Below, in pieces: positions 1 to 46,905 of a stretch of 46,905 nucleotides of DNA. The position numbers were made by a program, and so were the translations under genes. Source of the DNA: a virus; the IMG/VR virus record IMGVR_UViG_2850695442_000001; one strand, 5' to 3'. Within the stretch, counting starts at the first letter, position 1; each line of letters begins with the position of its first letter. The notes beneath the pieces were generated by a model that worked only from the letters and a program-made list of their open reading frames with translations, did no database searches and was not told where the DNA came from.

Positions 1-1
1 A

Positions 2-706
2 GAGTCAGTATTGACATCAGATGTTAGAAAACAGCTTGGAAATACTGTGACTTATGATGGACATGGTTCATTTTACGTCAATAGCGATAAATCAACACTT
101 TCATCACCGACAGGACAGCCATTTTTAAAATCGGGTACCTTGAGTGCAAATGGACAACTTTCTGCATCTACGGCAATTTTGTCACACAGTATGAGCGCTA
201 AACGCGTAACAACTGAAATAAACTGGGAACCAGCGGGCTACAAACAATTGAAAATCAACGCCCCTGCTTATGGAAATTACTTATATAATAAAGGTCATTC
301 ACTAGGTGCAGCTCTCAGTTCTGGTTGGTCAGGAGAGAGTGTTTCATTTTCTATGCCAATTTATGCCACCCAAAAAGGACAATGGAACGCTTCGGAATAC
401 TATGCAGATAATGTCACGACACAAACAGCTTGGGCGAATCAAGCCATAGAGGGTCAATATGGCACATCTGGCTATGGGCAAAATTATTTTGAAGATATAG
501 TGCGTAAAGAACAAGTAAGTCATAAATCTGCGCTCATTTCTTATTCCGTCAAACCTATCTATGATGGAAAGAATGAAGTGCCATCAGGAACGCAAATACA
601 AGCGAAGTCTAGTGATAATATCGTCAATATTAATGTCTTTATTCCGAATGTTGAACCAGGTGTTATGATTGATTACAGCACAGGTAACGCAAAAATAGCA
701 AGTTAA
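2..706 (+). CDS. DNA/RNA non-specific (beta-beta-alpha-Me, streptodornase/EndA-like) endonuclease, 5' partial
   Basis: YNKGHSL (RGH-like) motif, N-x-T-x-Q-T-x-W-A-N, Q-x-x-F-E, and C-terminal Y-x-V-x-P-x-Y...N-V-F-I-P-N. The frame is open back to the window start. Confidence 0.8.
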   Translation, partial: ESVLTSDVRKQLGNTVTYDGHGSFYVNSDKSTLSSPTGQPFLKSGTLSANGQLSASTAILSHSMSAKRVTTEINWEPAGYKQLKINAPAYGNYLYNKGHSLGAALSSGWSGESVSFSMPIYATQKGQWNASEYYADNVTTQTAWANQAIEGQYGTSGYGQNYFEDIVRKEQVSHKSALISYSVKPIYDGKNEVPSGTQIQAKSSDNIVNINVFIPNVEPGVMIDYSTGNAKIAS

Positions 707-780
707 AGAGAATTATCCCAAGTATTTTTTCTTGGGATATAATTTTTTTAGAAAGTAGTGACTAACAGGAGGGAAGATAA

Positions 781-1400
781 ATGCTCGAAAAATACCGCCA
801 ACAATTCATTCAAGAATTCAATGCAGATTTAGATAAGAATTACTATCAGGTTAAGGCAAAAAAGATAAAAGAAGCGCAACGAAATGTGCGACTCTGTCAA
901 CTCCATGAAGAGGGATAGCCGCACAAGTTCGTCAACTAGAATTTGATGCAGAGAGAACGCAACATGAAAAGTATCTGATTGAGTATAACAAAAGCCTGAA
1001 AAAGAGTAATCGCCAGAGATATCTTAAAGCACTCCTTCAGATGGCAAAAGACTATTCAAAAAAAGACGCACTCATTGATTTTCTTTGGGAAAAAGATGCA
1101 GAAGATAAATTGAAGTACGAGTACGATGTAGAAACTTTAGCTCAGGCGATAAAGTGGTTCAAACAAAATGCTAGGAATGTACGAGGAGAGGAACTTTCTG
1201 AGGCAACAATTAAAACCTTAATTAAGGTGCAACTTTTTATCGGAGTTGAGAAAATGAGAAAACAGGATGTCTTATCTAGTCCCTTAAAGTTACACCATAA
1301 CCCAGCTTACTGCCAAATTGTAAAGGAATTACTTTTACAGGAACTAGAGAATTACGAAGCGTGTGACCGCCTAGATATGTTGCTGCCATTAAAAAAATAA
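781..1400 (+). pseudogene. Hypothetical protein split by a frameshift near 912-914
   Basis: GGAGG RBS and ATG at 781 (MLEKYRQQ...HEEG*, stop 916-918). The frame of the 1041..1400 ORF is open from 909, and one extra G joins the two. Confidence 0.6.
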
Positions 1401-1406
1401 AAGGTG

Positions 1407-1446
1407 AAGGACTTGTTTCAAGGCCTTTTTTACATTTTGAGATAAT
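1407..1446 (+). promoter_or_regulatory. Element-type promoter AAGGACTT-N23-TGAGATAAT (representative copy)
   Basis: Same 31-nt offset at 1407, 2906, 5798, 7956, 20599, 25212 and 44591. Confidence 0.7.
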
Positions 1447-1484
1447 GAAAGTATAAAAAATATGAAAGAATATGAGGCAATATT

Positions 1485-2123
1485 TTGGAAAACAAAGTCG
1501 AAGAGTACAAAGTTGAAGATGGTACAGAAGTTGAAAAGGAAGAATTTGAAAAATGGGGACTTGCAACATCAAGGGCACCTGAGTTACAAGAATTAAGAGA
1601 TGCCATAGATTTGGATAATCAGAAACCCAGTCCCTATGAAACCTTGTGTTTGGTAGAGGTTAAAAGAAATCCAATTATTCGTTTCTTTAATATTGCGATG
1701 AATGATAAGAATTACACGCCATCAAAGCGTTATAAATCATTTATTGAAACGGTGAGTCAAGTCCTTACATGTGGAGTAATAGCAACAGATAATAGCTTAA
1801 CAGATAATTGCTTGGAGTTTTTAATGCCAGAAGATAATGCAATGATGGCTCTTTATTTTCTTGCGGATTCTATTTTTCCCGTAGCGTTGTGGGAATTGAT
1901 TGATAAAAATGAAAAAGATGCTTTTGATGTCAATGGTCTTGCTCCCCTTGTTGAATTTTATAATTTGATTGCTCCTCTTGTTGCAATGGTGGCTGATGAC
2001 CTCATTCAGGAATATCGGCGTACAGAACGTAGAAACGAACGACTGGAACGTATCTTGAAAGACCATCAAGAAAAAGTAGTTGCTCTTGAAAAAGAAACAC
2101 TCAGTCAATTTTTACAGAAGTGA
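1485..2123 (+). CDS. Hypothetical protein with C-terminal coiled coil
   Basis: 212-aa ORF with TTG start, downstream of the element-type promoter at 1407-1446. Confidence 0.65.
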   Translation: MENKVEEYKVEDGTEVEKEEFEKWGLATSRAPELQELRDAIDLDNQKPSPYETLCLVEVKRNPIIRFFNIAMNDKNYTPSKRYKSFIETVSQVLTCGVIATDNSLTDNCLEFLMPEDNAMMALYFLADSIFPVALWELIDKNEKDAFDVNGLAPLVEFYNLIAPLVAMVADDLIQEYRRTERRNERLERILKDHQEKVVALEKETLSQFLQK

Positions 2124-2132
2124 GGAAGTATT

Positions 2133-2456
2133 ATGGACGAAAACAGGAAAAAAACGCTTGATGCAATCATTTATCACTTTGACCTGTTCTTAAAAGAACA
2201 AAATAAGCCAGACTCAGAAATGGTACATAAGTATTCAGACGGCTATTCTACTCTTGAAGTGCCTATCAGCTTGCTTGAAGTTGTGCGAGAGGAATTAAAA
2301 GAATATGCGGAAAGTTTCAAGGAAAACCAGAGAGAAAAAGAGCGTTATGCCACCACGAAATTGGTTACCTTTCTGACGTGGTTTCTTGCGCACGAAACAC
2401 CGAAAATAAGCACAGAAGAAATAGAAACATGGTTTGAAACACATCAAGGGGGTTAA
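2133..2456 (+). CDS. Hypothetical protein
   Basis: 107-aa ORF with GAGGA RBS and operonic spacing. Confidence 0.65.
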   Translation: MDENRKKTLDAIIYHFDLFLKEQNKPDSEMVHKYSDGYSTLEVPISLLEVVREELKEYAESFKENQREKERYATTKLVTFLTWFLAHETPKISTEEIETWFETHQGG

Positions 2457-2457
2457 T

Positions 2458-2906
2458 ATGATAACTTTAACAATTATTGTCCTCTACTCAATCCTCATTA
2501 TCTGGGCGATGGTTGCCGTCCTTCTTTATCAACGACAGTTGACAAAAGAAAAGGGCGAGACATTAGTGGCAGTAAAACTTAACATTGTTTTGCCTTTTCT
2601 GCTCTTGTTGGCTTTAGCTTATGGCACATTATTCTTGCAACCGTTGGTGTATTCTAATTCACATCATTTACCTACGACATTTAATGTCAAAGCTATTCTG
2701 AGACAGCTTGCCATGCTTATTCAATTGGTGGCGATTGTGTTCTATCCAATGTACGCTTGGGGGATATTTCCGCTAATATCCTGAATCGAGAAATTCGGGG
2801 TTCTCAAAAGGTAGAAGATGATTTACGCAGACAAATCAATGCGTTAAGAAATGTAGTTATTATGGCATTCATTTTGGGAACGCTCATTTTGATTTTGGTG
2901 AGATAA
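2458..2906 (+). pseudogene. Membrane protein frameshifted at G-run 2759-2763
   Basis: Three hydrophobic segments. An alternative frame continues (GDISANILN...AFILGTLILILVR*) to TAA at 2904-2906. Confidence 0.55.
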
Positions 2907-2982
2907 AGGACTTGTTTGAGTCCTTTTTTTGTACTGCGAGATAATAAATTATTACAAACATTAACCATTAGGAGGATACTAT

Positions 2983-3084
2983 ATGTTTCATTTAGGTTCA
3001 TATCTTCGCTTTGTTTTTACTTATGGCTTGGCATATCTTGTTATTTTCATTGGTCTTATGATTACTTGGCTCGTATTGACGTAA
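2983..3084 (+). CDS. 33-aa single-TM peptide MFHLGSYLRFVFTYGLAYLVIFIGLMITWLVLT
   Basis: Perfect AGGAGG RBS at 2970-2975. First ORF after the promoter at 2906-2945; ends 8 nt before the T4CP start. Not in the ORF track. Confidence 0.6.
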   Translation: MFHLGSYLRFVFTYGLAYLVIFIGLMITWLVLT

Positions 3085-3092
3085 GGGGGACT

Positions 3093-5756
3093 ATGAGAGA
3101 AAAATCATCCAATATCATACAAAAACGAAAAAAGTCGAAAATAAAAAAGCAAGTAAAGCTCGACTTGCCTGAGGCTATCCAACGTTTTTTTGAAAAGGCA
3201 TTAGTCAAACGTTTCGATTTTAAACAACTCATTATTTTCTTTGAAGTTTCTGAAAAGATTTTATGGGGCGTCACAGGTGCCACATCTTTAGTTACACTTT
3301 ATAGTGCTTTTTCGCCACTTGTCCATTTATCACCGTTGCTTATCATTGTCATCTGTATCACAACGATTTTTTTAGGGAGTTTGGCTTACAAATATTCAAT
3401 GGATTTAGCTTCTCGTGAGTCTGCATTGAAGCAAGACCCCAAGACAAAGATAAAAGTACAAGAAAAACGGATTAAAGCTTATCTCTATTTGATAGCTTCT
3501 AATTTTTATATCGCGGTCACTTTTTTTCTGACCGTGGAATTACAACCCCTTATCTATACACAGCTTGCTACGAATCAACTATTAAATGAGAGTCATGCAG
3601 GCTTTATGCCATCTGCCCTATCAAAAGCGCTTTGGTTTAATTATAACCATCTGCCCTATGCTTTGTTAATTATGCTGCCTGCACTTTTGCCAGCGAGTTT
3701 GATTGTTTATACGCAAACTTTTGAGTTGTTTATTAAGATGCGACCACTGTTTGACCAATGGGGACAATCACGTTACTTTAAGTCAAATACCTTTGACCCA
3801 GTGATTGAAAACCGGGGAGCTGAACATGTTCCCTATGTCAGAATTGGTCTTAATGTTGCTACACAATCTGACTTGTATCTTTCTCCAAGTTCTCGTGCGG
3901 TAGGCATACACATTGTAGGTCCTATGGGAACAGGTAAAACGGCGGCAATCATGCACCCCGTTTTGCGACAAGATGCTTATAAGGTCTTTATGTATTGGCA
4001 TGATTATGCCGAAGCACGACGGAAATTTTCAGATTTTAAATCTTTTGAAAAATACTGGTTTGTCGAGGAAAGAAACGGACAGTATATCAATGGCTGGAAA
4101 GTGATAGACCCTTCTAATAGCTTAGCTTCGGATATGTTTTCAGAGCTTCTAGCAATGGGCGTGCCACGTGAAGCGATTACTTATTTGAACCCACCTGACC
4201 CATTGACAGATGCCATGCAGGCGTATTCTGGAAAATTGGAAGCTTCTGTCACAACAAACGTCTCTACCTTGATGGAACTTGTGACGCGTGGCTCCACAAA
4301 CCCTCATCCTTTTTTCACGGCACAAGCTCAAACTTATCTTGAAAATGCCCTCTTTTTAGTCAAGTTTTCATCAGAAATTCCTAATCCGATTGATAAAGAA
4401 ATAGGCAATCCTTCTTATGATGAAATTTTTGAAGTTATCCTCTTAGGGACAGAAGATATTCGTTACCAACGAATGTTAGCCCTTGAAAAGTTTGTCGCTA
4501 TTCTGGAAAATCGCTACACCAAAGAAGCAGGAAAACCAAAAGTAACGCCACAGGAAGAAGCAGACTTTGAGGATTTAGAGAACCGTTATAAAATCGCAAA
4601 AACAACGTTGCGTAACTGGAAAAGTTGGCTAGAGGTTCAAGAAGATAAAAGTGGGAAAGTGACCATTATTGATAAAATGGATAATAATGTGGATGGACTC
4701 CGTGTCAATGTCGCACGTTTAGCACAAAAGACAGGGATTCGCCGTATTCTTACGCGAAAGACGACCTTTGATTTTGATGTCTTAATGAAGTTTGGAGGCT
4801 TTTTAATTGTCAATACCTCAACAGAAGAATTAGGAGTGGATGCCCCTATTGTCGGTAAGCTCGTCTCTATGAACTATCAAAATGCTGTCATGCGCCGAAT
4901 GAATAATATTGACCGCGGAGGACAGATAAAAGAAGATGCCAATCATAATGCTTGGTTTTCAAGTGCCGACGATGAAAAGCCCCCTTATTTGACAAGTAGT
5001 GAACCAGATTTCATGTCCAACTCGCGTAAATATAAAGCAATGGGGATATTTGGACATCAAACGAATGCACAGTTTGATTTGTATTTGGATAAAGCTGCGC
5101 GTGATACTTTGCTTACCGGCTTGCGAAATGAATTTGTTTATCAAGATTTGAATGAAGAAGATGCGAAACACTATTCAACGGCTTTCGGTAATAAATTAAC
5201 GATTGATGCACAATATTCTAAGCAAGTCTATGATGAAGATGGCAATGTGGACGGTGGACGTACAACCGCACGAGAAACGATTGTAGAAAAGCCCAATGCG
5301 AGTCCTGATGATTTGGTTACTTTACCCCAGTTTTATATGGCTGGACGTTACTTTAATGGCAAAGAAGAAGAACCCTTTGTTCTCCTTCGTGCGTATCCTT
5401 TCTTTGAAGAAAAACTGCAAAAACCAGCCTTTAATCGTGATGATTTTGATTTATGGTATGCGGACGTTCAAGAAGCTTTGGAAAATGCGAAGAGCAAAAA
5501 TGATGTGGATGCCTTTGCACCGGAAAGTGTTGAGATTATCCGACAAATCGAAGAACGTCAAAAAGCAGAGAGCTTGATGATAAGGAGTGGTAAAGATGAT
5601 TTCCGGAAAGAACTTGGACAGCAGATTAAGCCACAAGAACCTCTCGTCCATTCTTCTAAGGCAAAACAAAAGAGTTTAGAAGAAGCCATAAATTCTACAC
5701 TCGCTGTTCTTGATAAAGAGCCTTATGAGAGTAATGTAGATTCAGAAAAATATTAA
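3093..5756 (+). CDS. Type IV coupling protein (VirD4/TraG-like ATPase)
   Basis: N-terminal TM segments, Walker A GPMGTGKT, Walker B-like ADDE, and SRKYKAMGIFGHQTNAQ (RK-x-G...Q-x-x-x-Q) motif. Start reassigned to ATG 3093 after AAGGGGG. Confidence 0.85.
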   Translation: MREKSSNIIQKRKKSKIKKQVKLDLPEAIQRFFEKALVKRFDFKQLIIFFEVSEKILWGVTGATSLVTLYSAFSPLVHLSPLLIIVICITTIFLGSLAYKYSMDLASRESALKQDPKTKIKVQEKRIKAYLYLIASNFYIAVTFFLTVELQPLIYTQLATNQLLNESHAGFMPSALSKALWFNYNHLPYALLIMLPALLPASLIVYTQTFELFIKMRPLFDQWGQSRYFKSNTFDPVIENRGAEHVPYVRIGLNVATQSDLYLSPSSRAVGIHIVGPMGTGKTAAIMHPVLRQDAYKVFMYWHDYAEARRKFSDFKSFEKYWFVEERNGQYINGWKVIDPSNSLASDMFSELLAMGVPREAITYLNPPDPLTDAMQAYSGKLEASVTTNVSTLMELVTRGSTNPHPFFTAQAQTYLENALFLVKFSSEIPNPIDKEIGNPSYDEIFEVILLGTEDIRYQRMLALEKFVAILENRYTKEAGKPKVTPQEEADFEDLENRYKIAKTTLRNWKSWLEVQEDKSGKVTIIDKMDNNVDGLRVNVARLAQKTGIRRILTRKTTFDFDVLMKFGGFLIVNTSTEELGVDAPIVGKLVSMNYQNAVMRRMNNIDRGGQIKEDANHNAWFSSADDEKPPYLTSSEPDFMSNSRKYKAMGIFGHQTNAQFDLYLDKAARDTLLTGLRNEFVYQDLNEEDAKHYSTAFGNKLTIDAQYSKQVYDEDGNVDGGRTTARETIVEKPNASPDDLVTLPQFYMAGRYFNGKEEEPFVLLRAYPFFEEKLQKPAFNRDDFDLWYADVQEALENAKSKNDVDAFAPESVEIIRQIEERQKAESLMIRSGKDDFRKELGQQIKPQEPLVHSSKAKQKSLEEAINSTLAVLDKEPYESNVDSEKY

Positions 5757-5867
5757 AAGGCGCTACGTTGCGCTTTTTCTTATCTTTAAGAGTGAAAGAG
5801 GACTTCTTTTTCAGGGAAATTTTTAGAGTGAGATAATAAGGGAAAATAAAAAAGAAAGGAACTTTCA

Positions 5868-6797
5868 TTGTTACAACTAACAGAATTACAACTTGACTTT
5901 ATCAAGGTCTTGTACCCTTTCAATGAATTGACCTATGCACAATTTAATCAGCTTTGGAAAAATGTATCAGGTGTCAAAACTAAAATTTCTTCACAACTAC
6001 TCAAAAAGATTGAAGGACTTGGTTTAATGACCCGGAAGCTTGATGAGGGACAACAACGAAATGCCAAGTATATTATCAATCAAGAGGAAATTAAGAACTT
6101 GTTGGAAAACACGGCGCGTGATGTCTTACTTGATGTCCCTCCTGCTTTTTACCAAGATGCTCTCCCTGTCAAAGTCAAAGCAAGAACGCCAAACTTTCAT
6201 GATGAAGCGTTAAAAACGCTCTTGATTTCTACTATTTCTACAGAAACAGGCACACTCATTTTTCCAAGGATTAAAACTTTTGTGGAGCATATGATGATAC
6301 CTGATGCCATTATTGTAAAAGACGATAGGATGACTTACTTTGAATACGATAACCTTACGGAAGAAGCTGCTTCATTTTTAACCAAACTCCCTCGTTATCT
6401 TTATGAGAGTAAGAAAAATCCAGAGGTAAAAGTGAACCTTATCTGTGTCTTTACAGATGAAACAATCCAACTGAAAGGCTATAACAACAAAAGAGTGAGT
6501 CCTCCTTACTCTCGAATGCAGAGTCTCACAGAAAAGGCAGGACACATTAAAGCTTTAAATGGCTTACCATTTTTAGAAGAACTTGAGAAGCAAAAAAATC
6601 TGACGCTCTACTTTTTCACTTATAATGAAGTCCTCCAACGGTTAGGTCCACTATTAAATGGAGAAATCTTTCCTGACTTTGTTCAGCGAGAGTATCCAAA
6701 AGTTGAAGAAAAAAAGAAAAAAGTAAAAGTCCAACAACTTAAACAAGAAAAAACAAAAGAACCACAAGATAAACACGAAAAATATATCTTTGAATAA
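5868..6797 (+). CDS. Replication-relaxation family (Replic_Relax / MOB_C-like) protein, paralogue 1
   Basis: N-terminal wHTH-like region, FHD, IPDA...FEYD-x-x-TE...K-x-x-RY PD-(D/E)xK-type motifs. Directly downstream of the T4CP, as in MOB_C loci. Confidence 0.7.
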   Translation: MLQLTELQLDFIKVLYPFNELTYAQFNQLWKNVSGVKTKISSQLLKKIEGLGLMTRKLDEGQQRNAKYIINQEEIKNLLENTARDVLLDVPPAFYQDALPVKVKARTPNFHDEALKTLLISTISTETGTLIFPRIKTFVEHMMIPDAIIVKDDRMTYFEYDNLTEEAASFLTKLPRYLYESKKNPEVKVNLICVFTDETIQLKGYNNKRVSPPYSRMQSLTEKAGHIKALNGLPFLEELEKQKNLTLYFFTYNEVLQRLGPLLNGEIFPDFVQREYPKVEEKKKKVKVQQLKQEKTKEPQDKHEKYIFE

Positions 6798-6809
6798 AAA
6801 GGAGACACT

Positions 6810-7946
6810 ATGCCATTATTTAAGAAACTTCCAGATTTCTATTTGTTATCTGCTACACCAAAATTTCAAGGGCTTTATGCGACACTTGATGAAGAAGTAA
6901 AGAAAAACTTTGTATTTATCCCCTCTGTCGCAGAGTTAAGCACCGCTCTTTCAAAAATAAAGCGTAAGCAAACGGTTCAACTCTTTGTGGATTTAACAGA
7001 TGAGAATGCTGAAATGCTAGAAGCTTACAGAGGATTTCTGAACCAATTTTCTACCATCGTTGACCGGAGTGTCTTTTTGATTTCTGATATGAGCGCCAGT
7101 AAGAAAAAAGAATTTTTCAATCAAGCCATTCATTCGGATACCTTCGATTTGATTTATAATGCAGATTTAATCACTGATTCTAACTTTGAATCAACGATGA
7201 GCCGATTGCCTTATGAAGAATTGCCTACAGATGAGACCCTGGATACTTTTCTAAAATCTAATTTTCCATTGTGTACAGCACCTGAACCCATGGCGGTAGA
7301 AGAACCTGACATTACACCGCTTTTCTCACCCTCTGAGCAGGTCGAGGCTATCAATACAACTGTTACTACGAATCAAAACTTTACTCCACCGGTGTCAGCT
7401 CTTGAATCAACACCAGTAATGCCAACTGCGGAAGAACTTGTAGAACTGGTAGAGCTTCGAAAATATGCGGATGAAGCCGAAGACTACATTCAAAAAGTAG
7501 ACGAAGAAAATCAAGCCTTGGGACAGGAACTGGCAATCCTTAAAGAAAGACAAGTGATTCAGGAAGATGATAATGAACTTCTTTCCTTGAAACAAGAGAA
7601 CGCCACTCTTAAAAAACAACTGAGTGAGAATAGTGTCTTTACGCAAAATATGAAGGAAGTTGAAGCAGAGAATAGACAGCTCAAATATGACCTCAAGGCG
7701 ATGGAGAAACGGGCTCAGAAGGCTGAAAAGCTTGCGACGTTAGATTCTCCAGAAGCAACAGTGATTGAACTGGTTACAGCCATGAGAAGTCTCTCAAGTA
7801 AATTATCTAATTCCAGCAGACTCCTTGAAAATAAGGCAGGAAAAGAACTTAAAGAGATGCAAAATGAAGTGGAACGTTTGAAAGCTGAAAAAAATGCCAC
7901 GGAACAAATAAAAAACAATCTACGTGCTCTATTAGGAAGTGACTAA
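6810..7946 (+). CDS. Hypothetical protein: alpha/beta N-domain, Pro/Thr linker, long coiled coil
   Basis: 378-aa ORF with AAGGAG RBS and a heptad-rich C-terminal half. Confidence 0.7.
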   Translation: MPLFKKLPDFYLLSATPKFQGLYATLDEEVKKNFVFIPSVAELSTALSKIKRKQTVQLFVDLTDENAEMLEAYRGFLNQFSTIVDRSVFLISDMSASKKKEFFNQAIHSDTFDLIYNADLITDSNFESTMSRLPYEELPTDETLDTFLKSNFPLCTAPEPMAVEEPDITPLFSPSEQVEAINTTVTTNQNFTPPVSALESTPVMPTAEELVELVELRKYADEAEDYIQKVDEENQALGQELAILKERQVIQEDDNELLSLKQENATLKKQLSENSVFTQNMKEVEAENRQLKYDLKAMEKRAQKAEKLATLDSPEATVIELVTAMRSLSSKLSNSSRLLENKAGKELKEMQNEVERLKAEKNATEQIKNNLRALLGSD

Positions 7947-8026
7947 CCGATAAAGAAGGACTTTTGTCCTTCTTATTTTTTTCCGGTGAGATAATGTAAG
8001 GAGTAAAAGAAAGCGAGAAAATAATT

Positions 8027-8398
8027 ATGAGTAAAACAATTAAAGCTGTTGGTTTAAAGATGAACGTTAACCGGATTAAGGGATTGCCTGATGGCATCAA
8101 GAATGCTTATTTAAAACGAGTAGCTACTAATGGAGAGCTGATTTTTGTTGGCAATACTAATGATGCGGCAAAATGGGAAGAAAATAATGAAAATATCAAG
8201 AAGCTCGAAAGATTCGCCAAAGAGCATGAATTAGAATTCGCATGGTTTGAATTGGAGGAGCATTCAGCTTCCAAAATCACTAAGCAAAGTAACGGCTTGA
8301 CATTAGAGACGACAGCTACTGCCTTGTCTGAAAAAGAAGCAGAAAAGATGCTAGAGCAGGTTTCTGGAATAGAAATTACAGGGAGTCCCGTAAAATGA
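8027..8398 (+). CDS. Hypothetical protein
   Basis: 123 aa, downstream of the element-type promoter at 7956-7995. Confidence 0.65.
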   Translation: MSKTIKAVGLKMNVNRIKGLPDGIKNAYLKRVATNGELIFVGNTNDAAKWEENNENIKKLERFAKEHELEFAWFELEEHSASKITKQSNGLTLETTATALSEKEAEKMLEQVSGIEITGSPVK

Positions 8399-8649
8399 AA
8401 AAAATCATAAAAAACATATGGAAATATTTTTGCTCACTTTTTAGCTCAAAAGAAAAAACGAGAATAACAGTGACAACTGATTTTGGAACTGAAAAAATAG
8501 TAATTGATGCAAAAGGAGAATCTGTAGAGCAACTTATATCAAAAGGTGCTTCAATAACTTTTATAGATTTTGGTGCCAAAGAAACTGTAGAAAATGCGAA
8601 GAATAAAAATGAGGCGGATAACTTTGTATTGGAAAACAAGGAGGTTTAA
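8395..8649 (+). CDS. Hypothetical protein
   Basis: 84 aa, translationally coupled to the previous ORF. Confidence 0.5.
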   Translation: MKKIIKNIWKYFCSLFSSKEKTRITVTTDFGTEKIVIDAKGESVEQLISKGASITFIDFGAKETVENAKNKNEADNFVLENKEV

Positions 8650-8823
8650 ATGTATAAGAAAGATTTTACAGAATGGCAATTATCTAAAGGGTTTGATATG
8701 GAAAAATTGAGAAATTTATTTAATCAAAGCCTTCCAGAATTCATGGTTATCTTAATGATGATGGATATCTTGTTATTTACCAAATAGACGCTAATCATCA
8801 AAAATATAAAAGCAGTTAATTCA

Positions 8824-8843
8824 GCGCCCTTCGGGGCGTTTTT
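8824..8843 (+). terminator. Intrinsic terminator
   Basis: GCGCCC-TTCG-GGGCGT followed by a T-run. Confidence 0.75.
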
Positions 8844-8851
8844 CATATCTC

Positions 8852-9230
8852 TTGTAAATAAGATATAAAATGTTATACTAAAGTTAGTCTTATGAATACA
8901 TTTAAAGCCTTCCTACTATGTAGAGGCTTTTCTTATCGATGAAATCATGTTATACTACCAGTGAGGGAGCTTGGTGAAACTCCTCAGCTGTTTTTCTTCT
9001 AGCTGCTCTTAACGGGGCAGCTTTCCCATTTTTTGCAATTAAAAGTTTATATGTTATACTTAGTTTTGGGAGGACGCACCCTCCCATCCATATTCTTTGA
9101 TTCCGTCTTTTACGAGGCGGTTTCTTGTTGCCCTTGTAATTAAATTATATTGTGCTATACTTAGCACATGGGGAGGTCGCTTGTCTCCCCATCTGTTTTG
9201 CCGCCTTGTCATCTAGGGCGGTTTTTGTTT
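8852..9230 (+). ncRNA. sRNA cassette block A (4 promoter-hairpin-terminator units)
   Basis: TGnTATACT extended -10 boxes at 8871, 8948, 9052 and 9153; TTGYAA -35 boxes at 8852, 9033 and 9134. Each is followed by a terminator within ~45-65 nt. Units 2-4 have a 5' GGAG/CTCC hairpin. Confidence 0.7.
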
Positions 9231-9354
9231 CTCAATTTGACAGTCAGGATTATTAGTGTTACCATAAACTTGTAGGTTTTGTCACGAGTTAAATGTTTAG
9301 GAGTACACTTTTCGCACAATAGGATTTACAACTTTTGTGAAAGGAAGTATTAGT

Positions 9355-9552
9355 ATGAAACAAGGAACAGTATGGTTTAATATAACCAAAAGCTATGGCT
9401 TCATTATTACTGATGATGGGAAAGATGCTTTTGTATATTTTTCGGGGTTCAGGTTTGATAGTTCAAGAAGGCTTGATGAGGGACAAAAAGTTACATTTGA
9501 TATTGCGAATAGTTCTCAAGGACCATATGCTTCTAATATCATAAAAAGGTAA
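9355..9552 (+). CDS. Cold-shock protein, divergent copy
   Basis: RNP1 KSYGFI and altered RNP2 (VYFS); lacks the K of GTVKWFN. TTGACA(9237)-17-TACCAT promoter and long 5' UTR. Confidence 0.85.
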   Translation: MKQGTVWFNITKSYGFIITDDGKDAFVYFSGFRFDSSRRLDEGQKVTFDIANSSQGPYASNIIKR

Positions 9553-9631
9553 ACAAAGCTAGGTTCTCATCAATCTTATAGGTTTTATCGATAGTTGATA
9601 AAGCTACTTCCTTGTGGGGCATTTTTTGTTC

Positions 9632-10027
9632 TTGCAATTAGTTTTTAAAGTGTTACATTTAGTTTAGAGAGGTATGCTCTCTAACGTTTCTATTACCACC
9701 TTTCACGAGGTGGTTTCTTGTTGTCATGGTTATAAAATGTTATAATGAACCTGTAAGAGGCCCCTTTCTCTTAACCCTTTCCTAAGCCGCTCTACTTGAG
9801 CGGCTTTTTTGTTGTCCTTGCAATTAAGTTTTAAAGTGTTATACTTAGCAGGCAGGGAGTGTTTGACTCCTTGTCAATCCCGTCCTGTCCAATCACAACA
9901 GGGCGGTTTTTATTACCTTTGTAATTAATAGATATTATGTTATACTGAGACGGGGAAGATTAGTTGCTTCCCTTACAGTTTTTACATCCTTAATTAAATC
10001 GTTCTTACAACAGAACGATTTAATTAA
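9632..10027 (+). ncRNA. sRNA cassette block B (4 promoter-hairpin-terminator units)
   Basis: Extended -10 boxes at 9651, 9738, 9837 and 9938; TTGYAA at 9632, 9818 and 9919. 5' hairpins at 9664-9684, 9754-9773, 9851-9875 and 9952-9973. 3' hairpins at 9695-9719, 9784-9810, 9880-9911 and 9990-10027. Confidence 0.7.
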
Positions 10028-10151
10028 ATTTGACAATTTTAACTATTAGTGTTAGACTAACAAAGTAAATTTTGTCATGAGTTAAATGTATTTTTAGAAT
10101 CACTTTTCACAAAATAAGGTTTACAATTTTTGCTGAAAGGAAATAATTAAC

Positions 10152-10352
10152 ATGGCAAATGGAACTGTAAAATGGTTTAATGCAACAAAGGGTTTTGGAT
10201 TTATTACCGCTGAAGATGGTAAGGATGTGTTTGCACACTTCTCACAAATTCAAGATGGTGGATTCAAAACACTTGATGAAGGTCAAAAAGTGACTTTTGA
10301 AATTGAAGATGGTCAACGTGGACCACAGGCTGTAAATATCGAAAAAGCTTAA
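10152..10352 (+). CDS. Cold-shock protein (lactococcal CspD/CspE-like)
   Basis: [18 protein letters not shown]...VFAHFS...[16 protein letters not shown] promoter at 10030, leader homologous to the first csp leader, terminator at 10371-10398. Confidence 0.95.
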
Positions 10353-10472
10353 TATTAGGTTGAATAGATTCCAAAGTAGAGATGCTTTGGTTTTTTTATG
10401 CTAAAATTGTGCTATAATGAGAGGTCTTTAACCTTATAAGGTAAGCTGGATAATTTATCCAGCTTCCTTTTT

Positions 10473-10516
10473 GGTTCTTTAGCTCAATTGATTAGACTTA
10501 ACGGCTCTAATGGTTC
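10473..10516 (+). pseudogene. tRNA 5' fragment (degenerate copy of the tRNA at 11813)
   Basis: GGTTCTTTAGCTCAATTGATTAGACTTAACGGCTCTAA, preceded by the same promoter/leader as the 11.8-kb copy. Confidence 0.6.
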
Positions 10517-10661
10517 ATAGAATCCCTGTCTTTTGGTGGGTATTTTTTATCGTTAAAATCTAATTTTATTAATTACGACTTGAAAAATCAAAGATAAATA
10601 TGTAAAATAAATGTAATTATAAAAAATGTATCAGTAAGATTGTGCAACCAAAGGAAAATTT

Positions 10662-11300
10662 ATGGGAAAGATAACATCAAATGTTTCGGCAGCAAAAGAA
10701 GCTGTGAGTGGTTTTGAGAAGATAGAAAAACCAGATTTTAAAAAGATTAATCTTGGTCAGAGTAATGTTCAGGGAATGAAAAATGCTTTAGAATTGTCTG
10801 AGATGTTAGGGAAAACAGTAAATGGGTTGCTTGATGTGACAAAAAAGCAAGCTGAAAAGATTGTAAAACTCGCTGAGAAAAAAGAACAAGATGATAAAAA
10901 CGATTCATCAATTTTTGGTAGTCATGTCAGTGGTGGTTCTGGCGGTGGACGCGGCTTTGACAATACCAAGGTTAAGGATAGTTGGATAAAAGTCGGTCAA
11001 AATGTTTCTGAGAATGCCGGCGTTTATTTCAAAGAAACCGACAAAAATTCTCCTGCGTATTCTGTCGATTTTGGAAAAGTGATAGAAAACATTTCAGGAG
11101 GTATGGTAGGGGCTTATGGGACTATAGCTCCTAATATAAATCCGAATCCTATCCCTCCTAAAAGAGAGAATCATACTGAGGAAGTTATTAATAATATAGG
11201 GCAGGGATATGATACAGCACTAGAGAACTCAAATGGTTATCAAAATGATAATTATCAGACCTCTCCATATGGTAAAGGTGGCACACCAAATGAACAATAG
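10662..11300 (+). CDS. T7SS TIGR04197/DUF3130-like (Lap) N-terminal domain fused to an unknown C-terminal extension
   Basis: First ~85 aa (GKITSNVSAAKEAV...AEKKEQDDK) resemble the 12151 protein, followed by GGSGGGRGF and ~115 further aa. Confidence 0.55.
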   Translation: MGKITSNVSAAKEAVSGFEKIEKPDFKKINLGQSNVQGMKNALELSEMLGKTVNGLLDVTKKQAEKIVKLAEKKEQDDKNDSSIFGSHVSGGSGGGRGFDNTKVKDSWIKVGQNVSENAGVYFKETDKNSPAYSVDFGKVIENISGGMVGAYGTIAPNINPNPIPPKRENHTEEVINNIGQGYDTALENSNGYQNDNYQTSPYGKGGTPNEQ

Positions 11301-11712
11301 TGAGAAGAAAATAGATAAAGATAATCTTGTATTTCAAATAGCTAAAATAGGCAGGCTTAGAGGGATTAATGGAAAATTTATTTCATCCTCTTCAAAGTAT
11401 AATAAAGAAGCTTTAAATTTTCTTTATGAATTTACTCGAATTTCGCTACAATATTTTGTAGAAAGTGAAAAACTATCTCCAGTGGTCTATCAGATTGCTT
11501 CCAATGCTTTAACGAAAGTAAAAGATGATATGGAGCGGACAGTTGAAGTAATAAAATACTTAGAGGAATGGATTAATAAAATTTCTGCTCCTGAGGCACT
11601 GAGAAATTTTTCGGAAGTAGATAAATATTTTTTTGAAGTCTATACTTACGATATCTACATGAAAGATTTAGATGTTGGAGAAGTCTACATGAATTTGAGA
11701 AAATATAAATAA
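11290..11712 (+). CDS. Hypothetical protein, possible immunity protein
   Basis: Overlaps the stop of the upstream gene; AAAGGTGG RBS; very AT-rich. Confidence 0.55.
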   Translation: MNNSEKKIDKDNLVFQIAKIGRLRGINGKFISSSSKYNKEALNFLYEFTRISLQYFVESEKLSPVVYQIASNALTKVKDDMERTVEVIKYLEEWINKISAPEALRNFSEVDKYFFEVYTYDIYMKDLDVGEVYMNLRKYK

Positions 11713-11812
11713 GAACACTAACGCGATAGACAAATTGTTTTTTAAACCCCAGCCAATTATGCTATAATGATTAAGTCTTTAACCTTATAAGGTAAGCTGG
11801 ATAATTATCCAG

Positions 11813-11886
11813 CTCCTTTTAGCTCAGTTGGTTAGAGCTAACGACTCATAACCGTTCGGTCGCTGGTTCGAGTCCAGCAAGAACCA
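11813..11886 (+). tRNA. tRNA with CAT anticodon (Met/Ile2), acceptor stem disrupted (likely pseudo-tRNA)
   Basis: D-arm AGCTCAGTTGGTTAGAGC, loop CTCATAA, T-arm GCTGGTTCGAGTCCAGC, 3' AAGAACCA. The 5' arm CTCCTTT pairs at only 3 of 7 positions. Confidence 0.75.
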
Positions 11887-12150
11887 TAAACATAAGTAGC
11901 AGAAATAGTCTGAAAGTGGTAAAAATGAGTAAATTATAAAAATAGCAAAAAAGACGCTAGAACAGATTCCTGGAATAGAAATTATAGGGAGTTCAGTAGA
12001 AGAGGGAAAAATATAAAACTTACAAGAAGTATCCAATATTGATGTGAATTGGATGCTTTTTCTTTGTTCATTTTATTTACATCACCTCTTGTAATTTAAG
12101 ATATATAACAGTAAAATAGTGTTAAAATAATTAGAGAATGAGGGTAATTT

Positions 12151-12414
12151 ATGGCGAGTATTCAAACGATTCCAGAAGTTGCGGAGGAACACACAAGTAA
12201 GATAAAATCAATTCAACTCAAAACAACGGCTCCAACCGTGTCAGTCAATTATACGGATATCGGTGCTATTCATCAAGGGGTAACGCTTAACACTCAAAGT
12301 GCCAGCTATGCAAAGAATATCGAGGAAGATATCAAAAACTTTGCAAGTGATTTGGTAGATATGGCAAGTAAAAAGGTAGCAGATGACAAAAGTGCTGCGA
12401 AAGGTTTTAAATAA
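12151..12414 (+). CDS. TIGR04197/DUF3130-like LXG-associated helical protein (Lap1-like)
   Basis: 87 aa, helical, C-terminal KKVADDKSAAKGF; first of two small genes before the LXG gene. Confidence 0.7.
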   Translation: MASIQTIPEVAEEHTSKIKSIQLKTTAPTVSVNYTDIGAIHQGVTLNTQSASYAKNIEEDIKNFASDLVDMASKKVADDKSAAKGFK

Positions 12415-12423
12415 GGGGGAGTT

Positions 12424-12753
12424 ATGGAAACATTTGAAAGTGTAAATCGACAAATTATGCAAGCAGAAGAAGATTTTGATGCACTTTCCCGACAAGAAAG
12501 AAAGCTATCAGAGTTTGAAGACCGTTTTAATGAAACACAGCGCTTGGTACAACAGACAACGGATATTTTCGGTACTAATAGCCAAAATGGACACAATCGG
12601 GAAATTGCGAGCGAAATGTTATCACGGTCAATGACAGTAAACGCTCATTTCTCGGAGCTTGTAGAAGAAGGGCATAAGAGTATTAAACAAGAAAAAAATC
12701 GTTTGGATGACAAACGAGAAGAACTCTACAAACAAAGGAGTACATTGATTTAA
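12424..12753 (+). CDS. DUF3958-like LXG-associated helical protein (Lap2-like)
   Basis: 109-aa helical hairpin whose stop overlaps the LXG start. Confidence 0.65.
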   Translation: METFESVNRQIMQAEEDFDALSRQERKLSEFEDRFNETQRLVQQTTDIFGTNSQNGHNREIASEMLSRSMTVNAHFSELVEEGHKSIKQEKNRLDDKREELYKQRSTLI

Positions 12754-14648
12754 TGGTAAAATTAGACATCAACGAAGTGCAAGAAATGCTTAACACTGGC
12801 AAGCACCTTGAAAGTAATAATGCTTCTTTAAATATTACTCTCTCAACTTTGAGAAACTTTGCGGATGAAAGCCAGCTAAAAGGACAAACGTGGAACTCAG
12901 CAAAAACAGCGAGTACAGATGCTTATGTTCCACTTATTCAAGGTCAGATTGCTTATAATGAAGCTGTGATTGCAGGAAATAAAAAAGTCCAGAGTGCTGT
13001 CAATAACTTTCGCTATCCGACACCTTTAGACGAGAGTTTATTGACGGTCACAATGGATGGCTATACGAGGGCAAGAAATAATTATGTTGAAATGGTGCGT
13101 GAATTGACCTACGAAATGCGAGCCAATCCAACGATGGTTCCTGTGTATCAACAACTTGAATGGGAATACCAAGGCGAAATTGAAAGTCTTGGTGACGCAA
13201 TTTCTGAGTTGAGCAAACAAATTGAAGCCCTTCATGAGTTTGCGAGTGCTGTGAGTGACGCTTATGACGAAGCAGAGAGTATCAAAGGGAATCTTGAAAA
13301 GGGTTTTTCAACCCTTGGCAAAGGTGGCAGTAATGCTTATCATAACGGACACTTTACAATTTCAGCGATGTCTGATTGGGCACTTTCTCTGGGTGAGGAT
13401 TATGAGCTTAAGGTCAATGCTAAAAAGTATAAACAAATCTTAGCGACTTTAAATACTGCTAAAATGAGTGATTCAGAAGCCAAAGCCTATAAGAATAAAA
13501 TCCGTCAAGAGCTTGCCTATCTGGACTTAAAAGGCTGGAATGAAACGGGAGAGAAAGACTATGTGAAATATCTCAATGCAGAATATAAAAACTTTATCAA
13601 GGATGACATTCTTCATTTGACAGAAGAGAGTCAATGGATGGCACCTAATGGGGCAGGAAGTGTCTTGATAAGAGGGTTGCATAATTTCATTGAAAATTCA
13701 GGCAATGATTTATTTATAAAAACAACTTTTACAAGCCAAGAAGGAATGCCGAAAGCTAGTTTGTCAGGGAAATCCCAGTGGTCAGTAGTGATGCCGAATG
13801 GAGAGCGTTTTGACCCAGCCTTTCTGTCTTACTTTGGCGAAGATATGCCAAATATTACTATCAAAAAGACAAATTTCGAAGTCCGTTCCTTAGCAACCTC
13901 AGGACAGCGGTATGACCCGAATCATCCCTATGTTTATTATCTTTTTTCTGATGGAAAATATGATAAAGAAGCCACTGAACAATTTTTCTATGAAGGTTCA
14001 AGTATTCATTCCACTTACTTTGTTTCCTCCGCAGTAGAGGGAGTGAAAAATCAAGTGGTATCTGGTATTGAGGAATTTGCATTATTTTCAGCAATAGTAC
14101 CCGTTGACCCTGAAGCATTAGCAGGCGAAGCATTGATAGAAGATGCAGGTGCGGGTGTTTTTGCGAAAACAGATGAACTTGGGAAATTAAGTGCAGGTTA
14201 TCGAGGTGTACAGGTTGAACGACTTAATCAAATAGTGGATAATATTAGCGCAAATCAAACACGTTTATCAAAAAGCCAAATACAATCCTTGATTGAAGCG
14301 AGCGATAACAATATAACTTCAAAAACTACTTTGTTAGGAGGATGGAAACCCAATGACCTTTCTTATGAGCAGTTGGCTAACAGGGCGGGATATAATTATT
14401 ATGATATGGGTTCTGCTTATGATAAATTAGAAATTAAAATACCTACGGCTGGGCAAGATATCAATGAAGCTTGGCTAGATGAAAAAATAAAAGCTGGGAA
14501 TGACTTTGTGTTGAGTAAAGACCCAACAGCTGCTGATATTGGAAAATCGTATAAGTTAGAATTACAAAAATTGGATTCAAATGGTTATATCATCCCTGAT
14601 AAACCCTCAGCTGATGGCTTGTGGCATATCACTAAAGGAGGAAAATAA
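12753..14648 (+). CDS. LXG-domain polymorphic toxin (T7SSb substrate)
   Basis: QLKGQTWNSAK LXG signature, helical N-terminus, distinct ~130-aa C-terminal domain, and lap-lap-toxin-immunity gene order. Confidence 0.85.
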   Translation: MVKLDINEVQEMLNTGKHLESNNASLNITLSTLRNFADESQLKGQTWNSAKTASTDAYVPLIQGQIAYNEAVIAGNKKVQSAVNNFRYPTPLDESLLTVTMDGYTRARNNYVEMVRELTYEMRANPTMVPVYQQLEWEYQGEIESLGDAISELSKQIEALHEFASAVSDAYDEAESIKGNLEKGFSTLGKGGSNAYHNGHFTISAMSDWALSLGEDYELKVNAKKYKQILATLNTAKMSDSEAKAYKNKIRQELAYLDLKGWNETGEKDYVKYLNAEYKNFIKDDILHLTEESQWMAPNGAGSVLIRGLHNFIENSGNDLFIKTTFTSQEGMPKASLSGKSQWSVVMPNGERFDPAFLSYFGEDMPNITIKKTNFEVRSLATSGQRYDPNHPYVYYLFSDGKYDKEATEQFFYEGSSIHSTYFVSSAVEGVKNQVVSGIEEFALFSAIVPVDPEALAGEALIEDAGAGVFAKTDELGKLSAGYRGVQVERLNQIVDNISANQTRLSKSQIQSLIEASDNNITSKTTLLGGWKPNDLSYEQLANRAGYNYYDMGSAYDKLEIKIPTAGQDINEAWLDEKIKAGNDFVLSKDPTAADIGKSYKLELQKLDSNGYIIPDKPSADGLWHITKGGK

Positions 14649-14649
14649 T

Positions 14650-15117
14650 ATGATAGATAGAAACAAAATACCAGTTCATATATTAAATTCACTCGGTTTT
14701 AATAATTTAGAAAAAGCATTAAAAAATGTATTTGATTTTAATATAAAAGATGCCGATATGATTTATGTAAGGGCACAAGGAAATCAAAATGAAAAAGAAC
14801 TTTATAAGGATGATTTTAGACTATATCTAAAACTCTATAATACTAAGGTTGAAATTGTCATAGAAGACACTCGTGAATTTGGTGGAATGTGGCGAGGTGC
14901 AGGTGGTAATTTATATCTTTCCATTGAGGATATTAGTGAAAAGCATTCTCCATGGAATAAAGGGAATGATGGAAATTATTACAACTTTTTGATTTATCTT
15001 GTTTCTCCGGAAGAAGTAGATTTCTTAAAACATGAAGGGGCTCTTGGAAAAAATGAGCCAGCTATCGAAAACTCATTATTAATCTTAAAGAAATATTTAG
15101 AAAAAGGTAAGCAATAA
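14650..15117 (+). CDS. Putative cognate immunity protein
   Basis: AAAGGAGG RBS inside the toxin 3' end; starts 1 nt after its stop. Confidence 0.65.
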   Translation: MIDRNKIPVHILNSLGFNNLEKALKNVFDFNIKDADMIYVRAQGNQNEKELYKDDFRLYLKLYNTKVEIVIEDTREFGGMWRGAGGNLYLSIEDISEKHSPWNKGNDGNYYNFLIYLVSPEEVDFLKHEGALGKNEPAIENSLLILKKYLEKGKQ

Positions 15118-15276
15118 ATTTGGTCAGAACAAGCATTTCTTTGAAGACAGAGATGGCAAATGGTGGGCAGTTAAATGAAAGAAAAATAAAAACGCTTTGT
15201 TCCACTTATTATAGCTTTACCAATCTTAGTAATCAATCACATAAAGCAAAAAAGAAATGGGAGAAGAAAGCCAAAC

Positions 15277-15747
15277 ATGAACTCAAGTATTTATGCTATT
15301 CAAAATAGAAAACAATATGAGCAACTCGTTAAAGTCATTGCCAAAGTTTTTAAAACAGGATTTGAAGTATTAAGTTTTGAAGATGATTCAATAGGAATTC
15401 CAGAGAGTAATGATTTTCAAATTATTATAAAATTTCCTAAATTTGATAGAGTTGTTCTAATTGGTCTTGTCAAGAGTGGAAAAGGCTATCAAACTATTGA
15501 CGATGGCTTTTTCACGGCTTGTGTGCAATATAATGGGGCGAAAGATGTATGGTTTGGAATTCCTTTTAAAGGTTTAGATGATTTACTAGGGGATGCTCTT
15601 AAATATGATACTGTTTATGCAGGGGGAAGTTCAGAAGATGAAGAAAAACAACTTGACTATTTTGGAAAGTTAAAATCTGAACTTGAACGTCTCCAAAAAG
15701 CTGATGATGAACGTAGTTGGTGGGATAAACATTCCTTTGGTTTTTGA
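15277..15747 (+). CDS. Putative orphan immunity protein
   Basis: 156-aa acidic ORF in the tail of the toxin locus. Confidence 0.55.
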   Translation: MNSSIYAIQNRKQYEQLVKVIAKVFKTGFEVLSFEDDSIGIPESNDFQIIIKFPKFDRVVLIGLVKSGKGYQTIDDGFFTACVQYNGAKDVWFGIPFKGLDDLLGDALKYDTVYAGGSSEDEEKQLDYFGKLKSELERLQKADDERSWWDKHSFGF

Positions 15748-16119
15748 TAGAGTTAAAGACTGGATTTTAGTTTTATGAGAAATTAAAAGGTTTACAGACG
15801 AAAAGACTCCATGTCTTGCTATAAAAGTAAAACAGAGCAAGAACTTGGTAGATTTCCTATTTATTCTCCAAAGAACGAGGTTATGAACCTCAAAGAGAAG
15901 AAGTTAAACGAGTGCTTTATGCAATTAAAGCTTGGACAATGGCAGGGTTAGAACGAATTTCATGGGTGAATGTAGCAATTAATTTCTATAAAAATTATCT
16001 CAAGCATTTGGCTTAATAACACCATTAAGTGGGGTGTAAAGCAGATAATAATATAAAAAAGACTTATGAATTAGTATTTTCATAAGTCTTTTATTTCACT
16101 TAATTAACGACTCTTTATT

Positions 16120-16359
16120 TTATAAAGTTTTATCAATATTTCGAGTTTTCAACATATTATCAATAAGCCATACTCCCATAATTAGAATGATTATTGATAG
16201 GATAAATTGTAAAATAACTGTGAAAAAAGGAGCAGGAACATTTTCTGTACCACTTAGTATAAGACCTGATAACTTAAAAGATATAAACCAAGCTAGCCCT
16301 TGACCTCCAAATGATAGTTTATTTAACTGTTCATGTACATGTTTTAAGTAATTATACAT
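16120..16359 (-). CDS. Small two-TM membrane protein (possible bacteriocin immunity)
   Basis: GGAGGGG RBS and two hydrophobic stretches; divergent from the bacteriocin pseudogene. Confidence 0.55.
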   Translation of the reverse strand: MYNYLKHVHEQLNKLSFGGQGLAWFISFKLSGLILSGTENVPAPFFTVILQFILSIIILIMGVWLIDNMLKTRNIDKTL

Positions 16360-16441
16360 AAATCCCCTCCTTGACATGAGTACATATAATCAAATTTAGT
16401 TGATGTTAATGTAATTATATCAAAGGAGGAGGGAAAGTACA

Positions 16442-16783
16442 ATGAAGAAAATTGTGTTACTATTTGCTGTATTAGGGTTTTCAATTGTAACTGTTGAAAA
16501 AGTAGCTTTTGCAGACAATGACCAGACTTCAGGGGCTAACTGTAGAACAGTTAAAAAAATAAGGTAATGCACAGACTAGAAAAGTTTCTAATGTAGGCGG
16601 TGGAATTTGGTATATTATATCTAATGTAAATGGACGAACATTATCTGAATATTATCATAGAGATAAAAAACACTCTGCTACAGTGCATAATAAGAATGGC
16701 ACTTTTGATAAGGTGAAAATTCTGTTTATTGGGATAATGTGCCCAAAGAAAAAGCGGGAGATTACAACTACCTTGCAGTATAA
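16442..16783 (+). pseudogene. Lactococcin 972-family bacteriocin pseudogene
   Basis: Sec signal MKKIVLLFAV...AFA. In shifted frames: VGGGIW...SEYYHRDKKHSATV and NSVYWD. Carries a frameshift, an in-frame TAA and a probable deletion. Confidence 0.7.
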
Positions 16784-16887
16784 ATATAAGTCTAGTATTT
16801 TTATAAATTTTCTAGAGTGCCTGTTAACAAATGTTAATGTCTACCCTTTGGCTTTGTGATAAGATGAACAAGTGAAGGGAGAGTTTT

Positions 16888-17310
16888 ATGAAAAACTACA
16901 AAAAATTATCTATCATCACTCTTTTAGCACTTACAGGATTGGGGACTTTTGGAACTTTGAGTGTAAATGCTGCAACCAAGTCTAAAACAACGACTGCAAC
17001 TCTTGGTATCAAGGGAGTTGCTAGTATGACAGACCACGTGTATTTTTCTTACACAGGAAGTAAAATAACAACTTCTTCAGGTAGTCAAAGTGTTACAGCT
17101 TTAATTCCATCAGTGTGGATTTCAAAAGGTGGGATTAAAGTAATTGACAGTAGTGGCGCATGGAAAAAATTGTATCAAGGAAAGTATACTGTTGGGGTAG
17201 GAGTTAATGCAGGAAGTCTCGGTCATTTGGGTGTAAGTGTCGGAGATAAATATATCCGAACAGCCATACAAGGAGATGGAACATACGGATACTACTCTTT
17301 TAACGGATAA
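16888..17310 (+). CDS. Secreted cationic, Gly/Ser/beta-rich protein (bacteriocin-like candidate)
   Basis: Signal peptide ending VNA; directly upstream of an ABC transporter pair. Confidence 0.6.
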   Translation: MKNYKKLSIITLLALTGLGTFGTLSVNAATKSKTTTATLGIKGVASMTDHVYFSYTGSKITTSSGSQSVTALIPSVWISKGGIKVIDSSGAWKKLYQGKYTVGVGVNAGSLGHLGVSVGDKYIRTAIQGDGTYGYYSFNG

Positions 17311-17392
17311 GTTTAATAAACTATTATGATATACCACTTGCTTAGGCTTGTAATTTTTAAAGCAAGTGGTATATTTTTATATAAGGGGGGCA

Positions 17393-18061
17393 ATGATGGA
17401 ATTAGGAGTAATAGATTTAGCACTAAAATTTAATGAGCAGGTCATCTTCAAACATGCTAATGTTTCGTTTGAATCGGGAAAAATTTCCTTTGTCATGGCA
17501 CCAAATGGTACCGGTAAAACGACACTGATAAAACTACTGACGGGATTATTAAAAGTAGACAAGGGAGTAATAGCTAATAGTGTACAAAATTTTGATTGCT
17601 TTGTTCTTTTTGATAAATTGAGTTTGTACGGAAATTTGACAGGACTTGAAAATATTAAATTATTTACAGAGTTTAAAATTCATCAAAGAAAAATAGAAAA
17701 AATAGCTTTATCTTATTTTTCAAAAAAAGTTCTTAATAAAAAAGTTAAAAATTATTCGTTGGGTGAAGGGAAAAAATTATCTTTGATTATTTGGGAGCTT
17801 CTTAAACCGCAAATTACAATTATGGACGAGGTTACAAATGGTCTTGATTACGAAACTCTGAAAACTTTAAGAGAGAAATTAAATGATTCTAAAATGGGAA
17901 AAATTGTTTTGCTAACAGGACATCAATTTGAATTTTATGAAGAAATGATTGATAGTTTGTATGTTATAAAAAATAATCAAATTGTTGAAATTATAAATTG
18001 GGGGGAAAGAAGGTTAGCAGATGTCTATGAAGAAAACTTTGCAACAAGAGCTGTTTTATAG
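17393..18061 (+). CDS. ABC transporter ATP-binding protein
   Basis: APNGTGKT, signature YSLGE, Walker B IMDE, H-loop TGH. Confidence 0.92.
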   Translation: MMELGVIDLALKFNEQVIFKHANVSFESGKISFVMAPNGTGKTTLIKLLTGLLKVDKGVIANSVQNFDCFVLFDKLSLYGNLTGLENIKLFTEFKIHQRKIEKIALSYFSKKVLNKKVKNYSLGEGKKLSLIIWELLKPQITIMDEVTNGLDYETLKTLREKLNDSKMGKIVLLTGHQFEFYEEMIDSLYVIKNNQIVEIINWGERRLADVYEENFATRAVL

Positions 18062-18935
18062 CATTAAATCAAAAATGGTTTTGGGAATAGCACTTGCAAC
18101 GATTATTCTTGTATTAATAGGTGCTTTTCAAGGAGTTATGACATTTAATGGTGCAAAGTCTTTGGTGGATATGGATAAGAAAAATGATATACATTTTCAA
18201 GAAAATATCAAAAAAGGATATTCTTCTAGATTAGACAGTCAGGGAGGGCTTGAAGTTGATAACCTTTCAGCTTATGATTTTGCACAATTAAATACTTCAG
18301 CCCAACAAGTTTCTGCATCTAGCTTGCCAGAGTTTCTATTTAAAACTTATGGTTTAACTTTTTTCTCTATTCTAGCTTTTATTATTGGTGTGCTAATTTC
18401 TAGTTATGATTATAAATTTGAAACTTATCAGCGCAGATTATCAAGGAGTTCCTGGAAAGAAATAATTACTGGAAAAATTGCAGTAATTATCGTGCTCATT
18501 TTGGGAGTATATATACTAGCCTTTGCATTTTCTGTTACAATAGGAAGAATTTTACCTTTTATTACACATGTCCACGTTTCAAATTTTAATTTTTCTAGAT
18601 TTTGGGCTAGTCTTTTAATGACAGGAATTTCATTTATGCTCGGTTTGGCGTTAGCTTTAGTTGGTTTTGCAGTAAATATGGTTGTTCGTCGTGTTGTTGC
18701 TGTTATTGTTACTTTTATCGTGTATGTTGCTGTTATTCCTAGTTTGGGGAAATTTGATTGGAAAAATATTATTTTGAACCTGTATTCACATTTTGGAACG
18801 AGATTAAATGTTGAGCAACTTCCTTTTACAACACTTCCAATTTCTCTTGTAATCTCCCTCTTTTTGCTCTATGTAGGGGTAATTTTAGTAATTTGTGGAG
18901 TGATTTTTTCAAAACGGACTCGATTTATGCTTTAA
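18027..18935 (+). CDS. ABC-2 type permease
   Basis: One TM, an extracellular loop, then five TMs; overlaps the ATPase gene. Confidence 0.85.
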   Translation: MKKTLQQELFYSIKSKMVLGIALATIILVLIGAFQGVMTFNGAKSLVDMDKKNDIHFQENIKKGYSSRLDSQGGLEVDNLSAYDFAQLNTSAQQVSASSLPEFLFKTYGLTFFSILAFIIGVLISSYDYKFETYQRRLSRSSWKEIITGKIAVIIVLILGVYILAFAFSVTIGRILPFITHVHVSNFNFSRFWASLLMTGISFMLGLALALVGFAVNMVVRRVVAVIVTFIVYVAVIPSLGKFDWKNIILNLYSHFGTRLNVEQLPFTTLPISLVISLFLLYVGVILVICGVIFSKRTRFML

Positions 18936-19211
18936 AGAGTTTGGAGTGTAATTAATAAAGGGCATGTAAAACAAAACAAAGAGTTGTTATCAATTTAACA
19001 ACTCTTTGTTTTATAAAATTGAAGAATTAATTGTAAATAAAATGAGGTAAGCAGTTGCAAATCCCTTCTAAAAACTGTAAAATAAACTTAATAATAATCA
19101 CATGAAAATTTAAGAAGAATTTTACTTAATGGGAACATCAAAGCTAGGTTCTAACTCAATAGTGGCACAAGAAGTGATTTCTGAATTAATTGGAAAAGAT
19201 ACTCATTCATA

Positions 19212-19390
19212 GTCAATGCACCCCTAGCTAAATCCTACGGATTTTGAGCGAGGGGCTTCGGGGATAAGCTTCATGGTTACCTCTCTTACAAAAGTTTGGT
19301 AGAGCCTACAAAAACGACGGGGCAAGCCACCGCCTTTGATTATTTTTTCTAATTACACCTCGCCACCTTAGAGGTGGGAGAATTACGGGC
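19212..19390 (-). mobile_element. Miniature non-autonomous IS200/IS605-type derivative (PATE-like)
   Basis: Two subterminal imperfect hairpins (19221-19255 and 19359-19380). The minus strand reads GAAGCCCC...TTTAGCTAGGGGTGCATTGAC, like IS200/IS605 right ends. No transposase. Confidence 0.5.
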
Positions 19391-19472
19391 TATAAGTTAA
19401 AAAAGGAAAACTTTCCCGTGAAGAATTTTTTTGTGCTATAACATAGGCACAAAATAAAGGAGAACTATTGAA

Positions 19473-20348
19473 ATGAAAAAACCAAGTAAAAAACAACTGA
19501 TTATCGGCGCAGCGATTGCTGTGGTATTAGTAGGTGGCGGGACTACGATTGGTGTGGTGAGTCATAGCAATGCGGTACACGCTCAACAAGTGGCAACGCA
19601 AAAGAAAGTAGAAGCTAAAAAAATTGCCAAAGCCAAGGCAGCTAAAAAGGCTGAAACACAAGCAGAACAAAAAGCAACGGCGGCACTTCTTGCGGCGGAA
19701 AAGGTAGATAACATCAAGAATGTTTCTGCGGCTCAATCCGCTGTTAATGCGGTTACAAATGCAAAATTTAAAAAAGCAGGGAATGCAGAGATTGCTTCCA
19801 TCCATGCTCGAATCGTACTGGAAACGAATGCGAAGAATGCGGTCAGTACTTTCCAAAAGGATGCTGGAAATGCAACTAAGGATAAAGCCGCACATACAGC
19901 AGTAAACAAACTGACAAGTAAGTACGATACAGCACTCAAAGCAACGCTGAATAAAGAAATTCTTGCTAGTGAAGCACAGGCAAAGGCAGCTGCCGCACAA
20001 GCAAAAGCTTCAGCGGATGCCAGCGCAAAACAACAAGTTGCTCAAACTGCACAATCTCAGGCACAAGCAGCTGAAAGTAAAACGAACACGACTAATTATG
20101 GCAGTGGCTACAGTGATACGGGTTCGGGTTCAATGAGTTCAAATAATACTAATGGTGGAAGTTCAAGCCCAGCAAGTTCTGGAGGTACGAGTCAAACTGC
20201 GAGCGGAGGGACATCCAATGGTGGCGGGCAAGCACCAACTGCTGCGCAACAAGACACCAGTGGACAAGGGCTTGCTAATGCGGAAGCAGCAGCAGGTGCT
20301 GCGGGGACAAGTGATGTTATCGGAGGCTGGAATCCTCCTAAAAAGTAA
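19473..20348 (+). CDS. Membrane-anchored/secreted Ala/Lys-rich helical protein with Ser/Gly tail
   Basis: N-terminal TM/signal and low-complexity C-terminus. Confidence 0.75.
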   Translation: MKKPSKKQLIIGAAIAVVLVGGGTTIGVVSHSNAVHAQQVATQKKVEAKKIAKAKAAKKAETQAEQKATAALLAAEKVDNIKNVSAAQSAVNAVTNAKFKKAGNAEIASIHARIVLETNAKNAVSTFQKDAGNATKDKAAHTAVNKLTSKYDTALKATLNKEILASEAQAKAAAAQAKASADASAKQQVAQTAQSQAQAAESKTNTTNYGSGYSDTGSGSMSSNNTNGGSSSPASSGGTSQTASGGTSNGGGQAPTAAQQDTSGQGLANAEAAAGAAGTSDVIGGWNPPKK

Positions 20349-20711
20349 AGGATAAAGATATTCGAGATGTCGGATATCTTTTTGTTTCCAATATTTTAGG
20401 AGTATTTACGTCAGATAAAATCAGTTCAAGCACAGTTGTAGCAAGTCAAGCAATTTCAAAGCTTACAGGTGTGGATACTTCTAGTATGACAAATGAAAGC
20501 TTTGGCTTTTAATGAAGAATAATAAATTAGTTGTAGATAAGAGAAAATGAAGCAATTTCTAAATAGAAGTTGCTTTTTTATTTACGAAAAAGTAGAAGAA
20601 GGACTTGTTTTAGGTTCTTTTTTTCTTTGTAGGAAAATAAAGGAGACAACAAAAATGTCTGTAATATCCGACATATGGGGATATTACAAAAAATCTTAAA
20701 GGAGAACTTAA

Positions 20712-23700
20712 ATGTTTAAAAAAGAAAAAGGTTTCCGCTCTTGGAAAGCGGGGAAGCACTGGCTTTATTCTGCTGGTGTTCTAGCTATATTAGTTAGTGG
20801 AGGAATGGCCGTTTCAAATTTGACACCTCTCGCACTTCACGCGCAAGCGGCGACAAGTATGCCTTCTGACTTTACTCAGGTTGGTAGTATTGGTTCAGCA
20901 CCACTTTACCAAACATCCAATACTTCATGGACAAATATCAATGGAGCGATTAAAGCACTTGTTAACGGTCAAACACCTGACTATTATGTAGGTGCAGCTA
21001 AATATGCTTCCGATGGGAAAACAATTATCGCTGGTCAGCCTTTAGGATGGTATGACGGACAAACACAATACCCAGTGATAAATGGTGGTACTTTTGGGAG
21101 TCTTTTAACCGCAGACCCTTCTGATTTATCTCAACCGAATTATAATTTTGTGAATGTTGCCATTATGCAAAAGGATGGCTTTACAGATTCGGATAATTTT
21201 AATTACATTACTGCTCCGGGGCAAGCGGTTCCTATTTATGATGTTGGTGAAGCGTATGAAACTTCGACTGGTAAGTTTATCCCTGTTGGATTAAAAATCA
21301 AAATCAATGATGCGACTTATTATGATAGCGGAAGTAGTACCACACCACGGGACGTCTTTAGCGATGGTTATAAATTAATGGTCGCTGCTCGCAATGATGG
21401 CAATGGGAACATTACCTTGGGATATGTTGTTGTTATGAACGGCGTTGTTGCTCAGAATAATGGCGGAGGCTCAGAAGGTGGTGGCTCTGGCAGTGGCACA
21501 GGAAATATCTCTGGTGGATGTACAACGGGGATTCCTAAAAGTGTCAATGGTATTGTTACTTATGTCAATGAAAATACGGGCGAAGTTCTTCCTAATAATT
21601 CCATTTCAGCAGTAAAAGTAGCAGATATTGATGCTGGACAGTCCGCAGATATTAGTAGTAATTCTCTTGGATATTTTATTTCTAATCCGACTCATCTGTC
21701 ACTTCAAAATAATGTATTAACGGCTAGTACAGACCATACAGTCACTTCTGATGCTTCTACATTGGATGCAAATTCTTATGTTACTTTAAAGAATATTAAT
21801 TCCTTTGCACTTACGTTCACAGATACCCTCGGCAATCAACAACAAGGTTCTATCGTGGAATCCCTCTTTGGAAGAAGTGCGGTTAGCCTTCCTGTTCCTG
21901 ACCTCGTGAAAAATGTATTAACGAAAACAGAGACATCAGGAGCTAGTCCGTCAGGTGTCTCACAAGCTGGTGCAGAATTTGAATTAAAAAACGAGAATCC
22001 TGGCAAATTTGTAAATGCAAGTGATACAGGAAGTGATGAAGTTGAAGCGTCTAATGGTAAAATGAACACCTCATCAGATGGCACACTAGAGTTCACGACA
22101 GGTTCAGACGGTAAAGTGGGTGTTGAAAACCTCCCATCAGTAGATGGTAATGGCAAAACAATTACTTACCAATGGGTAGAAGTCAATGCTCCAGATGGAG
22201 AAGCGATTTCTGCCTCAGGGAGTGGACAAGAATTCTCTGCGAACTTAAGTACTCCAGCAGATAGTGACGGCAATATCCCAACCGCTGACACAAATATTTC
22301 AGATAAACCGTTGCTTGAAGCACAATTGAATAAGAACTCTACAAACGCAGCCTTTAATAATGCTCTTGGGGATGCAACTTATGAAGCCTATAATTCAGAT
22401 GGTACACCAATTACGACTGATGATGGTTTAGACCCAGCGACAGGAAAAGCAGCGGATGTTGATGTTGTTACAGGAACATTGGTTACAAGTGTTGGTAGTG
22501 GAGAAGAAGGAGATGGACCTCTTATCGTCAAAGCCAATGCACAAGGTCAAATTGATGTGAAGAACATGGATGGCACACAAGTCTCTAAAGATATCACTTG
22601 GAAAGAAATTTCTCCCGCCGCAGGTCATGCTTTAAATAATCAAGTGGCTACAGGAACGTTTAGTACAACTACTTTAAATAGCGATAAATCTAACTTCCTT
22701 GTAACAAGCACAACGACGGATAAACCAATGGGCGAAACAGCGATTGCGAAGCTGGATGCCGATACAGGCAATAGCACGACACAAGGTGCGGCGACTCTTC
22801 AAGGAGCAGAATTTACTTTGGAAGATGCGACAGGCGCACCAGTTAAACAAAGCCAAGGTGTTGACCCCAAAACGGGTGCAGCTGCCAATGTTGTTCTGAC
22901 TTCTGGCACGACTTATGCACCCGATGCCAATGGGAATATTGTGCTTGTCACGAATGATAAAGGTGTCGCAGGACAAGTGGAAAACCTTGACTTGACGAAT
23001 AACCTCAATTATCAATGGGTAGAAACCAAAGCACCGTATGGTTATGCCATCAATGATAAGCCAGATGCCGTGACTTTCTCTCCTTCCAATACAGTAGATA
23101 CTGCCACAAATAACTATGAGGATAGTCAAAAGCTAAGTGCTACCATTTCTGACCGTGTCGTTGATTTTGGCTTTAGTTTCACAAAAGATGCGGCAGACCA
23201 AGGTGCCACAGGCTTAAATGGTGCAGAGTTTACACTTACACCACTCACAGGCACACAAAATAGTCTTGGTCAGTTCGATAATGGCAAAGACACCAACATC
23301 AATGGACAAGATACCTTCATCAGTCCTGATACTGGACTGGCAATCCCAGTGACCGATGTCAGCCAACTCTTCTTAGGCACAACGCAAACCTCTCATGATT
23401 ATACCGACCCTCAGGGCAATCAATCCGCGGGTTGGGTGGAATACAACCATGTACAAGTCGGGAAGTACAAACTGGTAGAAACAAGCACACCAAAAGGCTA
23501 TGCGCCAGTAGATGAGATGGAAGTGGATATCTTACCAGATACCGATACCACAGGTGCTCCAACAAGCTATGAGCTGAAAGTTACCGATACTGTGACTGGT
23601 AATGTCTTACGCGATGAAACCATTCCTGTCTCTTACAGCACAAGTCAATCGGGACGTCAGTTGATTGATGATAATAACAGCCTTGGGAAATTTAATCTCG

Positions 23701-25205
23701 GACAACTCATTGATAAGCTCCCTGTGCCAAGTATTGACGTTGAAAAAGCCAATGATGCTGTCCCAGATGCAGGCAAAGGCAATGACACTGATGCGGATAA
23801 TAACGTTGGTGTCAACGACCATGATACGGTTGCGACTGCTGATAATGCTAAAGCAGGAGCAACGACAACGATTGACTTCCGTATCACCAATAACGGCACA
23901 GATGATTTAACGAAAGTCACCGCCAAAGATAAAACAACGAGTGGTTCAGTTGATATTGGTGCGATTACGTGGACTTACAATGGTCAGACTGTCACACTTA
24001 ACAGCGATGGCTACTTCGTGACTGCGGACGGAAGTGTCCTGACTTTGTCTGTAGGACAAAGTATTACAGGGACTGCTACTTTACCAGCACTTCCAGCTGG
24101 ACAACTTCATACAGACCAAATCGCAGTTTCGGGTATCGGTATCCAATCTGGTGGAGATGTACAAGACCATGATAACTGGAATGGGGAAACCCCAAAACCA
24201 AGTATTGATATTGAAAAGGCAAATGGGACAACTCCTAAAGCAGGCAAAGGCAATAACACCGATACTGCCAATAATGATGGAACCAACGACCATGACACCG
24301 CAGCAACTGCCGACAAAGTAAAGAACAAGGCAACCACACAGATTTACTTTAACGGAACCAATAATGGTACGGAGCCTTTGACAGACATCAAAGTCGGGGA
24401 TAAAACAACGGCAGGTTCTGTTGCTATCGGTGCAATTACTTGGACTTACAAAGGACAAACCCTTAAAACGAATGCAGACGGTTACTTGACGCTTCAAGAT
24501 GGGACATTGTTGACCCTCGCACCCAATGAGAACATCACAGGAACAGGACTCTTGCCAGCTTTGCCAGCAGGAGAACTGCATACAGATAATGCAACGATTG
24601 CGGGCGTTGGAACACTTGATAAAGTGCCAGTAGGGGACAATGATAACTGGAATGGCATCACACCACTCACAGTGAAGACAACTGCTCATACAACAGGCAC
24701 AGACCAAATCTTTACACCGTCTTCTTCTACTCAAATGTATGACACAGTAGAGACAAATGCACCGAAAGGCGATATCCAAGTCGCTTACTTGCATAAAATC
24801 ACGCCTGATGGCAAAGACACGATTGTAGCAACCGTGTCATTCACTATCGATGACGCAACTGTAGAAGCGGAGAAAGATACCGTTCTTAAGTCTATTGATA
24901 CTTCTAAAGATGTGGTAGGTACTCGTTATGTCTGGGGCGAAGCCATCTTTGCCAAAGGAGCTGACATCAAGACGGACAAACCTTTGGCAACATTCTATGA
25001 TAAGAATGACAAAGCAGAGACATTGACTCCGGTCACAACACCAGTTGCCTTAACTCCCGCGAAACCTAACTTGACAATTATTCTACCTGATACAGGAACG
25101 AAAGCTCTTGCTTGGTTGACTGGTATCGGTGTGGCTATTCTTGCCGCAGTTGGTGGGACAACGTTTTACAAGAAACGTAAGAAAGGCTCTGATAAAGCAA
25201 AATAA
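20712..25205 (+). CDS. LPXTG cell-wall-anchored adhesin with SpaA/CnaB-like domains (probable mating aggregation factor)
   Basis: KxYKxGKxW-like signal (FRSWKAGKHW), repeated GAEFxL and Y-x-W/L-V-E-T-x-A/T-P-x-G-Y motifs, LPDTG + TM + basic tail, adjacent sortase. Confidence 0.9.
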   Translation: MFKKEKGFRSWKAGKHWLYSAGVLAILVSGGMAVSNLTPLALHAQAATSMPSDFTQVGSIGSAPLYQTSNTSWTNINGAIKALVNGQTPDYYVGAAKYASDGKTIIAGQPLGWYDGQTQYPVINGGTFGSLLTADPSDLSQPNYNFVNVAIMQKDGFTDSDNFNYITAPGQAVPIYDVGEAYETSTGKFIPVGLKIKINDATYYDSGSSTTPRDVFSDGYKLMVAARNDGNGNITLGYVVVMNGVVAQNNGGGSEGGGSGSGTGNISGGCTTGIPKSVNGIVTYVNENTGEVLPNNSISAVKVADIDAGQSADISSNSLGYFISNPTHLSLQNNVLTASTDHTVTSDASTLDANSYVTLKNINSFALTFTDTLGNQQQGSIVESLFGRSAVSLPVPDLVKNVLTKTETSGASPSGVSQAGAEFELKNENPGKFVNASDTGSDEVEASNGKMNTSSDGTLEFTTGSDGKVGVENLPSVDGNGKTITYQWVEVNAPDGEAISASGSGQEFSANLSTPADSDGNIPTADTNISDKPLLEAQLNKNSTNAAFNNALGDATYEAYNSDGTPITTDDGLDPATGKAADVDVVTGTLVTSVGSGEEGDGPLIVKANAQGQIDVKNMDGTQVSKDITWKEISPAAGHALNNQVATGTFSTTTLNSDKSNFLVTSTTTDKPMGETAIAKLDADTGNSTTQGAATLQGAEFTLEDATGAPVKQSQGVDPKTGAAANVVLTSGTTYAPDANGNIVLVTNDKGVAGQVENLDLTNNLNYQWVETKAPYGYAINDKPDAVTFSPSNTVDTATNNYEDSQKLSATISDRVVDFGFSFTKDAADQGATGLNGAEFTLTPLTGTQNSLGQFDNGKDTNINGQDTFISPDTGLAIPVTDVSQLFLGTTQTSHDYTDPQGNQSAGWVEYNHVQVGKYKLVETSTPKGYAPVDEMEVDILPDTDTTGAPTSYELKVTDTVTGNVLRDETIPVSYSTSQSGRQLIDDNNSLGKFNLGQLIDKLPVPSIDVEKANDAVPDAGKGNDTDADNNVGVNDHDTVATADNAKAGATTTIDFRITNNGTDDLTKVTAKDKTTSGSVDIGAITWTYNGQTVTLNSDGYFVTADGSVLTLSVGQSITGTATLPALPAGQLHTDQIAVSGIGIQSGGDVQDHDNWNGETPKPSIDIEKANGTTPKAGKGNNTDTANNDGTNDHDTAATADKVKNKATTQIYFNGTNNGTEPLTDIKVGDKTTAGSVAIGAITWTYKGQTLKTNADGYLTLQDGTLLTLAPNENITGTGLLPALPAGELHTDNATIAGVGTLDKVPVGDNDNWNGITPLTVKTTAHTTGTDQIFTPSSSTQMYDTVETNAPKGDIQVAYLHKITPDGKDTIVATVSFTIDDATVEAEKDTVLKSIDTSKDVVGTRYVWGEAIFAKGADIKTDKPLATFYDKNDKAETLTPVTTPVALTPAKPNLTIILPDTGTKALAWLTGIGVAILAAVGGTTFYKKRKKGSDKAK
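23727..24655 (+). repeat. Two tandem ~157-aa domain repeats within the adhesin
   Basis: PSIDVEKAN...DHDNWNG and PSIDIEKAN...DNDNWNG; starts at 23727 and 24198 (471-nt period). Confidence 0.85.
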
Positions 25206-25391
25206 ACAGTAAAGGACTTCTTCGGGAGTTCTTTTTTTGTTTTGAGATAATAAAGTCAATATTATTGAGATTGGAGTAGTAGCGAAAATAACGAATAAAC
25301 GTCAAAAGAAAAAGAATCAATTTATCAGAAATGATAATCCTCTTTTTCTATGTGAGATAGTGACAAAAAGTATAAGCTGAAAGGAATTATT

Positions 25392-26174
25392 TTGAGACAA
25401 AGAGAAGATATACAAAAAACGAAGAGGAGACGAAAGAAAAATTACTCCTTAGTAAAAAAGAAATCAAAGACAAAGAAAATAGTGGTGCGACTGAGTGTGT
25501 CGCTATTGGTATTAATTGGATTGGTTTTGACCTTTCAAGTCCCACTGACTCATTGGTTTGTCAATCACTTTCAACAGAAGTATGCGTTACAAAGTCTTTC
25601 AAAAGACCAACTCAAAGCGAATCAAAAGAAGGGTAATTTTGATAGCAGCAATGTCAAGACCGTGAATTTTCTTGATGCAGCAAAAGCTCAAATGGAAAAT
25701 CATAACTATCCTGTGATTGGCGCAGTATCTTACCCAGATTTAAAGATTAGTCTACCTATCTTAAACGGTGATGGAGATGCGACGATGTTATACGGCGCTG
25801 GTACAATGAAACCGAACCAAGTGATGGGACAAGGTAATTATGCTCTCGCTAGTCATCATGTTTCCAATGTCTATGGACATTCCGCTGATGGACTTTTATT
25901 TAGTCCTCTACAAAATGCTAAGGCAGGTCAGAAAGTTTATCTGACAGACAAAATAAAGGTGTATGAGTATAAAACAACAAGCGTAAAAATCTTGCTTCCA
26001 AGTCAAGGCAATGTTATTCAGGATGTTAAAGGAAAGCAAGAAATCACACTTGTGACCTGTTATAGTGATGACCGATATCGAATTATTGTACAAGGAAAAT
26101 TTATCAAAGCGATGCCATTTAATAACAAGAACGCAAAGCTCTTTACAGCTCAATACACACAATGGTGGAAATAG
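25392..26174 (+). CDS. srtA: Class A sortase
   Basis: N-terminal TM, NYALASHH, ITLVTC and downstream catalytic Arg. Confidence 0.92.
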   Translation: MRQREDIQKTKRRRKKNYSLVKKKSKTKKIVVRLSVSLLVLIGLVLTFQVPLTHWFVNHFQQKYALQSLSKDQLKANQKKGNFDSSNVKTVNFLDAAKAQMENHNYPVIGAVSYPDLKISLPILNGDGDATMLYGAGTMKPNQVMGQGNYALASHHVSNVYGHSADGLLFSPLQNAKAGQKVYLTDKIKVYEYKTTSVKILLPSQGNVIQDVKGKQEITLVTCYSDDRYRIIVQGKFIKAMPFNNKNAKLFTAQYTQWWK

Positions 26175-26188
26175 AAAGGAATAGTATT

Positions 26189-26756
26189 ATGCAGGAACGT
26201 AGAACAGATGCTTCAAAGAAGAAAAGTAAGAAAAATTCTAAGATGTTGACGGGTATTTTAGTCATGTTGGTATTGATTATTGGCGGAGGTGGAGTAGCTA
26301 CTTTTCATTATTTCTATCCGCAAGGCATCAAAAAAGATATTTCAGCTCCCTCTACCTCACAGCACACCTTACCTGATAAAACCAAAAGTAATCCCAAAGT
26401 TCCTAAAACCAAGGAGAAGCCGACAACAAGCGTTTCTCACTCTCCTGAACAAGTGAGGGCTCCCTCCGTTTCTAGTGTACAGCGTGCGTTCTGCTCAACC
26501 GCAAGAACAGACTATACAATCTGTTCCTCAACAACACGTTTCAACAACTCAATCAGAAGATGCAAATAAAGCAAAAGAGGATGCAGAAATCAATCAACTG
26601 ACAAAAGAGTATGAAGCAAAGGGATATACTGTGAGCGTGACAAAACAATCTTCTGTACAAGTGACACAGCCAAGTACAACTATTGCCTCTCAACTTGATA
26701 AATTGAAAGCAGAATACGAAGCGGAAGGCTACCAATTAACAGTAACCCATCACTAA
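26189..26756 (+). pseudogene. Membrane-anchored protein, frameshifted near 26478
   Basis: N-terminal TM in one frame. The Gln/Ser/Thr linker and duplicated EYEAxGY motif continue in another frame. Confidence 0.6.
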
Positions 26757-26818
26757 ATCTAAATATCCTAAATGGATATTTTTTTTGTGTTCTTGATTGA
26801 ATAAATTTCCTTTATCCA

Positions 26819-26959
26819 TGTCGCAATTTGTATCAATTTGAGATATATTGATACAGATTATCGCAAATTACGACAATTTGTGCTAGAATAGGTATTGGGA
26901 ACTGTTGCAATTTGTCTTAAAATGATACAAAATGTAGCAGACTTCGACAAATTGTATCA
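26819..26959. repeat. Two blocks of 10-bp-period heptamers around the RHH gene promoter
   Basis: TGTCGCA, TGTATCA, TGAGATA, TGATACA, TATCGCA, TACGACA at 26819-26869 (step 10). Six more at 26903-26953. TGCTAGAAT -10 at 26881. Confidence 0.75.
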
Positions 26960-26976
26960 ACGAATAGGAGAATAGG

Positions 26977-27327
26977 ATGCGTAAACGCCTTACAATTTCA
27001 CTTGAAGAAGAAGTCATGAAATCTTTTTCTTCGATTTTAAACAAAGAGGGCATGACAATTCAAACGTTTTTAGAGTTGATTGCCAATAAAACCGTAAATA
27101 CAGGGGAAAGTCCTCTTACTCTAGGCTGGAATAGTGCTATTTTTACTCCAAACACAGAGAATAAGTTACAAAATCAAGAAATGAAGCCCTCAGAGAAGGC
27201 TGAAAATCAGACAAAAACTAAGAAAAAAAGTGCTATTTCAACCTCAACAATGACTGAAAAGCACGAAGAAGAGGTTGTTGATATTGAGAATAATATCACA
27301 AATCCTTTTGCAGGATTAGCCAAATAA
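26977..27327 (+). CDS. Ribbon-helix-helix DNA-binding protein with flexible C-tail
   Basis: KRLTISLEEEV...GMTIQTFLELI pattern, as in RelB/CopG/ParG-type RHH proteins. Confidence 0.7.
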   Translation: MRKRLTISLEEEVMKSFSSILNKEGMTIQTFLELIANKTVNTGESPLTLGWNSAIFTPNTENKLQNQEMKPSEKAENQTKTKKKSAISTSTMTEKHEEEVVDIENNITNPFAGLAK

Positions 27328-27331
27328 TCCC

Positions 27332-28139
27332 AGAGTTAAGCGATTTTGAGTGCTGTTAAGAGTAGAAAATAGAAGGAGTCCCAAGAGTGCATAAAATTAT
27401 ATTTTTGCATAATTATGCACTCATTCTTTTTATTTATTTTAAATGATGAATGGCTCTGTTGAGCCTTTTTTCTTGGCTTTAAGAGTACTCTTATTTTGGA
27501 CTTCGCTTTGTTGAGCGATTTATACCGCCTTTAAGAGTGAAAATACTTGATTGCTTTTGAAACTAAAACTTTTGAGCTTTTTGAATAAAATACGAGATAA
27601 TTTAAGCAAATTTTGAAAATAAGAAAAGGCTTTGTTATAGGATTTTTAATAGCATTAAGAGTACTCTTATTTTGGCTTTGGCTGTATTAAGCCATTTCTT
27701 ACCTTGATAAGAGTGGAAAGTCGTGAAAGAAGTATAGAAAACGCTGTATTGAGCCATTTATCATGGTGTTAAGAGTCACTCTTATTTTGCTTTCCCTCTG
27801 TTGAGCGATTTATAAGGACGTTAAGAGTGAGAAGTATCAGTAGCACAATAAAATGAAATTTTTGTGCTTTTAAAATAAAAAGAAGGGATATTTTATATAA
27901 ATTTTTAAAAAGATGAATGGCTTTGTTAAGCGATTTCTGTCAATGTTAAGAGTACTCTTATTTTGACTTTCGCTCTGTTAAGCGATTTTAGCCTGCAATA
28001 AGAGTGAATGCTTGTGAAAAATTAATCAATCTTATTATCAATAAAATGTATAATTAACTTTTCCGTGTGGTTGAGCGATTTATAAGGATATTAAGAGTGA
28101 AAAAGAGTAAAGGATGTGACTCTTAATAACCACTCTTAA
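27332..28139. repeat. Phased iteron array (candidate oriT/oriV)
   Basis: Ten GCT-N6-AGC-x-ATTT-N~9-(T/A)TAAGAGT units, plus two inverted ACTCTTAA at 28119 and 28132. Confidence 0.85.
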
Positions 28140-28360
28140 TTTAGTAAGAAGAATGTCTTGTACATAGAGTGTAGGTGCGACTTTTGAGCACCTTTTCTAC
28201 ATCGTAACTTTTAGTAGAAAAATTGGGTTAGGTTTGGTAGGTGCAACGAAAGCACGGAAGGTAATAAAAATGATTATTTATTCAAAAGGAGAATGCGGAG
28301 AAGTTAATTCATAAAGCAATAAGTTGTGAGATGATAAGAGGTATCTAAGGAGGAATTTAT

Positions 28361-29308
28361 ATGGTATTTGAACAAGAGCTTCATCTTGATTTTATTAAAT
28401 TGTTATATCCGTTTACATGGCTTTCCTATGCGCAAATAAATCAACTATGGAAAAACGCATCGGGGTCAAAAACTAAAATGCCGTCAGGTTTATTAAAAAA
28501 ATTAGAAAGTGAGGGGATAATAAAACGAAAAATAGCAGAAGGTAGAAAACGTGGTGCTCAGTATCACATAAGACAAGAAAAAATCAAACAATTTTTTTCT
28601 GGAACAACTAGAGATGTGTTGAACAATATATTGCCTGCCTTTTTTCGAGATGCATTCCCAGTAAAAAGTCCATCTCACACTATCAATTTTCATAATGAAG
28701 CTTTAAAAAATGTACTTGTTTCATTTTATTCTCCATATTTTGATTCTTTAGTATTACCACGGATAAAAACAGATACTAAGGATATTATAATACCAGACGC
28801 TATTCTTTGTAAGGGGGACTTTTTTTCTTACCTTGAATATGATAATCTAACAGAGGAGAGAGCAGCGTTGTTGTCTAAAATACCTAGATATCTTTACGTA
28901 GCTAAACAACAACCAAATAAAAAGCACAAGTTAATTATTGTTTTTACAGATGAAACTACAATTGTTAAAGGATTTCAAAGGAAAAGAAAGAGTCCCCCAT
29001 TTCATCGTATGGAAAATTTTGTTTCTGCTGTAAAGAAAATTAAGGCACTAAATGGCTTGCCTCTGGTTGGAGAGATAAGTAAGCAAGAAAACTTTGAACT
29101 TTATTTATTCACTTATAGAGAGGCTATACAATACTTGGAGTCTTTATTTAAAGGAAAATCTTTCCCTGATTATTTTCATCGTGAATTTACAATGGCTTTT
29201 GGTGATAATTTTAAAAATCTTCAAAAGCAGAGCGAGAGTTTAAATAGTCAGAATATAGAAAGCCTTAATCAGAAGAAAAGTCAAGCAAGCAAATATTTTT
29301 TTGAATAA
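28361..29308 (+). CDS. Replication-relaxation family (Replic_Relax / MOB_C-like) protein, paralogue 2
   Basis: Collinear with 5868..6797: LDFIKxLYPF, IPDA, EYDNLTEE, PRYLY, VFTDET, IKALNGLP, KYxFE. Confidence 0.7.
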   Translation: MVFEQELHLDFIKLLYPFTWLSYAQINQLWKNASGSKTKMPSGLLKKLESEGIIKRKIAEGRKRGAQYHIRQEKIKQFFSGTTRDVLNNILPAFFRDAFPVKSPSHTINFHNEALKNVLVSFYSPYFDSLVLPRIKTDTKDIIIPDAILCKGDFFSYLEYDNLTEERAALLSKIPRYLYVAKQQPNKKHKLIIVFTDETTIVKGFQRKRKSPPFHRMENFVSAVKKIKALNGLPLVGEISKQENFELYLFTYREAIQYLESLFKGKSFPDYFHREFTMAFGDNFKNLQKQSESLNSQNIESLNQKKSQASKYFFE

Positions 29309-29792
29309 TTTCTTCAAATTATAGAAAGACACCCATCGAAAGAAGTGTCTTTTTCTTCACCCTTCTTCAATAAAAAACGAATGATATTTTCATATCACTC
29401 GCTCATCATTCAGAAGAATATTCTTTTCTTCTCTCATAACTTTATTTCTTAACCGATTACCCAATCATTATACCAAGCGTTGAGAAGTCTGCTTTTATTT
29501 TTTTAAGATGATAGCTTTATTTTTTTTGATAGTTAATTTCTTATTTTCTGTAAAATTACATATTGTAAATATTGAAGCATGGTGGTAAAATAAGAATGAG
29601 ATTAGAGAATGTTCCTTAACATGAGGGGAAGTAAAAAAATACTTTTCTCACGCGCATGAGATATGATTCTAATACAATCACATGGAAAGTAAAGTTATTA
29701 GGAGAAGTTTGAAAAAAGAAGCTAATCGTCAAATTCCACAACTGGAGTAAAAAAGAGCGCACAAAAAACTTAATTTGAGTAACCTCAAAAAA

Positions 29793-31022
29793 TTAGATTA
29801 CTTTAAAGCCGTGACTCTGAGCATATCTAGCAGCTTCTTGAAGTGTAATCGTCTTATCTGGAGTAACGTACTCTATTCGTTGATAAAGCTCAGGATTATA
29901 GACCTCATTCTTCTTGAGGACGTGATAAACCGCAACAAGTAATCGATGACAAATCGCCATAATCGCCTTCTTGTGACCTCTACGTTTCTTGAGTTGGAGA
30001 TATTTATTTCTGAGTTCAGGATTCTTTTCGGAACGAACGACTGCATTAGCAACTTCGACCAGCAAAGGCTTGAGGTAATGTCCCCCTTTAGAAATGCGTG
30101 TAGAGAACTTCTTACCCGCACTCTCGTTGTTGGCAGGGACGACACCAGCCCACGAACAAAGTTTTCCAGCGGTTGGAAATTGTGACATATCCACTCCAAT
30201 TTCAGACAAGATTCTAAGTGCAGTCAAAGGTTTCTGAAAACCAGGTACGGTTTGAATCAACTTCTGTTGTTCCTCATATTCTTGTCCCAATTCCGTGATG
30301 AGCTGCTCAAGATTGTTCTTACAAAAGGTAATGGCATCAAAGTGCGCTTTAATCACTCTGAGTTTATTGGCTTGTTCAGGTGTAATATCACAGTCAGTTG
30401 CTAGGGTTAATTCTTCAACAGTTGCTTTCATTCTTCTATCCATGAGTGCTTCAAGTTCAAGTGATTCAGGATTGTCAAGGATGCTCGTGATAATATTCTG
30501 AGCACTTTTTCCGAAAACATCAGAAACGACACTTGCAATCTGAATGTTTGACCAAGTCAGACAGTTCTGATAGCGATTTTTCTCAGAAGTCTGAAGCTGA
30601 GTAAGTTTCATGCGATAGCGAAACAAATCACGAAGTTGTCTAATTTTAAGAGGTGGAATAAAACTTCCAGAGACGAGGTCATGTTTGTATAAGTCCGCAA
30701 TCCATTGAGCATCTTTCTTATCTGTTTTCTTTCCTCGTATGGCTTTGACATACTTGGGATGAGCGAGACAGATATTACAAGAATCTTCAAGGACATTGTA
30801 AATTGGAATCCAGTATTTGCCTGTAGATTCCATACAAACATCAAAGCAAGAATAGTATTCAAGCCACTGTTTAAGTTCTTTAAGATTGTTGGTAAAGGTT
30901 GAAAATCGGCGACGGATATACTCAGTAATTCCTTCGTCATTAGTGTGAGCAATCACAGCCACAACGAAGGTTTTATGAACGTCAATCCCACAACAAATGG
31001 GATACACAATTTTTAACGCCAT
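29793..31022 (-). CDS. IS110 family DEDD recombinase/transposase
   Basis: GIDVHK, MESTGKYW, KTDKKDA, TVPG, ESAGK motifs; GAGGAGG RBS before ATG 31022. Confidence 0.95.
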   Translation of the reverse strand: MALKIVYPICCGIDVHKTFVVAVIAHTNDEGITEYIRRRFSTFTNNLKELKQWLEYYSCFDVCMESTGKYWIPIYNVLEDSCNICLAHPKYVKAIRGKKTDKKDAQWIADLYKHDLVSGSFIPPLKIRQLRDLFRYRMKLTQLQTSEKNRYQNCLTWSNIQIASVVSDVFGKSAQNIITSILDNPESLELEALMDRRMKATVEELTLATDCDITPEQANKLRVIKAHFDAITFCKNNLEQLITELGQEYEEQQKLIQTVPGFQKPLTALRILSEIGVDMSQFPTAGKLCSWAGVVPANNESAGKKFSTRISKGGHYLKPLLVEVANAVVRSEKNPELRNKYLQLKKRRGHKKAIMAICHRLLVAVYHVLKKNEVYNPELYQRIEYVTPDKTITLQEAARYAQSHGFKVI

Positions 31023-31039
31023 GAGAAACCTCCTCATAA

Positions 31040-31325
31040 AAATTAGAGAATGTCTGCTCAGGGACTGCGAAGCTTTCTACAAACGAGTCGTTTATTCAAA
31101 CATAAGTTTACGTGCTCTCAGTCACATTTAGTTGTTCTTGTAAAGCTAAGCTACACCTATAAGAATGCAGGGTTGAAAAGTGAAACTTCACACCTAATCA
31201 CCTCCCCGTGATTTGTAGTGTAAGCAGAGTTCTCCAAGAACAGGATAACAAAAAATAGAATAAAAAACTTCGCATAAAAACAGCACGTTTTCATCTCGTG
31301 TTGTGCCTTGGAGCGAAGCGGAAAG
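31040..31325 (-). ncRNA. Candidate IS110 bridge RNA
   Basis: Non-coding end 5' of the transposase. 31102-31109 matches the predicted circle junction (ATAAGTTT). Confidence 0.5.
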
Positions 31326-31339
31326 GAATGATTATAAGT

Positions 31340-31726
31340 ATGAAAAGAAGAAAACTTACGAAAGCCAACGGCATCATAGGTATAGTTGGGGGAGCTTTTC
31401 TATTTTTAGCCTCCATTATTTTTAAAGTTCTTCTTTATAGAAAAACAAACAATTATTCAATGCCAAGCGATGATGTGCTTTCAGTAGTGGTTATTGGGGG
31501 AGCTGTCATTGTTACTGTAATAAAAATATCTTTGATTGTATTGGGAATTATATCCAGAAAATACCATAAAGGAATGCAAGCTTTTAATAATGCAAGCTAT
31601 ATTTTATTGATAATAGGAGGAGCTATTGGGCTTATAGGAAGGTTGGGCTGGTTAGGAGGAGTTTTTGCTATTATTGCTGGAATTTTTTACCTGCATAATC
31701 TAAAAAGGTCTGATAAACTGATGTGA
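31340..31726 (+). CDS. Small multi-TM membrane protein
   Basis: Gly-rich hydrophobic helices; ATG abuts the IS end. Confidence 0.7.
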   Translation: MKRRKLTKANGIIGIVGGAFLFLASIIFKVLLYRKTNNYSMPSDDVLSVVVIGGAVIVTVIKISLIVLGIISRKYHKGMQAFNNASYILLIIGGAIGLIGRLGWLGGVFAIIAGIFYLHNLKRSDKLM

Positions 31727-31764
31727 CAATGTCTGATAATGGTGTACAAGGAGAAAAATAGTTT

Positions 31765-32172
31765 ATGGAAATAACGAGAGAAGAGTACAAAAAAATTATT
31801 GAGGATATGCTTAAAAGTCTTCAAGCGAATAAAGTTGATGTCTGCCAAAAGAAAATAGGAATACAGAGTAAGATTGATGGTTTATTGTATCAACGTAATA
31901 GGTTTACCCAAAACGCGGAAACCATAGATTTTTTAGATAAAAATATTTCTTTTATCAATTCTCTTGATTTATCAGAATTAGAGGATTGGCAAAAAGCAAG
32001 TTGGGATGAAAATATTCAACAAGTCCAAGCCATAAAACCAGAGCTTTTAGACGTCCGCAATGATATTGAGCAGAAATTAAAGCAACACTGGCAAGAGTTA
32101 AAAACGGCAGATGATATCCTTCAAAAATTAGATGCTGTAATTGATGAATATTTAGTTTTATTGCGAAAATGA
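31765..32172 (+). CDS. Helical/coiled-coil hypothetical protein
   Basis: 135 aa with AAGGAG RBS. Confidence 0.6.
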   Translation: MEITREEYKKIIEDMLKSLQANKVDVCQKKIGIQSKIDGLLYQRNRFTQNAETIDFLDKNISFINSLDLSELEDWQKASWDENIQQVQAIKPELLDVRNDIEQKLKQHWQELKTADDILQKLDAVIDEYLVLLRK

Positions 32173-32241
32173 TTTTTAGTCTATCACGCGCGTGGGAAGC
32201 TGTAAAAGGTTTAATTTGGAAAATAAAGATATGAGGTTATC

Positions 32242-32626
32242 ATGAAAAAAAAGATTGATTTTGGGGTTAATTATTATTGCATTGATAATTGGTATTGGAG
32301 GGAAAATATATATATGGATAAAGTACGTACAGATGAATCAAGAGCCTAATATTGAAATGCAGAAAAAAGGTGCTATTGAGGTAAAAAATAACTTTGAAAA
32401 TATAAAGGAAATTAAGATAACGGATTTACATGAGGGAGCGCCTGGAGTAAAACAAATTGGTTTTGATGTGATTGAAAATAATGGGAAGATTATCAAAGGT
32501 AATTCATGGACGATTGGCGATTCGGGATATTATATTGAAAATGGTTTTAAATGCCTGTCTTTTGATGGGCGTTTTTTATCGCTAAAATCTGATTTTATTA
32601 ATTACGACTTGAAAAATCAACGATAA
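32242..32626 (+). pseudogene. Degenerate paralogue of the 32701 membrane-anchored immunity-like gene
   Basis: Shares FxNIKxxKI...xxPG with 32701. Out-of-frame ATG before an A8 run; 3' end replaced by a duplicated promoter cassette. Confidence 0.6.
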
Positions 32627-32700
32627 ATATGTAAAATAAATGTAATTATAAGAAAACGCATTGGTAAAATATGAGTAACCATAGAAAGCATGAGGTTTTC

Positions 32701-33093
32701 ATGAGAAAAAATAAAAGATGGGTTATTATTGGGTTAATTATTGTTGTGATGTTTGGAATAATTGGTGGTGTTGAGGGAAAAAAATATATGGATAATCAAA
32801 AGGAAGCTAAAGAAATGATGCAAGAAAAGAAAATTGCTTTGCAAGCTAAAAGTATGTTTAAGAATATAAAAGATTTAAAAATTGAACAAATAGGGGAAGC
32901 AAGTCCTGGAAGTATATTTTTTATCGTTGAAATAACAAATACTGATGATAAAAAGTATAAAGCTGATTTAGATTTGGGAGATGTATCATCTTATAGCACG
33001 GTTGATGGAGATAATTTTTTAGAAACTCAATTGGGTTCAACAACTAGTAAAATAAATGTATATTATTTATCTGGAGAAAGTGGGAAATTATAA
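32701..33093 (+). CDS. Membrane-anchored putative immunity protein (DUF1310/DUF1433-like)
   Basis: N-terminal TM ending GKKYMD; stop overlaps the lipase start. Confidence 0.6.
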   Translation: MRKNKRWVIIGLIIVVMFGIIGGVEGKKYMDNQKEAKEMMQEKKIALQAKSMFKNIKDLKIEQIGEASPGSIFFIVEITNTDDKKYKADLDLGDVSSYSTVDGDNFLETQLGSTTSKINVYYLSGESGKL

Positions 33094-34334
33094 TGACTAC
33101 ACCGAAACAATATTCACAATTAGATAATTTAGTCTATAAAGTTGATGTCAGTAAAGAAAATCCTCCAAAAAGAAAAGGAGATTCTATTACCGTAAGTGGT
33201 CAGAAATATTTGGTCCTCAAAACAGTAGATAGTAATGACCCTAAAAATAGCGAAGGTTATGATAAAAATGGCTTTCAAGGTATGGCAGTTGCCCCAATCA
33301 CAAAAACAATTGATGGGGTAAAAGTAGATTTTTCTCATACGATTATTGCCTATGCTGGAACGAATAATAAAGATGCAAAAGATATAAATACTGATGCTAA
33401 TAATGTCTTTTTTGGTTCAAAAGAATTTGGAGTACGGACAGGATTAAATTCAAGTGTTCATGGAGATTCACAGTTTTCTAGTGCACAGAAATTTTATCAA
33501 GAAGTATCAAAAATGCCAGATGTCAAAGTTGTCAGTACGACAGGACATTCTTTAGGTGGGGCTTTAGCCCAAAAAGTGGCAGCAGCTTATCATCTCTCGT
33601 CAGTTACTTTTTCAACGGCTGGAGTCAGTTCACAATTAACAGCAGAAGAAAAACTTTGGGCAAGTGGTGCTGGTAAGGATTTATTATTAAATTTTGTACA
33701 TTCAGATGATTTAGTGCCCATGCTGTCTAATGCTAAAGCTTATGGAACATGGTTGGCTGCAGGAGTGTTTGGGGATAATAGTATTTTGGGACGTCATAAT
33801 TTAGATTCTTATCGTTTTGATAGTGATGGGAATGTAAAAGACCAAAGCGGAGCGCCTATTTTTAGTCCAAAAATGCTAAAAGCAATAAAATCAAGTTATA
33901 AAAAAGTGGTTGCACCAAAAATTAAAGAATTGAAAACAGTTCTTGCTAGTGGCGGGGTGTCAGGTTCCGCAAAGATTGCTTTAGAAACGGAATTAGTGGC
34001 TTATACTGCGAAAGCACTACGAGCAAAGGCGCTAAATTGGTATGAGAATAGTATTCAAGATTTAGAAAAAATTCAAAAAAACTATCAGACGAAAGAACAA
34101 GAAATGATTCAATCTTGTAAAAATGCTGGTGGTCCTTTGATGTCTCATGCAGAGGCAAAAAGTATTTATCACAGTATTGCAGGTTATCGTGCTTATGAAG
34201 CATCAGAATTTAAAGATGTTCAGGCTCAACTGAAACGAGCTTATAAAAGACAATTGAAAGTAGCGGAAAATATGGAAAGTCTAGTGTCTAAAACATTAGA
34301 AAATGACCAAAGTTTGTCGCAGTATTTTAGATAA
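33093..34334 (+). CDS. Alpha/beta-hydrolase (lipase class 3-like) toxin with C-terminal helical domain, TslA-like reverse T7SS substrate
   Basis: IAYAGT, GHSLGG, DxV and H catalytic motifs; no signal peptide; helical C-terminus ending LENDQSLSQYF. Confidence 0.75.
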   Translation: MTTPKQYSQLDNLVYKVDVSKENPPKRKGDSITVSGQKYLVLKTVDSNDPKNSEGYDKNGFQGMAVAPITKTIDGVKVDFSHTIIAYAGTNNKDAKDINTDANNVFFGSKEFGVRTGLNSSVHGDSQFSSAQKFYQEVSKMPDVKVVSTTGHSLGGALAQKVAAAYHLSSVTFSTAGVSSQLTAEEKLWASGAGKDLLLNFVHSDDLVPMLSNAKAYGTWLAAGVFGDNSILGRHNLDSYRFDSDGNVKDQSGAPIFSPKMLKAIKSSYKKVVAPKIKELKTVLASGGVSGSAKIALETELVAYTAKALRAKALNWYENSIQDLEKIQKNYQTKEQEMIQSCKNAGGPLMSHAEAKSIYHSIAGYRAYEASEFKDVQAQLKRAYKRQLKVAENMESLVSKTLENDQSLSQYFR

Positions 34335-34345
34335 AAGAGGGAATA

Positions 34346-34630
34346 ATGTTTGATAATTTAGGTGGGAATACAGATTTATTGCAGTATGAACATGGGAAAG
34401 AGAATATAAAAAAATTACTCCCTCCCAAAATAGCACACGAATACTCGCAAAAAGAAAATCAATTTTACCAATTTTTAGAGCAGGCTCATTTAAATTTGAG
34501 TTCAGAGATTAAAGTAATTCATAGTGATTTTTCATCAGGAGCTTCGGGAAAATCTGCAGATAAAATCAAAGAAATGTTAGAAGAAGTAGGTGATACAAGT
34601 TTTTATAGTTCAACTAGTTTCGGTTTCTAA
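34346..34630 (+). CDS. Small WXG100-like helical partner
   Basis: 94 aa with an ASGKSADKI turn; follows the lipase. Confidence 0.45.
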   Translation: MFDNLGGNTDLLQYEHGKENIKKLLPPKIAHEYSQKENQFYQFLEQAHLNLSSEIKVIHSDFSSGASGKSADKIKEMLEEVGDTSFYSSTSFGF

Positions 34631-35099
34631 AAAGGTGATTGGGTGCAAAAAAAAGAGGCTCTAAACCGCACTTTTGTGCGGTTTCTTCTTATCTTGATTT
34701 GAAGTGAGCGGATAACTGATAGTAAACGGCTACTCAGCATCCAAGGATAGCTTAGAAAAAATTGGAATACTTGGATGTAAGATAAAGTTATCTCAGCAAG
34801 ATATTGATAAGTACACAGAAATAATTTTAAAAGAGGTAGAACAGGCACAATTTCCTACTAAATTTGAAATGTACTAAAGGGAAGCAATAATAAAGTAGCT
34901 TCAAAATATAAGAGTGTTTTTTGAAATCAAAAGGTCGTCGAGGCGCGTGCACAGTCTCGGCTTTTTGCTATAAAATTTTGTTTCATACAACCAATTTTTT
35001 TGAAGTCACGCGTGAAATCTGGAATCAAAGTAGAAATAAAGAGAGTTTCCCAGTCTATTTAATCTTATGAGATAATTGTTTCATAGAGAGGCAATAATA

Positions 35100-35585
35100 A
35101 TGACAGATAAACGAGAAATCAAACATCAAGGGGTAAAATTTTATGAACGTGGAACATATGAAGCGAAAGAGAGTAAGCATGCAAATAAGCTCACGAAAAG
35201 TGAAAAATCAGAAATCGTATCTGTTTTGGTGGAAGAATGGGAACGATTAAAAAGGACTGATTCTAAGCAATTCTATGACGAGATGAATGAGTATTCTGGA
35301 TTTAATGAAGGTTTTACATTATCTGAACACAGACCAAATGATGATAATTTTCGTGTTGTGCGAAATAAACTGAGTTTTGAATTTGTTATGGCTTACTATG
35401 ATAGTCTTGTGAATTTCTTCATGGTAGGTTATTTGAGTAATGGCAAAGCGCAATATGAAGCGCGTGTTAGTACGGATACCGGTCGAGAAGTTTTGTCTAG
35501 CAAAGCTATTAAAACAGAAAAAGATATTATTGATTTTGTTGATGCAAGCACTGAATATGCAGGGGCTATGAAATTAAAGGGTTGA
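35100..35585 (+). CDS. Hypothetical protein
   Basis: GAGG RBS; promoter at 35047-35076. Confidence 0.65.
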   Translation: MTDKREIKHQGVKFYERGTYEAKESKHANKLTKSEKSEIVSVLVEEWERLKRTDSKQFYDEMNEYSGFNEGFTLSEHRPNDDNFRVVRNKLSFEFVMAYYDSLVNFFMVGYLSNGKAQYEARVSTDTGREVLSSKAIKTEKDIIDFVDASTEYAGAMKLKG

Positions 35586-35692
35586 GGTAACATTAATGCT
35601 AGAAAAAGAAATTCCAAGCGAAGCGCGTTGCTAAAAGTTTAGAGAGTAGTATCACGCGCGCGTGATGGAATAAACATTAGAGGAGGTTTTTC

Positions 35693-35905
35693 CTGACGTT
35701 TGAAGAAGTAGTTACTACTTGCCTTAGTAACGATGAATTAGTGCAAGAGTATAATAGATTGACACATTCTGAACTCAAGATAAGACAGTCTCCAATTATT
35801 TCGATGATTGATGAGGCTACTGGAAAAAGAGAAGCAGAATTAAAAGGATTTATCAGATTTGTAGATGAGCATATATGGATGCCATTACTAGAAAAAAGGA
35901 GTTAG
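35693..35905 (+). CDS. 70-aa hypothetical protein with CTG start
   Basis: AGGAGG at 35681-35686, CTG 6 nt later, open frame (M)TFEEVVTTCL...WMPLLEKRS. Confidence 0.5.
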   Translation: MTFEEVVTTCLSNDELVQEYNRLTHSELKIRQSPIISMIDEATGKREAELKGFIRFVDEHIWMPLLEKRS

Positions 35906-35909
35906 GGCT

Positions 35910-36086
35910 ATGAATGACAATAAAGATAAAATTGAAGTATCTAAAAAATGGCTAAAAAAAGAAATGCTCTGGTTTTTAGGTGAAGCATATGCTTGTGGGA
36001 GAGAAGATGCTGACGAGGGTTTTGAAAAACTATGCCAGAAATTGGACGAAGTGCTTGAAACTAACAAAAATGATTATTGGTATTGA
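35910..36086 (+). CDS. 58-aa hypothetical protein
   Basis: AAGGAG RBS; MNDNKDKIEVSKKWLKKE... Confidence 0.5.
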   Translation: MNDNKDKIEVSKKWLKKEMLWFLGEAYACGREDADEGFEKLCQKLDEVLETNKNDYWY

Positions 36087-36235
36087 AGTACGAATTTCAG
36101 TTAATGTTAATATTGCTACAGACGGTAATTCTTTCAATAATATGTTTACACGAAGAAATTCATTTAATGGTATCATATAATCATAGTAAAACAGAATGTA
36201 AAATTAGAGACTACAAAAGAAAGTAGAAAAACGAA

Positions 36236-36577
36236 ATGAAAGTTCACATCACTCATACAAAGCAAGGCTTACCGGGTCAAACTAATGTACTAATTGATGA
36301 AGACAATGCTATCCTCGATAATCTGTTATTTTCACTAGGTGTTGATTATGAAAAATCTGAGAAAGCAAGCATTACTTTTTGGGATGATGCAGAATACCAT
36401 GATATGTTTGATGATACAACTGAGATTGTTCATTCAGCAAATTTTAAGGAAGTTAGATATTTTGATGTTTTTGGAAATGAACTTGAAATTGATGAAGAAG
36501 AATATAAAGCACTGAGAGAAAAAGATATTGAAAGTTGCTATACAGTTGATAGAAGCTTTTCTAAGGAGTTTAAATGA
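36236..36577 (+). CDS. Acidic hypothetical protein
   Basis: 113 aa; overlaps the GNAT-like gene start. Confidence 0.6.
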   Translation: MKVHITHTKQGLPGQTNVLIDEDNAILDNLLFSLGVDYEKSEKASITFWDDAEYHDMFDDTTEIVHSANFKEVRYFDVFGNELEIDEEEYKALREKDIESCYTVDRSFSKEFK

Positions 36578-36888
36578 TTAAATTAACTTACAAAAATATA
36601 GTGGATATTGGATATACTAAAAATAAAGATGGTTCAATTACTCTTGATTATATTCATTCAAAAAAACAAAATTTAGGTTATGGCGGTGAAGCGCTAGATT
36701 GGTTTTTAGATAAATTCTCAAATTATGATATTTATTTATGGATTGAACCAAATTTTGAAGAAACTTTGAGTGAAAATCAACTGATAGCTTTTTATAAGAA
36801 ACATGGATTTAATCATATAAACGATAAGTATATCTATAAAAATAACATAAAGGTAGATTATGTTAAGTTGAAAGAAAACAAATTTTAA
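36574..36888 (+). CDS. Minimal GNAT-family acetyltransferase
   Basis: Motif A QNLGYG and LIAFYKKHGF. Confidence 0.65.
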   Translation: MIKLTYKNIVDIGYTKNKDGSITLDYIHSKKQNLGYGGEALDWFLDKFSNYDIYLWIEPNFEETLSENQLIAFYKKHGFNHINDKYIYKNNIKVDYVKLKENKF

Positions 36889-37147
36889 ATTTAACACATT
36901 TTCACGAGATAGAGTTTTACCCGAAAAGTACTTCTTGGTCTCAATTAATAGAAAGTGAAACTGTATTCTTTATTCCCATAGGACAAGCCCTACTAGAGAA
37001 TAATTTAAATATTTATATTTTTGATAAAGGCGCGTGAAAACGTGCTTTTTCAATATTACAAAATATGATGGGTTTATTATTGATTTTTTCAATAAATGAT
37101 AATATAATATTGATATATTAAATAATGAATGATGTGAGGTGTATATT

Positions 37148-37918
37148 ATGGAAATAGGAACAAAACTTAGGCGACTCAGGGAGAGTAGTTATTTAACGCA
37201 GGCAGAAGTAGCAGGAAAGCTCGGTATATCTCAGGGAACATACGCTCTTTGGGAGAAAAAAGATACAAACCCTACTCTTGAGTTGCTAGTAAAAATATCG
37301 GGACTTTATCATATTTCTTTAGACACTCTACTTTTGAGCGTTAAAGCAACACCAGAAGTTATAGAGTTAGTCAATAATTTTATACTACTCAAAAAAGAAC
37401 AAAAAGATGTTGTGACAGACTTTACGAGATATTTGGTAGTGGACAACAGGACAAAAGAAAAAAACTCTGCGCAAGTTCTTGAATTTAAAACCTATCGAAA
37501 ATCAGACCTCTATGAAGTAGAAGTTTCTGATGAAGAGTTATCTGCTGGTTTTGGTAACGGTGTGTCTAATACACAAGAAACTTACAAAGTTTATACTGAT
37601 ACATACGTCGGGCGTCACGACGGTGCTGCCAGGATAAAGGGAGAATCTATGCAACCAGATATTTCTAATGGTTCGATTGTTACTTTTATAATGGGTGGTT
37701 TTTCTATCAATGGAGATATTTATGTTATTTCAGAAGGCGGATATGGAGAAGAGACACTTTATTGTAAGCAGGTATTCAAAGATGATGAAGGTTTTCTTTG
37801 TCACTCCTTAAATCCTGACCCACAATATAAAGATTTCTACCTAAGCGAAGAAGCACGGATATTAGGTCCAGTAGTCAATTGTTTTGAAGAAATTGACTCA
37901 GAATTGATAGAAGATTGA
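37148..37918 (+). CDS. XRE/CI-like repressor with S24 peptidase domain
   Basis: HTH LTQAEVAGKLGISQGTYALWE, SAGFG cleavage site, GESMQP and YCK catalytic motifs. Confidence 0.9.
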   Translation: MEIGTKLRRLRESSYLTQAEVAGKLGISQGTYALWEKKDTNPTLELLVKISGLYHISLDTLLLSVKATPEVIELVNNFILLKKEQKDVVTDFTRYLVVDNRTKEKNSAQVLEFKTYRKSDLYEVEVSDEELSAGFGNGVSNTQETYKVYTDTYVGRHDGAARIKGESMQPDISNGSIVTFIMGGFSINGDIYVISEGGYGEETLYCKQVFKDDEGFLCHSLNPDPQYKDFYLSEEARILGPVVNCFEEIDSELIED

Positions 37919-37927
37919 GGAAAATAA

Positions 37928-38260
37928 ATGATGGAAAATGAAAAAGAAAAAACAGAATTAAGACATATCAAAATAAGTGCGATTATAAATGCGAGCGATG
38001 AGCATGAACCAGATATCAAAAATGAGCAAGTGGTAGGACTTGAACCTCTAAGAGGTCAAGAACTCGAAAATGGAGAATACTACTTTATAAAGTATCAAGG
38101 TAAAAAGATGATACGCAAGATTTATTTTGCTGAGAATGGTTTAATGCTTATTAGAGTAAATCCAAAATATCCTAGTGAATATTATGAATTTACTGAAGAT
38201 AAAGGTAAACAATTAGTAGTTTTGGCAAAAATTAACATTCATTATAAATTCAATAAATAA
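37928..38260 (+). CDS. Stand-alone degenerate S24-like domain protein
   Basis: LENGEYY...IRKI...NPKYP pattern. Confidence 0.5.
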   Translation: MMENEKEKTELRHIKISAIINASDEHEPDIKNEQVVGLEPLRGQELENGEYYFIKYQGKKMIRKIYFAENGLMLIRVNPKYPSEYYEFTEDKGKQLVVLAKINIHYKFNK

Positions 38261-38296
38261 AGTTATACAATTAAAAAAAGAAAAAGTAAAAATTAT

Positions 38297-39097
38297 ATGA
38301 AAAAGTTATCAAATGAAGAAAGAAAATTTTTTGAACCAAGTCTCAATGATTGGAGACGAGAAATTTTTGATAGTGGGGCAATTACGTTGGCATTTGGAGA
38401 GCGTTTTATGGTTACTGGTGCAGAATATCCACCTGGGTTGGATGAGAAGCTCTATGAAAAATATCCAGATAGGAATCAGTGGTACAATGGATTATATCAA
38501 GATGAGGAACACGGGAAACAGGGACTTTATTTTGCATACCTTTTTGAAAATGGCTCAATATTAGAACTTGTTGAAGTTTTTGAATTAAAATATTTAAAGA
38601 ATAGAAAGGATAAGCCTTCTATAATAGGTAGATACGATTTAATTTTTACAGAATATCCTTATTTTACAATACGAGCACAAGAACGTATTCACTTTAATTT
38701 CTTGCAAACAACGACAGACCTTCCTAAAATAGTAAATAGATATATTCAAAGAGAAGACTTTACTTTTATAAGGTCAATAGCGAAAATATCAGATGAAGAA
38801 ATAGAAGATTATAAAACATTCAAAATGTATGAATGGATTGTTGGTAGGCATGATACCCCAGCTTATATTGTCATTATTCAAGAATGGATGACGGGAGAGG
38901 GTCCAGAGGTTATTGTTTATGATAAGAGGACTCAAAAAGAAATATTTCAATATTTAGCTTCTAAAAAAAGTTGGGAAAAATTAGCTGAAAGAATTAAGAC
39001 GAACACTTTAGAGGAAGAAATTAACGCTCAAAACGATAGTACAATGAAAATTATTGAAGATTATTTGAAAAAAGCGAAGGATAAAAAAGATGACTAA
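38297..39097 (+). CDS. Hypothetical protein
   Basis: 266-aa ORF overlapping ssb. Confidence 0.65.
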
Positions 39098-39548
39098 TAC
39101 TGTTGTGCTTGTGGGACGATTAACACGAGAGATTGAATTACATTATACACCTCAAAATCAAGCTGTAGCGACTTTTTCTTTAGCAGTTAATCGACCGTTT
39201 AAGAATGCGAATGGGGAGCGTGAAGCTGATTTTATCCATTGTGTGATTTGGCGCAAACAAGCTGAAAACTTAGCAAATTGGACGAGAAAAGGCACTCAAA
39301 TTGCCGTTACAGGGCATATACAAACACGAAGCTATGAAAATTCATCAGGAGACCGTGTTTATGTGACAGAAGTAGTCGTTGATAATTTTCAGATGCTAGA
39401 AACACGCGCAATACGTGAGAACAAAGCAGCTGAGCAAATTTCACAACAAGTTGAGATGATTTCTGGTTCTGATAATGTAGGCGAAAAATATAATCCCTTT
39501 GAGAATAGAGAACCAATGAATATTCCTGATGAAGCACTCCCTTTTTAG
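39090..39548 (+). CDS. ssb: Single-stranded DNA-binding protein
   Basis: [32 protein letters not shown] and LPF C-terminus. Confidence 0.96.
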
Positions 39549-39738
39549 AAAAAGAGGTATCTGCAAGAGAGACAAGAGCTGGGAATTTTCTCAGCTTTTT
39601 TTGAACTATGAGATAATAAAATCATAAAGTAGTACGAATGGTTGTTACCTTTCCAAACTCAAAAGGCGCGTGAGTAGAATAGGTCAATAGGATTTACTTC
39701 ACCGGTTCATTCATGATGCAGAAGAGGAGACTGATAAT

Positions 39739-40374
39739 ATGGAAGATTTTATTCTGATAAATGAAAATAAGAAACATCAAAAACCTTTTTTAGTGTATTC
39801 AATCTTAATTTTGTTTGTGATACTTGGAATAATATTGTTCTTAATAATGTATCTAGGACAAAGGAAAATTACAAGTGGAAAGGTTCAAGAAATATCAACT
39901 ATTTTCCCTTTTCATCCATTGGCTAAACCTCAAAAAAACGAGTTAAAACACTACGTTCGTTATACATGCGATTTTTCTAATGTAAACTTTATGAAAGTAA
40001 AAAAAGGTGAGAGTTTGTTTTTACCCCCTTCAAATGTTCCAAAAGATAATACGATTATACCAGCGGGAAATTATCTGATAACAGTAAGAATGAATATTAG
40101 TAATACAATAGATGGAAAAACGATAGGAATAGGGGAAGCAACTACAAGAGTGAATGTGCCTCATCCAGTATATGCTCAATATTTACAGTGGAGAGAATTA
40201 AAGTATTCCTCTAATCTTTTTGGAAATTTTTTCAAAACGAGTGTCATAGCTATACGAGACATAACAGAGCCATCAGCTGTATTTGTCCAGTCAAGTGCGC
40301 GTGATACCAAACATACTTTGGAAAATACAGTAAGTGCTAGTATCAAACAAATTCAAAGTGGTTTTTTTTTTTAA
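39739..40374 (+). CDS. Membrane-anchored hypothetical protein
   Basis: N-terminal TM; ends in a T11 run. Confidence 0.55.
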   Translation: MEDFILINENKKHQKPFLVYSILILFVILGIILFLIMYLGQRKITSGKVQEISTIFPFHPLAKPQKNELKHYVRYTCDFSNVNFMKVKKGESLFLPPSNVPKDNTIIPAGNYLITVRMNISNTIDGKTIGIGEATTRVNVPHPVYAQYLQWRELKYSSNLFGNFFKTSVIAIRDITEPSAVFVQSSARDTKHTLENTVSASIKQIQSGFFF

Positions 40375-40446
40375 GAAATGAGAATTTTCCCGGCTGTGTT
40401 TGTTGTATGAGATAATGAAATAAATAGAAATTTGGAGAATAATATT

Positions 40447-41046
40447 ATGAGCAATTTTGCAAAATGGAATGATGAAAATAGCGAAAAACATGAATCAGAT
40501 AATTTGCGCGTGGCTTTGATGGTTTCAAGAAATAAAGATAATCAACACCTTGAAAACTTTAAAGAACGACGCAAAGCTTTTCTCACGACTAGGAATAAAG
40601 AAGATAAAAAACTTTATGAAGAATTCAAGGCATTTGCTCAAGGAGGGCAATTAGGAGAAAGAAGTCGCCTCTATTTTTCCGTTAATAAACGGGATAATGT
40701 CAAGATAAACAAAGCCCTTATTCACTATCTTATAGACCACCCAGAATTAAATTTGGCTTCCTTACCAACTAAGGTGGCAGCTCTTGGAGCTAAAGTTGAA
40801 AATGCTTTGGAGAAAAGATGGTTATTTGATTTTGATGCACCAAAAGAAAAAATACAAGAATTCGTATCTGACTTACATCACGCCGGACTTTCAGATAATG
40901 AGATAGAGACACACGAAACACCAAATGGCTATGGGGTAATTATCGCTCACGGTTTTGACACGCGCGAACTTTTGGAGAAATGGACGGATGTTAGTTTGAA
41001 ACGGGATGATTTACTTTGCATTGATTGGCTGACTAAGGAGGAATGA
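40447..41046 (+). CDS. Archaeo-eukaryotic primase (AEP)-like protein
   Basis: RLYxSVNxR, WLFDFD (DxD) and ETPNGY motifs. Confidence 0.5.
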   Translation: MSNFAKWNDENSEKHESDNLRVALMVSRNKDNQHLENFKERRKAFLTTRNKEDKKLYEEFKAFAQGGQLGERSRLYFSVNKRDNVKINKALIHYLIDHPELNLASLPTKVAALGAKVENALEKRWLFDFDAPKEKIQEFVSDLHHAGLSDNEIETHETPNGYGVIIAHGFDTRELLEKWTDVSLKRDDLLCIDWLTKEE

Positions 41047-41050
41047 AAAT

Positions 41051-41500
41051 ATGAGTATGACTTTAAGAATTTATAGTGACGATATTATTGATGAAGAAGA
41101 GGAACGTACAGGTGAACTGCTTTATCAAGAGGACATTGGCTATGGAGCCTTTTACTTTTTGCGTAATGAGTTGTCACGCGCCCTTGGCTGGACAAATGCA
41201 ACTGAAGATATATTTGAGAATGAGTGGAATAAGAATTATACACAGGAGAGCTTTCCTATTTTTGAGAGAGTCATGAATCTTTTAGATGTTGAACAAAAAT
41301 CAGACGACATTTATATTTTTTATCACTTTGTTGCACATACAGATGTGGATGGTATTTGGCAACCAGAAGAATGTCAAAAATTAAAAGAATTGTTGTCCCC
41401 TTATTTTGAAACGAATCAATTAGAAAAAACGGAGGAGTGGGCGACTCTATTAGAAGCATTTGATACAGCTGTTAAATACCAACGTCCTTTAGAAAATTAA
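41051..41500 (+). CDS. Acidic hypothetical protein
   Basis: 149 aa with HTDVDG motif and AAGGAGG RBS. Confidence 0.6.
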   Translation: MSMTLRIYSDDIIDEEEERTGELLYQEDIGYGAFYFLRNELSRALGWTNATEDIFENEWNKNYTQESFPIFERVMNLLDVEQKSDDIYIFYHFVAHTDVDGIWQPEECQKLKELLSPYFETNQLEKTEEWATLLEAFDTAVKYQRPLEN

Positions 41501-41716
41501 ACGGGGGTTATTCCCGATATTTTTTAGAGTATGAGAGAATAGATTATCAAGAAAAAAGAGGTGTTCTCAATACTTTGATTATCCGTAAAAGGAAAATCAA
41601 ATTCCTTAAAGATATTAAAATTGGAAAGGTTATTGACTCAGACTAGAAAATAATGGCTGAATAGTGTTTAGCTTACTTAACTTAAAAAAATTACAACAGG
41701 AATGAGAGGGAACAAA

Positions 41717-42112
41717 ATGAATAAAGAAAGCATCAAAAAAATGCTAGATATCTTTGGGGGAGAGGAAGAAATGGCTTCTTACTACAAAGAAATTCTTTCA
41801 AGCCACCAGGAAATGTTGGAATTGTTTTTTAGTAAATATTTTGAAAAAACGGAAGGACCCAGTTGTTCTTTTGACAAAGCAAGCTTTACCATTAGTAAAA
41901 TTTTAAAAGCATTAGAAGAAAAGAAAGTGTTACCTCTTCAGGAAAGTTATGATTTAGTAAAATTTCCTCAAATGAAAGAATATGAAGGAAAAATTGCCTA
42001 TTGGTGTCCCAAAACATTGAAAAACACAGATGAAGCGATTGAACTCGTATATTCTGTTCTTTCGTGGAATTTTGAAAGGTTAGCAAGTATTATTAAAGAT
42101 GAGAGGAAGTAG
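41717..42112 (+). CDS. Hypothetical protein
   Basis: ORF immediately upstream of PNK-HD. Confidence 0.6.
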   Translation: MNKESIKKMLDIFGGEEEMASYYKEILSSHQEMLELFFSKYFEKTEGPSCSFDKASFTISKILKALEEKKVLPLQESYDLVKFPQMKEYEGKIAYWCPKTLKNTDEAIELVYSVLSWNFERLASIIKDERK

Positions 42113-42113
42113 A

Positions 42114-43148
42114 ATGCGTCAATTAATTATTTTAATCGGAATTTCTGGTTCTGGGAAATCTACCATTGCAAAAGAGCAAGAGAAAGTAAAACAAAATACA
42201 AAACGAATTAGTTCTGATGAACTGCGACTCCAACTGTATGGTACGCTCTCGGAAGGAAATCAACACAATGCGCGTGTCTTTGAAATTATGAATAAGACGG
42301 TATTCAAAGAGTTGGAGGAAAAAGATGCTATCGTTTATTATGATGCAACCAATCTCTCTCGCAAACGACGGGCACATTTATACCAAGAAGCAAAGCGACG
42401 TTTTACAGATGTTAAGGTCATTTGCCAAGTTGTTTTCTGCAATCCGGAACTGGCAAAACTGCGACAAACTTATAGAATAGGAGATGAAGCTGTCCCAAAT
42501 GATGTCATAGAACGTCAATTCATGAATTTACAAGTACCACGTGTGAGTGTTGATTGTGACGATATTGTATTAAGCGGGGAATGCTGGTTTGATAAAGGAG
42601 AAGTCATCGCTCATAGAGTTCGATTAACTTTGAGAGCCTTAGTATATTATGCGACAGATGCTTTCAAACCATTGCTTAAACTAAACTATGCTCCTCATGA
42701 AAGTAAATGGCACACAGAAAGTATTGATGTCCATATTTTAGCTGTAAATAATACAGCGGTTCAGCGTTATGAAGCAAAAGATACATCCTCTTTCTTGGCT
42801 GCTGCGTTTCATGATTTGGGGAAAGGTTATGTAAAAAATAGAGGTATCAATTTTGGGACAAGTCACTACCTGACACATGAAGCTGTTGGAGCACAAATTT
42901 TACTTAATGCTATCCATTGCTTTGGGGACTTGTTAGAACTAGACAAAGAGGAATGCTTAGAAGCCGTAGAGCGTGTTTATCAGCATATGATAGCTCACCA
43001 AATTCGGAATGGCAACTGGTCAGAAAAAACGATAAAGAAATGGCAAGTAAAACACGACATTTCAGATGAGTTATTGATAAACTTGTTAAAATTTGCGGAA
43101 ATAGATGCTCTATGTTCTATTCCTGTAAAAGAAGAGGGACCAGCATGA
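42114..43148 (+). CDS. Polynucleotide kinase (AAA_33 P-loop) fused to HD phosphohydrolase
   Basis: GISGSGKST, SSDELR, YDATN; C-terminal H...HDLGK...HE...HM...D. Confidence 0.85.
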   Translation: MRQLIILIGISGSGKSTIAKEQEKVKQNTKRISSDELRLQLYGTLSEGNQHNARVFEIMNKTVFKELEEKDAIVYYDATNLSRKRRAHLYQEAKRRFTDVKVICQVVFCNPELAKLRQTYRIGDEAVPNDVIERQFMNLQVPRVSVDCDDIVLSGECWFDKGEVIAHRVRLTLRALVYYATDAFKPLLKLNYAPHESKWHTESIDVHILAVNNTAVQRYEAKDTSSFLAAAFHDLGKGYVKNRGINFGTSHYLTHEAVGAQILLNAIHCFGDLLELDKEECLEAVERVYQHMIAHQIRNGNWSEKTIKKWQVKHDISDELLINLLKFAEIDALCSIPVKEEGPA

Positions 43149-43158
43149 GGAGAAGAAA

Positions 43159-43353
43159 ATGAAAAGCTATAAACTTTTATCGGAGTCTGGAAGAACGGAG
43201 CGCATTGTAACTTTGTCAGAGGAGCAAGCTGAAGCGTTCAAAAAATTCAAATTAAATCATATTTTTAAGTTCTCAAATTTTCAAGGTTTAGAGGGCGAGA
43301 AATTAGAAGCATATATGGAAATTCGGATGTTAAAGACTTTTTTGAAAAAATAA
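43159..43353 (+). CDS. Hypothetical protein
   Basis: 64 aa with GAGGAG RBS. Confidence 0.5.
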   Translation: MKSYKLLSESGRTERIVTLSEEQAEAFKKFKLNHIFKFSNFQGLEGEKLEAYMEIRMLKTFLKK

Positions 43354-43385
43354 TTGAATCGTGCTTCCTAGGAAGGGGGATAAAT

Positions 43386-44495
43386 ATGACAAGCGATATG
43401 TTAGAAAATTTTTTGAAGTATGAAAAAGAAAACTTAGTGCGCATTACACGAAACGAAGAGAAACAGCTGATGAGTGTAAAATACAATCTAAACTCAGATA
43501 CCTTTGAGGGTTATGATGAGGCACCACAAGGTTTATCATGGAGTTTACCCTATATGCTTGACGCGCGTGGTATTGTATTGGATAGTGTAACAGGAGAAAT
43601 TGTCGCACGCCCTTACCCAAAGTTTTTTAACTATGGTGAAAATGCACTTGCACAATGGGTAACTGATTATGACACAATGACTGTGACGGACAAACTAGAC
43701 GGCTCTCTTGTTATTTATTCTAATTACCAGAATAGAAATATTTTTGCTTCCTCTGGCTCGACCATTTCTGAACATGCAGTATATTTTAGAAATTGGTTTG
43801 AACAGCATCTCAGCAAAGATGAACTAGAAAAGCTTTTCTCATTTGGTAAAACTTATACATTGCTATTTGAACATATTGGACCCAATGCTAAAATTGCCAT
43901 TGATTATCCAGAAGAAAAGATGGTTCTTCATGGAATGATAGAAACAGCAACTGGTAAAAGCATTTCCTATATGAAAGTTCAAAAAACTGCGCAACAACTG
44001 GGTTTGGAAGCTATTCATGAAGAGCCAATTACAAAATTATCAGATTTAAAGAAATGGATGGCAGGACATAATGATGCCTACACAGAGGGATTGGTGGTTA
44101 CCTTTCAAAAAAGAGGGGTGACAACACGCTTAAAGTTCAAAACAGAGCTATACATTGAACTGCACTATATGCTTTCACGCGCTCAAGGTTTGTTTTCTGA
44201 TTTGTCCATGACAACATTTTCTAAACGTGGACGTGAGATTGTATTGGATGCTTATTATAATAATGAGATTGATGATTTGATTGCACTCAATGATAGAGCT
44301 AAGCCAGCTATTTTGAAGTTAATAACAACCATCAGAGAATTAACCCAAGCTTTCAATACATTTGTCCAAGAGCACGGAGAGCCAATTTTAGAAGTTCGCG
44401 CAGTATACTTTAAGACACATAAGAATGCACCTGCTATGGCATACATTTGGGCTTCTGGTGGGAATGCGGAAGATATGGTTAGAAAATATGTGTGA
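43386..44495 (+). CDS. T4 Rnl1-like RNA ligase
   Basis: ARG, RPYPKFFN, motif I KLDGS, FE, EGLV, KFK. Confidence 0.88.
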   Translation: MTSDMLENFLKYEKENLVRITRNEEKQLMSVKYNLNSDTFEGYDEAPQGLSWSLPYMLDARGIVLDSVTGEIVARPYPKFFNYGENALAQWVTDYDTMTVTDKLDGSLVIYSNYQNRNIFASSGSTISEHAVYFRNWFEQHLSKDELEKLFSFGKTYTLLFEHIGPNAKIAIDYPEEKMVLHGMIETATGKSISYMKVQKTAQQLGLEAIHEEPITKLSDLKKWMAGHNDAYTEGLVVTFQKRGVTTRLKFKTELYIELHYMLSRAQGLFSDLSMTTFSKRGREIVLDAYYNNEIDDLIALNDRAKPAILKLITTIRELTQAFNTFVQEHGEPILEVRAVYFKTHKNAPAMAYIWASGGNAEDMVRKYV

Positions 44496-44725
44496 TGTAC
44501 TCTAGCGAATAAAAATAATTAGAAATTCAAAAAGCTCGTCAAATGCGAGTTTTTTTATTTACCCAGTTTTAAGCATTTGAAAATTAAATAAAGGACTTCT
44601 TTCCCGATATTTTCCTATCTATAGGATAATAAATGTATAAGAAAACTGGCACTTAAGTATGAATGAAAAATTAGTTACTGTAATTTGCCACAAATAGGCA
44701 ATAATTAGAATTTGGAGAATGAGAA

Positions 44726-44860
44726 ATGACTAAATACGAACGCTGTGAAGAGTGCACTTGCTCATATCCAGAGGGAACGACAGATTATGACTGTATTTTC
44801 TCAACTGGATATTGTGGCGAATGCCTAGCTGAGAAAGTTGAAAGAGGAGAGGAATATTAG
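44726..44860 (+). CDS. 44-aa Cys-rich (CxxC...CxxC) protein
   Basis: GGAG RBS; CEEC...CGEC; stop abuts the next ATG. Confidence 0.5.
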   Translation: MTKYERCEECTCSYPEGTTDYDCIFSTGYCGECLAEKVERGEEY

Positions 44861-45484
44861 ATGACTAAGACTTTTGAAGGATTTACACGACCAGATAATG
44901 GTCCTATCACTGATTTAAATAACAATTTTCAGGCTGTTTTGAGCCAGTATCGCAAATTTAGAGAATATGCTACAGAACTCGAAAATAAACTTAAACTAGC
45001 GGAAGAGCAACGAATTGAAGCTAATAATCAAGCTACTTTAGAATATATCAGAGCGCATGAGGCTAAACCCCTGCCAGTAGTTCCGCGGTTCGTGGCGGAT
45101 TGGTATGAAGAAAATAAATCTAACCTAGATTATATGATTTATGAAACTTGCATGAAATTAGAGGCTGAGCCTAGAGATGAATTTAGTAAGTGGTTTGGAA
45201 ATGAGATTAATCATTCAATCACAACGCTAATTCGTATGCAAGACGGCTACACCGTTGAGCAGGAGCAGTTGTTTTATTTGAAACATATTGAGATGAGTAA
45301 GTGTCGTGAAAAATCTCATTCCTTAGCATATGTTGATGAAGGAATGTTCGGACATGATTATTTTGAAAATGATTTTTATCCTGATGGAGATATTTACAAA
45401 TTCACTCAGCAAGAAATCGAAATCATGGAAGTCGGGAGTTATGAACAGATTCCTGTGCCTGTGGAAAGCGAGAACGAGAAATGA
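44861..45484 (+). CDS. DUF1642-like phage protein
   Basis: PVVPRFVADWYE, DGYTVE...LFYL, KFTQQEI. Confidence 0.75.
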   Translation: MTKTFEGFTRPDNGPITDLNNNFQAVLSQYRKFREYATELENKLKLAEEQRIEANNQATLEYIRAHEAKPLPVVPRFVADWYEENKSNLDYMIYETCMKLEAEPRDEFSKWFGNEINHSITTLIRMQDGYTVEQEQLFYLKHIEMSKCREKSHSLAYVDEGMFGHDYFENDFYPDGDIYKFTQQEIEIMEVGSYEQIPVPVESENEK

Positions 45485-45933
45485 AAATACATGAATTAAA
45501 ACTAGACATCAAATATTTTGATGATGTGAAAAATGGTATTAAGAACTTTGAAATTCGCAAGAATGACCGTGATTTCCAGGTCGGGGATATTTTGGAGTTG
45601 AAGAAAGTTAGTTGGTTTCTAAAATTTTTAGTTCCAATAAGATATGCAATATCCATCATGACTAATAGGCGCCAGACCTATCTTGATAAAGATGATATCC
45701 CTTGTATTGAAAGCAAGGCTGATACAATCAAAGCTAAGATTCTGAATGTTGTGCCAGCAGATGAATACAACAACTTTCATGAGTCTGTCAATGGAATTCC
45801 GCAATCAATTAAATGGGCTAATTCTTGTCAAGAAACTTACATAAAGACAATTAACAAAGTTTTGAACGACTATTTTTCTGCTGATAGATTGCCTGACAGT
45901 TATGTGATTCTCGGGATTGAGGTAATCAAATGA
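45481..45933 (+). CDS. ASCH/DUF3850 domain protein
   Basis: IHELK...YF...GIKNFEIRKNDRDFQVGD...YVILGI. Confidence 0.85.
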   Translation: MKIHELKLDIKYFDDVKNGIKNFEIRKNDRDFQVGDILELKKVSWFLKFLVPIRYAISIMTNRRQTYLDKDDIPCIESKADTIKAKILNVVPADEYNNFHESVNGIPQSIKWANSCQETYIKTINKVLNDYFSADRLPDSYVILGIEVIK

Positions 45934-46156
45934 AAACTAAGCTACAAAAAATGCGTGACTGCTGGGAGGGCTGACGATAATGGGGCTTGCTTTGAAAATG
46001 TGCGAAATAGAGCAAAGCTACCATCGTCCATTTCTAGTAGAAACTTTATTGGAGATAGAAACTGACGGAGCTGACTCTGATGGTTCAGGAATTTTAGTTA
46101 GAACTGCAGCACAAGCCCTCAACTGCACGGTAGAAGATTTGACGGAGGATTAGAAA

Positions 46157-46312
46157 ATGAAAAATTTAACAGTAACACAATTAATTGAAGAACTTGAAAA
46201 AATGCCACAAGATGCTTTGGTAGCAGTTTCAGGAGAAGACACTTGTTGGGGGATTTGTCAGGCGTTCCATGCTGATGGCGTGGTAGATTTAGTGCTGAAT
46301 GAAGAGATTTGA
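46157..46312 (+). CDS. 51-aa phage-like hypothetical protein
   Basis: GGAGG RBS; LTVTQLIEELEKMPQDA. Confidence 0.55.
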   Translation: MKNLTVTQLIEELEKMPQDALVAVSGEDTCWGICQAFHADGVVDLVLNEEI

Positions 46313-46326
46313 CGGAGGATTATAAA

Positions 46327-46905
46327 ATGACTGAAACAGCAAAAGAGCGTATCTATCGTGAAGCACTGGAAGAAATAAAATTCAATGGAGATGTTGCGCT
46401 TGATGAGCAAAAATCGAATAGTGAGCCGACATATCAATCTAGTGCAGGCAAGCAATTTGACATTGCTAGACTAGCTTTGACAAAAGGAGACAAGATTCCT
46501 GCCAGCTCTGTCAGCACTGACAAACTTTCGGTTGAAAAACTACAGCTTAACACTGCGGTTGAAGCACTGACAGAATCAAAAGCATTATTAAGAGATATGA
46601 ATAGAGAATGCGACGGGCTTAATAAGCCCAAGGAAACTCTTTACAACATCATTCAGCAAGCACTCGAAGGCTGGAGGAGGGAGAAGATGAGTAAAATAAT
46701 TAAATGCCCAATTTGTCACGAAATGTCAGGTTTAAAGTATAACGTGAATAGAGTTTATCAAAGTCGTTGTCAAAATATGGAATGTCGTGAAACAGTCACA
46801 GTAACAGCACCGAGTCAGAAGGCAGCTGAGGAACTGCTCTCTAAATTTGAAAAAGGAACGGCACAACCGAGGACTAATGGCAATCAACGTAAAATAACTT
46901 ACTAA
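46327..46905 (+). CDS. Phage-like hypothetical protein read through into a Zn-ribbon ORF (internal start 46687)
   Basis: GGAGG before ATG 46327; GGAGGAGG before in-frame ATG 46687 (CPIC...CxxxxC). Confidence 0.5.
   Translation: MTETAKERIYREALEEIKFNGDVALDEQKSNSEPTYQSSAGKQFDIARLALTKGDKIPASSVSTDKLSVEKLQLNTAVEALTESKALLRDMNRECDGLNKPKETLYNIIQQALEGWRREKMSKIIKCPICHEMSGLKYNVNRVYQSRCQNMECRETVTVTAPSQKAAEELLSKFEKGTAQPRTNGNQRKITY

Follow-up and report, generated by a model that had tools for sequence, protein, structure and literature searches.

The window, the whole stretch of 46,905 nucleotides analysed here, carries at 8852–10030 a tandem array of eight promoter-to-terminator units of 52–78 nt, arranged as four units, a csp gene, four further units and a second csp gene; promoters, terminators and folding together confirm the interleaving of eight units with two csp genes that was claimed in the original prediction. 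The host of the array is a mobile element (ICE) inside a Lactococcus chromosome. Judged from their sequence and catalogued homologues, the units are very probably real sRNA genes; the best explanation is that they encode sibling trans-acting regulatory sRNAs resembling LhrC, with its UCCC-type motifs, on a mobile island, a reading which draws on sequence and analogy and to which a probability of roughly 0.45 is given. The features are listed below.

8852..8937, + strand: U1, promoter (TTGTAA, 16-nt spacer, TATACT with TG) and a transcript of about 52 nt with the terminator hairpin alone (8906-8930); consensus and cassette scans, folding z -1.8, the weakest unit.
8948..9031, + strand: U2, extended -10 only, 5' hairpin at about 8962-8986, CU-rich linker, terminator 9001-9022; motif and folding, homologous to Vc of the bIL312/G001 array (z 5.6).
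9033..9128, + strand: U3, promoter, 5' hairpin 9067-9086, pyrimidine-rich linker of 16 nt, terminator 9103-9120; scans, folding z -3.9.
9134..9230, + strand: U4, promoter, 5' hairpin 9168-9192 from the predicted +1, terminator 9200-9222; scans, folding z -4.6.
9237..9552, + strand: csp1 cassette, own TTGACA-type promoter, 5' UTR of about 90 nt, cspC-like CDS 9355-9552 (65 aa); ORF list, CSD E 1e-16.
9632..9722, + strand: U5, promoter (TTGCAA, 16-nt spacer, TACATT), 5' hairpin 9664-9684, linker, terminator 9695-9714; scans, folding z -3.7, homologous to Vd (z 3.3).
9738..9814, + strand: U6, extended -10 only, 5' hairpin 9754-9773, linker, terminator 9784-9806; scans, folding z -5.2.
9818..9914, + strand: U7, promoter, 5' hairpin 9852-9874, short linker, terminator 9880-9906; scans, folding z -4.9, homologous to Ve (z 3.3).
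9919..10030, + strand: U8 (family A), promoter, 5' hairpin 9953-9972, conserved linker 9973-9989, terminator 9990-10027; folding z -7.7, homology z 12.9, homologue of MG1363 sLLM1228.2+.
10030..10352, + strand: csp2 cassette, promoter, 5' UTR, cspD-like CDS 10152-10352; ORF list, CSD E 8e-30.
10399..10516, + strand: U9, promoter, hairpin of the leader (10443-10465), then the 5' portion of a tRNA-Met copy; 78-80% identical to both 11755-11857 and C1:571636.

The + strand has the box TGYTATACT in exact form at 8871, 8948, 9052, 9153, 9837 and 9938, and with one mismatch at 9738 (U6) and 10410 (U9); the -10 box of U5 at 9651 has two mismatches and was recovered by a looser cassette scan. The consensus scan places TTGYAA with a 16-nt spacer at 8852, 9033, 9134, 9818 and 9919, and reading adds the TTGCAA of U5, which bears out the claim of such a -35 box in six of eight units. 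Terminator-like sites number 16 between 8000 and 11000, compared with 1.6 ± 1.4 in shuffles. Each of U3 to U8 folds as a 5' hairpin, a linker and a terminator (z -3.7 to -7.7), with 0 of 200 shuffles equally stable; folding is weaker for U2 (z -1.0, with an alternative fold) and for U1, which lacks the 5' hairpin and is in keeping with the description of this unit as a terminator only. The units were also said to be free of ORFs, and neither of the two blocks of about 400 bp contains an ORF above 50 aa, nor does any unit hold a conserved one. A genome-wide cassette scan found no second genuine cluster in the 2.76-Mb genome. Rfam comparison of the window and four homologous loci, a check proposed together with the original prediction, returned only tRNA, SRP and an unrelated lactis-plasmid motif at gathering thresholds and at E <= 10, and no family matches the units.

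Both csp genes encode a CSD domain, and the reading frame of csp1 most plausibly starts at the ATG at 9355. The U8 terminator is a 16-bp perfect palindrome that abuts the -35 box of csp2. U9, which lies after csp2, is a degenerate second copy of the tRNA-Met cassette (11755-11886), cut down to promoter, leader and 5' half (10410-10477).

That the units are autonomous small-RNA genes, as originally proposed, is the best reading; their homologues in L. cremoris MG1363 (sLLM1228.2+, sLLM1228.7+, sLLM1209.8+/.9+/1210+ and sLLM1827-) are recorded as discrete sRNAs of 62-76 nt with mapped 5' and 3' ends, found in all or most small-RNA libraries with an end deviation of <=1-2 nt for most (PMC13109727, supplementary Table T1). 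When these ends are compared with the folds, the mapped TSS is the first hairpin base in families A and B. The MG1363 candidates, including sLLM1226+, lie at three csp loci and correspond to LLMGnc_095 and LLMGnc_097-099 (PMC13109727; PMC5603721); LLMGnc_099, a member of the tandem trio that precedes the cspC locus, rises 3.7-fold upon cold shock (PMC5603721 Table 3). The homologues are of low abundance, about 8-50 CPM, and the proteome tables of the same study show the Csp proteins to be very abundant (PMC13109727). The MG1363 RNAs share with the array the promoter type, the size, the 5'-terminal hairpin followed by a terminator, and the position between or beside csp genes, with sLLM1228.2+ a sequence homologue of U8 and families B and C present in related arrays; they differ in that each chromosomal locus holds one to three units, whereas eight are packed on the ICE here, and their listings neither group them into a family nor mention a link to csp.

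Relatives of the array place it within a mobile csp, tRNA-Met and small-RNA island of ICEs, a satellite prophage, plasmids and chromosomes in Lactococcus. U2, U5, U7 and U8 have collinear homologues (Vc, Vd, Ve and Vg) in the array that ends the L. lactis prophage bIL312, and related units occur on at least 68 plasmids. The cassettes adjoin cspA-D-type genes at every locus found, and in the chromosomes of L. lactis and L. cremoris a cspD-type gene always follows family A directly; the claimed linkage to csp is real and recurs across the mobile elements of both species. The islands also bear tRNA-fMet or tRNA-Met genes with the promoter type of the units, as well as small ORFs, and the number and order of units differ between elements. 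Family A is confined to Lactococcus DNA in a pattern scan of genome contigs, and no cassettes accompany the csp genes in the 16 further Lactococcus species genomes that were searched. Homologues of U1, U3, U4 and U6 were not found anywhere searched. Whole-array orthologues were limited to G001 and G014 among 60 relatives and 400 family genomes; blastn of the window's units against phages and plasmids gave matches to csp only, a relaxase-like protein query retrieved no related plasmid and only a truncated remnant without the array in G012, and a metagenome scan with csp1 gave no close relative of the ICE array.

Within these units, what is conserved is the stem: comparison of the array with bIL312 shows stem arms maintained as loops, linkers and terminators drift, and the family A hairpin and linker are retained in G000, L. 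lactis and L. cremoris, with U8 identical to family A at 26 of 28 positions across both. The stem is intact in all nine variants of family A, with one compensatory change and two G.U changes among them; covariation is thin, at one compensatory pair per family, drawn from 4-11 distinct sequences. The terminators of U3 and U5, for which pairing had been said to persist despite sequence divergence, do contain such changes, namely one double compensatory change and one change from G.U to G-C. Each RNA has a purine-rich 5' arm at +1 or within one base of it, a pyrimidine core and a terminator; the 5' arms are 79% purine and Shine-Dalgarno-like, and the cores, which comprise the 3' arm, the linker and the 5' arm of the terminator, are 70% pyrimidine vs a background of 44.5% (p 1e-14). 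UCCC is present in five of the eight units, mostly in stem 3' arms and not in loops (5 observed, 2.2 in shuffles, P 0.06), and UUCUU is found six times against 1.8 in shuffles (P 0.005), part of this excess arising from terminator tails; TGTCA occurs twice against 0.6, which is not significant. By eye, the csp genes that were read have a YUGUCA box in their 5' UTRs, and this box recurs in some terminator loops and linkers.

The most serious rival, though an unlikely one, is that the array consists of modular promoter/terminator cassettes similar to the PeSL of T4-type phages, whose junctions serve as recombination and insulation modules in a hyperplastic cargo region and whose short RNAs are by-products of little function. 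The PeSL arrays are a documented precedent in which a strong sigma70-type promoter and a terminator stem-loop recur wherever cassettes meet, within a plastic part of a mobile genome, and conserved junctions surround variable cargo (PMC2839356). The direct repeats of the array (families D1-D4) coincide exactly with its terminator-promoter junctions, and the unit interiors are mutually unrelated; csp, tRNA-fMet, tRNA-Met and small ORFs are each monocistronic cassettes with the same promoter type, the varying number and order of units fits such shuffling, U9 is demonstrably the scar of a tRNA cassette, and the MG1363 homologues are weakly expressed. Against this, the cargo of PeSL is protein-coding ORFans, whereas that of the array is mostly a structured non-coding insert of 30-40 nt, on an ICE and conserved between elements. 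The interiors, among them the hairpin and linker of family A, are conserved across very different elements and species as well as the junctions, and neither the consistent purine/pyrimidine asymmetry nor a hairpin at +1 would be expected of empty cassettes; the stems of U2, U5 and U7 are likewise kept relative to the bIL312 units where the flanks have diverged.

LhrC1-5 of Listeria monocytogenes, also a Firmicute, are several sibling genes that each have a promoter and a terminator to themselves, and their G-poor, CU-rich RNAs have two stem-loops and UCCC-type motifs and block SD regions without a need for Hfq (PMC4132741). [quoted passage not shown] There is no sequence or covariance-model similarity to the array (no LhrC match even at E <= 10), and the motifs of LhrC lie in loops and single strands but those of the array mainly in the stem 3' arm. 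The LhrC copies are near-identical and controlled by LisRK, whereas the array units are divergent, have constitutive-looking promoters and are located on mobile elements, tied to csp and tRNA genes. The cia-dependent csRNAs of streptococci are a further set of small siblings from the Streptococcaceae, with two stem-loops and an anti-SD or anti-AUG stretch, and their promoters have a CiaR direct repeat in place of the -35 box; in contrast, no such promoter repeat was seen in the array on reading its sequence and repeats, and no Rfam csRNA family matched. The original statement that no described system has this architecture is too strong, because the homologues are already catalogued as sRNA candidates and because the LhrC1-5 and PeSL arrays are known.

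For the array RNAs, action through CU-rich seed pairing is proposed tentatively, and somewhat more cautiously than the regulatory role itself. The 5'-terminal hairpin would shield the RNA, and the CU-rich 3' arm and linker would form a partly caged seed, which may open and then pair with purine-rich ribosome-binding regions, possibly including those of the neighbouring csp mRNAs. Lactococcus and the streptococci are not known to have Hfq or ProQ; the lack of Hfq in Lactococcus makes structure-caged seeds and alternative chaperones plausible. The anti-Shine-Dalgarno signal that was claimed for the units is no stronger than base composition would give: across 400 translation-initiation regions the CU-rich cores gave duplex energies no better than those of composition-matched shuffles, and the UCCC count is at the P value given above. 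No mRNA target was outstanding or enriched for the ICE, the top-ranked ones being unremarkable, and extended complementarity to the genome was not above chance, the sole exception being a same-sense match of U8. Complementarity of the U8 linker to rRNA was equal to that of shuffles. Base-pairing between family A and the csp mRNA of its own locus was considered and rejected, since in L. lactis a mismatch in the middle interrupts the 8-10-bp match found in the window.

Somewhat less probable than passive cassettes is a role as protein-binding RNAs, in which the pyrimidine-rich, single-stranded cores would be recognised by the co-encoded Csp (acting as its substrates, sponges or clients) or by a different RNA-binding protein, and may tune Csp autoregulation. 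In E. coli, overexpression of the cold-box RNA derepresses cspA, and the CspB of Bacillus prefers T/U-rich heptamers, which UUCUU resembles. The presence of cspA-D-type genes beside the cassettes at all loci found, the 70% pyrimidine of the cores, the excess of UUCUU and the recurrence of the YUGUCA box (although the TGTCA excess is not significant) agree with such binding. Part of the UUCUU excess is supplied by terminator tails, however, and a single-strand binder would not select for conserved stem sequence; the linkage may reflect common descent of one duplicated island, given the 16 other Lactococcus species whose csp loci are without cassettes. The low CPM of the MG1363 homologues, set against very abundant Csp, makes titration implausible.

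A more ambitious combination, which is a long shot, is that Csp proteins, initiator or elongator tRNA-Met and a diversified set of caged CU-rich sRNAs constitute one mobile "translation-start" system; the 5' hairpins, with their SD-like and anti-SD-like arms, would be melted by Csp, for instance in the cold or shortly after transfer, the sRNAs would reprogramme host translation, and at least family A would track a host gene because its linker co-varies with the CDS of a host RluA-family pseudouridine synthase, with which it has a 19-nt identity. Less likely still are anti-defence or decoy RNAs acting on entry of the element, whether as RNA anti-CRISPRs, tRNA or rRNA mimics or antitoxin RNAs. 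The element does carry other RNA-centred cargo (tRNA-Met and the Pnk-HD and Rnl1 repair pair), coupling-protein and relaxase-like genes lie a few kb upstream of the array, and the host has a type II-A-like CRISPR array of 41 repeats; mimicry of the Racr type was nevertheless rejected, as no unit resembles the 36-nt CRISPR repeat of the host, the one repeat compared, in sense or antisense. Complementarity to rRNA does not exceed that of shuffles. Type III antitoxin RNAs (ToxI, antiQ) are tandem, near-identical repeats of about 35 nt beside an endoribonuclease toxin gene, an identity rejected here since the units share only promoter/terminator junctions and the neighbouring ORFs have no Pfam toxin family; homologues are, moreover, stably placed at csp loci in chromosomes, with no obvious sign of mobility there. 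That the SD-like 5' arms drive translation of peptides of 9-17 codons is hardly credible: reading finds a GTG or TTG 4-5 nt past the SD-like arm in U2, U4 and U8, but the family A frame has 9, 11 or 17 codons and only three in L. cremoris HP, where it is cut at codon 4, the U2 homologue has no frame, and the SD-like motif is sequestered in the hairpin.

The locus unites catalogued but unstudied sRNAs of MG1363 into one family group, whose members move on ICEs, a satellite prophage and dairy plasmids in the company of cold-shock and tRNA-Met genes. This link yields a concrete, testable hypothesis of caged CU-rich seeds, possibly assisted by Csp, and the array is a natural eight-member set for deletion. 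If the RNAs are cassette by-products, the array would be a case of PeSL-like modular shuffling outside T4-type phages; if they contribute to cold adaptation or help incoming elements to establish themselves, they would bear on the robustness of starter cultures, because the island is present on dairy plasmids.

The window (G000:C1:251379-298283) lies inside the 2.70-Mb main contig, the chromosome, of a 2.76-Mb Lactococcus genome, and its plasmid matches are lactococcal in every case. Owing to its gene content, namely the coupling protein, the Replic_Relax proteins and the other cargo below, it is an integrated conjugative element (ICE).

Features of the element (window coordinates)
2916-5756, TraG/VirD4-type coupling protein
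5868-6797 and 28361-29308, two Replic_Relax proteins
11755-11886, cassette containing tRNA-Met
Encoded in the window, LPXTG adhesin and sortase
Encoded in the window, LXG toxin
Encoded in the window, IS110 transposase
Encoded in the window, kinase-HD and Rnl1 RNA-repair pair

The small-RNA array lies ~2-3.5 kb downstream of the relaxase-like gene. Outside the window, the host chromosome carries a CRISPR array (G000:C1:744613-747290) of 41 repeats of 36 nt with 30 nt spacers; judged from the repeat it is type II-A-like, so the ICE resides in a host with active-looking adaptive immunity.

The tandem arrangement of eight promoter-to-terminator units (U1-U8, 8852-10030; four units, csp1, four units, csp2) put forward in the original prediction is confirmed by promoter boxes, terminator excess and folding. 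The extended -10 sequence TGYTATACT occurs exactly at 8871, 8948, 9052, 9153, 9837 and 9938 on the + strand, and with one mismatch at 9738 and 10410; the -10 box of U5 at 9651 carries two mismatches and was recovered by a cassette scanner, which requires an extended -10 and, at a distance of 25-115 nt, a GC-containing hairpin with a T-tract. A TTGYAA -35 box with a 16-nt spacer precedes five -10 boxes in the consensus scan and a sixth, that of U5, on reading, in agreement with the six of eight claimed. Terminator-like sites between 8000 and 11000 number 16, versus 1.6 ± 1.4 in shuffles. The scanner recovered the array units and found no second genuine cassette cluster across the whole genome; the remaining “clusters” are overlapping hits within coding sequence. 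With the transcript start set at the seventh base past the -10 box, U3-U8 each form a hairpin at the 5′ end and a terminator, with an unpaired linker in between (z -3.7 to -7.7; 0/200 shuffles equally stable). The fold of U2 is ambiguous (z -1.0); U1 consists of a terminator alone (z -1.8), as had been claimed. The terminator of U8 (9990-10027) is a perfect 16-bp palindrome, AT-rich and closed by a 6-nt loop, that adjoins the -35 box of csp2; its U-tract is poor, and read-through or a protein-operator role is possible.

Both csp1 (9355-9552) and csp2 (10152-10352) contain a CSD domain. The product of csp1 is a divergent cspC-like protein with altered RNP motifs, VWFN for KWFN and SYGFI for GFGFI, and the host chromosome has just one further csp gene (C1:2290544-2290738).

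The composition of the RNAs was assessed in 13 units, U3-U8 and seven from the same-genus genome G001. Their 5′ arms are 79% purine and contain GGAG, GAGAG, GGGAG or GGAAAG, while pyrimidines make up 70% of the core, which extends from hairpin 1 (3′ arm) into the terminator (5′ arm), against a + strand background of 44.5% (p ~1e-14). In each RNA, purine-rich arms thus clamp a CU-rich tract on either side. Small ORFs behind the SD-like arms were rejected as they are unconserved; the frame in family A, a family of lactococcal csp-island units (described below with families B and C), has 9, 11 or 17 codons, and 3 in L. cremoris HP.

The array of G001 forms the right end of bIL312, a 15-kb prophage of L. 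lactis IL1403, and comprises seven to eight promoter-hairpin-terminator units leading into one csp, one more unit and an intact tRNA-Met; the Csp ORF is the sole annotation there. In the bIL312 record itself (AF323673.1), positions 980-2000 are unannotated and hold at least five small-RNA cassettes before csp (orf27) and one behind; the right end of this satellite-sized prophage matches the G001 array unit for unit with small differences. In an all-against-all comparison of window and bIL312 units over their first ~30 nt, the best matches were U2/Vc (z 5.6), U5/Vd (z 3.3), U7/Ve (z 3.3) and U8/Vg (z 12.9); these four pairs stand in identical order, so the arrays are collinear homologues between which units have been gained and lost. 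In the matched pairs the stem arms are almost identical, and the linkers, promoter spacers, terminators and loops, that of U8 excepted, have diverged past recognition. This constancy amid drifted surroundings is a stronger argument than covariation, which had been taken to point to selection on structure and is real but thin: one compensatory pair each in families A, B and C, and one double change in the U3/U5 terminator pair. The family A stem is kept in 9/9 variants through G.U or double changes. The constant stems suggest readout of the sequence as such, whether as a seed whose complementarity to the cage has to be preserved or through a partner that recognises the sequence, rather than a merely structural cap.

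A ninth unit, U9 (about 10391/10399-10516, after csp2), repeats the tRNA-Met cassette at 11755-11886 from its promoter through the leader hairpin to the first third of the gene, and is a scar of a tRNA cassette. The genome has three copies of this stretch of promoter, leader hairpin and 5′ part of tRNA-Met (U9, 11755-11886 and G000:C1:571636-571758); that of U9 is truncated, and the tRNA-Met is intact solely in the one that ends at 11886. The tRNA leader hairpin and U-tract are terminator-like and placed ahead of the tRNA. Such a scar, together with conserved direct repeats that are terminator-promoter junctions and a varied cargo of sRNA, tRNA, csp and small ORFs, gives real support to modular cassettes like the promoter-early stem-loop (PeSL) cassettes of T4-type phages; however, these would leave the conserved unit interiors unexplained. 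The units of the window are very probably sRNA genes.

The linkage of the units to csp is real: the bIL312/G001 array leads into csp, and family A, of which U8 is a member, directly precedes a cspD-type gene on chromosomes of L. lactis and L. cremoris, on plasmid pVF50 and on many contigs from dairy and gut metagenomes. A family B unit follows that gene; family C and another unit lie upstream along with a tRNA-fMet gene whose promoter is of the same type, and a family C unit is found in unannotated DNA of 68 Lactococcus plasmids. A search of 16 further Lactococcus species genomes found no such cassettes at their csp loci, nor do non-lactococcal csp loci in metagenomes have any; each of the 14 metagenome csp loci with at least two cassettes belongs to the L. 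lactis/L. cremoris island type. The linkage may in part reflect common descent of one duplicated island. The csp1 and csp2 blocks are ~72% identical copies 800 bp apart (direct repeats D5-D7). In the L. garvieae phage PLg-TB25 (KX833905.1), two unannotated non-coding promoter-to-terminator units of 70-100 nt lie behind csp (2350-2620), with the layout of the window array and no sequence similarity. Within the pVF50 csp island, a strongly hydrophobic ORF of ~42 codons follows family C (1500-1640) and may encode a type I toxin-like peptide; 2 kb downstream, beside mobC, lies the Rfam lactis-plasmid RNA motif (5020-5124, 107 bits).

Homologues at csp loci of L. cremoris MG1363 are catalogued as sRNA candidates (supplementary Table T1, PMC13109727, NAR 2026).

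MG1363 sRNA candidates at csp loci (PMC13109727)
sLLM1228.2+, 66 nt, between cspC and cspD; promoter string that of family A bar single-base strain differences
sLLM1228.7+, 62 nt, after cspD; family B promoter
sLLM1827-, 65 nt, after cspB; family B promoter
sLLM1209.8+, sLLM1209.9+ and sLLM1210+, 68, 76 and 66 nt, in tandem upstream of cspD2

Most were detected in 7/7 libraries with end deviations of 0-2 nt (15 nt at the 5′ end of sLLM1209.9+), at ~8-50 CPM (PMC13109727). The mapped starts of sLLM1228.2+ and sLLM1228.7+ are the first G of the hairpin and the first stem base, so the design of a 5′ hairpin from +1 is experimentally grounded for two families. sLLM1209.9+, whose terminator is that of family C, is LLMGnc_095; the 297-nt sLLM1226+, upstream of the cspC locus, spans the earlier candidates LLMGnc_097, 098 and 099, of which LLMGnc_099 rises 3.7-fold after 5 min at 10 °C (PMC5603721, Table 3). 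Neither PMC13109727 nor PMC5603721 states a function or csp linkage for the homologues, and Rfam, a check proposed with the original prediction, has no family matching the window units or families A-C.

Among working models, LhrC of Listeria comes closest: these sibling sRNAs each have two stem-loops, and their CU-rich UCCC sites are spread over a stem-loop, single-stranded RNA and the loop of the terminator; LhrC binds SD regions, its first stem-loop opening on binding (PMC4132741). By this analogy, the favoured reading is that the window RNAs would be trans-acting regulators with CU-rich, partly caged seeds. An anti-SD function, also proposed originally, gains no added support from the predictions: composition-matched shuffles do as well as the cores and linkers in pairing with 400 host initiation regions, and among 1780 regions the top predicted targets do not stand out and show no ICE enrichment. 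UCCC occurs 5 times versus 2.2 in shuffles (P 0.06), and the Csp-like motif UUCUU 6 times versus 1.8 (P 0.005), an excess partly from terminator tails; the significant pyrimidine richness suits equally a seed against purine-rich RBSs and a Csp ligand. Csp may assist in unfolding the RNAs; that they act as a Csp sponge is unlikely, as the MG1363 homologues are scarce relative to Csp.

The linker of U8 (9972-9990) has a 19-nt perfect same-sense identity to codons of a host RluA-family pseudouridine synthase (C1:2573604-2573622; 38.2 bits versus a shuffle maximum of 32.2, E 2.4e-4); among the other units no match exceeds chance. The L. lactis family A linker matches the orthologous codons of its own host at 15/17 positions, and the two between-species synthase differences are mirrored in the family A sRNAs of L. 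lactis and the window; the L. cremoris HP copy matches at 10/17. Same-sense identity excludes pairing with the synthase mRNA, and the U8 linker has no special complementarity to rRNA. The identity could mark the linker as a mimic or sponge, reflect a protein or RNA partner common to both sequences, or be a relic.

The original interpretation is upheld in part: the sRNA genes are very probable and the csp link is real, and the anti-SD and Csp-chaperone mechanisms are unproven. The claim that no such system had been described is wrong in part, as sibling sRNA arrays are known; the array of this ICE is an expanded, mobile version of them, with smaller relatives already catalogued.
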